Of a stretch of DNA of 64,000 nucleotides, positions 1-64,000 are shown piece by piece. The DNA is taken from the NCBI GenBank assembly GCA_964247055.1, contig OZ176053.1, positions 6,696,001-6,760,000 of the forward strand, in the 5' to 3' direction. The position numbers and the translations under genes were made by a program. The notes below the pieces were generated by a model. That model saw nothing but the letters and a program-made list of their open reading frames with translations, had not been told where the DNA came from and ran no database searches. The stretch comes from Paragordius varius. Taxonomy: Eukaryota; Animalia; Nematomorpha. How positions within the stretch are numbered: position 1 is the stretch's first letter; each line of letters starts with the position of its first letter.

Positions 1-1262
1 ATTTTAGGCTATTTATATATTGAAAATATCGCCTAAAATGATAATAAACATTAATATTTCAGATTTTATCATTATTTTTTGAATTATCCTTAATTATCCT
101 TAATTTTCACTTTTTGCCCGATTTCGATTTCTCTCAATATTTTAAAAGCTAGGTTGTCAACGAATAAAATTTTTGCGGAAAATGAATACGCTGGTCATAA
201 GCTATCTCATGAAAAAAAAATTTTTCGTTAAAAATTTTTTTGCACACAGTGTATATATATATATCTAAGGATGGATGTTTTTATATAGCCCGATTTTGGA
301 CGCAGTATTATGATAGGGGACATCTTTCAAAATATTTTTTTGTATATTTGAAAAACGAATGATTTATTTAAAATTTTAAAACATTTAAACAAATGATGCG
401 TATAACCGATCCGACTTGTGGTCATTTAATACGATCATTTTCTTGACTTGGAAAATAATTTGGTTTTTGATTTATTCAACCTTTTGTCGGAGAATGAGTA
501 CACAAATGGTTCACTAAAAATTTAAATGATTACATTTGTTTTTCATATCAAAGAAAATGCGTAAAAATGTTACTTTACTCTCATATCTGTGTATAATTTT
601 TTTTATTTTGTTTAACACTTCATGTTTAACTTTTGTCTAGTTTTATATTTCAGAGCTCAATTTAGTAAATAAGCTAAGGTTTTGAAAATTGTTTTTGTTA
701 AAATTTAATTAGCAATTGTTATTAGTATTGAAAAAAGCTAATATTTTTTACAGTTTTGAGACTTCTAGAATCTAAAATTGGAACTCTTTAAAACACGACA
801 ATATCAAGTTTTTGCTAGTAAAATGTAGCCTAAAAGCTTTTTTTAGTTAATTATTTACATTTTCTAACCAAAATATAATATTAGCCCGTTGCATTAGCAA
901 TTAAAAAAATTAAAGCAAAAATAGCGGCGAAAAACTTTGATCTGAGGATTTTTTTACAATTTTCATTTTTTTAAATTTGTCTAATGTGCCTTAAAGGCTA
1001 AAGTAGGCATATTATAAAATTCGGCAGTCTAATACCTTAAATTTTAAGATGATCAAATTTCAAATCGCTCTGGAATATTTAACTTCAAAAGGTCATGGAG
1101 TTTTAAAATTGGATTTTCAGCTAAATTTTTAACAGCGGATAATTTTCATAAGAATCGATGGTATTTTCTAAAAATGTTTGCAAAGTTGTTACAGATTAAA
1201 TTCTTTGAGCAGATATATAATTTACCTTTATATCAATAAAGCTGAAGAATTAATATTTATAG

Positions 1263-1368
1263 GTGTTACTGGCTTAGCAAATTTATGCAAAGTGGATGAA
1301 AGCTGTTTTTTAGTTCATCCGAAAGGCGCAGCTACAGCTCTAACAATAGCACATGAAATCGGACATTT
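1263..1368 (+). CDS. ADAMTS exon: first half of the Zn-binding motif (…TIAHEIGH)
   Basis: AG at 1261-62, GT at 1369-70; translates GVTGLANLCKVDESC…AHEIGHL. Confidence 0.9.
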
Positions 1369-4300
1369 GTAATTATTACATAATATTAATTACAATATTT
1401 GTTAAATAAGCCAGTGCATATGCCTTACCGGTTTAACTATAGAAGACGAACGAAAAGTACGTGCTCATTAATTTGACACACCATATTGTTTATTTGATTT
1501 TGAATAACATAACACTCACAATGAGTCCGAACACTAGCTTCTTGTCATTCAGTAATCGAATTTTGTAATTGTAAAAAAACATTTGTCGCACCCCTTGCTT
1601 TTCCTCGGAAGTAAAATACTGTTAAATGTCATTTTACCGACATATACGGAACAAGCAACATCGATCAAATCATGTGAAAATTTCGTAAATTTAAAAGATG
1701 AAATCTTGCAAAAGAGATCTTTGGCAGAAAACTAACATCCATGACGAAAAGCAATCAGACGCCTGATGGGAAAAAATCGCAAAATGATTTGTGAAACCTG
1801 ATCCAGGAAAGGGTATCATTTTTATGCCGAATCGTAACGAGTGATGAGAAGCGGCTTTATTTGGTTAATCCAAAGTGGGAAATATCGTGTGCACCTTACC
1901 AAGGTGATTCATCAACAGCCTAAATTGCTTTATCAAGACCATGTTCTATGTTTGGTAAGATCAAAGCAGCATTGTATATTATTAACTTTTAAACCGAGAT
2001 AAAGTTAATACACCAAGTCAACAAATGAGGAATCTGTTTATCGATTGAAAAACGACCGGAATGAGCCAGAAGACATGGCAAAGTAGTTTGGCCACATGAC
2101 AATGCTCGTCTTAAACAGCAAACTAGTGAAACACACCGTAAAATCGTAATAAAAAATTTTTTAGTTTCCGTCCTCTCTTGACCTGGCACCTTTTGATCAT
2201 TACGTCTTGGCATCAATAGGCCACCTCACAGAAAAGCGCTTCAATAGTTTCGAAGCTAAAGAGTTTGCTAAATTTGCAAAAAATAATCAGTTTTTCTGGC
2301 TTGACATTAATATACACATGAGAATTGGGGAAGGTGTGTAAGCCGATGTACAATATTTTGAATAAAACTTATAATTGAATACCCTTCAAATACTTGTGAT
2401 TATCACGAATACTAAAACAAATATTATTATATGGCAACCCTATGCTTTTACAAACCTTGATTTTTTCTGACCAAAATAATTTTAACTGTCCAAATAGTCT
2501 TTCCAATTTCCATCTCTATTCCATAATCATCCTTGAAATATAACTTAATTATGTATATTGTTTTTTTAAAGTCGTTTAGTCTACGTGTTATCTATATATA
2601 TTCAATTTTTATTATTTGGCTACACTTGGGAACTGATAATGCAAGAGAGCTAAATGCATTTTCTAATATTATAATATACGATGCACATATAAATGCGTAG
2701 GATGGGTGCTATACATGATAATTCCGAATCCTGCAATCACACCCAAAAAGGCATTATGAATTATGTTCATGGCAAAGATATTATATGGTCAGAATGCAGT
2801 ACCAATGCCATCAATATCTATTTAAAGTTTACCTAGATTTATTAATATTTTTATTTTTGAGTAAAATTTTGTGGTACATTTTTACGTTTTACAAAAAATT
2901 TATAAATATAGTAAATCCATGGCCCTTTTTATTGTAATGTCGTTGTTAGGAAAATTAATTGTAGAAAGAAACAAAGGTAAAAATAGTAAAACTTGAAAGT
3001 TATTTATTCGTTTTTCATTGTCTTTATATAACATTTTTTCAACATAATTTGCATGATATAAATTAAACAAATAAAATTTCGAGTAATTAATGAATATATT
3101 ATTTACATAATACAAAAATATAGAAATATAGATTATTATGCAAATATCACTAAAATTTTTATCATACATAAAAAAATATAATTAAAATTGCATTTGTAAT
3201 ATGTAATAATGTCTTTTTTGGTTTTAAATAATGAAAAATTTGTATTAGTTTTGTAAAGAACTCTTAGTTTTAAGGGATCTCTAACTTATTGATTTATTAT
3301 TACCCGTTCGATACCTAGAAATAAATATACATGTCCCATTAATGATTTTTTAATTTCATTTTTTTAATAAACTTATTTTAACATTTTAAGTATTAGTATT
3401 TCAAAATTTTGCTATAAATTCATAAAAATATATTTAAAATTTTTTTAGTTACGGACTGGGTTAATTAAATGCTTTAACTAAAATTCAAAAACCAGTGCAA
3501 CAAAATGCTTTTCTGCAAAACTATATTTTAAACGATTTTTAATCCTTAAAAGAACTTAGCATATAATATATATTTTGGTAAAATCTGATTTTTGCATTTT
3601 AGGCCCTTATAAATAATTGCGATTTTGCCAAATTTAAGTCACTTAAACTCATGAAAATGTTTAGAAGAAAATTCCTAAGGAAGCTGATTTTTGATAACAT
3701 ATTTTAGGGTTCATGCAATCAAACCTTTAAACTTTAAAGTTTATTATCATTCCTAAAATACTAAAATTGGAAAACTCAATTTTAAACTCAAAATTTTGAT
3801 CCTCTATTTATATTAGTTAATCCTTTTATATTAAAAAAAAAATAACATGATCTCACCGTTTGCACTACAACTTTAGCTGAAAATAATTTTCGATATGATT
3901 ATAAAAAACACGATGGATCCCTTGTCCAATACTTTGCTATCCTGCAAATGAAATTCGATCATGATTAATGAAATAATTTAATTTTTGGCATTATGCGTTA
4001 TTTTGTTATCTAAAAAAATTTTCCAGGCACATTAATATAACATTCTACATCTTTTCTGGTTCTATTCCTAAAATATTTTTATATTTTTAGATCTCCCTGG
4101 AGCAAATGTCTAACAGTAAAAAGCATTACACGAGAGCCTCATTCATTCGCGCCAGATATACAGTATCCGAGAAATTACTCAAGCGCTTGCACCTTTAACA
4201 AGGAGTTCATAAACATTTGTGAGGTTTAGATGATTTAAACCATTTATATTTTTTATTTAATCAAATACGTAAAATTAAACTATGTCAAATTTAATCATCA

Positions 4301-7300
4301 TGAAAAAACTTAACTCTCGCTATATATAAATATTTGTTCAGTTGGATGTCTTGGTCAAACACAACTTTTTTATTGCAAAGTCATATCTAAATTCATATAG
4401 GATTTTATGTAATTTTAAACGTTAGAATTTTAAGTCAACGCCTCGATTTATTTCCATCTTGGAGTAAAAATCATGTTTTACAGAATATATATTTTGCATT
4501 TAATAATTTATGTCATTTATTAATATGATTAAATAATATCGATTCCAAAAAAAAAACTTTAGAACTTAAATATTGATGTTTACATAAAAAATGTCTAACT
4601 TATATATTTAAAACAAAAATGATAAATTCTAATTTGCCAATTTTATATTGTAATTTACTAATTAAACAACTGGATTCTAAAAAAACTATTCAGAGTTATC
4701 GATTAAAATGCAAATTACCACCATTTTTATTACCTATATAAAATACCAAGTAAAGAAAATTATTTAACATGACACTGACATATGATTTAGATATACATAA
4801 TATACCAATCTTGCAACGATTTTAATTGTTGATAGGTCTATCCTAATAAAGGCGAAATGTTAACATATTTAAAGTTGGTTTTGTATTAACCGAAGCTTTT
4901 TTTGACCAATTTAACATATTATAATTTAGCAAAACCTCCATATCATTTTTAAAAGGTTTGGTGTTTTGCTCCAGATTTTTAGGCTGATTATCCAGAAAAT
5001 ACTGATAATCAAATGTTGGGAGTTCGGATTATTCATTATATAATATGACGTGTGTCCCGTAATGAATTTAAAATTGTGAAAACCCGTCATTACTTTATCT
5101 AGTTTACAAAACCTATTTCAAAATTTGACTATAACAAATGAGTTTATTTTATTATAGAAAGCCACATGCAGTAATTTATGTTGCAATTATACATATGGAA
5201 TCTTTATGGGTTATGAAAATTTTATGGGTGCCTCCTGTGATCCCGAAACTGGGAAGTTGACTCAAATGGTATTAATAGAATTTAAATTTTATAATATAGC
5301 AAACATTAGCACAATTAATAATCAATGAATTTTAGTTGAAAACAGCCTATATTAAACAAAAATTATAAAATATTAAGGTTATTAAAATTTATATAAAAAT
5401 TCGTTGATGTTTGTTCCTACTATTTTAAACCTACTAATTCTTCCTAATCCATAATTATGGATTACAAAAATAATAATAATTAGTACAATGCAATAATTGG
5501 ACGCAATTAACTTTATTAGCACGGGGCTCACTCCATTATTTTAAATATATGATTAGAAGACAATTTATATAATCTGCTACTAACAACTGATCTTTTTAAT
5601 CCCTATTTTTAAGTGGATGGTTATTAAAAATATGTAAATATACTTGATTGTTTTTTTAACGTAAGTGAATAGAGCGTCAACATTAATGGGGGTCAAAATT
5701 TTATATAACCTCCAGACTTGGTAGATTTAAATTTCAACACAAAGAAGGAATATATTAAAAAAACCTATCTCTCATATTTTTTCGCCTAGATGAAAAATCC
5801 TAATTTTCAATTTAACACATAATCAAATCGCATTTTGTTAAATATATATATATATATATATATGCAAAAACAGGTATTCATATAGCGTTGGTTTTGTTCC
5901 TCAATACAAATTTAGAATAATAATTCTGTGCCGAAAATTCAAAGTTCATTTAGAAGTCATATTTATGTTAGGAAATGCAAGAGATTTAATGAAATTAATT
6001 TTATAAAATAAGGCAGCTTTTGGTTAAATTCTGGGAGTTAAGTTACATGCCTGTGAAACTACATGCAGAAACCATTTTTATTTTATCCAATTTTAAACCA
6101 TGCTAGAACTTAATCTCTGTTCCCTTTTTTATGCAACCCTTTTGATTCATTTTATAAAAAATATAAAATTACCATTATCTAGGTAATGTTTGCCTTAATT
6201 TAAACCATTCCATTTACTATCCAGAACAAAAAGCTTAATTTTAAAACATATATTTTTGGTTATTTTGCCGGTATAATATTCATCAACTACTGATTGTTTG
6301 TAGTAGTATGAATATTCTATTTTGTTAACACCACTCAATTCATGTTGCATCAGTTATTTTATATTTGAATATTATATATATATTTCGTGTAAAGCTTATC
6401 TGTTGTTGAGAATACCCATTGTGTAACGTCTATGCAAATAAGGCATGCACACATAAAAAGAACTTGTGATATAATAGCCAGTCACTTTTTTATTTTGGTT
6501 TTCTTTTTATCGCTCAACTCTATTTTAATATACCATATTGCTATACGTGAATAAATCAACTTTACATTTGGTGCCGTGTTAGCTTTCAATGAAGCGTTGG
6601 ACATTTCAAAACTGATTTTGGAGCCTTTTAAGGAACCGATGAATTTTACGCAATATATACGTCACATCAGGAGAGTCTTAAATTCCAAAAATATCGAATC
6701 CAATGACACCACAATGAAACGCACCTTTCTCGCTTTCGGCGGTATTCAAGTAATAATGAAAATCGAAACTTTAGCATACCCAAAACTCATAGATGACATG
6801 GAATGGGAGGAAATTGCAACATTGGCCACTCAGATATATTCACCAATCAGCAGCCTATGGTTAAATCGAGTTGAATTCTACCGATTAAAAAAAAATGCCA
6901 GATGAATCAGTCATGGATTTCCTGGAACGTCTGAAAGCAAAGTGTGAAGCCGGGAAATTTGAAGGGGATATTCAGTCAAAATTACGCGATTTATTCCTGG
7001 TAGGTCTTGAAAATCCCAGAGTCTAACGCGAAATTCAATCCAAATATCCAGTGGCAAAAAGGACGGGGTCCGGTAAACCTTCAAGCGATTGTAGACATCG
7101 CTTATTCCTATGAATTAGAAGATAAAAAGGTTCACGACATCAGAGATAATAATGATATGAACAATAATAATACCAGTGAACTTCCTTCAAGTATCCAACC
7201 AGTTGTTAATGATAATAATACAATCAATCAAATAACCCGAAAGCTATGTAGTAATTGTGGGTATCGACATGGTTCCGCCACCTGTCCGGCAAAAGGAAAA

Positions 7301-10300
7301 CGGTGTTTCAATTGCGACAAATGGAATCATTTCAGCACAGTATGCAAGGCATCGTTCCGACGGCCGTCAATCCGCACCATGACTAGCCCGAACAACACCC
7401 CCCGGATCCAAGTATTAATAAATAATATACCAACAACGTTTATCTACGATACGGGGGCCGAGGTATCCGTTATTGGCAAGCGCACTTGGGTAAATATTGG
7501 TCGACCTCGTTTGCTCCCAGCTCCAAATTTGCGAACCTACAATGATGGCCCGATAGAAGTACTCGGAAAATCGATGATTTCAGTGGTTTTGAACGAAGAG
7601 GAGAAGTGCCTGCCCTGCGTGGTGACGCAAACTAACCCGCCAGCCGTGTTCGGGATGAATTGGATGCGGGCGTTTCGGTTAGAATTCCCAAAAAATGTTT
7701 TTTAAGTTTTACATACGCAAGCACCTAATAATAAAATGTTATTTGATTGTTTTGACAAATTGTTTTCAGACGAGTTAGGTACTTTCAAGGGGCCCCCAAT
7801 AAAATTATTTATCGACCCCGGGTCCAAACCTAAAGTTTTTCCTTGTCGTAGGGTACCTTTAACTCTAAAACCTTTAGTAGAAAATGAAATTAATAGATTA
7901 AAACTCAAAATACTCCGACCTATCGATCCGACCCAAACCCCAATAACATGGGCCTCTCCCACAGTAAATATAATTAAAGGAAATGGAGAAATTAGGATAT
8001 GTGCCGATTTCCGAATTAGTATCAACCGTTATTTAGCAAAGGATTCTCATCTGATACCTACTTTTGACGAGTTGGCCACCAAAGTGGCAAATGGGATAAT
8101 TTTTTCCACTTTAGACCTGAAAGATGCTTACCTACAATTTCCGATAGACCGGGTCACAGACGCTAGTAACCATCACAACTCACAAAGGGTTTTATGCTTA
8201 CCAACGACTTCCATTCGGATTAACTTCAGCACCTATGATCTTTCAAAGATGCATGGACAATCTTTTAAAGGACATACCTGGTATTTGTGTGTACCTGGAT
8301 GATGTCTTAATTTCCGGAGTTACCAGGGAGGAACATGATCAAAGATTAAGGGAAGTATTTAGAAGGTTACAAGAGGCGGGATTACGATTGCGCCGAGACA
8401 AATTGCAAATTGGCATCTCACGAGTCAAATACATGGGGTACGTGATTTCTGACCAAGGTATTGAGCCGTCCAATGAAAAATTAGAGGCGATTAAAAATTG
8501 TCCGACACCTACAAACAAAACTGAGCTTGGTTCGTTCTTAGGCTTAATAAATTTTCATAAGCGGTTTATACCAAACTGTCACCCACACCTAGCAACCTTA
8601 CACAAGTTAAGTGGAAAGAATACACCGTGGCGGTGGACCCCGGCAGATGATAGTGAATTCGCGAAAGCAAAAAGCTTGCTAACCAGGCCCCCCGCTTTAA
8701 TGCCATTTAACGACCGTTTGCCCTTGTTGATCGAAACAGATGCTTCCAACAAGGGGTTTGGGGCAATACTGTTTCATAAGACCCCACAGGGGAAACGCCC
8801 AATTTTTTACGCGTCACGAACTTTTTCAATAGCAGAAAAGGGTTATTCCACGATAAAAAGAGGCCAAGGCCATAGTGTTTGCCCTAGAAAAATTTAAATA
8901 CTTTATATATGGAAGATCGTTCGAGATATATACAGATCATAAACCGCTGGTGTCACTATTTGGGCGGAAGAGAGATATCAACAACATTAATAATAGCAAA
9001 CTGCTCAGGTGGATATCAAATACCATCGGGTACGAGTATGAAATATTTTACAAGAAAGGGGAAAAAACTTAGCCGACGCGTTGTCGAGACTTCCAATAGA
9101 GCATAGCCAACCAGATGATGAAGATGACGCGGCCACCAAGCAGGTACGATTTTTGGCTCTAAAAACGCTGGATGTAAATAAGAAAGTGGTCGAAGAGGCA
9201 ACGATCACTGACCAACGGTTATCAAATAAAAATGCTCTCAGGACAAACAGTTGGATCGACGAGGATCTGAAACCTTTTTTAAAACATAAAAACGACTTGG
9301 AGTGTTGTTATAATCTGTTATACCTGAATGATCGCTTAGTGATACCACAAGCGATGCAGGAAGCGATATTGAAACTTCTGCATGTGGGACACAGCGGGCT
9401 AAAAACAATGAAAGCCCAAGCCCGGTGTTCGGTATTTTGGCCCGAATTAGACACCGATCTAGCGAATTATGTGGAAAGGTGCGAGGCTTGCCAAACCTAT
9501 CGACCTAACGCACCTGAAAATCTTCCCTATCGATGGAATTTTAACACTTTGACATGGGAAAGGTTACATATAGATGTTGCTGGACCGGTGGACGGATATT
9601 ATTGGTTAGTGAATGACTATCGATAGCGCCTAACGGTGGGTAGAGATAGATCTTCTTAAATCAATAACGAGTCAAAGCGTTTTAAATTGCCTGGAAAAAC
9701 ACATCGCACGATTTGGTTTTTCCCGCCAAATTGTGACCGATAATGCCACGTATTTTACTTCAAGAGAATTTACGACTCTCCTAAATCAGATAAATATAAA
9801 GCACATCTGTGCAGCACCGTATCACCCCAAAACAAACGGTCTAGTAGAGAGAGTAATAAAGACATTAAAAACGAAATACGCCGCTACTAAGACCCAACAA
9901 ATGCATGCATATGAAGCTATCAACACGGTCCTTTATTCGTATCGAACTAGCATGCATCTTCGCTAAAAGAAACGCCTTTCGCCATATTCCTAAAACGGCG
10001 TGTACACAATCCTATCTCTTGGGTAAAAACAACCCCTGTCGAATTTATAGAGCACGAAAATGAACCGAGACGCGAATTCCAACAAGACGATCCTGTCTAT
10101 ATTAAAAATGAAATAGCCTTAGGCTGGCGGCCAGGTCACATTCGGGAGAGAAGCGGGTTACTCTCGTATGAAGTGCAAGATGAGGAAGGGATTCGAAAAC
10201 GTAAACATGCAGATCAGTTACGACGTAGGTCAAGAGGGAATTCATACGAAACTAATCCCTTAATAGAGCATAAATATCCCAGCGTCGAAAGTGTCCCGGG

Positions 10301-13300
10301 TCATGTCGAGGGAGCCCACTCCGAACAAACCTTCCATCCCACCTCGGAATCTCAAATAGTCCATGCCCCAACTCCTGCTACCTCATGGCAAGACGTAGCC
10401 CCAGAATCGCTGACGCCTATAGAGGCCACACCCGACGTGGTAAAGGAGATTTCTGACCTACCCGAGCGTAGATATCCGCTAAGAAGACGGCAGCCTCCCG
10501 ATCGTTTAAACTTATAGGTATAATGTACGAACACGACAGCCCCCGTGGTTAACTTAGGGGGAAAGTAATGTAAGGTTATAATATTCTATTTTGTTAACAC
10601 CCTCAATTCATGTTGCATCAGTTATTTTGTATTTGAATATTATATATATACCTTTTCCCAGTCTAAATAAACGTTTTCCCAGTCAATCGAAACATTTTCC
10701 CAATCAATCGAAACGTTTTCCCAGTCAATCGAAACGTTTTCCCAGTCAATCGAAACATTTTCCCAGTCAATCGAAACGTTTTCCCAGTCAATAGAAACAT
10801 TTTCCCAGTCAATAAAAACATTTTCCCAATCAATAAAAACGTTTTCCCAGTCAATAAAAACGGTTTTATTTTTGATGATAAATATCAAAACAAGACATAA
10901 AAATAACTTTCAACTATTATCAGCGCAATATTAGAATATTATTTTTTTATAAAAACACAATTATTGAATGACCATTTTCCAAGTATATTCCAGTGCACAT
11001 CATTAATGATTTATTCTTTAAAAATCATATTTTTGGAATTTGAGATGTATTTGCATTATTTGCGGCTAACTTACAAATATAGTTACGGATGAAATATTAA
11101 AAATAAAAATAATATACCATTTTTATCTCAAAGGTCATTTAACACTTCATATTGGAATTTTATAATATTTATCATTTCATCGGGTGCCCAACTCGGCGTG
11201 CCGAGTATCTTTGTGCGGCCCGCGAAAAATTTGGAAATCCATATGCAATATGCCCACAAAATCTTAGTAATATTCATACTTCTTTCGCAATTATTCTGAA
11301 TGAGTCTATTAAATTGGCAACAAATTAAAAAAAATGTTATATTTTTGTATTTTACAGTCTTATGTCTAATCGAAAAATTATTAATGAAATACATCAAATG
11401 CGGAACGCTGTGCTTTTTGAGTAATGCGGCCCGCGAAGCCCTTTGGTTAGACACCCCTGTTTTCTAATATCTTTTTATTAATTTTTTTTTAATCAAAAAC
11501 ATTTTTATCGAAAAAATTTTTGTTTAAATATTTTTTCCGACAGTATTTTTATAGAAAAACTTAAAAAGTTTAGAGACTGTTTTGAAGCTTTCGGCAAATA
11601 TTAATGCGAACTATCAATAAATCAAAAAATATTATCTTAAATACATCTCAAATTCCAAAAATTAATTTTTAAAGAATAAGTGATTAATGATTGTGCACTG
11701 GAATATACTTGGAAAATGGTAATTTAATGATTGTGTTTTTATAAAAAAATAATATCCTAATATTACGCTGATAATGGCTGAAAGTTATTTTTATGTCTTG
11801 TTTTGATATTTATCATCAAAAATAAAACCGTTTTTATTGACTGGGAAAACGTTTTTATTGATTGGGAAAACGTTTCGATTGACTGGGAAAATGTTTCGAT
11901 TGACTGGGAAAACGTTTCGATTGATTGGGAAAATGTTTCGATTGACTGGGAAAACGTTTATTTAGACTGGGAAATGGTATATTTCGTGTTAAAGCTTATC
12001 TGTTGTTGAGAATAACCATTGTGTAACGTCTATGCAAATAAGGCATGCACAAATAAAAAGAACTTGTGATATAATAGCCAGTCATCTTTTTTATTTTGGT
12101 TTTCTTTTTATCGCTCTACTCTATTTTAATATACCATATTGCTATACGTGAATAAATCAACTATACACATATGGTTTTGGTTATTTTGCCGGTATAATAT
12201 TCATCAACTACTGATTGTTTGTGGTAGTATGTTAGACTATTATTAAGTATATATATAGTTTTGTTCATACCAAGTTAAAACTAATTAATTATCATTTTAA
12301 AATATTATTATATTTTTTTCCATATGAAGAATCAAACTGATTATAAATGTTTTGGATTAAAATGTGTAAGAAAACCGACAAATTTAACTTCGAGTTGGGG
12401 AAGCTGGAGTGCTTGGAGTCCCTGCAATGGAAACTATCACGTAGGAATCAGGGCCAAACGAAGACGATGTGAATACGATAGCGACTATGCACCACCGTGT
12501 CAGGGAAAACCATTAAAAATCAAGACATGCTTGCTAAAAGTATACATTCTAAAAATAGAGTTTATTTTTGGCCAATTGGTAGGTAATAAAATAGCGTATG
12601 AGTATAAAAACAAATAGTTGAAATTACAATTTTTTACCATATTAAATTTTAGTTAATGGACCAAATTGTTTTCTATCATAAGTATAATTACTATTGGCCA
12701 ACAATATTAAGAAATGATCAACATTATGTCCATACTGTATTTGAGTTAGATACTTAAACAACCGTTCTTTCCACCCTTATTTATAGGCTTTTATTGAAAA
12801 AATTGGCATAACCATAATTCTAGAGTATTATGAGTTCTGGTAGGAACCAGATTCTGTAAGTCAATTTATAATTATTTCATCCGACAAAAATATTAAATAT
12901 ATTTTTCTCGCCATTTAATGAATTAGCACATAAAGATAAAAACGACATTTCATTTTGACTTTTGGTAGAATGGCTAATTCAGATGTGTAATATATGCGTG
13001 CGCATATAATAAAGTTTATACCCGGTACAATTTTTTATGACTGTATGTGTCGCTGTTAACACTGGGCAGGCTAGTGATAAATAATTTATTGTTCTTAAAA
13101 TAATAAAAATATAACAACGAGATATTCTACACTGTAATTAAAATATAATTTAAATTCTCTATCCAAAATTTAAGAATGTTAGTATCTTTTCCAATACATG
13201 AAACTAAAAACAAATGAATAATATTGATAAATTTTTTTAAAACTAAATGCAGTAGCCTATGGCATAAAACACTATTAGTCCATAAAAGAATAAAAAATGT

Positions 13301-16300
13301 TTTTTTAAAAAAAAACAAGGGGATATTATGGATATATGTTATAGAAATAGGCAAAAAAATATTTTTTTATTCTTTTATGGACTAATAATGTTTTATGCCA
13401 TATGCTCTATTTAAGAATACTGAAAAAATAAAATGTCAATGTCTATGTGGTTTTTCTTGCTTTTTACGAATCGTAAATATCTTGAAATATTCTGTTACTT
13501 TTAAGAACCTTTTGACATTATTCAACTCTTTTCTATCTTCTCTTCTGTTAATAAAGTTTCCTATATTTTATCAATATTATTTCTTTTGTTTTTAGTTTCA
13601 TTCCATTCGAAAAGATACTACCATGTATCGAAAATTTTGGATATAGTTCAATTTACTAAATTTTTGGTCAAATTATAGATTCAACATAAATATTCGTTCT
13701 CGTTGTATATTATTTTTCTTTATATCGCTATTATTTGTAATTAATTTGATCGTTTTAAATTACTAAACTACAGTATATCATAATTTAGGAGCAAGTTATA
13801 TTGATCAATTATGATGCCTAAGAATTTACTAAAACCGGATCCTTTTTATAAATCCTTTTTTAAAAAAGACTCTGCCTAATCTCAAAAGTCTGCGATATTT
13901 GACTAATTTATGTGTTTGAATTGGTTTTCCATATGAATCTCAAAGATTTAATTTTTTTACACAATCTTAAATTTTGTTTGCTTTTTACTTTTTTAGAAAG
14001 AAAACAAATTTCGCATTCCAAACTGTACTGATGGTTTTCACTTTAAAAGTAAGTATTAATTATAATTTTATTTTTTTCTAGATTCGTAGATGAAATATAT
14101 TTTTTTTGTGAATCGAAGTTCAGACTATATTTATATTTTAAAATAAACTATATAAAATTCAAAAGCACTTTAAATATTATTACCACTTCATTACCTGTCG
14201 GCGTACCTAGAACAATTATAAATTTAAATATCAAATTATTTAAGAAAGCCATTAAAAATATGCTTCCCCCAGCATTTTGGCATGCTTCAAAATTTTTTCG
14301 TTAAATATCCAATGTAAAAAAATATCTCTTTTCGACTTTTTCTTTGAATCTTTTAATTTGTTGATACAACAGGCAAATTATATTATGGTTAGAAAATGTA
14401 AATAATTGAATTTAAAAAGCTTTCTGGTTATAACCAGCAAATACGTGTTATTTAAAAGTTCTAAAATTAGCTGTTTGTTTCAATCGTTCGGATTACCTCA
14501 ATTGGCTAAAAGTTTAGAGCTGTAAGTATTTTCTTAAACAATGTTTATAAATTAATTAACCAAAACTTCTTAAAAAACAGGATTTCTAAATTAAGCTCAG
14601 AGAGAAACTATCGCAAAATGTAATCCTATATAAAAAATGAAAAGGTAATGAAGTGTATAGTTAGATATTACAAACAATTATAGAATTATGGAATAAAAAA
14701 ATATGTTAAGATTTGAGCATATACTGAATTTATCTAGTGAAATTATTTACCTATATATTTTACTTATTATTCAGTTACTGAATAATAATTATAATCTAAC
14801 GTTTGCAGCGTGATGAAAGAATAGGATTTATATGAAAAAATTACTTTATAAAATAGATAATGGGATATTGATTATGTAAATTTTTCTTTTGGGCTAAACG
14901 GCTGACTCCTGTTAAACGGCATCTAAAAAAGACCGCCTAAAAATTTGAAAAAAAAATTTTTAAGTATTTTAAAAATAATTTTCGTTTAACTAATTATTTA
15001 ATTTTATTTAATTTGTGTTCGTTAATTAAATAGATGGCCTCCCTATGCTTATTCACTAATTATATATTTTATGCATTTTAATAAGTTAGAGTTTATATTT
15101 AAAAAATAGGTCTTAATTATTTTTCTTAATATTTATTATAGAACGGTTTGAGCTAGTTATCAAAACTGTCAAAAAGGATATATCCATTATTTGCATCTTT
15201 TGTATTAAAGTGAAGATTGAGTCTTTCAATATCTAAGTTTCATCATAAGCGCCCACGAATTTTTTTTCTCGATGTAGTCGGCGAAAAGCAGGATGGCCAC
15301 CCCTGTCTTTAGCATGGCTGGTTGTTTGTTAAGAAAATAAACCTATATTTCAGGGGTGGCCAACTTTTTTTACCCGCGCGGGCTACTTTTTTGGAAGAAA
15401 ATATCACGCGGGCACTTATGAATAATGATAAAAAAGATCCATTTATCACACTTCACCACAAATGATGCAAATATATATACCTTTATTCAAGGGGTGACTA
15501 GCACAGGCTATTTAAAATAAATAACACGAAAAATAAACAAATAATATAAATAACACAATATTTATAATAGTGATAGCAGTGTGCCGTGTCATATGTGAAA
15601 AGGGAAATACGACGGAATCTAAATACATTGGACACGGCTTTTCGACCAGAAAAAAAATTGGCAAAAATGAATCCAACCAATACATAGAGGAAATATGTTA
15701 CCATATTCCGTGGGTAGATATTTCTTATTTTTTATGTTTGTTAAATAACACTAGACAACAAATTTTAACTTTTTTTAACTGCCATTCTTGTAAACTTAAA
15801 ATTTATTTCATTAAAGTACATAATTAGTATATCTGATAAGAAAATTGGTCTAGCATTCAAGAATTTTTTTATATCAGAGTTTATCGATAATTTTTGGCCC
15901 CGATTTAACATTAAATTCGAAATTTCGAAAATTTAAAGTTTTAGACATGAAGCCATGTATTTTATATCATTCGAAAGAGCGCAAAAAACTGCATATTTTA
16001 AATGGTAGTAAGTCATTTAAATTCATCGGATGTAAAAGTTATTTGGATTTAAATGGTCAAAATTTTCAATCCTTAAATAAGTCAAGAATTTTCGCAGACA
16101 AACTAATTTGTAAATCATATAAATTATTTTAATATAATTATTAGGGTTATATTAGTATTTAATTTAAAAAAATGTTTGAAAAAGCTTTTGGTTTGCTTTT
16201 TTATTAAAAATTATTATTATCAAATTTATTTTACATAGTGGATACTAAAATGCATAGTATTATAACTGTAAATTTATTACATAATGGCTATAAAAGATCA

Positions 16301-16856
16301 AAAATACCTTAAACTTTGTTTTTATCTTTAAATTTTCGAAATTATCAGCCTTGTAAAGAAAATAAATTAATATTGATGAGATGGTAATTTTTAAAAAACA
16401 AAAAACTTAAGTGACATAAAAGCAATAAAATATGTTTTAATCAAAGAAAACTTTCTTGTGTTATCTTTTTTGGACATTCATCGCCATCTAAACAAAGTTT
16501 GAGCTATTTTCATCCATTAGTTTTAAAAATATAATAATTAAAAAAAATACTCTCGCTTCGCGCGTTTGTCGCTCTTTTCCAATATTAACTATCAATGTAA
16601 TACATATTAGTATGCATTTTATAGAGTTTTTAATACTCTTTCGAATGATATATTACAAATGGGCATTACTTGTATATTTTCAAAGAAAAACATTTTTTAG
16701 TAAAATTTTGATAAAGAGGGCGCATAATCAAAAAAATCAAATTATACAAAATTCTTCCATCGAGTTATAATTTTTATTTCAGATTTACTGTTAAAATGAT
16801 ACTAAATATCAGAAAATGCAAAAAACTCGAGTGGCAGAAAAATTTGTTGTCTTATG

Positions 16857-16890
<34 letters not shown>

Positions 16891-19800
16891 CTCCCTAAGT
16901 TTAATTAACGATTTATGTTAAACAATGTATACAATAATTTTGATAATTAAAAAAGTTTTGATTTGCTTTTTACCTGTTAAAAAGGAAGAGAATTGGGTCA
17001 AAATCACAAAGATATATTTATGTGAATTCTAATACAGAAAAATATAGAAGATTGTTTTTCTAGAATATCCAAACAAAATGGTTTGAATCTTTCCGAAAAT
17101 ATAACTCCTAACTTTTAAAATCTAAGCCGTTTAAATTAGGGAATTAAATAATCTAATTAACTTCATTTTCTGCAAAAAATTAGAAATTTACAAAGTATCT
17201 ATTTTAGAAGATGGGCTGCAATTATAAACTATCGGATGAATCAAAACCAGATTACTGTGGAGTTTGTAATGGAGACAATAGCACGTGTCAAATTGTAAAG
17301 TTGGAAAATATCACAAAAACACCAAAAAAATGTATTATACTTGAATATATTTTAATTATTTAGTAAAATTAAATTCTTTTGTGTCCTTAAAAACACCGTA
17401 ACTACCATGTTAAATGTTTGCAAATAGGCTATATTTGATTTAAGTTCGTATCCCAAAACCTGAGATGCAATTTCATGCTAAAATAATTTTTAAAGAGAAT
17501 AAAAGTTTTGTCTCATGCGGCGGTGTATATGCCTAAAATAGTGAAAAATATATTTACTGATATATATATATATATATATATATATAATAAAGTAAAGATC
17601 CTACTATACATTCAATAAAATTATTATAATAATACATAAAAATGCTAAAAAAATTAAAATAAATTGAAATTTAATTTTTTTCGTTTTTAGGGGCGAAATA
17701 CGAATTGGTAACAGTGAAAAAAGGAACACAAAATTTTTATGGCTCATTCGATTTGAATAATGACACCCGTGCTGGCACGTTTATCTATCATATAAGTAAG
17801 TGATTACGTTATATCGGTATTTATACATATAAAAAATAATCTTAAATCAGTTTACTGAAAACAACCACCTTATATATTATAAGTAATTTTTCGATCCACG
17901 ATCTAAAATAAACTAGTACAGTAACGAGAGTTTATCGATCCTTTTAATATTATTAATTAAAAACAAGGTTTTTAAATCATTTATTTGTCTGTTGGAACGT
18001 ATTCAATTTGCATTTTTATTAGTTACATTTGTAATAGTGCTAAACTGGTATTTCATTGCTTATATTTTTCAATCGAAATGAAATGTGATACACACCAATA
18101 ATCGAATTACTTATTTTAGCGAAGTAAAATACCCAAATGGCCATTAATAGCTCTCATTATTGTGTGTGTCTATTTTATTTGACATAATGTATATTAACGA
18201 AAGATGGAGGGTTTTATGTTGGCAGCCTATTTCCCTATAAAATATATGAGAATGTCGAATTCGGGAACATTTTTTAGGAAGGAATTATTAAATAGTCTGA
18301 AAGATGAAATAAAAGAATCTGAATATGAAGGCGTATGGCAGAGTAGAGGTATCGGGCACTTACCCCATGCATTTGATCTCAAACAAACTCCTATTTTTGC
18401 CATTATCCTTGTCGATTCTGACAACTCTAAAACCTATATTTTTCAAAATGCTTAGATTCTAAGTTTTTTTATTTTTTAAAAATATAATAATATAGGTTTG
18501 ACGTATTTGGTTTTTCTATATGGCCATATCCCATCAAATTTTTTCAGTTTCTAAACCTGGTTATTTTCTTGCTAATTAAATATTTGATGTTGCGCAAAAT
18601 TTATAATCCGCCATCAAAAATTGATATATTATGATATATAAAATATAGTAATTCTAATCGATAACCGGACCTATTATAGCTCAACCTCCAATATAAAATA
18701 TGAAATAAGTGATAACATCCTCCATATTCACACACTCAATGCCCTGAAAACTTTTAAAATACAAGTATACCCTAATTTACTTAATTTTATTTTTTAACAA
18801 TTATTTACATTCATTAGCTCAAAAATTTGTTAAAAAATAATATTCAAAAATTTGTAATTAAATGCATGTAAAACCTTGAAGGAAAATTTGGTATCATATA
18901 TCATGTAGAGCAGTGGTTCCCAACCTTTTTTTGTTCACGCCCCACCCAATTAAAAATAAAATTCTTGCACCCCCCTCTCAAAAAAAATCCAAGATAAAAT
19001 TATATATATAATTTTAAATAAATCCTAATCAATGAGAATCTTATATCTTTATTTTTTGAAATATATTATCCATATCGGTGACAAATCTTGATATTTCGCA
19101 CCTGAAATCCTTCAATTTGTATCCGGTTTTATTTTTTAAATTAACCAATTTTTCTGCCCCTCCCCCCTTAGACTTTTGTGCACCCCCCTTGGGGGGCGTT
19201 GTTCCCCTACTGAGAACCACTCATGTAGAGTATATAAATTTATAATTATAATAATTATAACTGTATTTGTCATCAACCAGTAAATTGGTATTGTTTATAT
19301 TATAAACAGATATTTTTGAGTGAAAATAATATAAAACATTATGATTTAGATGATTTTAAGATATAAACGTAAGAGCTAAAGTATTACTTAATGATTGAAC
19401 AATAGCGACAAAGATAGTTTTTTATATTATATATGATAGTATTAACCAAAAGTCCTCGTCTAAAAACATGTTATTTTAGAATTTTTACAAAATGGCTAAA
19501 AAAATGTTGATTATAAAAAGCATCGATTTAAAGTTAAAAAGTTTCTGCACCCTATAGCCTAACTGATACAATTCCATTTTGCAAAACATAAGCCGATAAT
19601 GGGAAAATTAAATCATGAATCTTTGAAAAATTTTGAATTCATGAAAGGTGTTCCAGAAAATTCCATGAATCATTTGATATTTTTATAAAAAATTGGAAAA
19701 ATGGGAATTAATTTTAAACAAGCACCGGTTCTCCTATAAACGTTAGTGAATATATGCTACAATTAAAAAATACATTTTTCTGACCTCTGACACCTGATGG

Positions 19801-20479
19801 CCTAAGATACAAAATAAAATATGTTTGAAAATAAATAATTGAACTTAAATGGCCAAAAAATCCATAATTATCAAAAATCCATAATAATCAAAAAATTCGC
19901 CAAAAAACAAAAAAATAAATTATTTAATAATGTAAAATTTGCTCCAATTCAATTGTGGCGATTTGCAACCTCAAAGGGTGCCATGATTGGCCGTAAGAGA
20001 TGGAATTACTGTTTTGATTAGCACTCTGTTTTATAAAATATTCATATTTAAATTCTAAGAAAAAATCGGTTATTTACTTTTTTCTATATCCAAAATATAT
20101 GCACTTCTAAATTTAAGGCTCGATTAATATGGAATTTATAATAGGCCAAATAAATTTGATATGAATTAATTTTACATTAATTAAATATAATTTAAATTTT
20201 ATTACAATATATGTATTGCCATCATACATACTACCCTAATATGCATCGGCCTAATTTCTGACAAGATTATTAAATTTATTTCACCTTTTATAAAAATGAA
20301 TTTACACATACATAATATTTTTATAATTATATTTTAAGGCTTTTAGACAATTGAACGAAGATCCTGGTATTGAATACAATATAACTTACGCTACTAATCA
20401 TACAATAAAAAATTGGAACAAAGGAATTCGCACTCTTTTCAGGGAACAGAAAAAAAATTCAATGCACTTTTCTTTTTAA
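1263..20479 (+). CDS. ADAMTS-type zinc metalloprotease, multi-exon, 5' part outside the window or not found
   Basis: Phase-consistent GT-AG exons 1263-1368, 2701-2826, 4091-4223, 5158-5268 and 12330-12539 give HEIGHLMGAIHD (reprolysin Zn motif), the GIMNY Met-turn, WSECS, a Cys-rich disintegrin-like region and TSP1. Later exons 17208-17331 (GCNYKL..DYCGVCNGDNSTC), 17691-17795 and 20347-20479 (DPGIEY, then stop) match the Cys-rich and spacer domains. Exons between 12540-17207 and 17796-20346 are not fully resolved. Confidence 0.85.
1553..2365 (+). mobile_element. Decayed mariner (Mos1-like) transposase in an ADAMTS intron
   Basis: Broken frames give SFLCRIVTSDEKR, HDNAR, DLAPFDHY, ASIGH..EKRF and QYFE*, colinear with mariner D,D34D motifs (TGDEKW, HDNA, PDLAPSDY). 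TIRs not confidently found. Confidence 0.85.
2701..2826 (+). CDS. ADAMTS exon: MGAIHD, Met-turn, WSECS (absent from ORF track)
   Basis: AG at 2699-2700, GT at 2827; in phase with both neighbouring exons; completes HExxHxxGxxHD. Confidence 0.9.
4091..4223 (+). CDS. ADAMTS exon (SPWSKCL…ACTFNKEFINICE)
   Basis: Flanked by ttttag and gtttag, phase-consistent; end of catalytic domain and start of disintegrin-like region. Confidence 0.8.
5158..5268 (+). CDS. ADAMTS exon, disintegrin-like (KATCSNLCC…GASCDP)
   Basis: AG at 5156-57, GT at 5269; 37 codons, phase 0-0. Confidence 0.75.
6247..6310 (+). repeat. Left copy of the 64-bp direct repeat flanking the LTR element
   Basis: Matches 12168-12231 at 61 of 64 positions. 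Confidence 0.95.
6311..6566 (+). repeat. 5' LTR (lacks the first ~11 nt of the 3' LTR)
   Basis: Aligns to 10580-10650 + 11978-12167 with 5 substitutions and 3 single-base indels by manual count; ends in CA. Confidence 0.9.
6569..6578 (+). promoter_or_regulatory. Primer-binding site, tRNA-His
   Basis: TGGTGCCGTG, 2 nt after the LTR, is the reverse complement of the tRNA-His 3' end (CACGGCACCA). Confidence 0.8.
6576..10517 (+). pseudogene. gag-pol of the LTR element, split by many stops and frameshifts
   Basis: ORF fragments 6576-6905, 7007-7705, 7736-8302, 8235-8897, 8875-9072, 9081-9626, 9733-9966 and 10173-10517 carry consecutive gag/PR/RT/RH/IN motifs. Confidence 0.9.
10556..10565 (+). 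promoter_or_regulatory. Polypurine tract
   Basis: AGGGGGAAAG, 3 nt before the TG start of the 3' LTR (10569). Confidence 0.85.
10653..10862 (+). repeat. 21-bp tandem repeat x10 (TTTTCCCAGTCAATCGAAACG), left foldback arm
   Basis: Counted directly from the sequence. Confidence 0.95.
11178..11459. mobile_element. hAT-type MITE nested in the foldback spacer
   Basis: Right end GTTAGACACCCCTG, degenerate left end, internal GCGGCCCGCG motifs shared with the copies at 28159, 37061 and 50769. Confidence 0.65.
11829..11975 (-). repeat. 21-bp tandem repeat x7, right foldback arm
   Basis: Reverse complement of the left array. Confidence 0.95.
12168..12231 (+). repeat. Right copy of the 64-bp direct repeat flanking the LTR element
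   Basis: Starts immediately after the terminal CA of the 3' LTR. Confidence 0.95.
12330..12539 (+). CDS. ADAMTS exon with thrombospondin type 1 repeat
   Basis: WGSWSAWSPC…RAKRRRC…PPCQG…KTC; AG at 12328-29, GT at 12540. Confidence 0.85.
13105..13720. repeat. Nested inverted-repeat elements (outer arms ~13105-13235 and ~13562-13720; inner MITE ~13253-13413)
   Basis: Inner ~48-bp arms (ATGGCATAAAACA…TAGTCCATAAAAGAATAAAAAA); diverged outer arms share TAGTATCTTTT…TGAAACTAAAAACAAA. Confidence 0.7.
15294..15420. mobile_element. Back-to-back hAT MITE ends
   Basis: TGGCCACCCCTG (15294) followed by CAGGGGTGGCCA (15351). Confidence 0.55.
15570..15714 (+). CDS. Candidate ADAMTS exon (VCRVICEKG…EEICYHIPW)
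   Basis: Cys-containing open frame lying where the first half of the Cys-rich domain is expected; splice limits uncertain. Confidence 0.35.
17208..17331 (+). CDS. ADAMTS Cys-rich domain exon
   Basis: KMGCNYKLSDESKPDYCGVCNGDNSTC matches the GCDxxLxSxxxxDxCGVCGGDNSTC pattern. Confidence 0.9.
17691..17795 (+). CDS. ADAMTS spacer exon
   Basis: AG at 17689-90, gtaag at 17796; in phase with the previous exon; AKYELVTVKKGTQNF. Confidence 0.7.
18204..18455 (+). CDS. Candidate ADAMTS spacer exon
   Basis: Open frame with raised GC (SGTFF…TPIFAIILV) between two spacer exons; splice sites not resolved. Confidence 0.35.
   Translation: MEGFMLAAYFPIKYMRMSNSGTFFRKELLNSLKDEIKESEYEGVWQSRGIGHLPHAFDLKQTPIFAIILVDSDNSKTYIFQNA
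18911..19222. mobile_element. hAT (Charlie-like) MITE with 8-bp TSD ATGTAGAG
   Basis: CAGTGGTTCCCAA…TGAGAACCACTC; identical 8-mer at 18903-18910 and 19223-19230. Confidence 0.9.
20347..20479 (+). CDS. Probable terminal ADAMTS exon (spacer end, DPGIEYNITY)
   Basis: ttttag acceptor; PGIxY spacer motif; the only GT lies inside that motif, so the frame appears to run to TAA at 20477-79. Confidence 0.6.
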
Positions 20480-20614
20480 TTAAGAATAAATTATTTATAT
20501 TATATGTTATTCTCTTGTGTGGTTAAGTTTTTATCCGAATCCTTTTTAAAAGTGCCTATTATGTTTTATTGAGTAAATTTAGTCACGCTTTGAGCAGTAA
20601 AAATTGATATTATA

Positions 20615-20855
20615 CGGACAAAACGGAAAAAATATAGACAAATATTTTTTCTAAAAGACAAACATACTTTTGAATCTTAATTTAACTTATTGTTTTAAAC
20701 TGCAAAATGTGAAACAGAAATATATATTACTAACACAATCAATTCTATATTTTACAATTGTAATCAAATAGCTTTCATAGAAAATATTAAGGTTTGAAAA
20801 AGTATGGTTGTCTTTTGAAAAAAATATTTGTCTTTATATTTTTACGTTTTGTCCG
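20615..20855. mobile_element. TA-flanked hairpin MITE
   Basis: ~60-bp inverted arms CGGACAAAACG…/…CGTTTTGTCCG with TA on both sides; related copy at ~37595-37809. Confidence 0.8.
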
Positions 20856-21299
20856 TATTATTTCAATTTTTAGTGTATTAAAACAAATATGAACACAATT
20901 AGCTTGAGAAGTGACTATGCTTTTTATGGAGAAACTGCATAATCTGTTATATAACTAATAAAAATTCTTATGTTTAACAATCCTTCTTCGGCTATAGGCT
21001 CAAACATTTAGATTTGATCGGTTTTGAAAATATCCATTTAAACTTTAAAACATATGTTTATCAATTGAAATATAAATTATTGTATAAATATTAAACTATG
21101 GATAAATTAAAACCTTAAATTATCAAGAGTATCTTTACCAAAATCCTATGCTATGCACATGAGAAATATATTATATTAAGGAAATGCATGAATTGCCCCT
21201 TCTAATATAATCAAAAACGTTTTGAAAAAAGCAGTTAAAAAGAATAATTAGAAAATCACAAATTTTTTTAGCGGAAAACGCCATCTTTATAGTTAATAT

Positions 21300-21624
21300 T
21301 TAACATATTATGGAGATTATTTCTTTTTAGCCTATTGCAATTAGATGTTATAGTACTTCCTATCAAGCATAAGGTGGCTTTTTGGTTTAAAATCTTAAAA
21401 TACTCAGTATATATACAAACTTTTAACGACAGTTTTTACCCGTGTTCATTATGTGTGGCTGATGAGTCCACAACAAGGACGAAACGCGTCTCACACTATG
21501 ACACGTGGTAAACACTGTCCCCTTTAAATTTTCGTTTCATAAAGCCACCTTATGCTTGATAGGAAGTAATATAACTTCTAATTGCAAAGGTAGGCTAAAA
21601 GAAAAAATCTCCATTATATGTTAA
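21300..21624 (+). mobile_element. ~325-bp hairpin element carrying a hammerhead ribozyme
   Basis: Outer inverted arms 21300-21381 and 21541-21624, inner arms 21428-21458 and 21491-21519, ribozyme core at the apex. Confidence 0.8.
21453..21496 (+). ncRNA. Type I hammerhead ribozyme (minimal, palindromic stem III)
   Basis: GTGTGG-CTGATGA-GTCC(acaacaa)GGAC-GAAAC-GC-GTC-TCACAC: complete core, 4-bp stem II, ACGCGT stem III, GUC cleavage triplet ending at 21490. Confidence 0.92.
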
Positions 21625-22418
21625 AAAGTATAATGTACACTAAAGTGACCAGATAGGCTGTTTTTCGCAGTACAGTACTGGGTTTTCGAAAAAAAAACCG
21701 CGCCTGTACTGCGCTGACTTTTGTACTGCTTTTTGAAATAATTTTTTTTATAAAAGTGTTTTAATTACCATTTATTTATACAAGTTTTGTTTGTAGAATT
21801 CGATAGAGTGCCCTTTAAAATAAATAAATGGTTTTTTTTGCTGTAAAAAACTATGGCTTTTAATGTTAATATTTTGTTTACTGCTCTAATTATACATGGA
21901 GTTGGGTTTTGGACGGGTCAAATCGCTTATGAATGCAGCCATTCGCGAAGTGGCGGAACTATCAATATCAGACTTCAGATTTAGGCCAATTTTCATTTAG
22001 AGCCTCGGCAAAAGCGACATCAAAAATAAACAAAAAATAAAATAATATTTTGGTAATTTTATCTTTTGAAAATTCATTTTGTTTCATATAAGCTTCAGCT
22101 AAATTAAATTTATTTGAGTTTACTCTAATTATAATTATCAAACGGAAAATTTTTATATTTCCGCAACATATTATTTTTAAAATTCATTACATTTGGTTTC
22201 GATATAACCTTTTTTTTCTAGGAATAAAACAACTTTTTTATGTTTTGGGTGGGAGGTATTTTCCTTAATTTTTTGTTTCCCTAAACTTTAATTTTTAGCC
22301 AGTTTTCTTTTCATTCTTTTGTGCATAAACAAATTTATAGATCTATTTTAATTTTGGCACACACACACACACAATAATTTTTTTATTAATTCTTTTAATT
22401 TTCTTTTCCGTGCCTTTT

Positions 22419-22586
22419 CCTATAAACAAAATATGGACTACGGAAAAAACACAACTCACAATAGATGCCTTGAAAGCAATTGTAATAGTCAAAAATACAG
22501 AAGAAAATTGTGAAGCTTTTTTAGATAAAATTTCGCAAAACCATAAATTATTGGGACAAATACATAAATCTGAAAAATATATATAA
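22419..22586 (+). pseudogene. hAT transposase C-terminal remnant
   Basis: INKIWTTEKTQLTIDALKAIVIVKN…KLLGQIHKSEKYI* resembles the WTxExxxLxxxxxKAxxxVK…LLxxIHxSEKY tail of hAT transposases. Confidence 0.75.
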
Positions 22587-22973
22587 TTTATTATTTTTAG
22601 ATATTATTACTATTATAAAAAAATAATTATTTATAAATAATTATGTGACGTCATATACTATTGATTGGGTAGTCAGAAATATTTGAATTATTTTTGAATT
22701 TTACACTGTTGCAAAGTCGGCATTTGAATAATTTACTATCCATTCACCTATCTTTTTTTCATCAACGCATAGTTTTACCTGCTGTCAAATAGTAATTTTT
22801 TCTAAAAAGCTATGGAACAGAATTTTCATAAGATCGTGTGTGAATGATTTTATCTGCATGGCAACATCTTATATAAACCATATATATTGTTTCCCTCTAT
22901 TTTTATTGTCATATATTGGTAATTATATTGTTTTTGACAATTGGCATTTTTTAAAACAAATATACCATTATAA

Positions 22974-23522
22974 TCTATATATTTATAAAAATATCTATTT
23001 CCGGGAAACCGGTAAATCCATTTGAATCCAAATGTCGAAAAAATATAATCATTAATGAATGCCCTGACAATAGCTTCGCCCTTTTTTTGAATTAGGTCCC
23101 CAGTTCGGGCCTACCCCGTGTAATAAACGGTTTTTTTTTGTAAACATAAGTCCACAAAAATCGTGTCTTTGAGAAAATTTTCTGGAAAACGTGTTGCATT
23201 CAATTTCAAATATGATATTTGTTTATTTCGATTGCGCCGAACATAATCGGCTCGCTTTTTTAATTAATGCCCTCTTTTTACCCGCTCCTCCCGTAAAATG
23301 CCATTTTTCCAAAAAAATTCAAAAGTAATTGTTTGAATCTATTTTTCGCCCAAGTAAACAATATATTAGTATGAATGCACCGTTTTGAAATTTATATGAG
23401 ATCATAGCTAATAAATAATATTTCGAAATAATCCATTTATTGTCCCTTTTTTCAAATAGCCCCCCCCCCCCCCAGTCCGAAGGACTTATTCGGGCTGCGT
23501 AGCAGCACGAGATTTACGCTAG
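22974..23522 (+). mobile_element. Non-autonomous Helitron nested in the hAT element
   Basis: 5' TCTATAT after A; two GC-rich 3' hairpins (AGTCC-GAA-GGACT and GCTGC-GTA-GCAGC), then CTAG|T. Related reverse fragment near 28560-28760. Confidence 0.7.
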
Positions 23523-24861
23523 TATCCATATATATAACATATGATATAATTATATGTACATACATTTATATCAAATTTTTAATAAATTTATTGTTGGATG
23601 TTTTAATTGTTTCTAATGAGCTTATAAATAGTAACGAACAATATCATTTAATATAAAACACCGAAAATCCGGTTAAAAAATAGGCAAAGTATGTTTCAAT
23701 TTTGTACTACGCCAGGGTTCTAAATATCTGGTCACATTAATGTACACATTTAATTGAATTAACTAAAAAAATCCAGATGCAATATATATGTATATATTCT
23801 GATATATAATGTATCAGGGTTCTAATGATGCTTTTGAGTTTGGGCTCTTCGAGATATAAGTTATTAAAACTTTTGTGGTATCGCTACATATCAAGCACAC
23901 AATAATCAGCTTATTCGCATGGTGATAGCTGTGGGGACATGTGTAGTTAAACAAAGTTATATTAAGGTGTTTCCATATGCAGAGATTAGAAGTGGATCAT
24001 AAAATTTTGCTAAAATTAATGTAATCTGGTAGAAAAATGCACATCAAGATTATCAAGGTGCTTAACAAGGTTTTTAACAACGTTAATGATATTTGACATT
24101 GTTCTAAATAGATTGGTGAAAGCTTAATGCTTTAATACAAAATAATTAATTACATGTATACTATTTATATATATAGAAGGATGTAAATTCCGAAAGTTGT
24201 CCATAAAGACTCTGGGCTGATATTCATTAAACGCAAAAAAGCAGTTTCAATTTTTAGGCATTTTAAAATTATTTTTATTTTTCAAAACCATTGTCACCGT
24301 TACTAATTACATATCCCCTGGTTTTAATTTTAAAGACAGAAAAAGATACAACTATAAGATATGATCTGCGAAATACTAATATTTATTAACATTTTTTACA
24401 TTTTCTGTTGAAAAAATTAAAATTTATATAAATAAATAACATATGCTAATATTCGAACATATTATATAAGAACAAATAATATTGTCACTCCATATTAAAA
24501 CATTGCATCGATTAGGGTCCATCACTAAAAACAATAAAAACCAAAATTATATGAAATTGGTTATTTTGTTCCTCAATTTAATAATCTAAGTATGAATAAA
24601 CTATATACTCATAAATATATCTTTTTAAATAAAAATAATATATAAGAGATCAAAAAATAGCTAATTGGATTGAACTGTTTATAAAATTAAATTAAAATAA
24701 TTGTACAGACAGAAAGTAAAAAGGCAAAATATTTTTCGAAAGCATACTTTATAAATTTAAGTCTTATAAAAACGATTTAATTGCGATTGTAAAATGTATA
24801 ATCCATTGTGTTACCAATTTACATCTCTATTTCATACTTTGTAATTTAAAGCAATGAATTA

Positions 24862-25049
24862 CAGTATGAGTAAGTATACATTGCTAATATTAATTTCCAA
24901 ATAGCATATACAACAAAGGGCAGTATTATTGGCCTTTAGTTATTTTTCCCTTTGTAACATAATTAGCCAATGAAAACTCTCTTTGCTGCATATACTATTT
25001 GGCAATAATAAAGAACTTTCTAGCAATATATGTATACTTATTCATACTG
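24862..25049. mobile_element. Tc1/mariner-type MITE (TA-CAGT…ACTG-TA)
   Basis: ~27-bp TIRs plus an internal inverted pair; TA on both sides. Confidence 0.8.
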
Positions 25050-25161
25050 TATATTAAAAAAATTTAACAAGTATAGCGGCGATCTTTTGAAAAAAATATA
25101 TCTTCTTTATTATTTTACATTTCGACTGTTATAACTGTCAATTTTCAATATAAATTAAATA

Positions 25162-26712
25162 TTATACGCATAGACAATCTTCGACTGATAAATCAACTTC
25201 GTAATATCGAGTCTTTTGGCATACTATAACGTTGCCGATCGTACGGTGTTTACGTTCACAACTTGAAGATCTATTTTATTTATTATTATATAAGAATAAA
25301 GAATTAAAATTTAAATTAATTCTTCGGATATAACGGATCAATTAAATTGATTGTTTTAAATTCATCCTAAATTAGTTTTAATCATTGGTCTCTTATTGTA
25401 TTTATATAGTCAAACTTAATTGGATTATTATATAACTGAAGAAAAACATAAGATATTTTTAGATTAGTCGGGGTGAAGTAGTTTATGTTTTCGACAAATT
25501 ATTTCGTTAATATTTAAAATAATGTGTTAATTTAATATTTAATCGCGAGTATTTAGTTGAACTTGAGATATCTGATAATTATAAATGAAATTTGCTAAAA
25601 ATTGTGCATAATATGACACAAAATCAAATAAGTTTTGAAATACATACCGTTGACATGAAACCCATTTAATGTCTTGACGGAAGGTCGGCGTGTTTACAAT
25701 GTATACCAAACCTCGGACCGGATGGTCAAAGCATCTCACATCAACCACACTTTCAATACAATTTTCTCCATATCTGCAAGAGGGGATAAACATCAATTTT
25801 TAAAACTTTAATATAAAGTTTATACGTTGTATAATGGTATAATTTTTATAATTATAAGGGTAGGTATCGTTTTTAACTTATGACCTGAAAATCTGGTATC
25901 ACTTTACATAATATGATGTGCTTATTACAATTAAAATAAACTTTAGCAATTTATGATTTCCTTAATTTTTGGAAGATCTTAGGTTGATAATTGTTTAATT
26001 ACCATAAAAATATGATTATAAAAGTATAAATAAAATTATTTTTTGTTATGATTATTAAAAAAATATTTAGTATTATATATGATTAATTTTAAACTTGCTC
26101 AAATAATTAATAAATCATTTAGTTCAGGGGTGATCTCATTGCCGCTGCTTTGATAATTTTTGGTTTTTTATTTATGTATGATATATCTTTTAAATAATCT
26201 TAAATTTTTGAATAAAATCAAATTTTTCATTTTTTTAACATTCTTAAAGGACCTTCGCGTACCAAAAAAAACGTGTTGGATTCCTGATTTAGTGTTTTCT
26301 ACTTATTTCGAATATTAATAAATTCATATTATAAAGGCTTCAAATTTGACTTATTTGTTGGAAAATTAACACATTTAAGGCGCTAGTTCAGTTAATTATT
26401 TATATGGTAACTAAGTTACTCGGAACATATGTCATACGAATTGACTTGGGATCTTCTACTAATTTGTCCAATGTCTCTATCCCATTGACTAAAAAAGAAG
26501 CATGTCAAAAATCCATATAATTTATATTTTAATAGTATATGATTGTAACTTTTGGAAGGTATTTACTTTCGATACGAATTATATCCTAAACAGTTGCTGC
26601 GCCCTTCAGTTTCATTTGATATCTTTATGGGATCAATTTTCTCGATCGCGATGCTAAAACATCCTTTCAAGGTGACACAAATCAGGAACGTGAATAAAAT
26701 TATTTTAACCAT
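25162..26712 (-). CDS. Secreted cystine-knot protein B (NGF/Spaetzle-type spacing), 126 aa, 3 exons
   Basis: Exons 26712-26567, 25773-25648 and 25270-25162 with canonical GT-AG phase-2 introns; signal-like MVKIILFTFLICVTLKGCFS; ends VEDCLCV*; clear paralogue of 27250-29864. Confidence 0.85.
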
Positions 26713-27249
26713 TTACTTAGAATTTCAATACAATTATTATATTATAATGTTTTTTGATTCAAACAAAAAGGTTGAGTAAGTTTTTTTCGTACTATATATA
26801 GTCTCGTAAATTTGTTCAATGATAATGATAACAATATAACGGGAAAGGATGTTTCTCATAAATATTAGATAAATTATGACAGATACATATGTATAGTATA
26901 ACTTTACAATGATATGTTTTGAATTCACATTACATAAGATCAAGTACAAGTTTGGCATTTCACGATTCAAGGACAAATATGGTTTTAACATTTTAACCAC
27001 CAAAGTTAACACAACACAGAGCAATAGATTGAATTTGGAATTAATTCTAATCAATTAAAAATATATGTACAGGGTAGACATCTATATATATGCCCAAAAA
27101 ATTAAGGTTGTCAAATAGGTATGTCTAAAGTTAACAAATATAGTAGTTGTTAAAAGGAAATGGATCAAAAAGCTTTAATATATATAATAAATATAACGTA
27201 TAAAACACTAAGATTTCATTTAAAACTAATTTTTTTTATCTTATCAATC

Positions 27250-29864
27250 ATGCTGTTTTGTACAACAAAATCTTTGTTATTCATAACATCCTGCCTTATT
27301 GTGGTAACGTATACCGAACTCCCCATGAACATATATCAGATATCTGCCGTTTATAAATTGGGGTCCCAGGCTAACGAGGGGCGAACAAATTGTCCTTATG
27401 TTAAACAACTTGAAAGGTATTTTTAACATTTATATTATGAAAAAGAATAATGCAACTTTTTTTTCGTATCGAATCAATTAAAAAAATTTAAATTTGAACT
27501 ATAATAATGTGAAAGGCATTGAAAAATTGGATTAAGTTTAATCTTGTCGCTAATTATGCAACTTTTGATAAATATATAATCCATTGATTGGTAATTAATA
27601 CTGTACATATGAACAATTTATGCACATCAAACCTTAGGAAAATTGGATTTATGAATTCTAACCGGATAGATTTTAACTCTTTACACATGGTAACGATTTA
27701 GGTAGAAAAAAGCGGTTATTTTTTTACAATTTAAAATTGACTGTCGTTTGTCTTATAAACATGGTCTAACATCTAATGCAAATGACTTAAATAATTAAAA
27801 TAATTTAACATAGTATTGGTATGGAAGTGGATAGTTTTTAATTGATTAAATGGCTAATGATGCCATTGATAATCTATCTCAGAATTAACAAACAACCTGT
27901 TCCTTTTGTACTTTTTAATATATAATGCGAATGTACGATCTTTTCACGACAATGTATAATGACATATACTGACTGTGTATTCAGGGTTTTAAAAAAATTA
28001 CCCCGAGAATGATAATATTTGGGTTTACCATGGTATACACCCGACTCCTAATAAAATTTCTATTGCATTTTAAAGGGCTTTATAACCCATAAATGATAAA
28101 GCTATCTGACTAGATAAAATGCCTGAACAAATGAAAAATAAATAAAACCTATTTAAAACAGGGGTGTTCAATACAAATGGCATAGCAGGCAGCATTTTTG
28201 ACTCAAAAAAATCGGCGGGCCGCATTGAATATTTATATATATATATATATATATATATAAGCCTTCATAAATATTATATTAGATTTCAAACATACTGTGA
28301 AATACAAACACAATGTAACGAATTTTCTAGTTCGTTGTTGCCAATTGAATAATAGCCTTATTCAAAATTTGTATAATATAAACATTCTTAGATTTTATGA
28401 ACATATACTTTCAAATTATTAATTCAAAATTTTTAACGGGCCGCACAAATTGTCTCGAAGGTCCGCATGCGGTCCGCGTACCGCGTGTTAGACACCCCTC
28501 TCTAAACATTAAAGCATAAAGCGTATTTTTATAGTTATTTACAATGGACAAAAAAATTCAAAAATTTATTTTCTCGGATTTATTTTTCTGCAAAAATGGC
28601 ATTTTACGGGGACGGATAAATAGAGCGTCTAATTCCAAATCGGGCATTTATAAAGTGATTTAAAAAAATAAAAATTTCACCCTTTTGGGTTTGATAAGGA
28701 TTGCACGTTTCCCGGATGTTAAATTTTTCCAAGGAAATTGTTTTTTATCAAAATAAATTTTATATAATATTCATGCAGCGAGTGGAACAAACAATTTACC
28801 AAGAATCTGAGTGATTCAGACGAAAAACCATCAATGATTGCGCGAAGATCCTGTAATAAGTAAGATTTAAATTTCCCGTAAAATAATAATAATAATAATA
28901 GAATCTTTTCCTGTTGAATAGCATTCGTTCAAAATATAGCATATAAATCTTTTTAAAATTCTCTTAAATTAAATTATTAGACTGAATTTGCAGTCTGAAA
29001 TTTAATTTTCCAAAAAGTTTTGGTAAATCACAATTTTTAATTTATATAAATCTTTATTTTAGTCTGGGCGCACCTGAATTATGACAATGTTCTAATTAAA
29101 TTGTTTTTTAAGTTAGCAAACTAAAAATTAGACCATAACAAAACGACTTTATTATGAAAAACAAAACTAATTTTTTTAAATTAATAACTATTTTGAATTT
29201 TGTTTATGCGTTTTGCTATTCATCTTTCTTACCTTTTACTAAATTATTAAAAATAATAAGATTTACGTCTTCCCTTCATGTCCGCGCTAAGCATATTTTT
29301 AAGCTAATTTTTTTTTGAATTTGTAGAATATCTCCAAAAAATAAAGAAATTTTCTCTTATTTATTTTAAACATATTTAGATTTAGTAGTGGATCTTGTGA
29401 TGTTGATGTAGTACATGTAAAATGTTTTAATCATCCGGTTCATGGGTTACTTTATGTATTAAATACTCATTTTTTCCGACAGGAAGTTATATGGGCATCT
29501 TGTAAAAAGTAAGATTTTAGCTATATTATACCATTTTTCCTTCTAAAGTGTCCTTCAAATTAGCATTAAAACATTTATACAGTTTTCTTAAAAACCTCTG
29601 GCCCTTTACACAAGGGTCCCACTCGAAGTGTTAAAAGACACTCTTGAAGTGCAAATGAGTTATGCACAAAAATGTTAAAATCATGATTATAATAATTATT
29701 AAACTCTTTCTTTTAGCCCAAACGAACCGTGCCAAAGATATGACACAGAAACTGGAACGAATTGTGTCCAAACATTTTGTTCACTAAAAAATGTTTTAGT
29801 TACGAACGGTAAAAAATATTTTTGGATACCACTTCATGTGGAAGATTGTGTATGCTCCAAATAA
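27250..29864 (+). CDS. Secreted cystine-knot protein A (neurotrophin/Spaetzle-like), 147 aa, 3 exons
   Basis: Exons 27250-27416, 29380-29508 and 29717-29864; signal-like N-terminus; six knot Cys spaced 34/6/10/27/1 (NGF: 42/9/11/27/1); NGKKYFWIPLHVEDCVC resembles NGF DGKQAAWRFIRIDTACVC. Gene structure is more certain than the family call. Confidence 0.85.
28159..28500. mobile_element. hAT-type MITE in intron 1 of cystine-knot gene A
   Basis: CAGGGGTGTTCAA…TTAGACACCCCTC with GCGGGCCGC motifs; TSD not clean. Confidence 0.7.
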
Positions 29865-29923
29865 ACTTATTTTAAAAATAAATTAAAAAATGTTTAATTT
29901 TATTATATTGCATATATACTAAT

Positions 29924-31309
29924 TTATTCATTTGCATTGGCATTCGAAACATTTGTGGCATATGTGGATTTCGTGAGTGATAAAATACTGCCTTTTCGCA
30001 CAATACCAAGCGTTTGTCGCAACGCATTACGAATATTTCGATCAAATGACATATATACATAAAAGTTTAGGGTATAAAAAGAAAGTTCCAAGAAGTCAGA
30101 AATACTGATGATAGAATCTTCTTCAATGGCCGCTGCGATTACAACTATGTTTGGAGTTTCTAGGAATAAATACATGGTGAAATAGATGAGGGCTGATATA
30201 TTTCGTGTATACATTTTGTTAGTTTTCTTTGGAGTGATTACAGTGCGATTCCTTTCAGTACTTAAGTTTGATGGGGTTAAATGTTTTGGACTATCATTTG
30301 CTTTTGGTTGATTTTGATTAAGATTTAGTGTGTTTCTGGTGCTTGATTGAGACATCTGTGGAAATGTTTTTCGCGTTGTTTTGCGCAGACTGTACCTCAA
30401 CAAATAAAATGTTATACCAGTACCAAATACTAAAATGCAAACCCCAGGAATGCCTGATAATATGACCATACGTGCAACATCGTATTTCTTTATCCATGGA
30501 ATATCCGTAAAAGTATTGTAATATCTGGTGGACACTGCAAATTTAAATGATTTATTCGTTGACATTACATCACAAAAGAGTGAAGCATTTAAACCGGTTG
30601 GATAAGATTTAATCATTTCTGACTTCGTGGGTTGTATAAATAGGCATTCATTAGTTTCATACCAAAAATAACTGCTAAAACTGGCACCAATTGATAAAAT
30701 AATGAAAAATGTACAGATTAGTATTAAAGGATTCAAACATGATGAAAAACTAGAGCGTGGGTTTAGCATACGCTGTATAAAATTGGTGTATCTCAGGGAG
30801 CTGTGTAGCAAGAAAAAACGGTCAGCCAGTAAAAGTGCCAACATAAAAATGGAGCCTGCAAAACACCCATTAAGTATTATAAGGACATATCGGCCCCTAA
30901 ATATCAACCAATTCCTATGAACAACTAAATCAACCCTTGTATACTTGCGTATATCATCGGCTAAAGTCATGGTTGCCATACAAATGGTTATGAGATTCAA
31001 GACCGCAATAATTTGTAAAAGTGTATAATATATCTTATTGTTGTTACTGATGTATGTGGTGCGAGAACTTGTATCAGAATTTCCACTTGCACCAGATGAT
31101 CTACCCCGTTTCATTTGTCGAATGAGATAAAGACCCATGAGATTGCCCACAGCACCGATAACTAAAAAAATGGGCGTTATAATAATGTACAAAATGACGG
31201 AATAGTCACGAAACGATGTAGCAGCCTTATCCCTATTACATAGGAGGGTGTCGTTTTCAATGTCATCTTTGCGACAAACATTTTGGTAAATTTCGTACAA
31301 TTTTGACAT
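29924..31309 (-). CDS. Intronless class A GPCR, orphan peptide-receptor type (FMRFamide/myosuppressin-receptor-like motifs)
   Basis: 461-aa ORF with 7 hydrophobic segments; TM1 GN, TM3 DRF, TM6 ETP, TM7 LNFYVY. Confidence 0.9.
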   Translation of the reverse strand: MSKLYEIYQNVCRKDDIENDTLLCNRDKAATSFRDYSVILYIIITPIFLVIGAVGNLMGLYLIRQMKRGRSSGASGNSDTSSRTTYISNNNKIYYTLLQIIAVLNLITICMATMTLADDIRKYTRVDLVVHRNWLIFRGRYVLIILNGCFAGSIFMLALLLADRFFLLHSSLRYTNFIQRMLNPRSSFSSCLNPLILICTFFIILSIGASFSSYFWYETNECLFIQPTKSEMIKSYPTGLNASLFCDVMSTNKSFKFAVSTRYYNTFTDIPWIKKYDVARMVILSGIPGVCILVFGTGITFYLLRYSLRKTTRKTFPQMSQSSTRNTLNLNQNQPKANDSPKHLTPSNLSTERNRTVITPKKTNKMYTRNISALIYFTMYLFLETPNIVVIAAAIEEDSIISISDFLELSFYTLNFYVYMSFDRNIRNALRQTLGIVRKGSILSLTKSTYATNVSNANANE

Positions 31310-33490
31310 GACGAGTTTAAAAAAATTACATTTAAATAATAAATCCTAATATTATAAAACAAATTAAATCCCATATAACCACAAAATCAAGAAAGGAAAC
31401 TATTTTGGAGAAGGTTTAAGCACGGAATGTTTGTGACCTTATTAAAGAATTAATGATGCTTTTAAAAATAATTCTATTGTCAAGGTTTAATTCCATCTAC
31501 AAAATACATATTTTATCAATAATTTCGCAAATTTTTACAAAAAATGCTTTATAATATTAAATTACCTACGTACAATTATAATAATGAAAAGGTATCTTAG
31601 AATTAATAACTATAAGTAGCGTAATCTAATCTTATCTCTGCCATGTTGATAAATCGGTTTAAACCCTATATATATTTTGTGGCTAGGGAATAAATGATTG
31701 CGCTTTAATTAGCCTAATGTTATATTTGTACTACTTGCTTAGCATTTGGTATACTCTCAAAAAAGATATGACCATATTTTTGTCTTTGGTCGAATTGAGA
31801 AATCGCTTTTCCTGCTATTTTAGTTGGTATTAAAATAATATATGCATGATTAAAATAATTTGTTTATTGGTTACCTACTACAGATTATGGATAAATGGCA
31901 TAGAATATTCTTTTTTTAGGTTGTATATTTTTTTATTTGACTATTAAGTTCAGGCGCAATTAAAATATCGAGATGATCAAAACTTCATATTTTTTTTTAA
32001 TTTATTAAATACCATTTGGACTATGAAAATGTCCTTGAACATCCGTAATTTTTAAATTTTGCACACCATAATTTTAATTTGAATTAATATATATTTATAA
32101 TATCTTTATTAATTAATATTAATTCTAAATTTAAATTTTATAAAAAACCTTTTTTGTTTCGAATTAATTTTTTCCAATTTACCAATATTGAACCTATTAA
32201 TGTTTTAAAAAACTAAATATTACAAATTACCTATAAAATATATATTTTTTCCTAAAATAATTACAATATTTTTTAAGAATGAGTTGATATTGATATAAAA
32301 GTTTAGGTAAATAATGAGAATAGATTAAAAAGGATATATATTTTAATTATATAACTTGCTTGAAGACACTTTCGAAAATGGTATATTACTAACAAAAAAA
32401 TAAAAACCAAATTCTAAGTTTATTAAGTTGTAATTACATATTTTGTATAAATTTATTCCATGTTTTACCATACTATAAGTATATAGAGTTTTTACTAAGC
32501 TAATCCAAATTTAATAACAAACAAACTTTCAATTTAAAGTTCTGAGAGGTGATAGAAATGTTCAGCATCATCACATTATATAAAAAAATTGTTTATTTAA
32601 TATTTAAAAACATATACTGTTACCACCCTTTAAAATGCCCATGAACTAGTTTCACCAAAAATCTTGCTACATTTTAAAATTTTAAGCAAAATAATAATTT
32701 TCGGAAAGTTAAAATCAAAAAAAAATTTTTTTGCTTTATTTGTAGAGTATGATATATTTTGGTATTATTTTTTATGGAGCTAGTTATCATCAAAAAATAT
32801 AACTGGTAATCTTGGCATTTTCTGATATGCCTTACCATACATATTCCTATCATATAGATATTTCATCAGGATATTTTTTGTGCCCTTTTTTAGTGTAATA
32901 CGCAGAACATTTCTAGCACTCAGAATTCTAATTTATAGGTTTGTTTCAAACTTCGGTAAATCTTTGTAAAAAACAATATATATAACATAAATTTGAAGGC
33001 GAACAAATATTTTATCGAATTTCTGAGGTAATCACCATTATTAATAATATAGAAAAGGTATTATAGCATCTTAAAGCATGTTTATAACGGTTTCATCATG
33101 CTCTAAAATAGAATGAAGTATGCTTCAACACAGTTTTGTTAAAGTATGTACTTTCTTTAACTACGCATTTTTTTCATATATATTTTTGTTGCTATAATCT
33201 AGCATATACACAAAAAAATAAACTGATGAAATATATCATGATGCATTTGGTAACCCTTACAGGTGATTTAAGAAAACTAACACTTTTGTGGCAAGTGTTT
33301 ATATCAGAAAATTGCAAAATTTCCCCACATTTTTAAAATAATTTTTTTTTATGACGGCTAAATGCTTCATTTCTAGAATATCACTTAAATACATCACAAT
33401 TATAAAGAGTGAAACAATATTATACATTATAATTAGACGTGGGCTACGAAAATCCCAAAATTTTTGCTATTCTTAAATGCGCTTATTTAA

Positions 33491-34066
33491 CACTTTGATT
33501 CAAATTGGGGTATCTAAATACCCCATACTAAATCTGAGTTAGGATTTTTAAAAAACTACTGAAGGTAACGGTCCTAATTTAAATTTATGCTTCTATTCTA
33601 ATAAAAATTATATATATATGGCAAAATATCTAAATTAAATTTTGTTTTGAAAAAAAAGTTTCATGTCCAACTACTTCGACGCCATTTTTAATTTATAAAA
33701 TTTTTGCAAAATATCGTCGATATTAAATTTTAAGGGTAAAATTAAAGCTAATTTTTTATTTAAATTCCATTTAACATTGATAATAATAAAAAAGGCGGTT
33801 TATTTTGTTTTTTTTGTTTTACCATTGCACACATGTCACGTTGACTAAATTTTTACCTTTCGGTTTTAGCTTAAAATAAATAATATCAAGTATTTTTGAA
33901 TAATTATTTTATATATTTCGGTTAATTAATGTTATACAAGTGCAAAATTTTGCAATGGTTTCGATTCCTCTCATATTTTTTAAAAAGTTTAATTTAAACA
34001 GGTTTGGGGTATTTAACTACCCCAATTTGAATCGAAGGACTAAAATGGATGCGTTGTATCCAAGTG
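33491..34066 (+). mobile_element. piggyBac-like non-autonomous element, copy 1
   Basis: TTAA|CACTT…AAGTG|TTAA with asymmetric subterminal inverted repeats (ATTCAAATTGGGG). Confidence 0.85.
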
Positions 34067-35257
34067 TTAAAATAACCGCATAAATGCAAAGTTTTCGCGA
34101 TAATTTTTAAATATATGCTAAATTTTGACATCAAAAAAATATTTTTTTTAAAAACATACTCTTAGTAAATTCAATTTTTAGCAAAACTTGGTTGTGTACT
34201 TCCCATTATTTTTGGGCATGTTGAAAACGGTATTAAAACACTTTAATATACTATAAAAAACACTTTTGTTTTATAATTTGATGATGCTGAACATTTCTAT
34301 CACCTCAAAATTTTGTTTTATTCTTTTGCAAATTTTTGTCAAAAAATTGTGTTTTTATAATTTATTAAAAGAAAACGAACCTTTAAATTAAAATTCTAAA
34401 GCGACAGAAATGTTTAATATCAGCAATAATATAGAAAAAGTGTTTTTTAATATCTAAAGCGTTTTTATATCGTTTTTATTTCTAAAAAAAGGATGAAAAT
34501 TTATAATAAAGGTATTTATTTTTTTAAAAATATTTTCTTGTCCAAATTTATTGTGCAATCCTAGCTTTTATTATGAAAGATCCTCTTTTAGAGAAGTAAA
34601 AAAATATGGGACTGTCGGAAATATTAAATTATTTTTTTAGTTTTTATAACTAGTTTATGATATATTTCAGTGATATTTTTTGAGAAGCATCCAGCCTTCA
34701 TCAAAAAATATTATTCAAAAAATGGGCGCAAAATTTGTCATTTTCTGGTATAAACATCCAAAAAGTCTAATTAACTTTCTTATATCCCTCGTCCGGTCCA
34801 GAACAAAAATGTGAATGAGAATACCGATACGGTTTCCTATCAGAAAATATATTTTTCATCAGTTTATTTTTTTACATCCTTCAAATTTCGGACGTAGTGT
34901 TTATTACAAAATTTTATCGCGAAATCTCGGCATTTTGCGTTTATTTTAAAAGAACTCCGTTTTCGAAGGGCAGAAATATTTGAGACATTCAGAGCTCGAT
35001 CTGAAATTTAAGATTTTAACAAAATCTGCGTAAATTTTTCCATTTGATATGAAGGAATTGCCTCTAAATATAACTAAAGAAATCATATCGAACAAAACCA
35101 AATAAACTAAAATAATCCTGACTGTCATGTCATCAGGAGATATATATATATATATAAATATGTTTATTTATATATACATTTAAAATATATTTTCTCAGCT
35201 CTAAAAACATAATTCTATACCAATTAAGCTTATGATATACAATTTTAAGCGCAACCC

Positions 35258-37558
35258 ATGCGGACACCCATATACCGTGCCTATAAGAATTTAAGATGGG
35301 TTAGGCGACGTTTAATTTGGGAACCATGGAAGGGCAAAGTTGTATCAGCTATAAGCAATTTGGGGATTGGAGTAGGCACAGTAGGGCCCATTGATAAGAA
35401 ATATCCCAACATACGCTTTGTTACATGCACAAAAATGATATTAGATGACTTTTTGAAAATGGTATTCTATTTTATTAAGTTTTAGTATTTTGATGAAAAA
35501 GAAGTTTTAAGTGTATATGATCCATCAAGTTTAGCAGAGGAAGGCGATACAGTACTTATTAAAAAATTAGACAAACCCTATTCCAAAGACGTTCATTTCA
35601 CGTTAGCTGATGTTGTATATAAGGTATATTTTATTGTCTTTTGTATAAGTGAATACCTCAGATTACAATAAATTTAGATATTTTATTTATATATGTAACA
35701 CCCAAAGGCCATTTTAGAGATTGAAGTTTAGCACAAAATCATAAATATTGGATAAAAATCTCATCTCAAACTTTTTGTCAATTATCTTTATAAGTTTTTT
35801 GAAAAAAAAACACAAATAGGCAAATAGTATATCATTAGAATTGGGTGATTTATGACGGCATTTTATAACAAATTAACGTGCAATTTTTGAGTTCATAAGA
35901 AATGTTCTGGTTTTTAATCCTGTACACGTCAAAATTCGTAGGCAAAGCTTGTAATGACACAAAAACTGACAGAATACATAATATTTCGCAACGCTTTCCT
36001 AAATATAACTCTAGATACTTTTATATACTACAGCCACGTTAGTACAGCTGAAGGATGAAAAATGCCATAAAATCGCTCAAATAAGGAAAGATATCTGTTA
36101 ATAAATTTAGTAAATCACAAATCAATGATTACAACCATATTAAAATTTACTCTACGACAATACGGCCAGCCCCTGGCGTGCCGCTGACTGAAACTAATAA
36201 ATATACAACCTACCATGAAGACAAAATTAAAACAATCCCCTTTGCTTTAAATCAACCACATATATTTTTTTGACCATACTTTTTGTTTGATATAGATTCA
36301 ATTGATCATATCATCCAAGCATGTGAGGTGGCTAGGTCATAACACACCAACAAAAATATCTTAATGAAATACATATTTTCCGATTGAAAATCAAGGATTT
36401 AATTGTGTTATTTAAGCCATACGAATCCTTTAAAAGAGTTACCACTTTTGTAGTAATTGAAAATCGCAAAATTTGCGCACATTATGATCAATTGAACGCA
36501 AAATGCCCTATTCTAAAAAATATAATTAAAAATACTATTTTGCGGAGCCTGAACTCAATTTGAAATGCAAAGATTTGCGATAAAATATGTTTATATGTGG
36601 TAGATTATGACATGAAAAAATATTTTTGAAAAATTTATCAAAATTATAATAATATGAATTATATGGTATATTAAAGCATGGTAAAATCGCTATAAAACAC
36701 TTCAAGACATTATAATATTATTTATATAATTCGGTGACGAACATTTCTATCATTTGACGTTTTTAAAACATTTGTGCCTCTCCAAATTTAAGTATATTTT
36801 TTGAAACATTTTACATGTAAGACGAAAATCAAAATTTGGAAGTAATTGATATGTATTATCAAATTATACAGAATAAGTTTATTTTATCGATTATTTATTA
36901 CATTCTTTATATGACCTAACTATCGCAATCTTAAATATGCTATTAGTTTTAATTTGTGGGCCTTTCTATCCTATATTTCAGTATATTATCTTTTATATGA
37001 GGCTTTGAACATTTTATAAATTTATTTTTAGGATATATTTTAGCATATATTTAATTGGTTAAATTTGTCTCAACCATGGCCCTTTAAAATATTTCTGCAG
37101 CCCGCGAGAAGTTTTAATTCAAAATTTTACGTAATCTAAATGAAATAGATTTTCTTAAGCAAATTTTTTCGAATTTTGGCAATGACGCGAAAATTGTTAG
37201 AATAAATAGTTGTTTTTACAGCTTTATATTTATTTTAAAATAATGCGTCCCATGAAGCCATTTGTGTTGGACATCCTTGTTCCGGAAATTAAAAAAATAT
37301 TGACGAGTTGATTTTGAATATAAAAAATAATTCAATGATGTTTATTAGATTGGTAATATTGTGGACCCAATAACAGGACGAAGAATATTAGGGACGGAAT
37401 TTAGTGACGATATTGACGATGTTAAGCGTGTCCATGAATTTATGAGGAAAACGCATGAACCTGAAATGTTGAACGAAAACTCATTCAAAGATCCACAAAA
37501 CTATAATTATGTCTGTGATATTTACGAAAGAACTAGGGATAACTTTTCTAAATACTAA
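35258..37558 (+). CDS. MRPS17: Mitochondrial ribosomal protein S17 (uS17m), 183 aa, 3 exons
   Basis: Exons 35258-35461, 35486-35623 and 37349-37558 give LDDFLKMYF…EGDTVLIKKL…HFTLADVVYKIGNIVDPITGR, the uS17m pattern. Start codon less certain. Confidence 0.88.
37061..37279. mobile_element. Degraded hAT-type MITE
   Basis: GCAGCCCGCGA and right end GTTGGACATCCTTG. Confidence 0.55.
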
Positions 37559-37594
37559 TAAATTTGTATCATGTTGTATTTAATACGTGTTACA

Positions 37595-37809
37595 CGGACA
37601 AAACTTATAAATATATAAAGACAAATATTTTTTACAAAAGACAACCATACATTTTTAGAGCCAAATACTACTATTTAATTACTATTGTAAAATATTTAAT
37701 TGATTGTGTCGCCAATATACATTAATGATTTATGTTTAAAAAAATCAACAGTTAAAAAGTATTGTTGTCTTTTGAAAAAAAAATTATCTTTATATCTTTA
37801 CTCTTACCG
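37595..37809. mobile_element. Second copy of the 20615 hairpin MITE family
   Basis: CGGACAAAAC…AAAAGACAACCATAC arm with a diverged inverted partner. Confidence 0.6.
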
Positions 37810-38463
37810 TATAATTTTAATTTTTAATGTAATTATACCATTTGCACCTTAAGAGTGTCCTTGAACAATTCAAGTTGGTCTTTATCTTCAAATTTTGGCC
37901 CTTAAAATTTTATAAGTTTGGACTTAACCATAAATTTTGCATGTATTTATGTATTTTATTAATTTTCAACCTAAATATGTTGATTTATGATATATTTATT
38001 CATTTAAAATTAATATTTTTGATTAAAAAACCAATTTTTTGTTTCCAGCTAAAGTTTTCAATTCAACAATATATATCTGCATATTAAATAATAATTTAGA
38101 AACATTTGCTTAAAAAACATTCAATTTTATGATTTGGACTATAATTAATCATCTGTAAAAAATTCCAATTTGTCATATGGAACAATTTTTGAAAGAAGAA
38201 CCTAAATTGTTTTTCTAAAAATCAAGCATAATTATAAAAATAAATTAATGAGGTATCACCTAAATTTGCAAATAAAATACATAAAGGTAAATTATTTCAA
38301 AAGTTTATCTTTGGACGGATTTATAATATTGATTTATTTACATTCATAAATATCATCATATTTCCTATACACATACACATTACAAAATAAAAATCTGACT
38401 TTGCTAATAAAAGGCAATTTATATATATATATATATATATATATGGATAATATAATTTCCTAA

Positions 38464-41400
38464 TTAAAAAGCATATCGCGTCCTTATATCCTCCAATTTT
38501 TTGGATACTTCATTTGGCGTCCGATCTAATTCTTCAGCTATACTCCTTTGTTTGGCATAATCCAAGGCATTAAATTGTTCACATAAATCTCCATCTACGA
38601 TATTTTTTACAGGGAAATAATAGGAACGGAAAGAAAGATGGTCCCGACCCACTAAACTAATGTTTTCGGCTCGCATATGCATTTCAAGATGCTGGAAAAA
38701 ATCGTAATCTTCGTGCGAAGTAAAGGGGAGAAGTAAACCGATTGTACCTAAATGTACGCGCAATATTATTGCCTTATAAAATCATTTTATTTAAATTGTG
38801 ACAAATCAGATTTTCATGAATAAAACTTTAATATATTTCCAATATAATTTTGTATCGTCAAGTGTAAATAAACATTTTTAAAACATTTATGAATAATCTA
38901 AAAGCCATTAATCTCCTATGAATACATGAATTAAGAAATATCATATCTTTTTGTCCATCATATAATTTAAAATATATAAATAACAATTATAAATAAAAAC
39001 TACGATGAAAAAAAACTCTTACCCGATAACGTTGTATAAAGGAGACATTCAAACCCCCCGGGAACAAGGGTAGCTTTTTGCAGTGAAGTTATCGTTTCTC
39101 CCACGTAAAAATGGGCAATCTCTTGGGCTTTTTGTCCAAACAAACCAATCCTATCCCATATAGATCTATTACCGGCTGGATCTTCGTCCGTTAAATTGTC
39201 ATTTATGTTTTGAGGGAGTCTAACAACCGCAAAATTTCCAAATTTATCAGCCAATGCTACAGTGTTGTAATCGAGTAAAAGGGAGGTGTTATTCCACCAA
39301 GGTATAGTCATGTCAGCAAAAGCAACTAATGTATTTTCACGAGATCTAAAACAATAATATGGTATATGTTTTCTAGGTAAAATTACAGGTATATATTTGA
39401 TATCCTGCATAATGATTAATTGAATTGGTATTTTAATATATTATAACAATATACTAATAATACTAATTTGTAATTTATCGCATTCCAAATAATCTAATTA
39501 TATACAGTGTCTTCCCTCAGTGATGCCACAATATTGGCATTATAATCTTTTTTCAGATTAATTAAAATTGTATTATAGAATTCTAATATAATTTTATAAA
39601 TATAATTAAAAAGAGTCCATTGCATTTGTTTAAGTTTATTTGAATAAAATATAATGATAAGAAAAGGTCAATAATATAATTACGAATTTGTCAAATTACC
39701 TATAACGCAAAAAGTGTATTCCATGTTGAATGTCTGCTACAAAAACACGAGATCCAAGTGTTTCGATTTTAACTACGGTAGTAGGGATGGATTTGTTTTC
39801 ACATTTTCGCAACAATTTTCGTCGACCAAGTTCATAAATACGAATATACCTCCCAACACCCACTAAAATGCGTCCCTAATTTAGGAAATAATAATAGTTT
39901 AATAATGTAAGCCAAATTTTGCGGCCCAAAACAAACCATAATCAAAAAGCAGTATATATGGTATTAACAAAAAATGGAACAAAAAGTTTGCCTCATATTT
40001 CTCAAATTGGCTGAAAAAAAATTTAAAAACTTCATACATATACTCTATTTTTTAAAAAATGTCAAACTATGAGAAAACCTCTAATATAAACCAATTTATA
40101 CCCAAAAATTCTGATACATTTATTTAGATACCATATCATTTATTAAGCGTAAGTTAACCTGAAACGGCGTTATAACTGAAGGAATATCCTCCACCATAGT
40201 TTTGTGCAAGAAATCTAGCTTGGCTTCGCGCCATAAAAATGTGTACAGGAAACCGCCAGTGTTTTCCTTGCTTATGAGATTGAAATCACGCACTACTCCA
40301 ACCACCAAATAGAGTTCGTGAGGGGAACGATTCGAAAACCGAACGCCGCAAAGAGAAACAGCTGATTCGTTTTGTGGAAGGGGAACGACCGTGCCTTCTT
40401 GTTCTGCAACGGAAACTCCAGCCTCCCCACTCACTGAAAGACCAGTAAGTCCGGCAGATCGTGCAGGTAGGACCTAGGCAAAAGGTTAATTTGATAATAT
40501 AAATGTTTTTATTTCATTAGAAACTTTGAACTTAATAAACCACAGTGTCTCTTTAATAAGCTAAAAAGTTGAATGAGTCACATTATGTGAATATTCAATT
40601 TTTTATATAGTCATTCTTAGACACCATATGCTAAAATTTATTGCATAACATCAAATTTACTATGATATAAATTATAATTCAATCTCTTTCACCACGACAT
40701 TTTAAATTTGCCAATATATGTTGGGAAACTTGTTTTAGCTTAAATTAACATTGGATAGATGTATTACCCTAATTTGCGAGGCCCACATAGCGGTACCCGC
40801 TTTAGGAGACCCAAAAAGTGCTTCCGGAAGTTCTTCGTTCAAAAAAGCAGCCGCCATTTCAGCAGCCAACTCTTTTTCGTTTTGAGCGGCTGATCGGACC
40901 ATCTCTTCAGCCATTTGCTGGCGACGGATGCGTTGACTTTCAGCCGTGTAAGCATTGTGCTCCGATTCGATTAAAGCCAGAGTACCGGATTCGTGATTCA
41001 CGACAAAACGTCGAGGGGTATATCTGAGAGCAAAAATAAAAAAAGGAAATTGTAAAATAATAAAGATAAAAAATCAATTGTGTTCAAAAAACCTTTTTAT
41101 ATCAATAAATAAAAAAATAATAAATTGGGAGATATGAGGAACATAAAATATGTTTAATCCCATAACGTTTGGTCGTTATACGTTATATATAAAATATATA
41201 ATTAGTTTTATTTTAAAATGACTTTTATTATTAATTTGCTGATATTTGCATCATATATTGAAATAAAACCTTATATTAAACACCCATTTATTTTGAAAAG
41301 TGGTAAAAATGATTAAGTATTTAGTATCCAAAAATAATACCCATAAAAATTGGATAATTATGTATTTCTTGTTGTTCAAAACTAACTAATGGGTTAAAAT

Positions 41401-43684
41401 CCACTAAACTTTAAAAAGATATAATGACCACCTCACTGATTAATAATAATATACAGTTTACAGTCTCTTTTTTCCTTTTTTATTTAAGGGAGGACTTAAA
41501 TTGTATCCTGACATGTGAAGGCTTTTAACACTCGCTTGCCAAGGGCTGACAGCGATGATGGAAAAATTGCGTAGTTTAGGATTCAAACTCTGGCACGCAG
41601 TGTGAGAGTCCGGCTCCCTACCTAAAACCCTTTATATCAAGATCAAACTTTCTATTCTATAATACAACTATGACCAAAAACCAATTGATAATTAACTCAT
41701 ATATATATATATATATATAGGATACCTTAATGGCAAGGGTGTAATGTTAAAAACAGCGCCCAATTTTTCCAAAGCCAGGATTCGCAAGGTGTTTGTGCTG
41801 ATTGCAACAATGCCCTCGGGACATTGTTCGCTAGCGAAAGAAGCTGCAAACATGAGTTGATTTGAAATGGGAACGGGGGGAGCAGAACCAGTCGTCCCTG
41901 GTGCTACACTTGAATCCTATTGTATGTTGGGGGAAAAATAGTAAAAGGTGGTAATCAATATATTTGTCATACGTTGAGTAAATACCTCAGGTGACAATAA
42001 CCAAAATATTGGCGTTATGACTCATTATTAATGAAAAATTAAAAAAAAATATAAAATATATAATATATATGAGACATAAATTTTAAAATTATTTACGTGA
42101 TTAGATATAATAAATGATTTTGGTTCATTATAATAGTAAAACATCCACTTATTAGTTTTTAATGCGCATAATAAAAGGTCGGAAAGTGATAATAATTTGT
42201 TTTTAAATGCTGTTTATTAAAAGCTTGAGCATACGAACAAAAAATGTGCAGACGCTATATTTCATTAATATTAAAAAAATTTTGTGAACATTTTATAAAC
42301 AATATAATACCTGTATACTCAGTGGTGTGAGATGGAATCGACTTTCATATCCATAACTTAACCATGTGCGACTCGAAATGGCTAAAACGGCATGCGTGCC
42401 TTGCAACCGAACAGGGAAAAGCTTGACAGCTCGGGAACCCAAATAACGTGTTCGAGTATCCGATAAATCACCAGTAATTTCATCCAAAGATGTTCTAAGG
42501 AGTACACCATTCGCCAACCCTAAAATTATTTAATAATATGGTATAAAGATTCTTATTAGACATATTATAGATTAAGCCGTCGTAAAAAAATTTTGACAAA
42601 AAAACTTAAAACATATGAAATTATTAAGAAGGTATCCCAATTTAAAATTCATGCATGTTTTGACAGAGCCCCTCATCAAAGGCCAAAAAGCAAACAAAGC
42701 AATTTACATCCATAAATGATTTCATAATAAGGCTATAAAAGTGTTAAATAATTAGATTGCTAGCTCCTTTCGTCGTCATAATTTATAGGGCAAAACAAAC
42801 ATTTTAGCATAACCAATCCAAATTTTGGAATATCGATTCCCCATATTATAATATAAAGAAAGCCTTACCAATGTTCAAAAAGTATCCAGTGGGTGGGGCC
42901 AAATGCTTAGCGGTTGCTAATCCTTCCGCCTCAATTTCCGTTTTTGCGGATGGACCTTCGGCTCCTTTATCTGGTCCAGAGCTGACGTTTGCATTAGTTT
43001 CAGTTCCACTTGTACCAGTTTCATTTATGCATAACGATTCAGGTATAGCAGGCAAGGCCTGCATACTCAAAGGACTCAGGCAAGTTAATGGATCAAGACT
43101 TATGATACGTACAGTGTTATCGGCCAAACCGACCGCTAAAAATTTACTCCTTTGTTCTCCGGGTCTGACCATACCCAAACTCATGCAAAGGACGGGAGAT
43201 GGTAGTTCCTTACGTTCCGTGTATTCATTCAATTGTCCTGACTAGGAAAAAACAGACAGGACTTAAAATTATGTAAAAGATTGGGGTATAAACAATCGAT
43301 AGTGTTGCATAGTTAGAGTGGGATTGTTTAAATGCAAGCAAGTATTATGATTGATTTCCATGGATCAAAAATTTCAAAAAATAATGATTTGATGCTAATA
43401 TTATGTCGATTGAAAATCATAATGCCTGAAATTTATTACAAAAGGCCATTAAGCAATCAAAATATATTTCAAATTACCGCATCCATTTCAAAGTAGACAA
43501 TCTCATTCCCTGTTAAAGCTATAACGACTTGTCGATTATTAACAGCACACTTGATAATATGTTTGCGTTGCGGAGCTTTCCATTCATTAACACGTTTATC
43601 GACACGTATATGCCGAATACCTTCCGGATAAATCTAGGTATGTGATTAAATAGAAAATAATGCACTAAATTATCCCAAATATAC

Positions 43685-43759
<75 letters not shown>

Positions 43760-46700
43760 GAAAGTAGCTTTATGATCAATGATCTTTTTTTAAAACAGTT
43801 TTTAATAAAAAAAATTATTTAAGTAGTGTTTAGCTTGAGTTTTATAATTTTGTTAAATTCATAGCCTATTATGCTGCACAAGATATTTAAAGGTCAAAAA
43901 CGAGGGAGTTAAGAATATATTCGATAAATATTACTATGGTCTCAAGAACTGATACAATAAAGATTATTGGCATAAAAATCAATCAATATATATTATGGAT
44001 TGGATTATTACTTGAATAAGGGCATCTGTCCCTAACTGTGAGCAAGCCAAAGTTTGTGTTGTTCCAAGGAATCCAGAATCAGTCACTTCTTCAACCGTTT
44101 CCCCAATCGAAAGAACAAGTGTGGCGTTAACGAAAGAAACCACAATGTAGGAATCAAAACCGTCTACACGCAAGAAAATTTACAAAAACTTTGAAAAAAG
44201 GTTCTGTTTAAAACTTGATTATGTGAATTTTTTAATAAACCTTTTACTTTATAGTGGATTTTGCCTTTTTTTCAAAAAAATTACAAACTTTATTTTAAAT
44301 TAATAAATTTTGCATATTGTATTACTCGTGATGTGTAAAAATACCCTTTACTTAAAATCGATCAATATAGAGAAATCAATCGTGCCATATTAATATAACC
44401 CTAATTTGTCAAAGTTATAAATATTATCGTCATTGGATAATAAAATATAAGACAGAACAATATACCATCAAATTTTTTCTTTACTGTCCATACAGCAGTT
44501 GGATTACCAGGGAGTTCGGACACAGCCATTTCCGTTACCTAATTATGTAAAAAGTATAATCAGATGCTAAAAAATCAAAATTTTAATAAATAAACCTCTT
44601 TAGTAAGAGTAATCATTGAAATTATATATATATATATATATGAAAAAGATACTAACTTCTAATCCGTGTCGTAGAATTTTGAGCGTAGATCGAGAACCAC
44701 GTCCACAAGCCGCATAAAGTTGAGGTGTATCTTCATTCAGCAAATCGGTAACCTAGATAAAATGTATTTTTTTAATTTATATAAATATTTTCATATGATG
44801 GTACGCATATTATAAATTTTTTGGAACTAACACTTAATCAAACGAAATAAATATTATGATTATATTCTAGAAACTTTATAGTTAAAATATTATTTGAACA
44901 ACCGTTCATGTAACCAGCATCACATTTAACAGGTGAATGTTAATTTTGTATGAAAAAAAACATAAAATATCAAAAAAAATGAATAAAATTAAAATCAAAA
45001 CTTTACCAATCACACACAATATAGCGGCGATAATTAACTCAATAAATGTGATGCGTAATGATAACAACATACATACTTGACAATGCAATATAGGCCTCAA
45101 ACTATCAAGTTCATCCACCAAAACCAAATTTTTCAGTCCTCGAGGTGCATAAAAGAATGTGTCGCCCTCCTCCAAAGGCATAGCACTACTGAATTCGGGC
45201 TCATCATCATTATCGCCGAGATGTGCGATTTGATACAGATAACTATTGGCGTTGTTAGAAAATAATTATACATAATATAAAATTCGCCGACTTTTTAATT
45301 TGCGACTTTTTTTAAAAAAAGGTGGGTGGAATATAGTTTATTTTATATAAGCATTGCAATTTTATAAAATACAAGATTGCTAACTTTATAAAGATTGCTA
45401 AATTTAAATTTAATTTTATCTACGGAAAACATTCGTTAGATTATATTATGCGAACTTTTTAATTTCTGACTTTTTTAAAAAAAAAGAAAAATTTTTTTCA
45501 AAAAGATTTGATTAAGAGTACAATTTTTAAATAGAAGGAATAAAGTTTATTTTATATAAGCATTATATTAGAATTTAATTATAATTTTGAATTATAATAA
45601 AAATACAAAGATTGCTGACTTTAAATTTGATTTTATCAACAGAAAACATTTATTAAATTATATTGGTTAAAATATACTATTAGATACTAAAGATGGTATA
45701 AAAAACTATTTTCAAAATTTTTCATTTGTTTAAAATAAACCAAATGATACAGAAAAAAAAGTTGAAAAAAATACTGATTTCCGAATTCTGAGGCGACAAA
45801 AAGAAACCCAGTTTTTAGTACGCACATAGATACAGCCGGACATGGAAGAGTGTCCAAATATTTGAGTCTAATTTCAGAAACTATTCCTTCATCTTCGACG
45901 CCAGTAACCCCATCAGATTTTTTCGTAATAGTCGTAACTTTAAAAATGTCTCCTTGTTCATTTTGAACGAGAATGAAAAAAAGGTTCTGCCAAAAATATT
46001 CAAGATATATATTATGGCGTAAAACTCAGCATTTTTTATGATAATTAAAGGCGTAAACAAATTAATTTTGATAAAAACAATATCAATAATACTTACTAAG
46101 AGAAAAGCTCATAAGTTATTTTAAGAGGATCCCTAAAAACATAATTTTAAGTAAAAAAGTCACGTTATTAGATAAAACATTTAAAGTAATTATTTCATAA
46201 AAAATATATTTTCTATAATTTCCATTCCCAGTAAACCGAGGCCATCTCCTATTAAAGGAACGTTTAATAGCGCTTATAAAATAATTGGCTCTAATCATTT
46301 TCCTATTTTTGGATAAGACACTAGTTTTTAAGTTATGATCGTTTGAAGCGTGGGTAAAAACCTCATAATGAGCCAAAAAAGAAATAAAAAATCAAAATTG
46401 AGTCATTCTCTATCATACGTTAAAAATATCTGGTGAATATTATAATTCAAAAGCTCCATACATGATTCCCAAAGATAAAATAAAGTTAACAAACGAACCA
46501 TGTATTATTAATAAATAAAAAATGTATTAATACGACTATATTTTGATCAAAATTAGTGTGATCTTGTAATAACAATTATTATTTTCAGTTAATAGGACTT
46601 TTTAAGTTAAGTATCCACTGTATATAAGTTAAATATAAAACGCAAACTTTCGTTTTATGCATAGCAGAACAGACAAAAAGAGCACCCCTGTCAGGATCAT

Positions 46701-48908
46701 CTAAATCGTTTCGGCGTCTGGGAATGGGAAATCTAACATCCGGTTGATCGCCCAAATTTTTGTAGACGACATAGTTTTCACAACACACTAATAAGCCGCC
46801 TGGTCCTTCATTACCACCAGGCACTAATAAAAAATAAGATAAGTATATACTATGAAAAAAATTTAAAATGTAAAATAGTAAAATGCATATAATTTAATAA
46901 ACCAAATTTTTAAAAGTTAAAAAAACTAGAAAGAACGAAGCAAGTTAGTTGTCTTTTGTGTATATTTACATTAATATAACTCGTATAATAACCCAATTTA
47001 ACATAACCCTCTAATAAAAAAATTTGCATAACACATTTGTTTCATTTGTTAAGTGGATAAAATATTAGATATTTTAATAACAAATCATATAGACAAAATA
47101 TAGAGTCATATTAATCATATTGATAAACAAATGCCAACATTGATCACAAAAGAAAAATGAATATATTATATCTTTGCACAAATATCACTATTTAATACAA
47201 GGCTAAAAGGCTGAGAATAATAAACTTTCAATTTGCTGTAATCTTTCATGTTATTTATTTTCAAAACTTAAGCTATATGAAAAAATTTAGCAATCAATTA
47301 ACATCTTCATGATATATTTATATATAGTATGAAAAATAAATATTTGATTAGTGTATCAAAATTAATGCCTTTCAATATCAAATATATACGGTATTATAAT
47401 TAATAACCAAGAGGCCATAAATATGACTTCTTGATATATCTTAGGTCATTTAAATTAAAAAAATATATTAAAACTCCCTGTCATATACCTTTTTATTTAT
47501 AGTATTTTTTCTCATAAAAAATAGTTTTCCATTTAGGAGAATGAAAACTAATAGATGTATTGCACACTCCTAATATTACAGAATAAAAGATTTGAATAGG
47601 GTACAAGTAATACCTGAAATAAGTAAATTTCCAGGTTCATCCATATTTTCAGCAAATTTTCTCACAACATGATTCAATCCCAAATCCAATTCGTAATATG
47701 TTAATGTTTGTTGGGAAATTTTAACAGCTTTACCTGTTGTATCGTGATCTGCTTCCTTTATGGAAAAAAACAAAAAAATACGTAATGAATTGGCATTTGG
47801 ATATAAAACTTTTTTCAATAATTTCAAAATAAATAAAAATATTCATGGATTTATTTGGATACTGCGGTTTATAACTTAGTCATCACATAATATTTAAATC
47901 AATTAACAAAATATAGTAGTTAAAAATAAATTCTAAACATTTATTAATCATCCAGTTCATAATGTCTTTATTAAGCGGTAAAATCTTTACAAACATGTAA
48001 TAAAAGTTGTTTTTCAAAATTTACTTTATTTCAAAATATATCTTATTTTGCAAATATGGGGAGCACATTTAAAAAATAAAAAATGATAAAAAAAATGCCT
48101 TTATTACAAATAAGCAACGCAAATTATAATTATATTGATAAAAAAAAATTTTTGAAATCATATTTAAATAAAAAAATATATACTTCATAATCTAATTCGA
48201 GACAAGCAAACATGGGATTCTCAAAACCAACGTCAATACCCGTTATGCTATAACAAATATTAAATGATTTATGGGCTTCAAGAGGTGACGAAATGGTTAA
48301 ATTAGCTTGAGCATCTCGATTCAGAATATAAACAAATTTTTGTTTTTCAATGGCACCTAAAATATAGCGATTGTAACACGAATAGTAAATTTTTAACTAT
48401 GACATTAAATATAAAAAACAGCCCTTTTTTATTAAAATAACACATTTAAAGCCTTATCTTATATTACTGTAAAAAACAATTTTCCTTACCAATCATAATC
48501 GCTCGTCCTCTGGGGTCAATTGCCAAATATTGACCAGGAACGATTCTTCGACAACCAGTTTTTCCAAAACACTCGCTATGGACCTTTTCAAATATATTTT
48601 TGCCAGGTTTGTATTCCAATATTACAATACGGCCAGAATCACTTCCAACAACCAAGTAATCTAAGCATTAAAGAATTAATACCTTTAGTGCCGCCTGTTA
48701 ATCGAAAAGGACTAAGAGATCTTATGATACCAAATACCTCAGTACTTATTAAAGTGTGCAATTTTCCAGTATTTAAATCGGGTTTTAGTAATTCCAAAAT
48801 TTGACCCCTACTTACAGCTATTTCCTGTTGCTTACTTCCAGAAAAATTCCCATGAACGGCAACAGTTATGCCAGTAGCTTTTTGCAATGTGAGATTGTAC
48901 AAATGCAT
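38464..48908 (-). CDS. SF3B3: Splicing factor 3B subunit 3 (SAP130), 19 exons, 1295 aa
   Basis: Exons 48908-48683, 48660-48490, 48356-48184, 47755-47614, 46823-46648, 45986-45775, 45242-45077, 44752-44657, 44538-44466, 44163-44012, 43633-43478, 43241-42869, 42519-42311, 41916-41726, 41023-40750, 40473-40159, 39875-39700, 39345-39023, 38747-38464. All GT-AG, phases close (3888 nt); MHLYNLTLQ start, [11 protein letters not shown] end. Confidence 0.97.
41462..41623 (-). mobile_element. tRNA-derived SINE copy in SF3B3 intron 14
   Basis: Reverse-complement homologue of 52043-52222. Confidence 0.75.
43690..43757. repeat. (TA)n microsatellite
   Basis: Pure dinucleotide run next to an SF3B3 acceptor; many shorter runs elsewhere. 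Confidence 0.95.
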
Positions 48909-49020
48909 GGCGTCTCAATTCAAAATTTACCGAATTGTAAATAGTTGTTGTCTGCAAAATAAGAATTTAAAAAGAATTCTTATAATAACTATAAAACCAA
49001 ATAAATTTATATAGTTTTAA

Positions 49021-49602
49021 CACTTCGATTCAAATTGGAGTATCTAAATACCCCAGTTTAAATTTAAATTAAAATTTTTAAAAAACTACTGAAGGAAACG
49101 GTCCCAATTTAAATTTATGCCTCTATCCTGATAAATATTATATAAATATGCCAAAATATCTTGATAAAATTTTGTTTTGAAAAAAAAGTTCCATCTCAAA
49201 CTACTTCGACGCCATTTTTATTTTACAAAAATTTTGCAAAATATCGTCTTCATTTAATTTTTAGGGTAAAACTAAAGCTTAATTTTTATATAAATTATAT
49301 CTAACATTTATAGAAATAGAAAAAGCGGTTTATTTTGTATTATTTTTTAATTTTGCAATTTGACACATGTCACGTTGATTAAATTTTTGCATTTCAGTTT
49401 TAGCTCTAAATAAGTAATATTAAGTATTTTTAAATAGATTTTTTTATATATTTCGGTTTATTAATGTTATATAAGTGCAAAATTTTTCCATGGTTTTGAT
49501 TGCTTCCATACTTTTTAAAGTATTTGATTTTAAACAGGCCTGGGGTATCCAACTACCCCAATTTGAATCGAAGGATTAAAATGAGTGTGTTGTATCCAAG
49601 TG
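49021..49602 (+). mobile_element. piggyBac-like non-autonomous element, copy 2
   Basis: TTAA flanks; colinear with 33491-34066. Confidence 0.88.
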
Positions 49603-50768
49603 TTAATGGTCATTAACAAGTTTTATTTAAGATATTCATTATTGTATGCGAAATAAACATGATCACGGCCCTGTCAAAAATATTCTTAAAATATAGTTAA
49701 TCATCATTTTATTTCGGAATGTTAAGAAAGCCAGCTTTTGACTTTTTTAACTGTTTATTTCTATTCAATAAAATTGCTCTAACTCTATCTCTTAAGTGCA
49801 AAACAATTTATTGGCTTATAATAATTGTTGCGAGCGGCCACACCATCTAAAAAAATTATATTTGCGTAAAATTTTAGTTGAAGTCCATGGTATTTTAGAG
49901 CATGATGGAAAATGCATAAAACATTTTATGATATTATCATAACACTTTCATATAATTCAAAAATGATATTGGATTTAATCCTCATAAGATTGTTATGAAA
50001 ATATATCAAAATGTTAAAAGAAAGAGATTTTTAATTTAAAATTTGATGTGATAATTCTATGGCTTCGTAAATGTATTTGTGCTATTTTCACCATGTAACT
50101 AATATATATAAAGATAATTTTTTAAAATTTATTTTTTTAAACTAATTAGGCATTTTTACCTTTTATATAAATTATAAATAGTTATGCTGGCCTCTTTTGT
50201 TGACCAATTTAGTGGGTATGAAACTTATGTATACGATATGAACAAATTAAGGATCTAAGATAGGATAAAATTGTATTTCAATACCAAGTTGTTCCGATAT
50301 ACTACTGATTTACATATTGGCCAACATATTTTGAAAAAGCCAGCCTAAATATGCACAGTAATGACATGATCCATATATTAAAATTTATTACCGCATTTCG
50401 AAATATCCATTTATTTAGAGCTCTAAAATCAAATCTTTACAGGTCCGAGTCTTAAAATATTTGATTTAATCTAATTGCTATTTAGATATATTTAAATACG
50501 TAAGGAGTTTTAGGCTTTAAATTTTTACTGTTGTCAAAATATTTTTAATATAATGTGTGCTATTTTCCTGATATTTTGATAAAGAATTGAGCATTGAAAC
50601 CAGAATCTGAGAATCCCAATGCAATATGATTAATAAACATGATGTGTATACCGTTAATTGAGTATTTCACTTATGTTAAATTTAATTAATCGATCATGTA
50701 ATAACGTATAAAAAACTGACATTTTATATAAATATCAATTATTTATAAATGACTTGAGAACTTATAAG

Positions 50769-51084
50769 AAGGATTTGCAACACAACTGCCTTTGGGGGCT
50801 GCATTTTCGATTTAAATAATCCGGCGGACCATATTCGAAAAATATAAGGGCATTAATAATTATTTTGTTAGATTTTAAACATAATATTATGTAAAAAAAA
50901 CAACTGCTATTTATTAATTTTGCTATCACTGCCAATCGAAAGGACTCTATAAAAAATTTGTTTGAATATCATTTAAAATTTTGTGGTATTTTTGCGAATT
51001 CTAGTTTTTATTTATTCGGTTGGTCAGCACATAACATATTTGAGGGCCGAATGCAGCTCATGGGCCACATGTTGGATACGGCCG
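50769..51084. mobile_element. Degraded hAT-type MITE
   Basis: Right end GGGCCACATGTTGGATAC resembles the other hAT MITE ends. Confidence 0.45.
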
Positions 51085-52042
51085 ACCTATAATTATGAAA
51101 TTTATAAAAAAATACGTATGGGATATTTTTGGAAGTTGCATATTTGTAATATAGCTAAAATATTCATAAGTGTCAAGTTTACAAAACGGAAGAGTAAAGC
51201 CATTTTTTAGAGTTATTCAATAAAATTAAAAATTTTATATATCATTAAAAAGCGAAGATTAAGCTTTTTATCGGAAAATCAGAAATTTGGCCGAAAGATC
51301 CATATCCTTATAAATTAGAAATCAACAGAAGCAGAGATAGTTAGCCTACTTAGTAACAGGGTGTATAACTTAGTTTATCCTATTTAGCAATAGAGATGTA
51401 AGATCCCAAATTTTGTTGTTAAATTGTATATGAAAATCACTTTAATCTGTTTTTATTTGGGATATAAATATCAAATTTGAATTAATACTAAATCATATTA
51501 TCTCAAATTCCTCTTATATGTAAAATATGAAAAGAGCCTAAATATAAACTATATGACCATCGCACATATCAGATTCATATCCAACTTTGCGTTTTTGTTG
51601 AAAAAGGCTCTGTCATATAAACTGAATAAATTAAACGGAAACCGAAATTTTAAAATAATGTAACTCTCATGAATGCTATCAAGCACAAAACTAGCCTTAC
51701 TTTACGCTTACTTTTATTGTTAAATTGAATTTAACAATTATAATATGGTTTTTCGATACCACCATCTATATTCTTATAAGAATCAAAAAAAATCTGTTAA
51801 ACATTAATTTATATGAACTACAATATAGCATTAATAACATATTTTGTTAAATTCGGAAATTGCGACATGTATGATAAAAATTATTGTCCCACCCCTCCTC
51901 TTTCGGCATTGTTACGGATGCAACTTATATATAATATCATACCCTTTAACGCTCTAATAAAAATCATTTGTTTGTTTTTGAAAACAGATATTTGTCATGC
52001 ATTTCAAAAAATATATGATTATCATGTCGATAAGAAATAGTA

Positions 52043-52219
52043 GGCGTGATGGTATAGCAGGTAGGATGCCGGACTCTTACACTGCGTCCCTGAGTTCGAA
52101 CTCCGAAACTACGCAATTTTTCCATGATCACTGTCAGCCCTAAGCAGGCCAATGTTAAGCCTTCACAGGTCCGGCTACAATTTAAGTCCTTACCCTTTAA
52201 TAAAAAAGGAAAAAAGAGA

Positions 52220-52222
<3 letters not shown>
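52043..52222 (+). mobile_element. tRNA-derived SINE with (TA)n tail
   Basis: A-box-like TGGTATAGCAGG, B-box-like GAGTTCGAACTC, unrelated body, A-rich end, then (TA)n; second copy at 41462. Confidence 0.78.
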
Positions 52223-52256
<34 letters not shown>

Positions 52257-55061
52257 TATATGTCGATAGGAGATACTGTGAACCTTGCATGTTAGTTTAA
52301 ACTTATGATCAAGTTTCTTCTCATAATATTGTTAAACCGCATTTGGAAAACGTCTTAATATATTGATGTTAATAATATATGGTAATTTTAATAAATTTGA
52401 AATAAAAATTATTATATTGAAATATTTTTACTGAAAACCAATCCATTTATTCGATTGTTTATTACCGTAACGGCGAATCATAAATTATTTTTATTGAACA
52501 AAAAATGAATAAACTCCGGTAATTGCATCATAAAATTAATAATTATATTATCAACTCCTTTATTGTTAATTACAAACAATGATTTCGGTAAAACTATTTT
52601 TTGCCTGTACATTATCGTGCTTTATAATTAATTTGTTACGAATGTAAATTTATCTGAACTCTTTTTTAGATATTTCTTTGTAAAGATATTAAATTAACCG
52701 TAAATAGCGGCTACTAACTTTTAAAAAAATATATACCTTGTTGTGTGTGTTTGTAATTTAAATTTCTAGGTACAAACAAAATATTAGAGATAAATTACAT
52801 CTTAATTATCTATAATTATAGGCAGACAGCCACCTCTCATGACTAACTTTTTACTCTTTATAATATAATCTATTAGAAAAAAAAGTGAAATAAATATATG
52901 ATTTAAATAAAATAACCCCTAAAATGTTATAGTATTGTGTAAGTCAAAGCTACAAATTCATTTAACTTAACAACTAAATAAGAATAAAAAAGCTTCAACT
53001 TGTATACTTAATGTTCTATGCAATTAATTTCTGCTGTTTTATGGAAACCACAACAGACTTGGGTATGCTATGCATACATTTTCAGATTTAATTCTAAATG
53101 TTTGTTTGTGTATCTAACATTAGTCAGGGGGGTTTATTAAGTATGGTTTTTTTTGTTTGAACCCCAATAATAAAGTTTTACAAAAAAGTGAAATTTGATT
53201 TCACCCAAAAAAATATATTAATTACCTTATCTCCTACTTTATCTTACCTATGTTTGCCGCATAATTTTATACACCTAATGAATGCTTTTGTACGTTTGAC
53301 TCTACAATTTAACATTAAAACAAGTGAGGATAATAATAAGGATATATATAAATAAAAAATAAATTACAAATAAAGTTTATAGGAATGGAATGGATAACGT
53401 AAAGAGGTGAGTTGAAATGAAGCACAAAAAGGTATATATATATATAATTTGCCGACATTATATTCACAAAGTACAAATAAAATAATAAAATAAGACATAA
53501 AACGGGGCCCGTGTAATTACCAAATTAAAATATTTTAGATTTTCATTCATAAGACAAAATTGTTGTTTTATTATGATATTATGGCTCAATTACTAACAGT
53601 TTTATTGTCATTTTGAAAAAAAATCCAGGTAAGCGTGATTTTTTATATAAAATATACACAGATATTATAAAGTTTTCAACAGGTTATTAAATACATTTTT
53701 CGTAATATTTGTATCCTTTCAGTGCTCTATAAAACTTAAATATATTTATACAATTTTTACCTCAGTAATTATTATTTGTTTAAGTGTCAACAGAAATGAA
53801 TAAGATAATTATTTTTAACAGTTATTTGTTGTATTTGCCTTATTTTCGAATAACTTACCTTTTTAATTTTTATTGTCATCAAAATTGGCTAAATGTTGCC
53901 TCTAATTGTACTAATAATTAATTTTTATTTTGGAAAAACTGTATTATTATGACATATTAGATGCTTTATAAATTGAGTTTTATTGCCTTTTATGTCTAAT
54001 AATTTGTTAACACTATCTATCCCATCTTTGTTCGAAAAAATTTTACATATATATGTTTTTCCTCAACCTTTTTATATGCCAAAATAGGTATTTCATTTTA
54101 AATCATAATATGGTCGGCATTTTACTTTTTTCTTTGTGAAATCCAAAAAAATATAATAATTTTATACTTGGTAAATATTATATCGTATATGAATATAATT
54201 TAACAAATACATGTCAAGTACACTCAGTTTGTAAAAATTGTTGTCTAAAAATATAAACCACCACCGTTGTTTAAAAAATGGGAAAGTTCAAGTTTCTTAA
54301 AAAACATAAAACTTTTTAGAAATGATAAAGTCAAACAATTATTAAATAAAATTACAAAAATATTTTGATTGTTTTGCTCTGAAGGATGATTACACCATAT
54401 CGGTTCTAAAAAATATATAACACATTATAAATCTACTAATTAGAATTGATATTTTTTCAATAAAATATGTATAGAGATTTAAACTCATCATTAAGTCAAT
54501 GTATATATAATAAAAATGGCTGGCGAGATAAACTCATCTCTGAATATTTGTTTTAATTTATGGCATTATGGAGTTTATTTTTAAAATAATAATCATTAAA
54601 TTTGGTTAATCTTTTCAGAAAATCTTTAATGTTGAATCTATTGAATGATAATTTGGTGGGAACAGGCGTGGGAAAAAAATCTTTCTTAAACCAAATTTAG
54701 AGTAAATTTTTACCGATAAAATTTATAATATACATTTAAATTTATTTGGCTAAAATAAAATAAGAATATAAAATTTGGCAGTTATCAAATATGGTTTTTT
54801 TTTTCAAAAAAAATAAATTTTTATGCACATTCATTTAAGGCGCTATCATTATTTCGTATTTTATAAATTTATATTATAGTACTATAAAATTTTAACAGTT
54901 TTAAAAACAGTAATGGATCAAACAGTTGAAAAATTTAAATTTAATTTTATCTAGCTAATTTATTTCCTTATGTGTAATTTTTTAAGGATTCTTCAACTTT
55001 TCCTTCATTGATGTGCCGATAGATTTATTTTAATTGCCTTTAAAATTTTAAAATTTCTAAA

Positions 55062-55062
<1 letters not shown>

Positions 55063-55114
<52 letters not shown>
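55063..55114. repeat. (TA)n microsatellite
   Basis: Pure dinucleotide run. Confidence 0.95.
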
Positions 55115-55118
<4 letters not shown>

Positions 55119-56889
55119 ATATCATCCAAAAACATTTGGTTTTTAACATTTTTAAATTATGGTTAATATACATTCATAAATGCTCTGTTGTTGATTGTTT
55201 TATAACAAAACTTAGGTAAACGTTATAATTTGTCCGTTAACGAATCAAACTTATAAAAAACTGTCCAATCTTGACTAAGAAAAATTAAAAGATCTGGTTG
55301 ATAACCTTGGTCAGTGTTTAAATGTACTATAAATGTCCCATAATTCAACAATAAATTAACGGTAATCAATCGATTAATTAGGAAATAATCCAAAATATTC
55401 AATGTTATTCACAGTATTTAATTTTTTTGGTAATTTTCCTCTTCCATGATTACCAATAATACATTTTTGTCCATCCGTCTGTTCTCATGATATGAATAAT
55501 TACTAAAGAACATCTTTTTATATCTATGATATTATATTCATCAATCTTTCTTAGGACATTTTCATTGCTAATCCGACCATTTTATTTAAATAACATTCTT
55601 TATAATCATTATTTGTCAATGCCATTTAAAACTTTTTCAACTGTAGCAGTTTGCATAATAATTAAGATATTGATGCATCATTAAATTTTCTGCTTCGTTT
55701 TTGTCTGATTACTTTTTTCAAATTTATAATCTCATATATTTTTGGCACAGATCTGCAAATTGTTCAATAACATAAGTATCTAAGGTTTCGGTATTACAAC
55801 GAAGATTTAATATTACTTTGTTTAAAAACTATTTCGATTGTAAGTTTGCATTAATAAAGTAACCGACCTTTTATTTTGTAATGCCGTTTTATCAGGAATG
55901 ATTCAGCCTAGATTCCCATAGCAAACCATAATTTTTTAAAATAATTTATCAAAGGCCATTTTTAAGTTAAGCTTAAAATTTTTTATTTTTTATTCAATTT
56001 AGAGGCCTTCTCCATAATCCATCTAATGTAAACTATTTGCTACGTTTTTAAAACATTCGGCATGCAGCCAGATTGTCTAGTTAAAATTTTTGTGACTTCA
56101 AATGTTGATTTTGAAATATATTTTAGTGGCCTATCAGACTTCTGTATAAATGAAAGTAAATGTTTTTCTAAAAAATGGAAAAAATCGAGTTATTAATAAT
56201 GAACATAATAAAAAAATAAAAAACTAATTAGTTTTTGAGCATGTGGAGGATTTATATACGACGCTTTTAAGTTAGGGCGCATTAATGGAAGTAAAAGGGA
56301 TGTATTTGCTTCGGGCACCATAGATAAATAAGCGCCGAATCAAGATTGTTTTAACATTTTTTCCCGAGAATGCTTAAATTTTGGTTTGTGCACTGGGGCT
56401 CCGCAAACGCTTGCTGCGCCATTGTATATTGAATTCAAATTCCATCATAAATAATTTTTTAAAGTTTAATTTTACATTATTAATCTTATTAATAGACAGG
56501 GATATACTAACGCCTTTTCAAAATAGTATATTCCTTAGCAGAATGGCAAGGAGTGCCTAGAAAAGATATTTTTGAGAAGGAGAATATCTATTTTTAAGGA
56601 TTTTCACGCATCTGACAATTGACAATTGGAGAACTTTAAATTTTATAAAACTTACGATATCTAAAATTCGTGGGGCCAACAGTAAAATAGTCCCATAATA
56701 TGAATCTAACATCACGCTTTTGTTCAAATAGTTTAAAGTCATGGGTTAGTTTATAAAACTTCATATAAGGGAACAGAGCTATTCACAGGGGGCCAATTTC
56801 TAGGCGTGGCTCGTCCATGATTAATTGAGATGAAAAAATAGTTATTAACCAATTTAAATATTCATACATCTTATCGAATGATTAATTAA

Positions 56890-57464
56890 CACTAGGATAC
56901 AACCCACTCATTATAGTCCTTCGATTCAAATTGGGATAGTTGTACCCCAGGCCTGTTTAAAATCAAATACTTTAAAAAGTATGGAAGGAATAGAAACCAT
57001 GGCAAAATTTTGCACTTATATAACATTAATAAACCGAAATATATAAAAAAATTTATTCAAAAACACTTATTACTTATTTTAAGCTAAAACCGAAAGGTAA
57101 AAACTTTATCAACCTCACATGTGTGAAATGATAAAATTGAAAAATAATACAAAATAAACAGCTTTTTCTATTTCGATCAAAGTTATATGTAATTAAAATA
57201 TAAAATTAGCTTTAGTTTTACTCTTAAAATTATATGAAGACGATCTTTGCGAAAATTTTGTAAAATAAAAATGACGTCGAAGTAGTTTGACATGGAACTT
57301 ATTTTTCAAAACAAAATTTTGTTTAGATATTTTGGCATATTTATAAAATTTTTATTAGGATAGAAGCATAAATTTGAATTGGAACAGTTTCCTTCAGTAG
57401 TTTTTTATAAATTTTTACTCAAATTTAGTCTGGGGTATTTAGATACCCCACTTTGAATGAAGTG
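56890..57464 (-). mobile_element. piggyBac-like non-autonomous element, copy 3 (inverted)
   Basis: TTAA flanks; reverse complement of copies 1 and 2. Confidence 0.85.
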
Positions 57465-60400
57465 TTAAACAATTTATATTTATCATATAATAGATAATTA
57501 ATATATACCATTTTTTTCTGACCAAATCTTCACTTATATAAGACGCGACCGGTACATAAATATATCGATTGAATCAATATATATTTTTAAAAAATATGTG
57601 ACAATTGACTGGCCTGTGCTAAAATCAATCGTCCTATCAAATGAAGCAGAATATTGAAAGAATCAATTAATTTTTAAGATATAAAATTAATTAGAGCAGA
57701 ATATTACAATCAATTGTATAATGAGATCTTTTAGTTTACCATTTACGTAAGGTTATTTCATATGCCCGGAGTTTTTATTGTAATATACGATATATCGCAT
57801 TTTTATCCATATAACCGATGACAATCTTACTTAAAATATAACAACATAATATTAAATAATCATTAATAATTTTAAATTACTTTCTAAAATTCAAAACGAC
57901 CGCTCACTTAATAATTATAAATAACGAATAAAATTATATTTTAGCCAATGTAATTTTCCCCCTCTGTAACTTTCAAAGTACGCTACTAAATAATGAATTT
58001 ACTAATGATAATTTGATAAATAAAGCTACATATATATATATATATATATATTCTATATATATAAATATTATTTAATTACTATTTTTGATACTCATTTTCA
58101 ATCTAATTAAATAGATAATAGATAGGACAACTTATTTTCATATATTAACTGAAGCCATCCTTTACAATAATTGCAATACATCTTTTGCATTTAGTCTTAG
58201 CTCACTACGGCGAGTCACGGTAAGTCGCTGGGATTTAAATACATGTTCTTCAGATTTGGTAAGGTTTCAATTTTTTATTGTCAAATGAGTTTAGTATAAA
58301 TACAAATAATTTCAGAAGCTAGTTTTATCACTATGGGACAAAATTCAAACTGAACATTTTCAATTTTCATTAATAGTTTTCGTGAGAGTTTCTGTGTATA
58401 AAAATTAAATAGCCAACAGTGGTGGATTATGAAGCATCTTTTATCAGTATACGAATTATATAAAAAATTCAAATATTTGGATTTTAACCCCCTCAATTAC
58501 ATAATCTAAATTTAAAATGAAACATATTAAAATTTTGAATAATAGCTAATTTATATAATTAATGAATGATACTTACGGTAATTGATATCAAAAATCTAAT
58601 TTAATAAATCATTCACCTTTCATATATTTATTTATGTTTAATTTATCTATTCAAGAATACACTAATTTTGAGGAGATATTTAACTGTAACAAATTTGCTA
58701 CATTTCGGAGCCATGCCATAAATCAGTAGTATAAACCATTTTTTTTAGCAATTATTCATTTATTTCATAAATATTATTTTATGATAATTAATTTTAAGTT
58801 CAATTAATCGAGACAATCTTCTTTGGCCAATGCAACTTACAAATCTTATTACAAAATTATTTTTTAAAACACTTATCAGAGTATATGTATATTTATATAT
58901 ATATAAATTAAAACATTTTACTATTTAATGGTTGGTTGTTATTTAAAATTCAAACTTAATTTTTTTGTTACATCATAAAGATAAACTTATAAAACTTAAA
59001 ATATGAATTGGTTTTCTCACTAATATATAATAATAAAATCAATTTGAATTGACTGACTGACCATTTGTGGCAATTAATCTCACTCACTAACTACTCTTTT
59101 AACAAAAAAATAAACTCAATAATGCATAAGATTGCATTATACATTAAATAAGTAGAGATGAAATATTCCCTCTTGTACCTAGTTAACAAAAAATATGTAA
59201 TAATGGTATGGTATACATTTAAAGAATCAAAACATATATATTTTATACATATTTATGAAAAAAAAACCACTTAAAATTTTAGCAGCGATTTATTATGCCA
59301 AAAAAATTGGATTAGAATGAAAATAAATTACTAAATATATTGAGATATGTATGTGTGGTTGTGGTTATGTTTTGTTAAAACATTGTAAATAAATAAAAAT
59401 GAAGAACCTAAGAATTTTGGATGGTTAATTTAAAATTACTTTAATGCATCAAACATTATATACATTAATTTAAAAAAATCACTCGTAGAGTTAAAAAAAT
59501 AGCATTGCCTATTAGGTTTATAATATATAGAGTGAATTTATTATACTTAGGTTTTAAATACCCATTTTATTTTTTAACATAGACTGAAATTATTTTTTGA
59601 CTTTGAGTATATCAATTTAAATATCACCATTTATATAATCGCCAATAAATATCTACATTAATATTATTCGAATTTTTAGGTTCTTACTGAACAATCTTCA
59701 AGAAATGACTTTCGTGTCCATTTTTTCATTAAAAATTCTTTTGACCAATATTTATAATATTTAAAATATTTAATTTTATCATTTTTAAATAAGTAAAGAA
59801 AACATTTCTTATTGGAATTAAATTTGATAATATAATAATGATAATCGCACAAATAGAATTTTCAAAGGTCAGAATATTCCCTGACGCCTATGTGTCTATT
59901 TTATTTTTAATCTATAAATATTCCTACAATATGGATATACAATAAAAAATAAAAATATAATAAAAATAAAAACGACCAAATATAAATTAAATTCTTTTAA
60001 ACTAAAATCAAACAAAAAATAAAAATTAATAACAGTAACATTTTTATGGATTAATTGTAAATTAAATTTTAAATATATATTTTAATTTTTAATATCATTG
60101 ATTTATCTTTAAACCCTTTGCGAAACATAAAAAAGATTAATTATAAATATATAAAAAGATATTAATTATTAGGTTTGATTATTTTTTATAAAAAATTTAT
60201 TTTTAAGAAAAAAACTTAAATTCTACAAACATTATAAATTTATCTAATGTCAATCATAAAATAATTAGCAAATAATTTTATGATTGGCATAACAGATTAA
60301 AATTAATTACCAGTGTGTAAATTTTATCACATAATATAATTACGCAAAAATTTTATTAAGTATAGATATACAAGCGAAAAAAAATAAAAAAAAATATGAA

Positions 60401-61009
60401 AACATTTTTTTAGCCAAAATTGGCACAAATATGGTGTGACTTTTTATTCAAAGATAATAATGCAAACCAAATTATGTTTAATGTAGAATTGTCATAACTT
60501 TATTGCAACTTTGTTTTTTTTACAAAATTTCTTTTTTTTTAAAAAAACTAACAACCAAAAATGTAATTTTAAAACTTTTTTTACGCTTTATCTATATATC
60601 TCTTGCGCAATTATATATCATATCACATCACATAACATAACATTAGTGATGAAAATTATATACACTCTATCCTACATAAAATAAAGTGTAATAAATAAAC
60701 ACATAATCCACTTAAGTTGTTTCTTCTCCCTTGCTTGCTCGCTTCTTCAAAATCTGTTTCGTATTGAAATTGCAAAAAATTTATATTTCAATTTACTGTT
60801 TTACACTCTACATAAAATTTCCACCAAAAAAATATGACATCGCAAACTCTAATTTTATCATCGTTATTATAGAAACAATGTTTAGTGTGATTTATTTAAA
60901 AAGTTTTATTTGGTTTAATTATTAATATTGATTTTGGGCGTCAAAAGTTGATGTGCATATCAGTATTCCCAGTATTTTTATGTGATCCACATTAACGCCC
61001 TTTTAAAAT

Positions 61010-61973
61010 ATGACGACAACGGAATCTGTGATACCGATTAGTATGTTAAACACACCTAATCGTATCGATATAACAACGACATTAAGTCAAAGAGCAAATG
61101 CTTTTTCCATAGATTCACTTATTGGACGTCCCGTAATTAATGACATGACTAAGGAATCATCAGATAAAGCTTCTCAGATTTCAAATTTTTCCAATCATAA
61201 TAAAAACAGTCACGATAGTAAGAATACGAGTGTGAAATTTCCTAATCCTCTTATCCCAACAATGAATTCTTTCATGCGAGGCGCGGGGGAACGATCCCAA
61301 AATATTCCGAATTTGGCTGCCTTTTCACCCTTTTATCCAACGCAACGAATTCCATGTTTTTACCCAATATCATCGGGTTCTTCTATGTCAACGAATAATG
61401 TCCTATATGCTAGACAACATTGGAATAATCTTTTGAATCTTTATTACTTCAATAATCTGACAAACGGTGGAAACCAACCGGCACCAATTTTTAGGGATGT
61501 ATACCCTGAAGCATGTATGACCCCTAACAGTAAAAGTGTTTCACATAATTCTGCGAAAGCGTTATTAAACAGCAAGCAGCCAATACTAAATAATGAATCA
61601 TTCATCAACACATGTAATGATGTAAACAATAAATCTGGTTGTTTTTATGATTATCATAAAAAGGAAAATTCAAATTTGATGGATTGTTCGGTAATAAATC
61701 CAAAAGTTAAAATGCCAGTATCTAACTTGGTTGTTTTATCTGGTATTCGGCCACCATTCCATACATCCTCTAATGATGATAAATTGGTAACACCCCACAC
61801 AACAAAGGTCAAAGAACATAAAAAACCAAAAATTAAAATTGATAAAACACATGAGAATGATACAATTAAAAACAAATTATTTGGGAGAAAAAGACGAAAA
61901 AATATTTCAGATAATTCCCCAAACACGTCGAATGACCAGCTCAAATGTCCATCAAAACAATTAAATATAAAAG
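61010..61973 (+). CDS. First coding exon of a probable T-box factor (Tbx20 or Tbx15/18/22 type); T-box domain not in the window
   Basis: N-terminal LSQRANAFSIDSLIG matches the LSSRANAFSIAALM / LSSRAHAFSVEALIG eh1-containing motif; low-complexity linker; donor G|GTATTA at 61974. Confidence 0.6.
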
Positions 61974-64000
61974 GTATTATTCGTATTATATAAAATCGAG
62001 ATCTGTAAGAAAGTCAACTTCAATATTTGATCTTTAATGGGTCTTTATTGCAAAAGCGTTTGATATTTTTTTTAACCTAGTATTTGTAATTATACCTTAA
62101 TCTATCGAAAAAATTGATTTAATTTTTTTTGTGATGTAATTTGTTAAATCGCAGAAAATATTAGTTTAAAAATATATCTATAGTACTCAAATGTTGCTAG
62201 AATGAGAGATAGAATGAGTGAGTGTTAAAATGATAAACATTAAATTTTTGCGGGAGAATTATATTATATAATTTTATACGTTAAGATATATAATATATTT
62301 TACTTAAAGCTAGCTAGCAATTATCCAATTTATTTAAATTGAAATTCAGCTAATGCATTTTCACATACACATACATACACACATATTTCATCTCCATTTC
62401 ATTTAATTTGTTAAAATGTTTTTTTTTGTAGTAATTTTGATACAAAAAAGCTTTTAACCAAAACATCTTTGTTCATAAGACTTCTTAAAGAGTTTTGCAG
62501 ATGTCAGAGAATATGCTTGCAAATTATTTAATGTTAAATTTTTAAATATCCTGAAAAATAGATATAAATGATGTGTAGAAAATTTTAAAAATGTGCGAAA
62601 ATATATCGTAATACTTCTACCGCTTTTAGTAAATAGTAAATAGATATATTGGTTAAAAGTGATCCTAAATTGGTGAATAGATGAAAAATGGAATATAGTA
62701 AATTTTTTGATGTGTATGATTAAAAATAACTAACATTTTTTCTTGATTCACCAATAAAATGACTCTTATAAACCATATTCTGTCTGTTGACTTGAGATAA
62801 AGAAAACGAATATTTTTTATACATTAAGTTTCCATATAAATTATGACATATAAATATATATATTTATTTAATAACATGCAAAAAATTTGGAGTTTATTCC
62901 TTGTTATTGCTTCATCAAAAAAATACCAGATAATATTTTTAATACTAACTGAGTTAGTTACAATATGTATAAAAACGAAAAATAAAAAATACGGTATAAT
63001 GGTATTTGATTGAATATTGAACATATGCGTTGATTAAGTGAACACTAAAGTGAATTCATCATTTTTACAATATTATAAATTTTAAACAAAATATTTAACA
63101 CAAAATCCAATAATATATAGATAATTGATTTCCTCCCTTCTTATATTGCTTGAGAATTGACATTGACTTGACAAATCAGTTAAAATATTTTTACAGCATA
63201 AGTTAAATGAAGATTATTGATAGATATGATAATGTATAATTGAAAGTTTAAGGTTTAATATTTGGAAAAAGTATTAAATATATTTCAATAAAGTATCTGG
63301 AGTATCCAAATCTATCTGTTAAATACTTTGACTGAGTCAAAATAAATAAGTTAGAATTTTTATTTCGTAATGGAAAACAAGTAGCCTTACACGAACAAGA
63401 TTAGTAATTTCTATTATTCAGTTATTTTTATTTTTTTGATATTTTTAATCAACATTTTAACCCAATGTTTGAAAAATATATTAAAAGTTAATAGGAAAAA
63501 AATATTTCTTTTAAATAGTTACGGCCTCAATCTTTCTTTTCTAAATATTCTGTCTTACTGTTAAACCGAATTTGAAGTAATACAATAAAAACATGGTGTG
63601 ATTTTAAAAGTCTATCTTAAAATTCAGAAAATCTTATTAAATTTTGGTAGTTAGATTGGATTTTGAGTAATCCCTATACAATACACCACTCATCAACAAA
63701 TCATCAATTAAAAATATTTCATTTCACTTATCAGTTGTGCTGGATCTCCAAAATATTACTCAATATTCTTTCTGCCTTGTATTTTTGCTTTTATTTTTCA
63801 CAAATCAATACTTAAAAACATATATAATTGATGCTTAAATCAAAATTCATTAAAAAGATAACCTATTATCATATGGAGTTGATTATTACGACTTATGGGG
63901 CAAATTTTAACTCTAAAATTAATCTATGAGGCATATACTCCTTGACAAATGCAAACTTTTTTTGTAAAATTTTTAATTTATTATCTGAATTACTTTTTGT

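Follow-up and report, generated by a model that had tools for sequence, protein, structure and literature searches.

What kind of genetic element places a complete hammerhead ribozyme at the apex of a long hairpin in the genome of Paragordius varius, near an ADAMTS-like gene? The locus lies in a 64,000-nucleotide stretch of DNA, the whole of which is called the window here. A sequence-only reading had described the hairpin as a MITE-like fold-back of ~325 bp whose outer arms begin and end in TTAA, and had suggested either a short non-autonomous self-cleaving retroelement family with a rod-like RNA or the remnant of a Penelope pseudo-LTR. Following the locus through the 110.6-Mb, 44-contig assembly of this animal, we conclude that window positions 21249-21625 are probably an old, dead-on-arrival insertion from a ~415-nt, ORF-less, non-autonomous hammerhead family that inserted in the style of Penelope-like elements (PLEs).

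The ribozyme was claimed to be a complete type I hammerhead, and every core position and helices I-III can be read directly in the DNA. Its parts are as follows.

21453-21496, + strand: hammerhead proper (direct reading, Rfam HH9 match and pattern count against a reversed control)
21453-21458 with 21491-21496, + strand: helix I, GUGUGG/UCACAC, 6 bp (direct reading)
21459-21465, + strand: core CUGAUGA (direct reading)
21466-21469 with 21477-21480, + strand: helix II, GUCC/GGAC, 4 bp, with the 7-nt loop ACAACAA
21481-21484, + strand: GAAA (direct reading)
21484-21489, + strand: palindromic helix III, ACGCGU (direct reading)
21490, + strand: C17, with the predicted cut between 21490 and 21491
21429-21444, + strand: distal extension of helix I, 5′ strand, pairing with 21502-21518
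21502-21518, + strand: distal extension of helix I, 3′ strand, pairing with 21429-21444

The type I core (C3 U4 G5 A6 N7 G8 A9 / G12 A13 A14 / A15.1-U16.1 / H17) is present in full at 21459-21490 and aligns to the HH9 core, and the topology is that of type I, with three helices round the core and helix I open-ended. The position of C17 agrees with the cut after C21490 that had been predicted. Past an internal loop, helix I gains 16 further pairs (21429-44 with 21502-18), which bears out the earlier description of a ~30-bp inner arm continuing stem I; across 53 family copies, 88.5% of cells in this distal extension are paired. In cis, helix III comprises 2 bp and a 2-nt loop; in trans, its palindrome would pair over 6 bp. 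In canonical metazoan type I hammerheads, helix I has 6 bp, helix II 4 bp and helix III 1-2 bp, closed by a small palindromic loop; such ribozymes are reported to cleave poorly alone and well as double hammerheads (Cervera and de la Pena; PMC4209133, PMC7229834). Judged by its predicted helices (6-bp helix I, 4-bp helix II), the window hammerhead is of this canonical metazoan type and not the ‘minimal’ Penelope type.

The best Rfam model for the ribozyme of the window and the family is RF02275 (Hammerhead_HH9), to which it aligns in full length at 33-34 bits against a gathering score of 52. In a permissive search of the 451-nt stretch 21250-21700, HH9 aligned end to end over 21440-21512, spanning both sides of the helix I internal loop (33.4 bits, E = 9.9e-07), and the Rfam scan of the whole window gave zero matches at gathering level. 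The Infernal comparison proposed earlier is thus favourable in alignment length and E value (about 1e-6), and unfavourable in score. The shortfall is due to the absence of a helix III hairpin, which in HH9 has 3 bp and a 5-nt loop and is missing in the Paragordius ribozyme. HH9 is also a conserved single-copy motif of amniotes, whereas the Paragordius ribozyme is repeat-borne.

The fold-back that surrounds the ribozyme is one insertion, a 5′-truncated ribozyme unit joined head-to-head to an inverted 3′ fragment.

21234-21248, no strand: left target-site duplicate, 15 bp, matching 21620-21634 at 14/15 positions
21249-21297, - strand: ‘tail’ of ~50 nt, the outermost part of the inverted arm, equal to the first ~50 nt of the family unit, with a small conserved GC hairpin
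21298-21384, - strand: inverted 5′-truncated partner with only the last ~88 nt of the unit, forming the left outer arm; matches the right arm at 90% identity over 89 nt
21382-21625, + strand: main copy, carrying the hammerhead: a unit truncated at its 5′ end to the final 244 of ~415 nt, with the tail-less 3′ end common to the family
21538-21625, + strand: right outer arm, made up of the 3′-terminal ~88 nt of the main copy (arm comparison)
21620-21634, no strand: right copy of the target-site duplication, whose first 6 nt (GTTAAA) are also the element’s own 3′ end

The outer arm pair reported earlier is real (21294-21327 with 21597-21630, 88%; 21335-21399 with 21523-21587, 85%), and the predicted RNA fold of -150 kcal/mol is far more stable than shuffles (z = -17). 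The insertion contains only a trivial 58-codon frame, in agreement with the earlier statement that it has no ORF. Its extent had been underestimated at ~325 bp, since it spans about 21249-21625, with the left arm reaching 21248/49. A 15-bp direct repeat, GTTAAAAAG(A/T)ATAAT, flanks the element at 21234-48 and 21620-34; as GTTAAA is common to the element’s 3′ end and the duplication, the right boundary is ambiguous by 6 nt. The TTAA motifs that had been taken as termini lie inside the GTTAAA 3′ end and the duplicated target, and the left arm extends past TTAA to 21249. Over exactly 21382-21625, the main copy is 93-97% identical to >15 other copies (closest relative, 96.7%); it lacks the first ~180 nt of the unit and has no tail on the right, so 43% of the unit is missing. 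The left partner was identified from the match of L001 1459-1595 to the reverse of reference positions 1657-1794. The two window arms are 90% alike and are not mutual nearest relatives, the partner ranking 6th of 23. A contig over the left junction (21071-21276) has zero differences and confirms the insertion in that sample, and no empty-site allele was seen among the contigs aligned there.

This insertion is one of many. A 345-nt query from the window has at least 113 DNA matches in the genome, and almost all good matches cover only query positions 93-336 (window 21382-21625); the left arm (query 1-95) matches elsewhere only as the reverse complement of the 3′ ends of other loci. A genome search for the exact core pattern gives 44 occurrences, compared with 0 for a reversed control, and a covariance model built from 53 copies finds at least 143 ribozyme-bearing matches (150 candidates scored). 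Upstream, the family unit extends about 180 nt beyond the 5′ limit of the window copy. Two classes of 3′ end, ~50 nt apart, are seen, and the extra 50 nt make up the tail. This tail is a repeat of the unit’s initial 50 nt, which sets the period at about 415 nt, the length after which the longest copies return to their own start. Copies have 5′ ends scattered across the unit and fixed 3′ ends. An ORF, a tRNA-like head and any other Rfam motif are all absent from the family unit. The tail (window 21249-21297, minus strand; L002 oriented 1745-1795) holds a small GC hairpin of GGCG, a 5-nt loop and CGCY, followed by an A-run and conserved between subfamilies that elsewhere have about 55% identity; reverse transcription or transcription might begin there. 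We also note a ~2.9-kb non-coding repeat, about 90% identical at no fewer than five loci, that holds a hammerhead fold-back of subfamily B (L061:3911-6780, L062:3167-6019, L063:3975-6871). A full element was suspected in this ~3-kb repeat, in which five subfamily-B copies sit, and rejected, since the surrounding 10 kb lack any ORF of at least 120 aa; the repeat may be a composite transposon or a segmental repeat.

The copies share a consistent set of insertion hallmarks. Flanking repeats of at least 12 bp accompany 11 of 23 insertions compared with 3% of 506 mismatched-flank controls, and repeats of at least 15 bp accompany 5 of 23 compared with 0.2% of controls; target duplications in the family are 9-18 bp long and varied in sequence. 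Among the matches listed, ribozyme neighbours <1 kb apart comprise 24 head-to-head pairs (minus then plus), 1 tail-to-tail pair and 1 tandem pair, and the 24:2 head-to-head bias has a binomial probability of about 1e-12. An inverted 5′-truncated copy abuts the 5′ end in the window copy and 15 other composites, and the tail is on exactly one outer end in 15 of these 16. Partial tandems of up to about 1.3 units are present in L004, L006, L012 and L014, where the plus copy starts in the 3′ part of the preceding unit. The arms of L004 and L006 are 97.5-99% identical and each other’s nearest relatives; derivation of both arms of a composite from one template appears clear at these two loci and not at the window copy or several others. 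Inverted arms range from about 35 to about 420 nt with a different junction in every copy, and some copies have no inverted arm (L005, L007, L013, L015, L018, L019 and L024). As arm length and junction vary from copy to copy, the fold-back is best read as a by-product of Penelope-style insertion and not as an evolved rod-shaped RNA. The suggested short ORF-less hammerhead retroelement family, related to Penelope biology, stands, on copy number and retroelement hallmarks, but its rod-like RNA design does not, and a MITE-like hairpin with an apex ribozyme is likewise not the design of a family in which most copies have no left arm.

Autonomous PLEs reside in the same genome. They encode a 787-aa ORF in clusters of HTH_animal, RVT_1, DUF8422 and GIY-YIG matches, and their protein has at least 59 genomic matches at 31-100% identity, belonging to several families, many of them arranged as abutting head-to-head (minus/plus) pairs. 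In the one PLE family whose ends were read, the 3′ UTR is 143 nt and a 33-nt tail is found at one end only of each head-to-head pair. This tail, the beginning of the next unit in a partial tandem, links the full-length body to an incomplete unit upstream of it (ORF end and 3′ UTR) and so makes a pseudo-LTR (L038:8640-8870 and L038:9365-9550, with equivalents in L039 and L040). The PLE 3′ UTR also contains a candidate U3-A8 minimal hammerhead (L038:6248-6280, minus strand; also in L039 and L040), composed of UUGACAA, an extra A, a 6-bp helix II and then GAAAUAUU, about 47 nt before the 3′ end of the element. This hammerhead variant was described in 2014 (PMC4209133). As the five PLE copies are about 97% identical, conservation of the candidate is uninformative.

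PLEs are known for frequent 5′ truncation, pseudo-LTR partial tandems, an inverted 5′-truncated copy directly adjoining the 5′ end, a one-sided tail of 30-40 bp and hammerheads in their pseudo-LTRs (Craig et al. 2021, PMC8557442). The Paragordius family combines variable 5′ truncation, a common 3′ end and target duplication with inverted abutting copies, partial tandems and a one-sided tail. Given that this distinctive signature is common to the short family and the autonomous PLEs, we infer from the insertion anatomy that PLE enzymes very probably mobilise the short family. In the proposed mechanism, the RT/GIY-YIG protein of resident PLEs would copy the element RNA into nicked target DNA, and reverse transcription would often begin at both ends of the staggered break, as with PLEs. 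The outcome would be two 5′-truncated copies head-to-head, with a ~50-nt one-sided tail and a 9-18-bp target duplication. In the window copy, the left partner would have stopped after about 137 nt and the right after 244 nt, and the truncation of both would account for a single surviving ribozyme near the apex of an accidental fold-back.

Conservation within the unit centres on the ribozyme. Between the window subfamily and three others, the 94-nt block of ribozyme plus helix I is 96.8%, 93.6% and 90.4% identical, compared with 58%, 59% and 52% for the remaining unit in the same three comparisons; the tail with its small GC hairpin is the only other block conserved between subfamilies. This clear excess of similarity indicates that the ribozyme has been kept under constraint in replicating lineages. 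Across 53 copies, 91.6% of helix cells are paired; one copy has the helix II variant GUCU/AGAC, and in 21 copies the basal pair of helix I is A-U in place of G-U. Covariation among these 53 copies, for which the earlier reading had hoped, is not above shuffled controls, a result we attribute to copies that are recent, too closely related and decaying neutrally. The ribozyme may be part of the element’s own life cycle, processing element transcripts. A 2-bp helix III with a palindromic loop implies efficient cutting only when two ribozymes pair as a double hammerhead; cleavage as a dimer, like any activity of this ribozyme, is a prediction from sequence, and the rarity of closely spaced same-strand ribozymes among the matches listed counts against ready double hammerhead formation. 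RNAcofold did not discriminate between monomer and dimer, since in silico dimers form for any long hairpin. An excess of 5′ ends at the cut site was considered as well and dropped, as only 2 of about 30 junctions are near it.

How the family relates to the resident PLEs bears on several alternative explanations. BLAST of the unit against the PLE loci gave nothing below E 0.006 (one PLE family), and the PLE family read has only the 7-nt TTCCATA in common with the ribozyme family, near both 3′ ends. With no sequence similarity and a different PLE ribozyme, the family does not derive from that PLE by simple internal deletion. It could instead be an independent ribozyme RNA, derived by deletion from no resident PLE, that hijacks PLE enzymes, with a hammerhead-processed circular or multimeric RNA as the template, an extension that we regard as possible yet doubtful. 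If true, it would explain why copies longer than one unit exist without genomic tandem masters, why insertion ends never coincide with the cut site and why the parasite has a canonical hammerhead and its presumed helper a U3-A8 minimal one. Template RNAs paired through the palindromic helix III, if so held, could underlie the head-to-head products.

A classic tandem non-LTR retrozyme, in which a ligated circular RNA serves as template and over-length copies arise from going round the circle, is an improbable account of the family, although it is compatible with mobilisation by PLE enzymes. The canonical type I ribozyme is that of animal retrozymes (PMC7229834), copies reach about 1.3 units although genomic tandem masters are rare, and insertion ends lie away from the ribozyme cut site, so that the linear cut monomer is not the template. 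Against this, the fixed 3′ end in all copies points to a defined start site, and direct tandem repeats are nearly absent: the tandem arrays raised as a prospect by the earlier reading are represented by 1 of 26 close neighbour pairs among the matches listed, with a spacing of 401 nt. This pair (G000:C9:1269631-1270130) is the only same-strand ribozyme pair among the matches listed, and is a possible tandem master copy.

Somewhat less probable still is that the copies are terminal repeats (pLTRs) of a heavily 5′-truncated autonomous Penelope element, akin to the pseudo-LTR remnant suggested at the outset. Many of the resident PLE insertions are themselves no more than very short head-to-head 3′ fragments, and PLE terminal repeats are known to carry hammerheads (PMC4209133). 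However, the longest copies close after about 415 nt and never enter coding sequence, no ORF for RT plus GIY-YIG is found in or beside the copies, and, among the matches listed, 0 of 143 ribozyme matches have an RT/GIY-YIG match at a distance of 3 kb or less (about 150 matches to the PLE endonuclease compared), so the expected linkage to PLE ORFs did not materialise. Nor does the unit share terminal sequence with an autonomous partner in the one PLE family compared, whose 143-nt 3′ UTR (one of several PLE families, read at its ends) has a different motif. Genome searches with GIY-YIG/RVT_1 and the PLE protein, BLAST of the unit against PLE loci and Rfam searches of PLE loci all returned no parent PLE.

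Two further explanations are very improbable. A MITE or other TIR DNA transposon with a TTAA target and a ribozyme present by chance would fit the long inverted arms and the TTAA near both ends of the window copy, but many copies are armless, arm length and junction differ in each, the 9-18-bp duplications are of unrelated sequence and not TTAA, and the left arm runs past TTAA. A TTAA-targeting DNA transposon was rejected, both fixed terminal inverted repeats and a fixed short duplication being absent. A SINE mobilised by a LINE-type reverse transcriptase would fit the 5′ truncation and variable duplications in a genome with at least 150 strong non-PLE RVT_1 matches, but the family has no poly(A) or microsatellite tail and no tRNA, 5S or 7SL head, and its head-to-head bias, one-sided tail and partial tandems are PLE traits (PMC8557442), seen in the resident PLEs too. 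Penelope-style insertion of a short hammerhead family thus remains our preferred reading.

Matches to protein domains support an ADAMTS-like gene with short exons upstream of the insertion and on the same strand, as the sequence-only reading had proposed. TSP_1 is matched in an exon-sized frame at 12324-12614 (plus strand, E = 4e-05), and the cysteine-rich domain ADAMTS_CR_3 is matched weakly at 17211-17360 (plus strand) in an exon-sized frame at 17208-17360. It is possible in principle that the window ribozyme cuts ADAMTS read-through RNA; its core is intact, and a lone copy would be expected to act slowly. The window copy bears no mark of exaptation and is one of >140 dispersed insertions. 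In annotation terms, the fold-back near this gene is what is left of a transposon and no designed RNA gene. On either side of the insertion are other very high-copy repeats, at 20800-20887 and 21636-21760, where the summed contig depth is orders of magnitude above that of neighbouring positions (DNA-like runs), and the second repeat contains a 21-nt inverted repeat (21666-86 with 21693-713).

Small retroelements with hammerheads, and their suspected dependence on PLEs, have already been described, so the kind of element is known; the family itself is new and well preserved. It offers a clean case in which a canonical retrozyme-type ribozyme is found in elements with every structural signature of Penelope-style integration, alongside resident autonomous PLEs that look alike. 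On anatomical grounds, this independently supports the proposal, made in 2026, that retrozymes of animals are carried by PLE machinery (10.64898/2026.07.22.740005). Pipelines restricted to tandem arrays will miss families like the one in Paragordius.

Several short non-coding repeats carry type I hammerheads, including the Sm-alpha and Sj-alpha elements of schistosomes and satellites of newts and crickets, in which a bulge in helix I contacts loop II, and several of these ribozymes cleave as double hammerheads. Their sequences are unrelated to the Paragordius family, and to our knowledge the head-to-head, one-sided-tail anatomy is undescribed for them.

Animal non-LTR retrozymes are closer relatives in form. 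They are small AT-rich ORF-less units of 170-450 nt with target duplications of >4 bp and a proposed PLE dependence (PMC7229834; Li, Clavereau and Pollet 2026 preprint, 10.64898/2026.07.22.740005). The Paragordius family, known from DNA alone, is like them in unit size, AT-rich ORF-less make-up, target duplications, canonical type I hammerhead and short palindromic helix III. However, retrozymes are defined and detected as direct tandem arrays, with linear and circular monomer RNAs as a further trait, whereas among the Paragordius copies tandems are rare and head-to-head pairs and solitary truncated copies dominate. An alignment with PLE terminal repeats is known for Xenopus retrozymes, whereas the Paragordius family is unlike the resident PLE terminal repeat examined. 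Chlamys elements such as MRC1 of Chlamydomonas (PMC8557442) are likewise ORF-less, make pseudo-LTRs and depend on PLE enzymes, a dependence that is probable for the Paragordius family from its insertion anatomy. Unlike the Paragordius family, MRC1-type elements have 3′ ends in common with autonomous partners, form head-to-tail multicopy insertions and lack hammerheads. PLEs themselves have an RT/GIY-YIG ORF and a minimal-type ribozyme, whereas the whole Paragordius unit is ORF-less and its ribozyme is of the canonical type, next to a U3-A8 minimal motif in the resident PLE family examined. Paired ribozymes 100-700 bp apart on opposite strands are also known from Schistosoma in the Penelope literature (PMC8557442, PMC4209133). 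In its insertion architecture, the Paragordius family displays all of the structural traits listed for PLEs (PMC8557442), including a one-sided tail in the range of 30-50 nt.

Follow-up and report, generated by a model that had tools for sequence, protein, structure and literature searches.

Neurotrophins, IL-17 cytokines and Spaetzle proteins are the systems with which the gene pair described here is compared. In NGF, the knot cysteines are spaced 42/9/11/27/1. IL-17 proteins are encoded by genes of 3-4 exons, have a short N-terminus without a pro-domain, and carry the motif R-x-P..I.EA.C....C and a terminal C-x-C; Cys I and Cys IV of the knot are replaced, which leaves a four-cysteine partial knot. 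Insect Toll receptors function in immunity and in neurotrophin-like signalling in the brain. In Spaetzle, six knot cysteines that end in C-x-C are paired I-IV, II-V and III-VI within a beta-hairpin fold like that of NGF, and the disulfide-linked dimer binds a Toll receptor. Spaetzle precursors contain a long pro-domain that is removed by the Spaetzle-processing enzyme or by furin (PMC9427763). A survey of ecdysozoan immunity reported Spaetzle in panarthropods only and proposed that ligand-driven Toll activation originated there; in the hairworm Paragordius, the survey detected a Toll-type receptor (mccTLR), with Spaetzle undetected and none of the Toll pathway's intracellular members found (PMC7056985).

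The window analysed here, a 64-kb stretch of Paragordius varius DNA, contains two genes, A and B. In evidence for them are the exon-intron structure, their relation as paralogues, conservation in a second species, N-termini that resemble signal peptides, and a cysteine framework. A and B are likely to be real, anciently duplicated and divergently transcribed genes for small secreted pro-proteins with a cystine-knot framework of the Spaetzle/neurotrophin type.

Gene models and age of the duplication

Gene A (plus strand) and gene B (minus strand) occupy positions 25162-29864 in the head-to-head, opposite-strand arrangement described in an earlier note on this DNA, with divergent directions of transcription and start codons 537 bp apart. 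Neither gene had been annotated previously. The earlier note assigned three exons to each gene; these exons are indeed open and bordered by canonical splice sites, but a small extra exon inside intron 1 was missed. Very probably, each gene consists of four exons, given that a small in-frame exon within each intron 1 matches exon 2 of the homologue from Gordionus (P0002, see below). The features are as follows.

27250..27416, plus strand: A exon 1, 167 nt; start codon, signal peptide, short pro-segment and conserved E-G-R-T-N-C; ends in phase 2, donor GTATTT
28779..28859, plus strand: A exon 2, 81 nt; acceptor CAG, donor GTAAGA, both borders in phase 2; S-E-W at the start, R-R-S-C-N at the end
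29380..29508, plus strand: A exon 3, 129 nt; Cys I of the knot plus one further Cys, motif Y-V-L-N-T / F-R-Q, Cys II
29717..29864, plus strand: A exon 4, 148 nt; Cys III, Cys IV with V-Q behind it, one further Cys, terminal V-E-D-C-V-C
26713..27249, no strand: inter-start region, 537 bp, GC 23.6%; TATA-like runs near 26793-26801 and 27083-27092
26567..26712, minus strand: B exon 1, 146 nt; start codon, signal peptide, pro-segment including E-G-R-S-N-C; phase 2 at its end, donor GTAAAT
26420..26488, minus strand: B candidate exon 2, 69 nt; acceptor TTTTTTAG, donor GTAACT, both borders in phase 2; Q-W at the start, R-R-S, and a Cys near the end
25648..25773, minus strand: B exon 3, 126 nt; Cys I plus one further Cys, motif Y-I-V-N-T / F-R-Q, Cys II
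25162..25270, minus strand: B exon 4, 109 nt; Cys III, the Cys of G-N-V-I-V-C-Q (common to P0002), terminal V-E-D-C-L-C

All exons of both genes are open frames with canonical AG/GT borders, and the introns (78-1362 nt) are all GT..AG, all in phase 2 and at matching positions; the same positions and phases had already been recognised for the two introns of the three-exon models, which are in phase 2 in both genes and at equal alignment positions. The exon sizes of P0002 are 140/78/129/145 nt. The revised products comprise 174 aa for A and 149 aa for B, or 126 aa for B without the small exon. When the exon-2 peptide of P0002 is run by tblastn against the whole window, exon 2 of A ranks first (E=0.037). 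The case for the small exon of B is weaker and less certain: the same peptide matches positions 26431-26466 on the strand of B (tblastn of the window, rank 4, E=2.6), and the candidate donor is apparently displaced 26 nt downstream compared with P0002. An in-frame ATG further upstream, at position 27160, offers A another possible start, and the stop codon of A is overlapped by AATAAA. The 537-bp region between the start codons is presumed to be a shared or adjacent promoter of the divergent pair. A search of the 64-kb window for a further paralogue found none.

In blastp, the three-exon products of A and B align over 107 aa with 36% identity (E=1.4e-22), in agreement with the paralogy claimed earlier, for which the quoted motifs are also correct. 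The proportion of nonsynonymous differences is 0.37-0.44 (pN), and that of synonymous differences is 0.82-0.86 (pS). Because synonymous sites are saturated, dN/dS is not estimable and the duplication is old, not a recent inverted one.

Protein architecture and family assignment

The only detectable homologue of A and B is the 'uncharacterized protein LOC135923903' of Gordionus sp. (P0002; GCA_954871325.2, OX940784.2), annotated with four exons, to which A is 42% (E=2e-47) and B 38% (E=9e-32) identical over the full length. When 1.84 billion representatives are searched exhaustively with a profile, a single relative emerges at E<=0.001 and arthropod Spaetzle does not; A and B are absent from a collection of 15 billion proteins; and a word-indexed homologue search retrieves nothing with the three-exon product of A and only P0002 itself with P0002. 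The family is so far known from the present genome and the hairworm Gordionus only. Like A and B, P0002 has four exons with every intron in phase 2 (the third exon being 129 nt long, as in A), a signal peptide, a G-R-S-x-C motif and a terminal V-E-D-C-x-C. Unlike them, it is a single gene, with neither a head-to-head partner nor a paralogue in the 10 kb flanking it on each side; its locus shows no synteny with the window around A and B, and its introns are 44-58 nt long.

The N-termini of A, B and P0002 are hydrophobic over 17-22 residues, with acceptable small residues at -1 and -3 (a heuristic assessment), and are signal-like, as originally noted. Some 21-23 residues lead from the signal peptide to a conserved G-R; this segment, which ends in G-R-[S/T]-[N/Q]-C in three of the three family members, is all that occupies the place of the long neurotrophin pro-domain, whose absence had been correctly pointed out. 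A dibasic furin site was sought in A, B and P0002 and is present in none, nor is a known Spaetzle-processing site. The pro-segment is followed by a Cys-rich domain of about 110-130 residues with the C-terminal framework I-V-N-T...Q...C-x5/6-C-x10-C-x-Q...C-x-C, as in cystine-knot cytokines of the Spaetzle/neurotrophin type. In A and P0002, all six knot positions are present with Spaetzle-like spacing (34/6/10/27/1 in A, the value given earlier and correct on recheck). Exon 4 of B is devoid of a segment of about 11 residues that in A and P0002 bears Cys IV and the next Cys; B accordingly has no cysteine at position IV, and another Cys stands 12 residues past Cys III. After predicted signal cleavage, A contains 10 cysteines and B 9 or 10, depending on the cleavage site, and the 11 cysteines of the mature part of P0002 are the union of those in A and B.

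A Pfam search with the three-exon products of A and B and with P0002 identifies similarity of A, residues 78-132, to the Spaetzle profile PF16077 with E=2.3e-4 and 22.2 bits, below the gathering score of 27 bits; P0002 matches the same part of the profile (E=0.012, 16.6 bits), again below the cut-off. Spaetzle is the only cystine-knot family among the Pfam matches of these two proteins, and the B product has no Pfam match. A search of 177,635 PDB sequences with a profile of P0002 and the exon pieces returns a sole match, Aedes Spz1C (7B1B/7B1C, chain D, E=0.19), which lines up with the query at I-V-N-T, at Q, at Cys II, at K-P-C and at Cys IV. Single exon pieces give no signal in Pfam or PDB. 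When Atlas language-model features are compared, with all scores below 0.9, a Spaetzle cluster ranks first for B exon 3 (0.89, 179 of 256 features shared), Spaetzle clusters rank first and NGF second for A exon 3, and A exon 4 reaches the cystine-knot clan only. A 60-residue Spz1C fragment used as the query for Spaetzle sequences has no match in the length range searched. The matches of A, B and P0002 are not independent, since all three are homologous. An AlphaFold2 model of P0002, built on a shallow alignment three species deep, has pLDDT 33.9 and pTM 0.25 and contains only a C-terminal hairpin; at this confidence, the cystine-knot fold is one that we infer. Of the families named earlier for a profile check, Spaetzle is matched weakly, whereas NGF (Pfam profile or NGF-family PDB chain, A and P0002 as queries, E<=10) and IL-17 are not matched. 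Judging from these three weak but convergent results, each of them sub-threshold, A, B and P0002 probably belong to a Spaetzle/neurotrophin-like cystine-knot family, as distant relatives of insect Spaetzle, the Toll ligand. The earlier assignment to such proteins thus holds to the extent that the only family signals, from Pfam, the PDB profile and language-model features, all agree, but every score is sub-threshold and B has no Pfam match.

Alternative readings

The exons of the pair have a GC content of 36.5% against 25.4% in the introns, and the chance of an exon being open in such AT-rich DNA is 1.6-6.7% per exon. Every one of the eight exons is open, with splice sites intact and in phase, so that the earlier remark on frames that stay intact despite strong divergence applies to the four-exon models as well. 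The stop frequency is 7% per codon, and neutral decay over the time implied by saturated synonymous sites would therefore have broken the frames. The exonic variants seen in DNA runs comprise three synonymous changes, one conservative K>R and one in-frame 3-nt deletion: K52R at 27404 and the deletion at 27319 in A exon 1, and changes at 28779 and 28782 in A exon 2, both synonymous in the proposed frame; in B exon 3, the change at 25686 (P78P). The intact frames and these variants, along with the conserved motifs kept in B, make it very improbable that one or both genes, B more readily than A, are unexpressed relics, even though the 11-residue deletion in B takes out Cys IV, its exon 2 resembles the homologue weakly and has a displaced donor, and the few small RNA runs of the species (1-30 million letters) contain no contigs over the locus, which indicates neither expression nor silence. 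A bidirectional promoter might also drive the two genes together, with their products joining in an obligate heterodimer that serves as the ligand, comparable to bursicon or GPA2/GPB5. The head-to-head start codons 537 bp apart, the persistence of both genes since an old duplication and the general tendency of cystine-knot ligands to dimerise (PMC9427763) are compatible with such a ligand, but the Gordionus gene lacks a partner in the 10 kb to each side of it, and the predicted cysteine counts do not speak for a covalently linked A-B dimer: the even number in A (10) leaves no obvious free Cys for the link. An obligate heterodimer appears unlikely.

With respect to ancestry, A and B could represent a lineage-specific secreted Cys-rich family unrelated to Spaetzle, the weak matches being due to convergence in Cys pattern or composition. 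All family scores below threshold, a single relative among 1.84 billion representatives with no arthropod Spaetzle at E<=0.001, and the lack of a confident AlphaFold fold point in this direction. Nevertheless, we consider an unrelated origin improbable: a profile HMM, a PDB profile and language-model features, which differ in kind, place the same family first, and hallmark positions beyond the cysteines align, namely I-V-N, Q, Cys II-x6-Cys III after P, Cys IV followed by Q, and the terminal C-x-C. The initial guess was IL-17, from R-x-x..W.SC...C and the terminal C-x-C, and it was dropped because Pfam, PDB and Atlas favour Spaetzle and Cys I and Cys IV are kept. The motif F-R-Q-[ED]-[VI]-x-W-x-S-C-x5/6-C together with the terminal D-C-x-C resembles the IL-17 signature and serves as a lead only; in addition, IL-17 clusters are the most numerous among the Atlas matches listed (22-28 of 100), with lower scores, and the canonical Cys IV is absent from B, as in IL-17 proteins. 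Against this, the Pfam IL17 profile (PF06083) is unmatched by A and P0002 even at E<=10, zero IL-17 chains occur among the PDB profile matches at E<=10 although many such structures have been deposited, the two cysteines that IL-17 proteins replace, Cys I and Cys IV, persist in A and P0002, and Spaetzle clusters outrank IL-17 for both exon-3 pieces. It is thus quite unlikely that A and B are IL-17-type cytokines instead of Spaetzle/neurotrophin-type ones.

Predicted function and comparison with known systems

For the Spaetzle/neurotrophin-type reading, how A and B fold, are processed, dimerise and are expressed, and which receptor they bind, is predicted by analogy. Both proteins would be secreted, might be cut behind the conserved G-R by a trypsin-like protease, and would dimerise via the knot domain; they would then serve as ligands of a receptor of the Toll type (multiple-cysteine-cluster TLR) or of another LRR receptor. 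The mccTLR of Paragordius is a plausible partner for a Spaetzle-like ligand, although an endogenous Toll cascade is doubtful given that the survey found no intracellular pathway components (PMC7056985). Hairworms live in insects and change insect behaviour, so look-alikes of Toll ligands are of interest in these animals. Secretion of A and B into the insect host as cytokine mimics, which would engage host Toll receptors and damp immunity or aid behavioural manipulation, would explain ligands in a lineage without a detected intracellular Toll pathway (PMC7056985), but is highly improbable. If the family assignment is correct, a divergent, short, Spaetzle-like family in hairworms would place the origin of the ligand at least at the base of Ecdysozoa or represent an independent offshoot. 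Such a family would supply a candidate ligand for an orphan hairworm receptor and a minimal form without a pro-domain, useful for structural and signalling work. In such AT-rich genomes, small four-exon genes for secreted ligands are missed or left unnamed.

Among the known systems, A and B share with IL-17 cytokines (PF06083) the small secreted product without a pro-domain, the compact gene of few exons, the C-x4-6-C ... C-x-C arrangement and, in B, one missing knot Cys position; they differ in the lack of profile or PDB matches, the Cys I and Cys IV kept in A and P0002, and the lower Atlas rank. With neurotrophins (NGF/BDNF/NT3; PF00243), the likeness consists in the six-Cys knot framework of A, with spacing near that of NGF, and in the second place of NGF clusters in Atlas features; the differences are the absence of a furin-type R-x-K/R-R site and of a pro-domain of about 100 residues, and of NGF from the Pfam and PDB matches at E<=10. 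Compared with the Spaetzle family (PF16077; Drosophila Spz1-6/DNT1-2, Aedes Spz1C, PDB 7B1B), A and B are only 149-174 aa long in total and have no long unstructured pro-domain, with about 21-23 residues ahead of the conserved G-R; an extension of about 40 residues with two extra conserved cysteines lies ahead of Cys I, B is without the Cys IV segment, and scores fall under the Pfam cut-off. What they have in common with Spaetzle is predicted secretion, the I-V-N-T...Q motif ahead of Cys II, a C-terminal framework in which a Pro stands before Cys II-x6-Cys III, a Q comes after Cys IV and C-x-C closes the chain, and extra cysteines available for inter- or intrachain bonds. A and B can perhaps best be read as a short-propeptide form of a known ligand superfamily, new as such.

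The gene pair and its homologue in Gordionus

Gene A and gene B start with an ATG at 27250 (+) and 26712 (-), respectively, and in each gene the hydrophobic N-terminus is followed by three more open segments. Given that the two start codons are only 537 bp apart on opposite strands, the genes form a head-to-head pair, as proposed in the earlier note; there is no third copy within the 64-kb window. The start of gene A was placed at 27250, in preference to an upstream in-frame ATG, because gene B and the homologue from Gordionus (P0002) begin at the equivalent position.

27160-27249, + strand: upstream ATG segment in frame with gene A, would add 30 residues
27250-27416, + strand: gene A, exon 1
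28779-28859, + strand: gene A, exon 2; AG..GT, in frame, phase 2 in and out; starts with S-E-W, ends with R-R-S-C-N
29380-29508, + strand: gene A, exon 3
29717-29864, + strand: gene A, exon 4
26712-26567, - strand: gene B, exon 1
26488-26420, - strand: gene B, candidate exon 2; 69 nt, phase 2 in and out; begins with Q-W, R-R-S inside, late Cys
25773-25648, - strand: gene B, exon 3
25270-25162, - strand: gene B, exon 4

The earlier note modeled both genes with three exons, i.e., without exon 2, and most of what it read from these models stands. All exon boundaries are canonical (AG/GT), both introns are in phase 2 at equal alignment positions in A and B, and blastp shows the products (147 and 126 aa) to be paralogous (107 aligned residues, 36% identical; E=1.4e-22). 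The note gives the motifs and the spacing of the cysteines in gene A (34/6/10/27/1) correctly, and signal-like N-termini of 17-22 residues are present in A, B and P0002 alike. The GC content of the A and B exons is 36.5% vs 25.4% in the introns, and with stops at 7.25% of codons, the chance of an open frame is 1.6-6.7% per exon.

A search of 1.84 billion representative proteins with profile A1, built from translations of the two most conserved exons, identifies a single genuine relative, P0002 (163 aa, E=7.6e-15), an "unnamed protein product" or "uncharacterized protein LOC135923903" from the horsehair worm Gordionus sp. m RMFG-2023; two other matches were set aside as repetitive proteins. The P0002 gene resides on a 64.4-Mb chromosome (GCA_954871325.2; positions 10001-10643 of the extracted locus L001) and consists of 4 exons (140, 78, 129 and 145 nt) separated by three phase 2 introns (58, 44 and 49 nt). 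The window is strongly AT-rich (27.6% GC), with similar values for the P0002 locus (27.1%) and the Gordionus genome (26.93%). No head-to-head partner was found within 10 kb of the P0002 gene, and neither synteny between its flanks and the window nor shared repeats were detected. The introns of the P0002 gene are 44-58 nt long, whereas those of A and B, at equal positions, span 78-1362 nt and are partly filled with repeats. An insertion resembling a MITE, about 350 bp long (28160-28512), lies in intron 1 of A; its terminal inverted repeats start with AGGGGTGT, and a (TA)n run (28228-28260) adjoins it. Three segments (25000-25166, 28507-28673 and 29509-29675), the last of which is inside the last intron of A, have a word depth 50-300 times that of their neighbors in the DNA runs and are high-copy repeats.

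The exon 2 peptide of P0002, which starts with S-Q-W and ends with R-R-S-C-N, has no counterpart in the three-exon models. When all six frames of the window are searched with this peptide, 28779-28859 of gene A comes out on top (E=0.037); this segment also stands out, independently of P0002, by a donor region identical to that of the next exon in 19 of 21 positions. In gene B, the candidate exon 2 ranks fourth in the same search (E=2.6), and its donor has apparently moved 26 nt downstream from the ancestral position; it is therefore less certain to be a real exon than its counterpart in A. Each of the two genes very probably includes a small extra exon within the former "intron 1" and has four exons. 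The revised products (A, 174 aa; B, 149 aa) align with P0002 at 42% identity over the full length (A, E=2e-47) and at 38% identity (B, E=9e-32), and with each other at 32% identity (E=1e-22). Because the lengths of the small exons are multiples of three, the frame is kept when they are skipped, and the three-exon forms may be isoforms.

Next to gene A, a convergent intronless ORF of 461 aa (29924-31309, -; stop codons 59 nt apart) has about seven hydrophobic segments, the third of them followed by A-D-R-F, and in this resembles a rhodopsin-type GPCR of divergent sequence. Its Pfam search gives no match at E<=0.01, and the exact product is absent from the public gene collection. A 136-aa ORF (39003-39410, -) with a strong match to the CPSF_A domain (E=3.6e-18) is probably an exon of an SF3B3-like gene.

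Age and variation of the locus

Synonymous sites are saturated among A, B and P0002 (pS 0.82-0.86; pN 0.37-0.44), and by this measure the A/B duplication is old; despite this age, the two genes have kept their eight exons and twelve splice sites intact. Variation was read from two DNA-like runs, where the introns of the locus are densely variable. In particular, intron 2 of B contains a divergent haplotype block (26287-26413; at least 16 SNPs in 127 nt and several indels in runs X1 and X3) that ends a few bases short of candidate exon 2. Among the variants listed, the only exonic ones are the following:

25686, gene B (- strand): P78P, synonymous
28779 and 28782, gene A exon 2 (+ strand): both synonymous
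27404, gene A (+ strand): K52R
27319, gene A (+ strand): 3-nt deletion, in frame

This contrast between exons and introns is only suggestive. Neither the locus nor its spliced joints appear in the RNA-labelled runs of the species, which are all tiny, and this result bears on expression neither way. The locus is also contained in two runs labelled with other organisms (B and C), namely X3 (25000-30000, depth about 3-7), which shows no difference from the window over gene A, and X11 (26420-27416); these could represent worm DNA in host or environmental samples, or mislabelling.

Domain architecture and probable family

In agreement with the earlier note, the long pro-domain of neurotrophins is missing: the pro-segment of A, B and P0002 is about 21-23 residues long, shows an I-x-K-I-like pattern and ends in a strictly conserved G-R, which is followed by [S/T]-[N/Q]-C. 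The next stretch, of about 40 residues, carries two extra cysteines, both conserved and one of them encoded by the newly found exon 2, and leads into the knot region. Past the signal peptide, P0002 contains 11 cysteines and A contains 10, lacking the one in the P0002 segment G-N-V-L-V-C-Q; B lacks an 11-residue segment with Cys IV and the next cysteine, and has 9 cysteines after signal cleavage, or 10 if Cys18 is retained.

The motif preceding Cys II and the terminal C-x-C initially suggested IL-17, but Pfam, PDB and language-model features pointed elsewhere. The earlier note had named NGF, Spaetzle and IL-17 as profiles to compare; Spaetzle was matched, below the cut-off of 27 bits, whereas at E<=10 the IL17 and NGF profiles gave no match, nor did any PDB chain of an IL-17 or a neurotrophin. 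Specifically, Spaetzle (PF16077) is the sole cystine-knot family identified for the three-exon product of A (E=2.3e-4, 22.2 bits; residues 78-132 on profile positions 22-78) and the sole Pfam match of P0002, in the identical profile region (E=0.012, 16.6 bits); the three-exon product of B has no Pfam match. A search of all PDB sequences with profile A3 (P0002 and exon pieces) retrieves nothing at E<=10 but chain D of 7B1B and of 7B1C (E=0.19), that is, Aedes aegypti Spaetzle1C in Toll5A complexes (PMC9427763), in an alignment that pairs I-V-N-T, the next Q, Cys II, K-P-C (Cys III) and Cys IV. By language-model features, exon 3 of B scores 0.89 and has 179 of 256 features in common with a cluster that is 74% PF16077, where by the tool's own yardstick at least 170 features at such a score are typical of true family members. 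The same Spaetzle clusters rank first for exon 3 of A (score 0.75), and for the exon 3 pieces Spaetzle is followed by NGF clusters and then IL-17 clusters; for the last exon of A, only members of the cystine-knot clan are found. Individually, these three lines (Pfam, PDB and language-model features) are weak, and they have homologous queries in common, yet they are of different kinds and agree. We consider it likely, from sequence comparison, that A, B and P0002 are cystine-knot proteins of the Spaetzle/neurotrophin type. An AlphaFold2 model of P0002, from an alignment three species deep, has a pLDDT of 33.9 and does not confirm the fold.

Proposed function and comparison with known Toll ligands

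Spaetzle is a secreted, proteolytically activated, dimeric ligand of Toll (PMC9427763). By analogy, A and B would be secreted ligands that a trypsin-like protease may trim after the conserved G-R, and their dimers would engage a receptor of the Toll type or another LRR receptor. The heterodimer envisaged in the earlier note finds no support, in its covalent form, in the predicted cysteine counts; these counts leave room for a non-covalent A-B heterodimer. That the worm secretes such ligands to act on the Toll receptors of its insect host appears very improbable.

Neither A nor B is present in a collection of 15 billion proteins, so that both are unannotated genes, possibly simply for want of a public annotation of this genome. 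In a published survey of immune genes across Ecdysozoa, Spaetzle was detected in panarthropods alone; the hairworm Paragordius varius yielded a multiple-cysteine-cluster Toll-like receptor, but Spaetzle and the intracellular Toll components were not found in it (PMC7056985). Against this background, A, B and P0002 would constitute a divergent, pro-domain-less, Spaetzle-like hairworm family, new within a known ligand superfamily, that bears on the evolution of Toll signalling.

Follow-up and report, generated by a model that had tools for sequence, protein, structure and literature searches.

The first intron of SF3B3 in the hairworm Paragordius varius appears to be one of only 22 nt. We consider the segment at 48661..48682 (minus strand) of the window, that is, of the whole 64,000-nucleotide stretch of contig OZ176053.1 that was analyzed, to be a genuine U2-type GT-AG spliceosomal intron in phase 1, with a probability of roughly 0.85, and it would accordingly be removed from the RNA. 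The 22-mer is the reverse complement of the window at these positions and occurs there only once.

Exon 1 (48683..48908, minus strand) starts with an ATG at 48908 and comprises 75 codons ending in ...FRLTGGTK (to 48684), followed by a single G at 48683. Exon 2 (48490..48660, minus strand) opens with the AT that finishes an Asp codon and ends in ...AIMI plus a G at the donor of intron 2. The Asp codon is split G|AT across the 22-nt segment (G at 48683, AT from 48660), which puts the intron in phase 1. The splice sites read AAG|GTATTA at the donor and GCTTAG|AT at the acceptor, and the donor hexamer recurs unchanged in intron 4 (790 nt) of this gene. Excision of exactly 22 nt joins ...RLTGGTK to the conserved downstream protein, restoring both the frame and the conserved motif, while a reading that runs on into the segment meets a stop after 89 codons. 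In tblastn alignments with five SF3B3/Rse1 references, residues 1–75/76 lie at 48908–48684 and the next residue is encoded from 48661 on, in a different frame. The 22-nt GT-AG pair was the best-scoring junction with three of three references, and the Pfam domain PF10433 continues over the join, with positions 2–61 in exon 1 and 64–120 in exon 2. The claim made in the sequence-only reading, that removal of a 22-nt GT-AG segment repairs the frameshift exactly, is thus upheld by the five references and by Pfam coordinates that are contiguous (61|64) across the join. Sequences with a GT start and an AG end constitute 0.17% of the 22-mers in the window.

The host gene is complete and occupies 38464..48908 (minus strand), with 19 exons, 18 introns and a coding sequence of 3,669 nt (1,222 codons and a stop); the coding sequence would be 3,627 nt long if introns 12 and 15 were spliced from their alternative donors. 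Five full-length SF3B3/Rse1 proteins cover the locus collinearly by tblastn from residue 1 to the C-terminus, and a phase-tracking check found no internal stops, with all 19 exons in phase over the 3,669 nt. The identification as SF3B3/Rse1 is based on the RSE1/DDB1/CPSF1 architecture, present in full length (PF10433 at the N-terminus and PF03178 at the C-terminus by Pfam), and on the closest named relative, which is SF3B3 and not DDB1 or CPSF1. Exon 1 matches SF3B3 chains in the PDB over residues 1–75 (E 3e-33) and shares 73–82% of its residues with fragments from other animals that are named SF3B3. The gene is single-copy, all matches in the 110.6-Mb assembly falling in one locus. It had been stated earlier that the remaining introns exceed 100 nt, and our measurements agree: the other 17 range from 118 to 790 nt, the ordinary-sized intron 2 that adjoins exon 2 (48357..48489, minus strand; phase 1) having 133 nt. 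The GC content is 0.41 in the exons, 0.17–0.31 in the other introns and 0.23 in the 22-nt segment. The genome is very AT-rich and also repeat-rich, with assembly contigs that reach 13–15 Mb, and palindromes are found inside the mitochondrial ND1 and ATP6 genes, which point to Nematomorpha.

Proteins of other species tell something about the age of the intron position. At the site of the 22-nt segment, 158 N-terminal SF3B3 fragments from other species continue with K, then G, and then unrelated sequence, all in read-through protein fragments; K followed by G is what a donor in phase 1, G|GT, leaves when it is read through. Nine further fragments carry in-frame inserts of 19–62 residues at the identical site. 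The introns at the homologous site in other species have 57 nt and more and are of the ordinary spliceosomal kind. Fragments from other species also break at the site of intron 2, at the identical ...AVMIG point. On the homology that these read-through fragments suggest, the position of the SF3B3 micro-intron is old and common to many eukaryotes.

Products from the same species were sought in protein collections. For the unspliced 89-aa ORF, a word search (matches of 49–155 aa) gave a best identity of 82% and no same-species product; one with region 1–133 of P0123 (matches of 101–322 aa) gave nothing closer than 80–86% to either of the SF3B3 exons 1 and 2; and the best match to a RhoA-like 134-aa exon, in a word search for a product spanning a 23-nt intron, was 89% identical. 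Nor did an exhaustive search of representative proteins with exon 1 find any from this species. The species is evidently absent from the protein collections in the length ranges searched.

Several other explanations of the 22-nt segment have to be weighed. The sequence-only reading had itself raised the concern of a collapsed assembly. The segment might be an artefact of assembly or sequencing, in the form of 22 nt inserted spuriously or of a longer intron that was collapsed, and the matter is judged here from the assembly alone. We regard this as quite unlikely. An artefact would hardly bear GT...AG, given the rarity of such 22-mers, or fall exactly on the ancestral phase-1 site; 14 other cases in this genome cluster at 21–31 nt with identical end motifs, and the length of the contigs also speaks against an artefact. 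Slightly less likely is that the real intron is a 52-nt GT-AG interval at 48712–48661, in which case the 30 nt preceding the 22-mer would be intronic as well. At this junction no further GT-AG pair is in frame and free of stops, and introns of 46–86 nt are known in this genome. Removal of the 52-nt interval, however, would delete ten conserved residues that are encoded in the frame of exon 1 and agree with all other species there, including the FRLTGG motif that is near-invariant across species, lower the alignment score by about 60 with each of three references, and cost PF10433 positions that exon 1 covers.

Removal by something other than the spliceosome, be it somatic DNA excision resembling that of ciliate internal eliminated sequences, translational bypassing or an RNA cut of the XBP1 type, is more doubtful still. 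The evidence here is genomic sequence, which leaves room for such agents, but the boundaries are GT-AG and not TA-TA, and the sole equivalent excision, displaced by a single base, would run GG...TA. In addition, ordinary spliceosomal introns of at least 57 nt occupy the homologous site in other species, the donor hexamer matches that of the 790-nt intron, and both U1 and U2 snRNAs are canonical. The least probable explanation, in our opinion, is that this is a pseudogenised or dying SF3B3 copy with a frameshifting insertion, the working copy being missing from the assembly. While it is true that the frame is broken unless the 22 nt are removed, such a copy is difficult to reconcile with 19 intact in-phase exons over 3,669 nt and high identity to other animals, or with the lack of a second SF3B3 locus in 110.6 Mb. 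An equal "defect" would moreover be needed in RhoA-, Rab11- and Rab1-like genes, which are also interrupted by micro-introns.

Two specific identities were rejected. The segment is not a U12-type intron: its donor is GTATTAAT and not (A/G)TATCCTT, and the branch site TCCTTAAC is absent. Nor is it a ciliate-type internal eliminated sequence, the boundaries being G|GT...AG|A with no TA at both ends.

Taking the segment as a spliceosomal intron, we infer its removal from RNA, its branch-point A and its mode of recognition as follows. An ancient intron has probably shrunk to about the minimum length of this genome (21–22 nt), and recognition would probably be across the intron, with U1 pairing to the AAG|GTATTA donor and U2 to a branch-like TTAAT motif, of which the intron has two; the TAG acceptor would be used directly after this motif, without a real polypyrimidine tract. 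The TTAAT motif (48667..48671, minus strand) was located by a motif scan as a match to yUnAy, and its function as a branch site is putative. Its candidate branch point is the A at base 15 of the intron (window position 48668), 14 nt past the first base and 7 nt before the last, which places this A at −8. The 5' splice site-to-branch distance usual in animals is far above 14 nt. Only TGCTT separates the candidate A from the AG, so that there is no polypyrimidine tract, and a T-rich TTCTTT lies upstream of that A. The short distance to the branch and the missing tract both count against a spliceosomal intron. Published animal micro-introns likewise lack a polypyrimidine tract (PMC13644364). The U1 snRNA of this genome is canonical (124 bits) and carries ACTTACCTG, and so is the U2 snRNA (178 bits), which carries GTGTAGTA.

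It is now apparent that the SF3B3 intron has company in this genome. We found 14 additional GT-AG introns of 21–31 nt, in MRPS17 and in seven small-GTPase genes, by listing all frame-compatible GT-AG pairs at the GTPase junctions and checking Pfam coordinates exon by exon; ranking these junctions by expected profile length was misleading, in that HMM matches overrun into introns and Rho has an insert. Six of the 14 are confirmed by contiguous Pfam Ras coordinates (47|48, 65|68, 65|68, 52|54, 72|74 and 129|130). A 23-nt intron is carried by the RhoA-like gene, and an apparent exon, L007:194–394, contains two introns of 21 nt. The MRPS17 micro-intron (35462..35485, plus strand) has 24 nt, with a GTATTC start, TTAAG 8 nt before the end and a TTTTAG end, and ends in a TAG stop when read in frame. 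The exon downstream of it matches Pfam Ribosomal_S17 positions 28–67 (E 2e-5) with 25.0 bits, just missing the cut-off of 25.9, and the upstream exon has no Pfam match. Together with that of SF3B3, the micro-introns (n=15) have in common a GTAT start, an enrichment of A at −9 to −7, T at −5 and −3, and a (T)AG end.

The micro-introns are a minority class whose share differs among genes. In SF3B3 they amount to 1 of 18 introns, and in the small GTPases to an estimated 11 of 36, or 13 of 38 if the two 21-nt introns read in L007 are included. Among about 30 adjacent exon pairs of kinase genes, inspected by eye in a patchy survey that has only qualitative value, none shorter than 35 nt was seen. 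In these samples tiny introns are thus not dominant, unlike in the dicyemid and the myxobolids, whose median lies below 30 nt. The genome has introns of 46–86 nt as well, and in the small-GTPase family introns reach 1.4–3.2 kb, one of them sharing a gene with a 31-nt intron. The earlier suggestion that this animal splices micro-introns alongside multi-kilobase ones therefore holds at the sequence level, through the 14 additional cases and the long GTPase introns, but not within SF3B3 itself, where the longest intron has 790 nt and none is of multi-kilobase size.

A survey from September 2026, which covered 51 animal genomes, names myxobolid myxozoans and a dicyemid as the only animals known to have introns below 30 bp (PMC13644364). 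GT-AG introns with medians of 22–27 nt were described for the myxobolids Henneguya, Thelohanellus and Myxobolus and for Dicyema japonicum (PMC13644364). The earlier view that spliceosomal introns this short are reported from few lineages is consistent with this, although the list given with it omits the myxobolid myxozoans (PMC13644364). The introns described here resemble those of myxobolids and the dicyemid in being GT-AG, shorter than 30 nt and at conserved positions between conserved exons, in the canonical U2 snRNA, in the few A's upstream of the AG as a presumed branch site, and in the near absence of a pyrimidine tract (PMC13644364). They differ in their longer splice motifs, GTAT and TAG, where those animals have only GTa and AG (PMC13644364). 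Tiny introns are the majority in the compact genomes of myxobolids and the dicyemid, whereas here they are a minority beside introns of 0.1–3.2 kb in a repeat-rich genome. The lineage considered here is ecdysozoan and is absent from the main text of the survey (PMC13644364).

Other short introns offer more distant parallels. Ciliate micro-introns, of about 25 nt in Paramecium and 15–16 nt in Stentor (PMC5014332; PMC13644364), are similar in size, are GT-AG, use an otherwise canonical spliceosome and usually lead to a premature stop upon retention. Ciliates, however, have essentially only tiny introns, and as protists they differ in genetic code and in the organisation of their nuclei. The "ultra-short" introns of humans are those below 66 nt (PMC4463651). 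These too form a rare and very short class beside kilobase introns in one genome, but their length is about double or greater, and none is near 22 nt. In flatworms the mode of short introns lies above 30 nt and so differs from that seen here. Parasitic flatworms have multimodal intron lengths with a discrete short class of 36–50 nt, and in this respect they resemble the present case (PMC4040987).

Such introns may matter for the animal and for the annotation of its genes. SF3B3 is a subunit of the U2 snRNP. Since a transcript that keeps the micro-intron would hit a stop after 89 codons, the amount of SF3B3 made might depend on splicing capacity, but this is pure speculation. Of more practical concern, gene finders with a minimum intron length would truncate or miss genes of this kind; an unspliced reading of SF3B3 stops at codon 89. 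Low BUSCO values were reported for hairworm genomes, with 71.6% for Gordionus (10.1101/2023.06.26.546503), and a claim of widespread gene loss has been published. Such gene finders would break genes that contain micro-introns, and the broken models could make the "loss" of universal genes reported for hairworms look larger than it is and contribute to low BUSCO values, a connection that we draw ourselves.

On balance, we lean towards Nematomorpha being a third independent animal lineage with introns shorter than 30 nt, present as a minority class beside introns of 50–90 nt and of kilobase size in a non-compact genome. If this is true, one spliceosome handles introns of 21 nt and of 3 kb within single genes. 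If the micro-introns are spliced, an ecdysozoan with a repeat-rich genome would join the animals with introns below 30 nt, and genome compaction would not be required for extreme intron shortening. A single animal spliceosome would then cope with kilobase introns and also with a branch that lies only about 14 nt away from the 5' splice site.

The interpretation of window 48661-48682 as a 22-nt GT-AG intron in SF3B3, put forward by a sequence-only reading, is supported at sequence level by our comparisons, and we place the probability that the segment is a real spliced intron at about 0.85. These positions, reverse-complemented, give the quoted 22-mer, which has a single occurrence in the window. 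On the minus strand, 75 codons run from the ATG at 48908 to 48684, and one further exon base, G, stands at 48683; the segment itself consists of GTATTA, ten bases and GCTTAG, and from 48660 the sequence continues with AT, then TAC TTG GTT GTT GGA AGT GAT TCT GGC. Removing the 22 nt restores the frame and the protein exactly as had been claimed, with the split codon G|AT encoding Asp, while retaining them stops the frame after 89 codons. All five full-length SF3B3/Rse1 references used here (P0181, P0201, P0203, P0215 and P0252, relatives from other species found by exhaustive representative search) gave the same picture in tblastn, with residue 75 or 76 at 48684 and the next residue from 48661 on, in another frame. 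Exon 1 matches the Pfam profile up to position 61 and exon 2 from position 64 on, the gap being filled by K and the split D.

For each junction of the gene, all frame-compatible, stop-free GT-AG pairs were scored against three of the references; two-exon joins were computed solely for these scores, exons otherwise being searched singly. The 22-nt pair was the best-scoring junction with all three. The sole alternative pair, a 52-nt intron from 48712, was rejected: it scored about 60 units lower and loses ten residues, which are conserved in every species. The GC fraction of the 22-nt segment is 0.23, as against 0.17-0.31 in the other SF3B3 introns and an exon mean of 0.41, and its donor hexamer, GTATTA, is shared with the 790-nt intron 4. 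Just 0.17% of the 22-mers in the window have the form GT...AG, and 0.015% the form GTA...TAG.

The gene around this intron could be modeled in full. Solved SF3B3 chains are matched by exon 1 over residues 1-75 (E 3e-33), and the exon is 73-82% identical to fragments named 'splicing factor 3B subunit 3' by their sources. PF10433 (RSE1/DDB1/CPSF1 first propeller) was found in exons 1 and 2, and PF03178 (CPSF_A) in the last two exons. The tblastn matches of the five references form 19 ordered blocks, which begin with residue 1 at 48908 and reach the C-terminus and the stop at 38464. The resulting model has 3,669 nt of coding sequence, or 3,627 nt if introns 12 and 15 use their alternative donors, and an exon-by-exon phase check found zero internal stops. 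Introns 1-9 measure 22, 133, 428, 790, 661, 532, 324, 118 and 302 nt, and introns 10-18 measure 378, 236, 436 (or 496), 457, 702, 345 (or 327), 283, 354 and 275 nt, which agrees with the earlier statement that the remaining introns exceed 100 nt. Exon 12 (window 42956-43241, minus strand) has a low-complexity, lineage-specific end, enriched in T, S, G, E and A over about 20-40 residues; in-frame donors at 43015 or 42955 make intron 12 either 496 or 436 nt long, with the references split on the choice, and a comparable donor choice (327 or 345 nt) exists at intron 15. Across the 110.56-Mb, 44-contig assembly, exon 1 and P0181 match one locus alone, C4:6734476-6744908. Since this core U2 snRNP protein has one locus and no back-up, the gene must work.

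The position of the intron can be followed in other organisms through several hundred N-terminal SF3B3 fragments, many of which were called on genomic contigs ignoring introns. Among those extending to the exon 1/exon 2 boundary, 144 read K-D-Y without interruption, 158 read K, G and then unrelated sequence, and nine read K, G and an in-frame insert of 19-62 residues before D-Y-(I/L)-V-(V/I)-G-S-D. The invariant G after K is explained by a phase-1 intron, G|GT being read as Gly, so the signature indicates that an intron at exactly the same codon and phase is widespread. The shortest intron visible at the site in other species, as judged from read-through fragments, is about 57 nt. From these comparisons, the 22-nt hairworm segment is best seen as an ancestral intron that has shrunk. 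One of the references, P0201 (1,204 aa), lacks the residues matching the start of exon 2 and reads ...AGASKGARRVVPGQY, which looks like a gene-model error at the same intron in the annotation of that species.

Further introns of this size were found elsewhere. A 24-nt intron in MRPS17 (window 35462-35485, plus strand) starts with GTATTC and finishes with TTTTAG, with TTAAG placed 8 nt before the end; the downstream exon matches Ribosomal_S17 at positions 28-67, slightly under the cut-off, and the upstream exon has no match in Pfam. For an independent sample, the Pfam Ras profile was searched against the whole assembly, neighboring exon matches contiguous in the profile were kept, and intron length was estimated by adding three times the overlap in the profile to the gap in the genome. 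The 36 estimated lengths form three clusters, with 11 introns at 19-31 nt, eight at 46-86 nt, none at 87-250 nt and 17 at 251-3,214 nt. Junctions were read at eleven loci of this sample. Micro-introns were located in a RhoA-like gene (L006:583-605, 23 nt), a Rab11-like gene (L004:429-453, 25 nt), a Rab1-like gene (L005:304-329, 26 nt), a Rab gene (L008:611-639, 522-549 and 286-308; 29, 28 and 23 nt) and two small GTPases (L009:301-325, 25 nt; L010:2030-2060, 31 nt, with a 1.4-kb intron in the same gene). A single Rab-like small GTPase gene carries five (L007:235-255, 312-332, 395-416, 490-511 and 631-652; 21, 21, 22, 22 and 22 nt), placed consecutively in about 620 nt (L007:164-781, corresponding to G000:C5:5361114-5361730, plus strand). 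One of them, L007:312-332, is in frame and stop-free, and a loop insertion of seven residues would explain it as well as an intron does.

For six micro-introns the exons on either side, each searched on its own, match contiguous Pfam coordinates (47|48, 65|68, 65|68, 52|54, 72|74 and 129|130). All 15 micro-introns in hand (SF3B3, MRPS17 and 13 in small-GTPase genes) begin with GT, with A as the third base in 11 and T as the fourth in 12, and all end in AG; A is most frequent at -9 and -7 and common at -8, and T prevails at -5 and -3. The SF3B3 intron conforms to this pattern, and the lower edge of the class is 21-22 nt. When about 30 adjacent exon pairs in a protein-kinase table were inspected by eye, none lay closer than about 35 nt, which indicates that micro-introns are a minority and that their share varies between genes. 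The suggestion of micro-introns alongside multi-kb introns in this animal holds for the genome, where the Ras sample extends to 3,214 nt, but not for SF3B3 itself, which has zero multi-kb introns.

The 22-nt intron contains two TTAAT motifs, both fitting yUnAy. In the second, the candidate branch A is intron base 15, with 14 nt of intron on its 5' side and 7 nt on its 3' side, and there is no pyrimidine tract between it and the AG. The best U1 copy has the canonical start ACTTACCTG, and the best U2 copy has the branch-pairing GTGTAGTA. Myxobolid and dicyemid introns are similar in having a few A's before the AG, an absent or very short tract and a canonical U2 (PMC13644364). U1 has 13 matches within about 70 kb (G000:C6:565000-634000, both strands), from 124 bits down to 31. 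U2 has 46 matches in the assembly, 35 of them over the Rfam cut-off, with scores that fall from 178 to about 47 bits and with clusters at G000:C3:250000-530000, C2:11950000-11990000 and C5:12727000-12788000; this is either a family unusually large and diverged for a 110-Mb genome or a pseudogene field.

The mitochondrial contig, C44 (COX1, E 5e-122; TGA as sense), has two spacer-free palindromes, one of 262 bp with arms 95% complementary and one of 194 bp with arms 99% complementary. Read with the invertebrate mitochondrial code, they fall within the frames of ND1 and ATP6. Nematomorpha are described as peculiar in carrying long inverted repeats within mitochondrial protein genes (PMC6649704), and the palindromes independently support a hairworm origin. 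Immediately upstream of COX1, a tandem array (L002:691-1479; G000:C44:6670-7458) comprises about ten 72-bp units, each holding a perfect 49-52-nt hairpin, and forms a repetitive 262-aa ORF under the bacterial code. The mean GC of the window is about 27%, and that of the Gordionus genome is 26.93% (10.1101/2023.06.26.546503). The size of the present assembly, 110.6 Mb in 44 contigs, disagrees with the hairworm origin, since a preprint puts the genomes of hairworms studied so far at 200-300 Mb (10.1101/2024.06.11.598342). The animal is probably none of those species, and has either a hairworm genome of much smaller size or belongs to another related group. Two long open frames in the window, 29924-31309 (minus strand, 461 aa) and 61010-61993 (plus strand, 327 aa), have no Pfam match at E 0.01.

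In a survey of 51 animal genomes, introns under 30 bp were found solely in Myxobolidae and Dicyema japonicum, and further lineages with such introns were expected (PMC13644364, Mol Biol Evol, September 2026). Among the full texts searched, a set outside which the main hairworm genome paper falls, none links Nematomorpha with short introns, and word and exhaustive representative searches of protein collections returned no sequence of this species among their matches. For SF3B3, the present work contributes a full gene model, an ancestral intron position and a single-copy argument; for the class, it contributes an independent sample of 14 introns, six of them proven by continuity in the profile, lengths in three clusters, and the snRNA and mitochondrial-palindrome checks. 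The SF3B3 segment appears to be an ultra-short U2-type intron of a known kind, in a lineage apparently without earlier reports. Unlike the micro-introns of Myxobolidae and Dicyema, those of the hairworm form a minority alongside long introns, in a genome rich in repeats.
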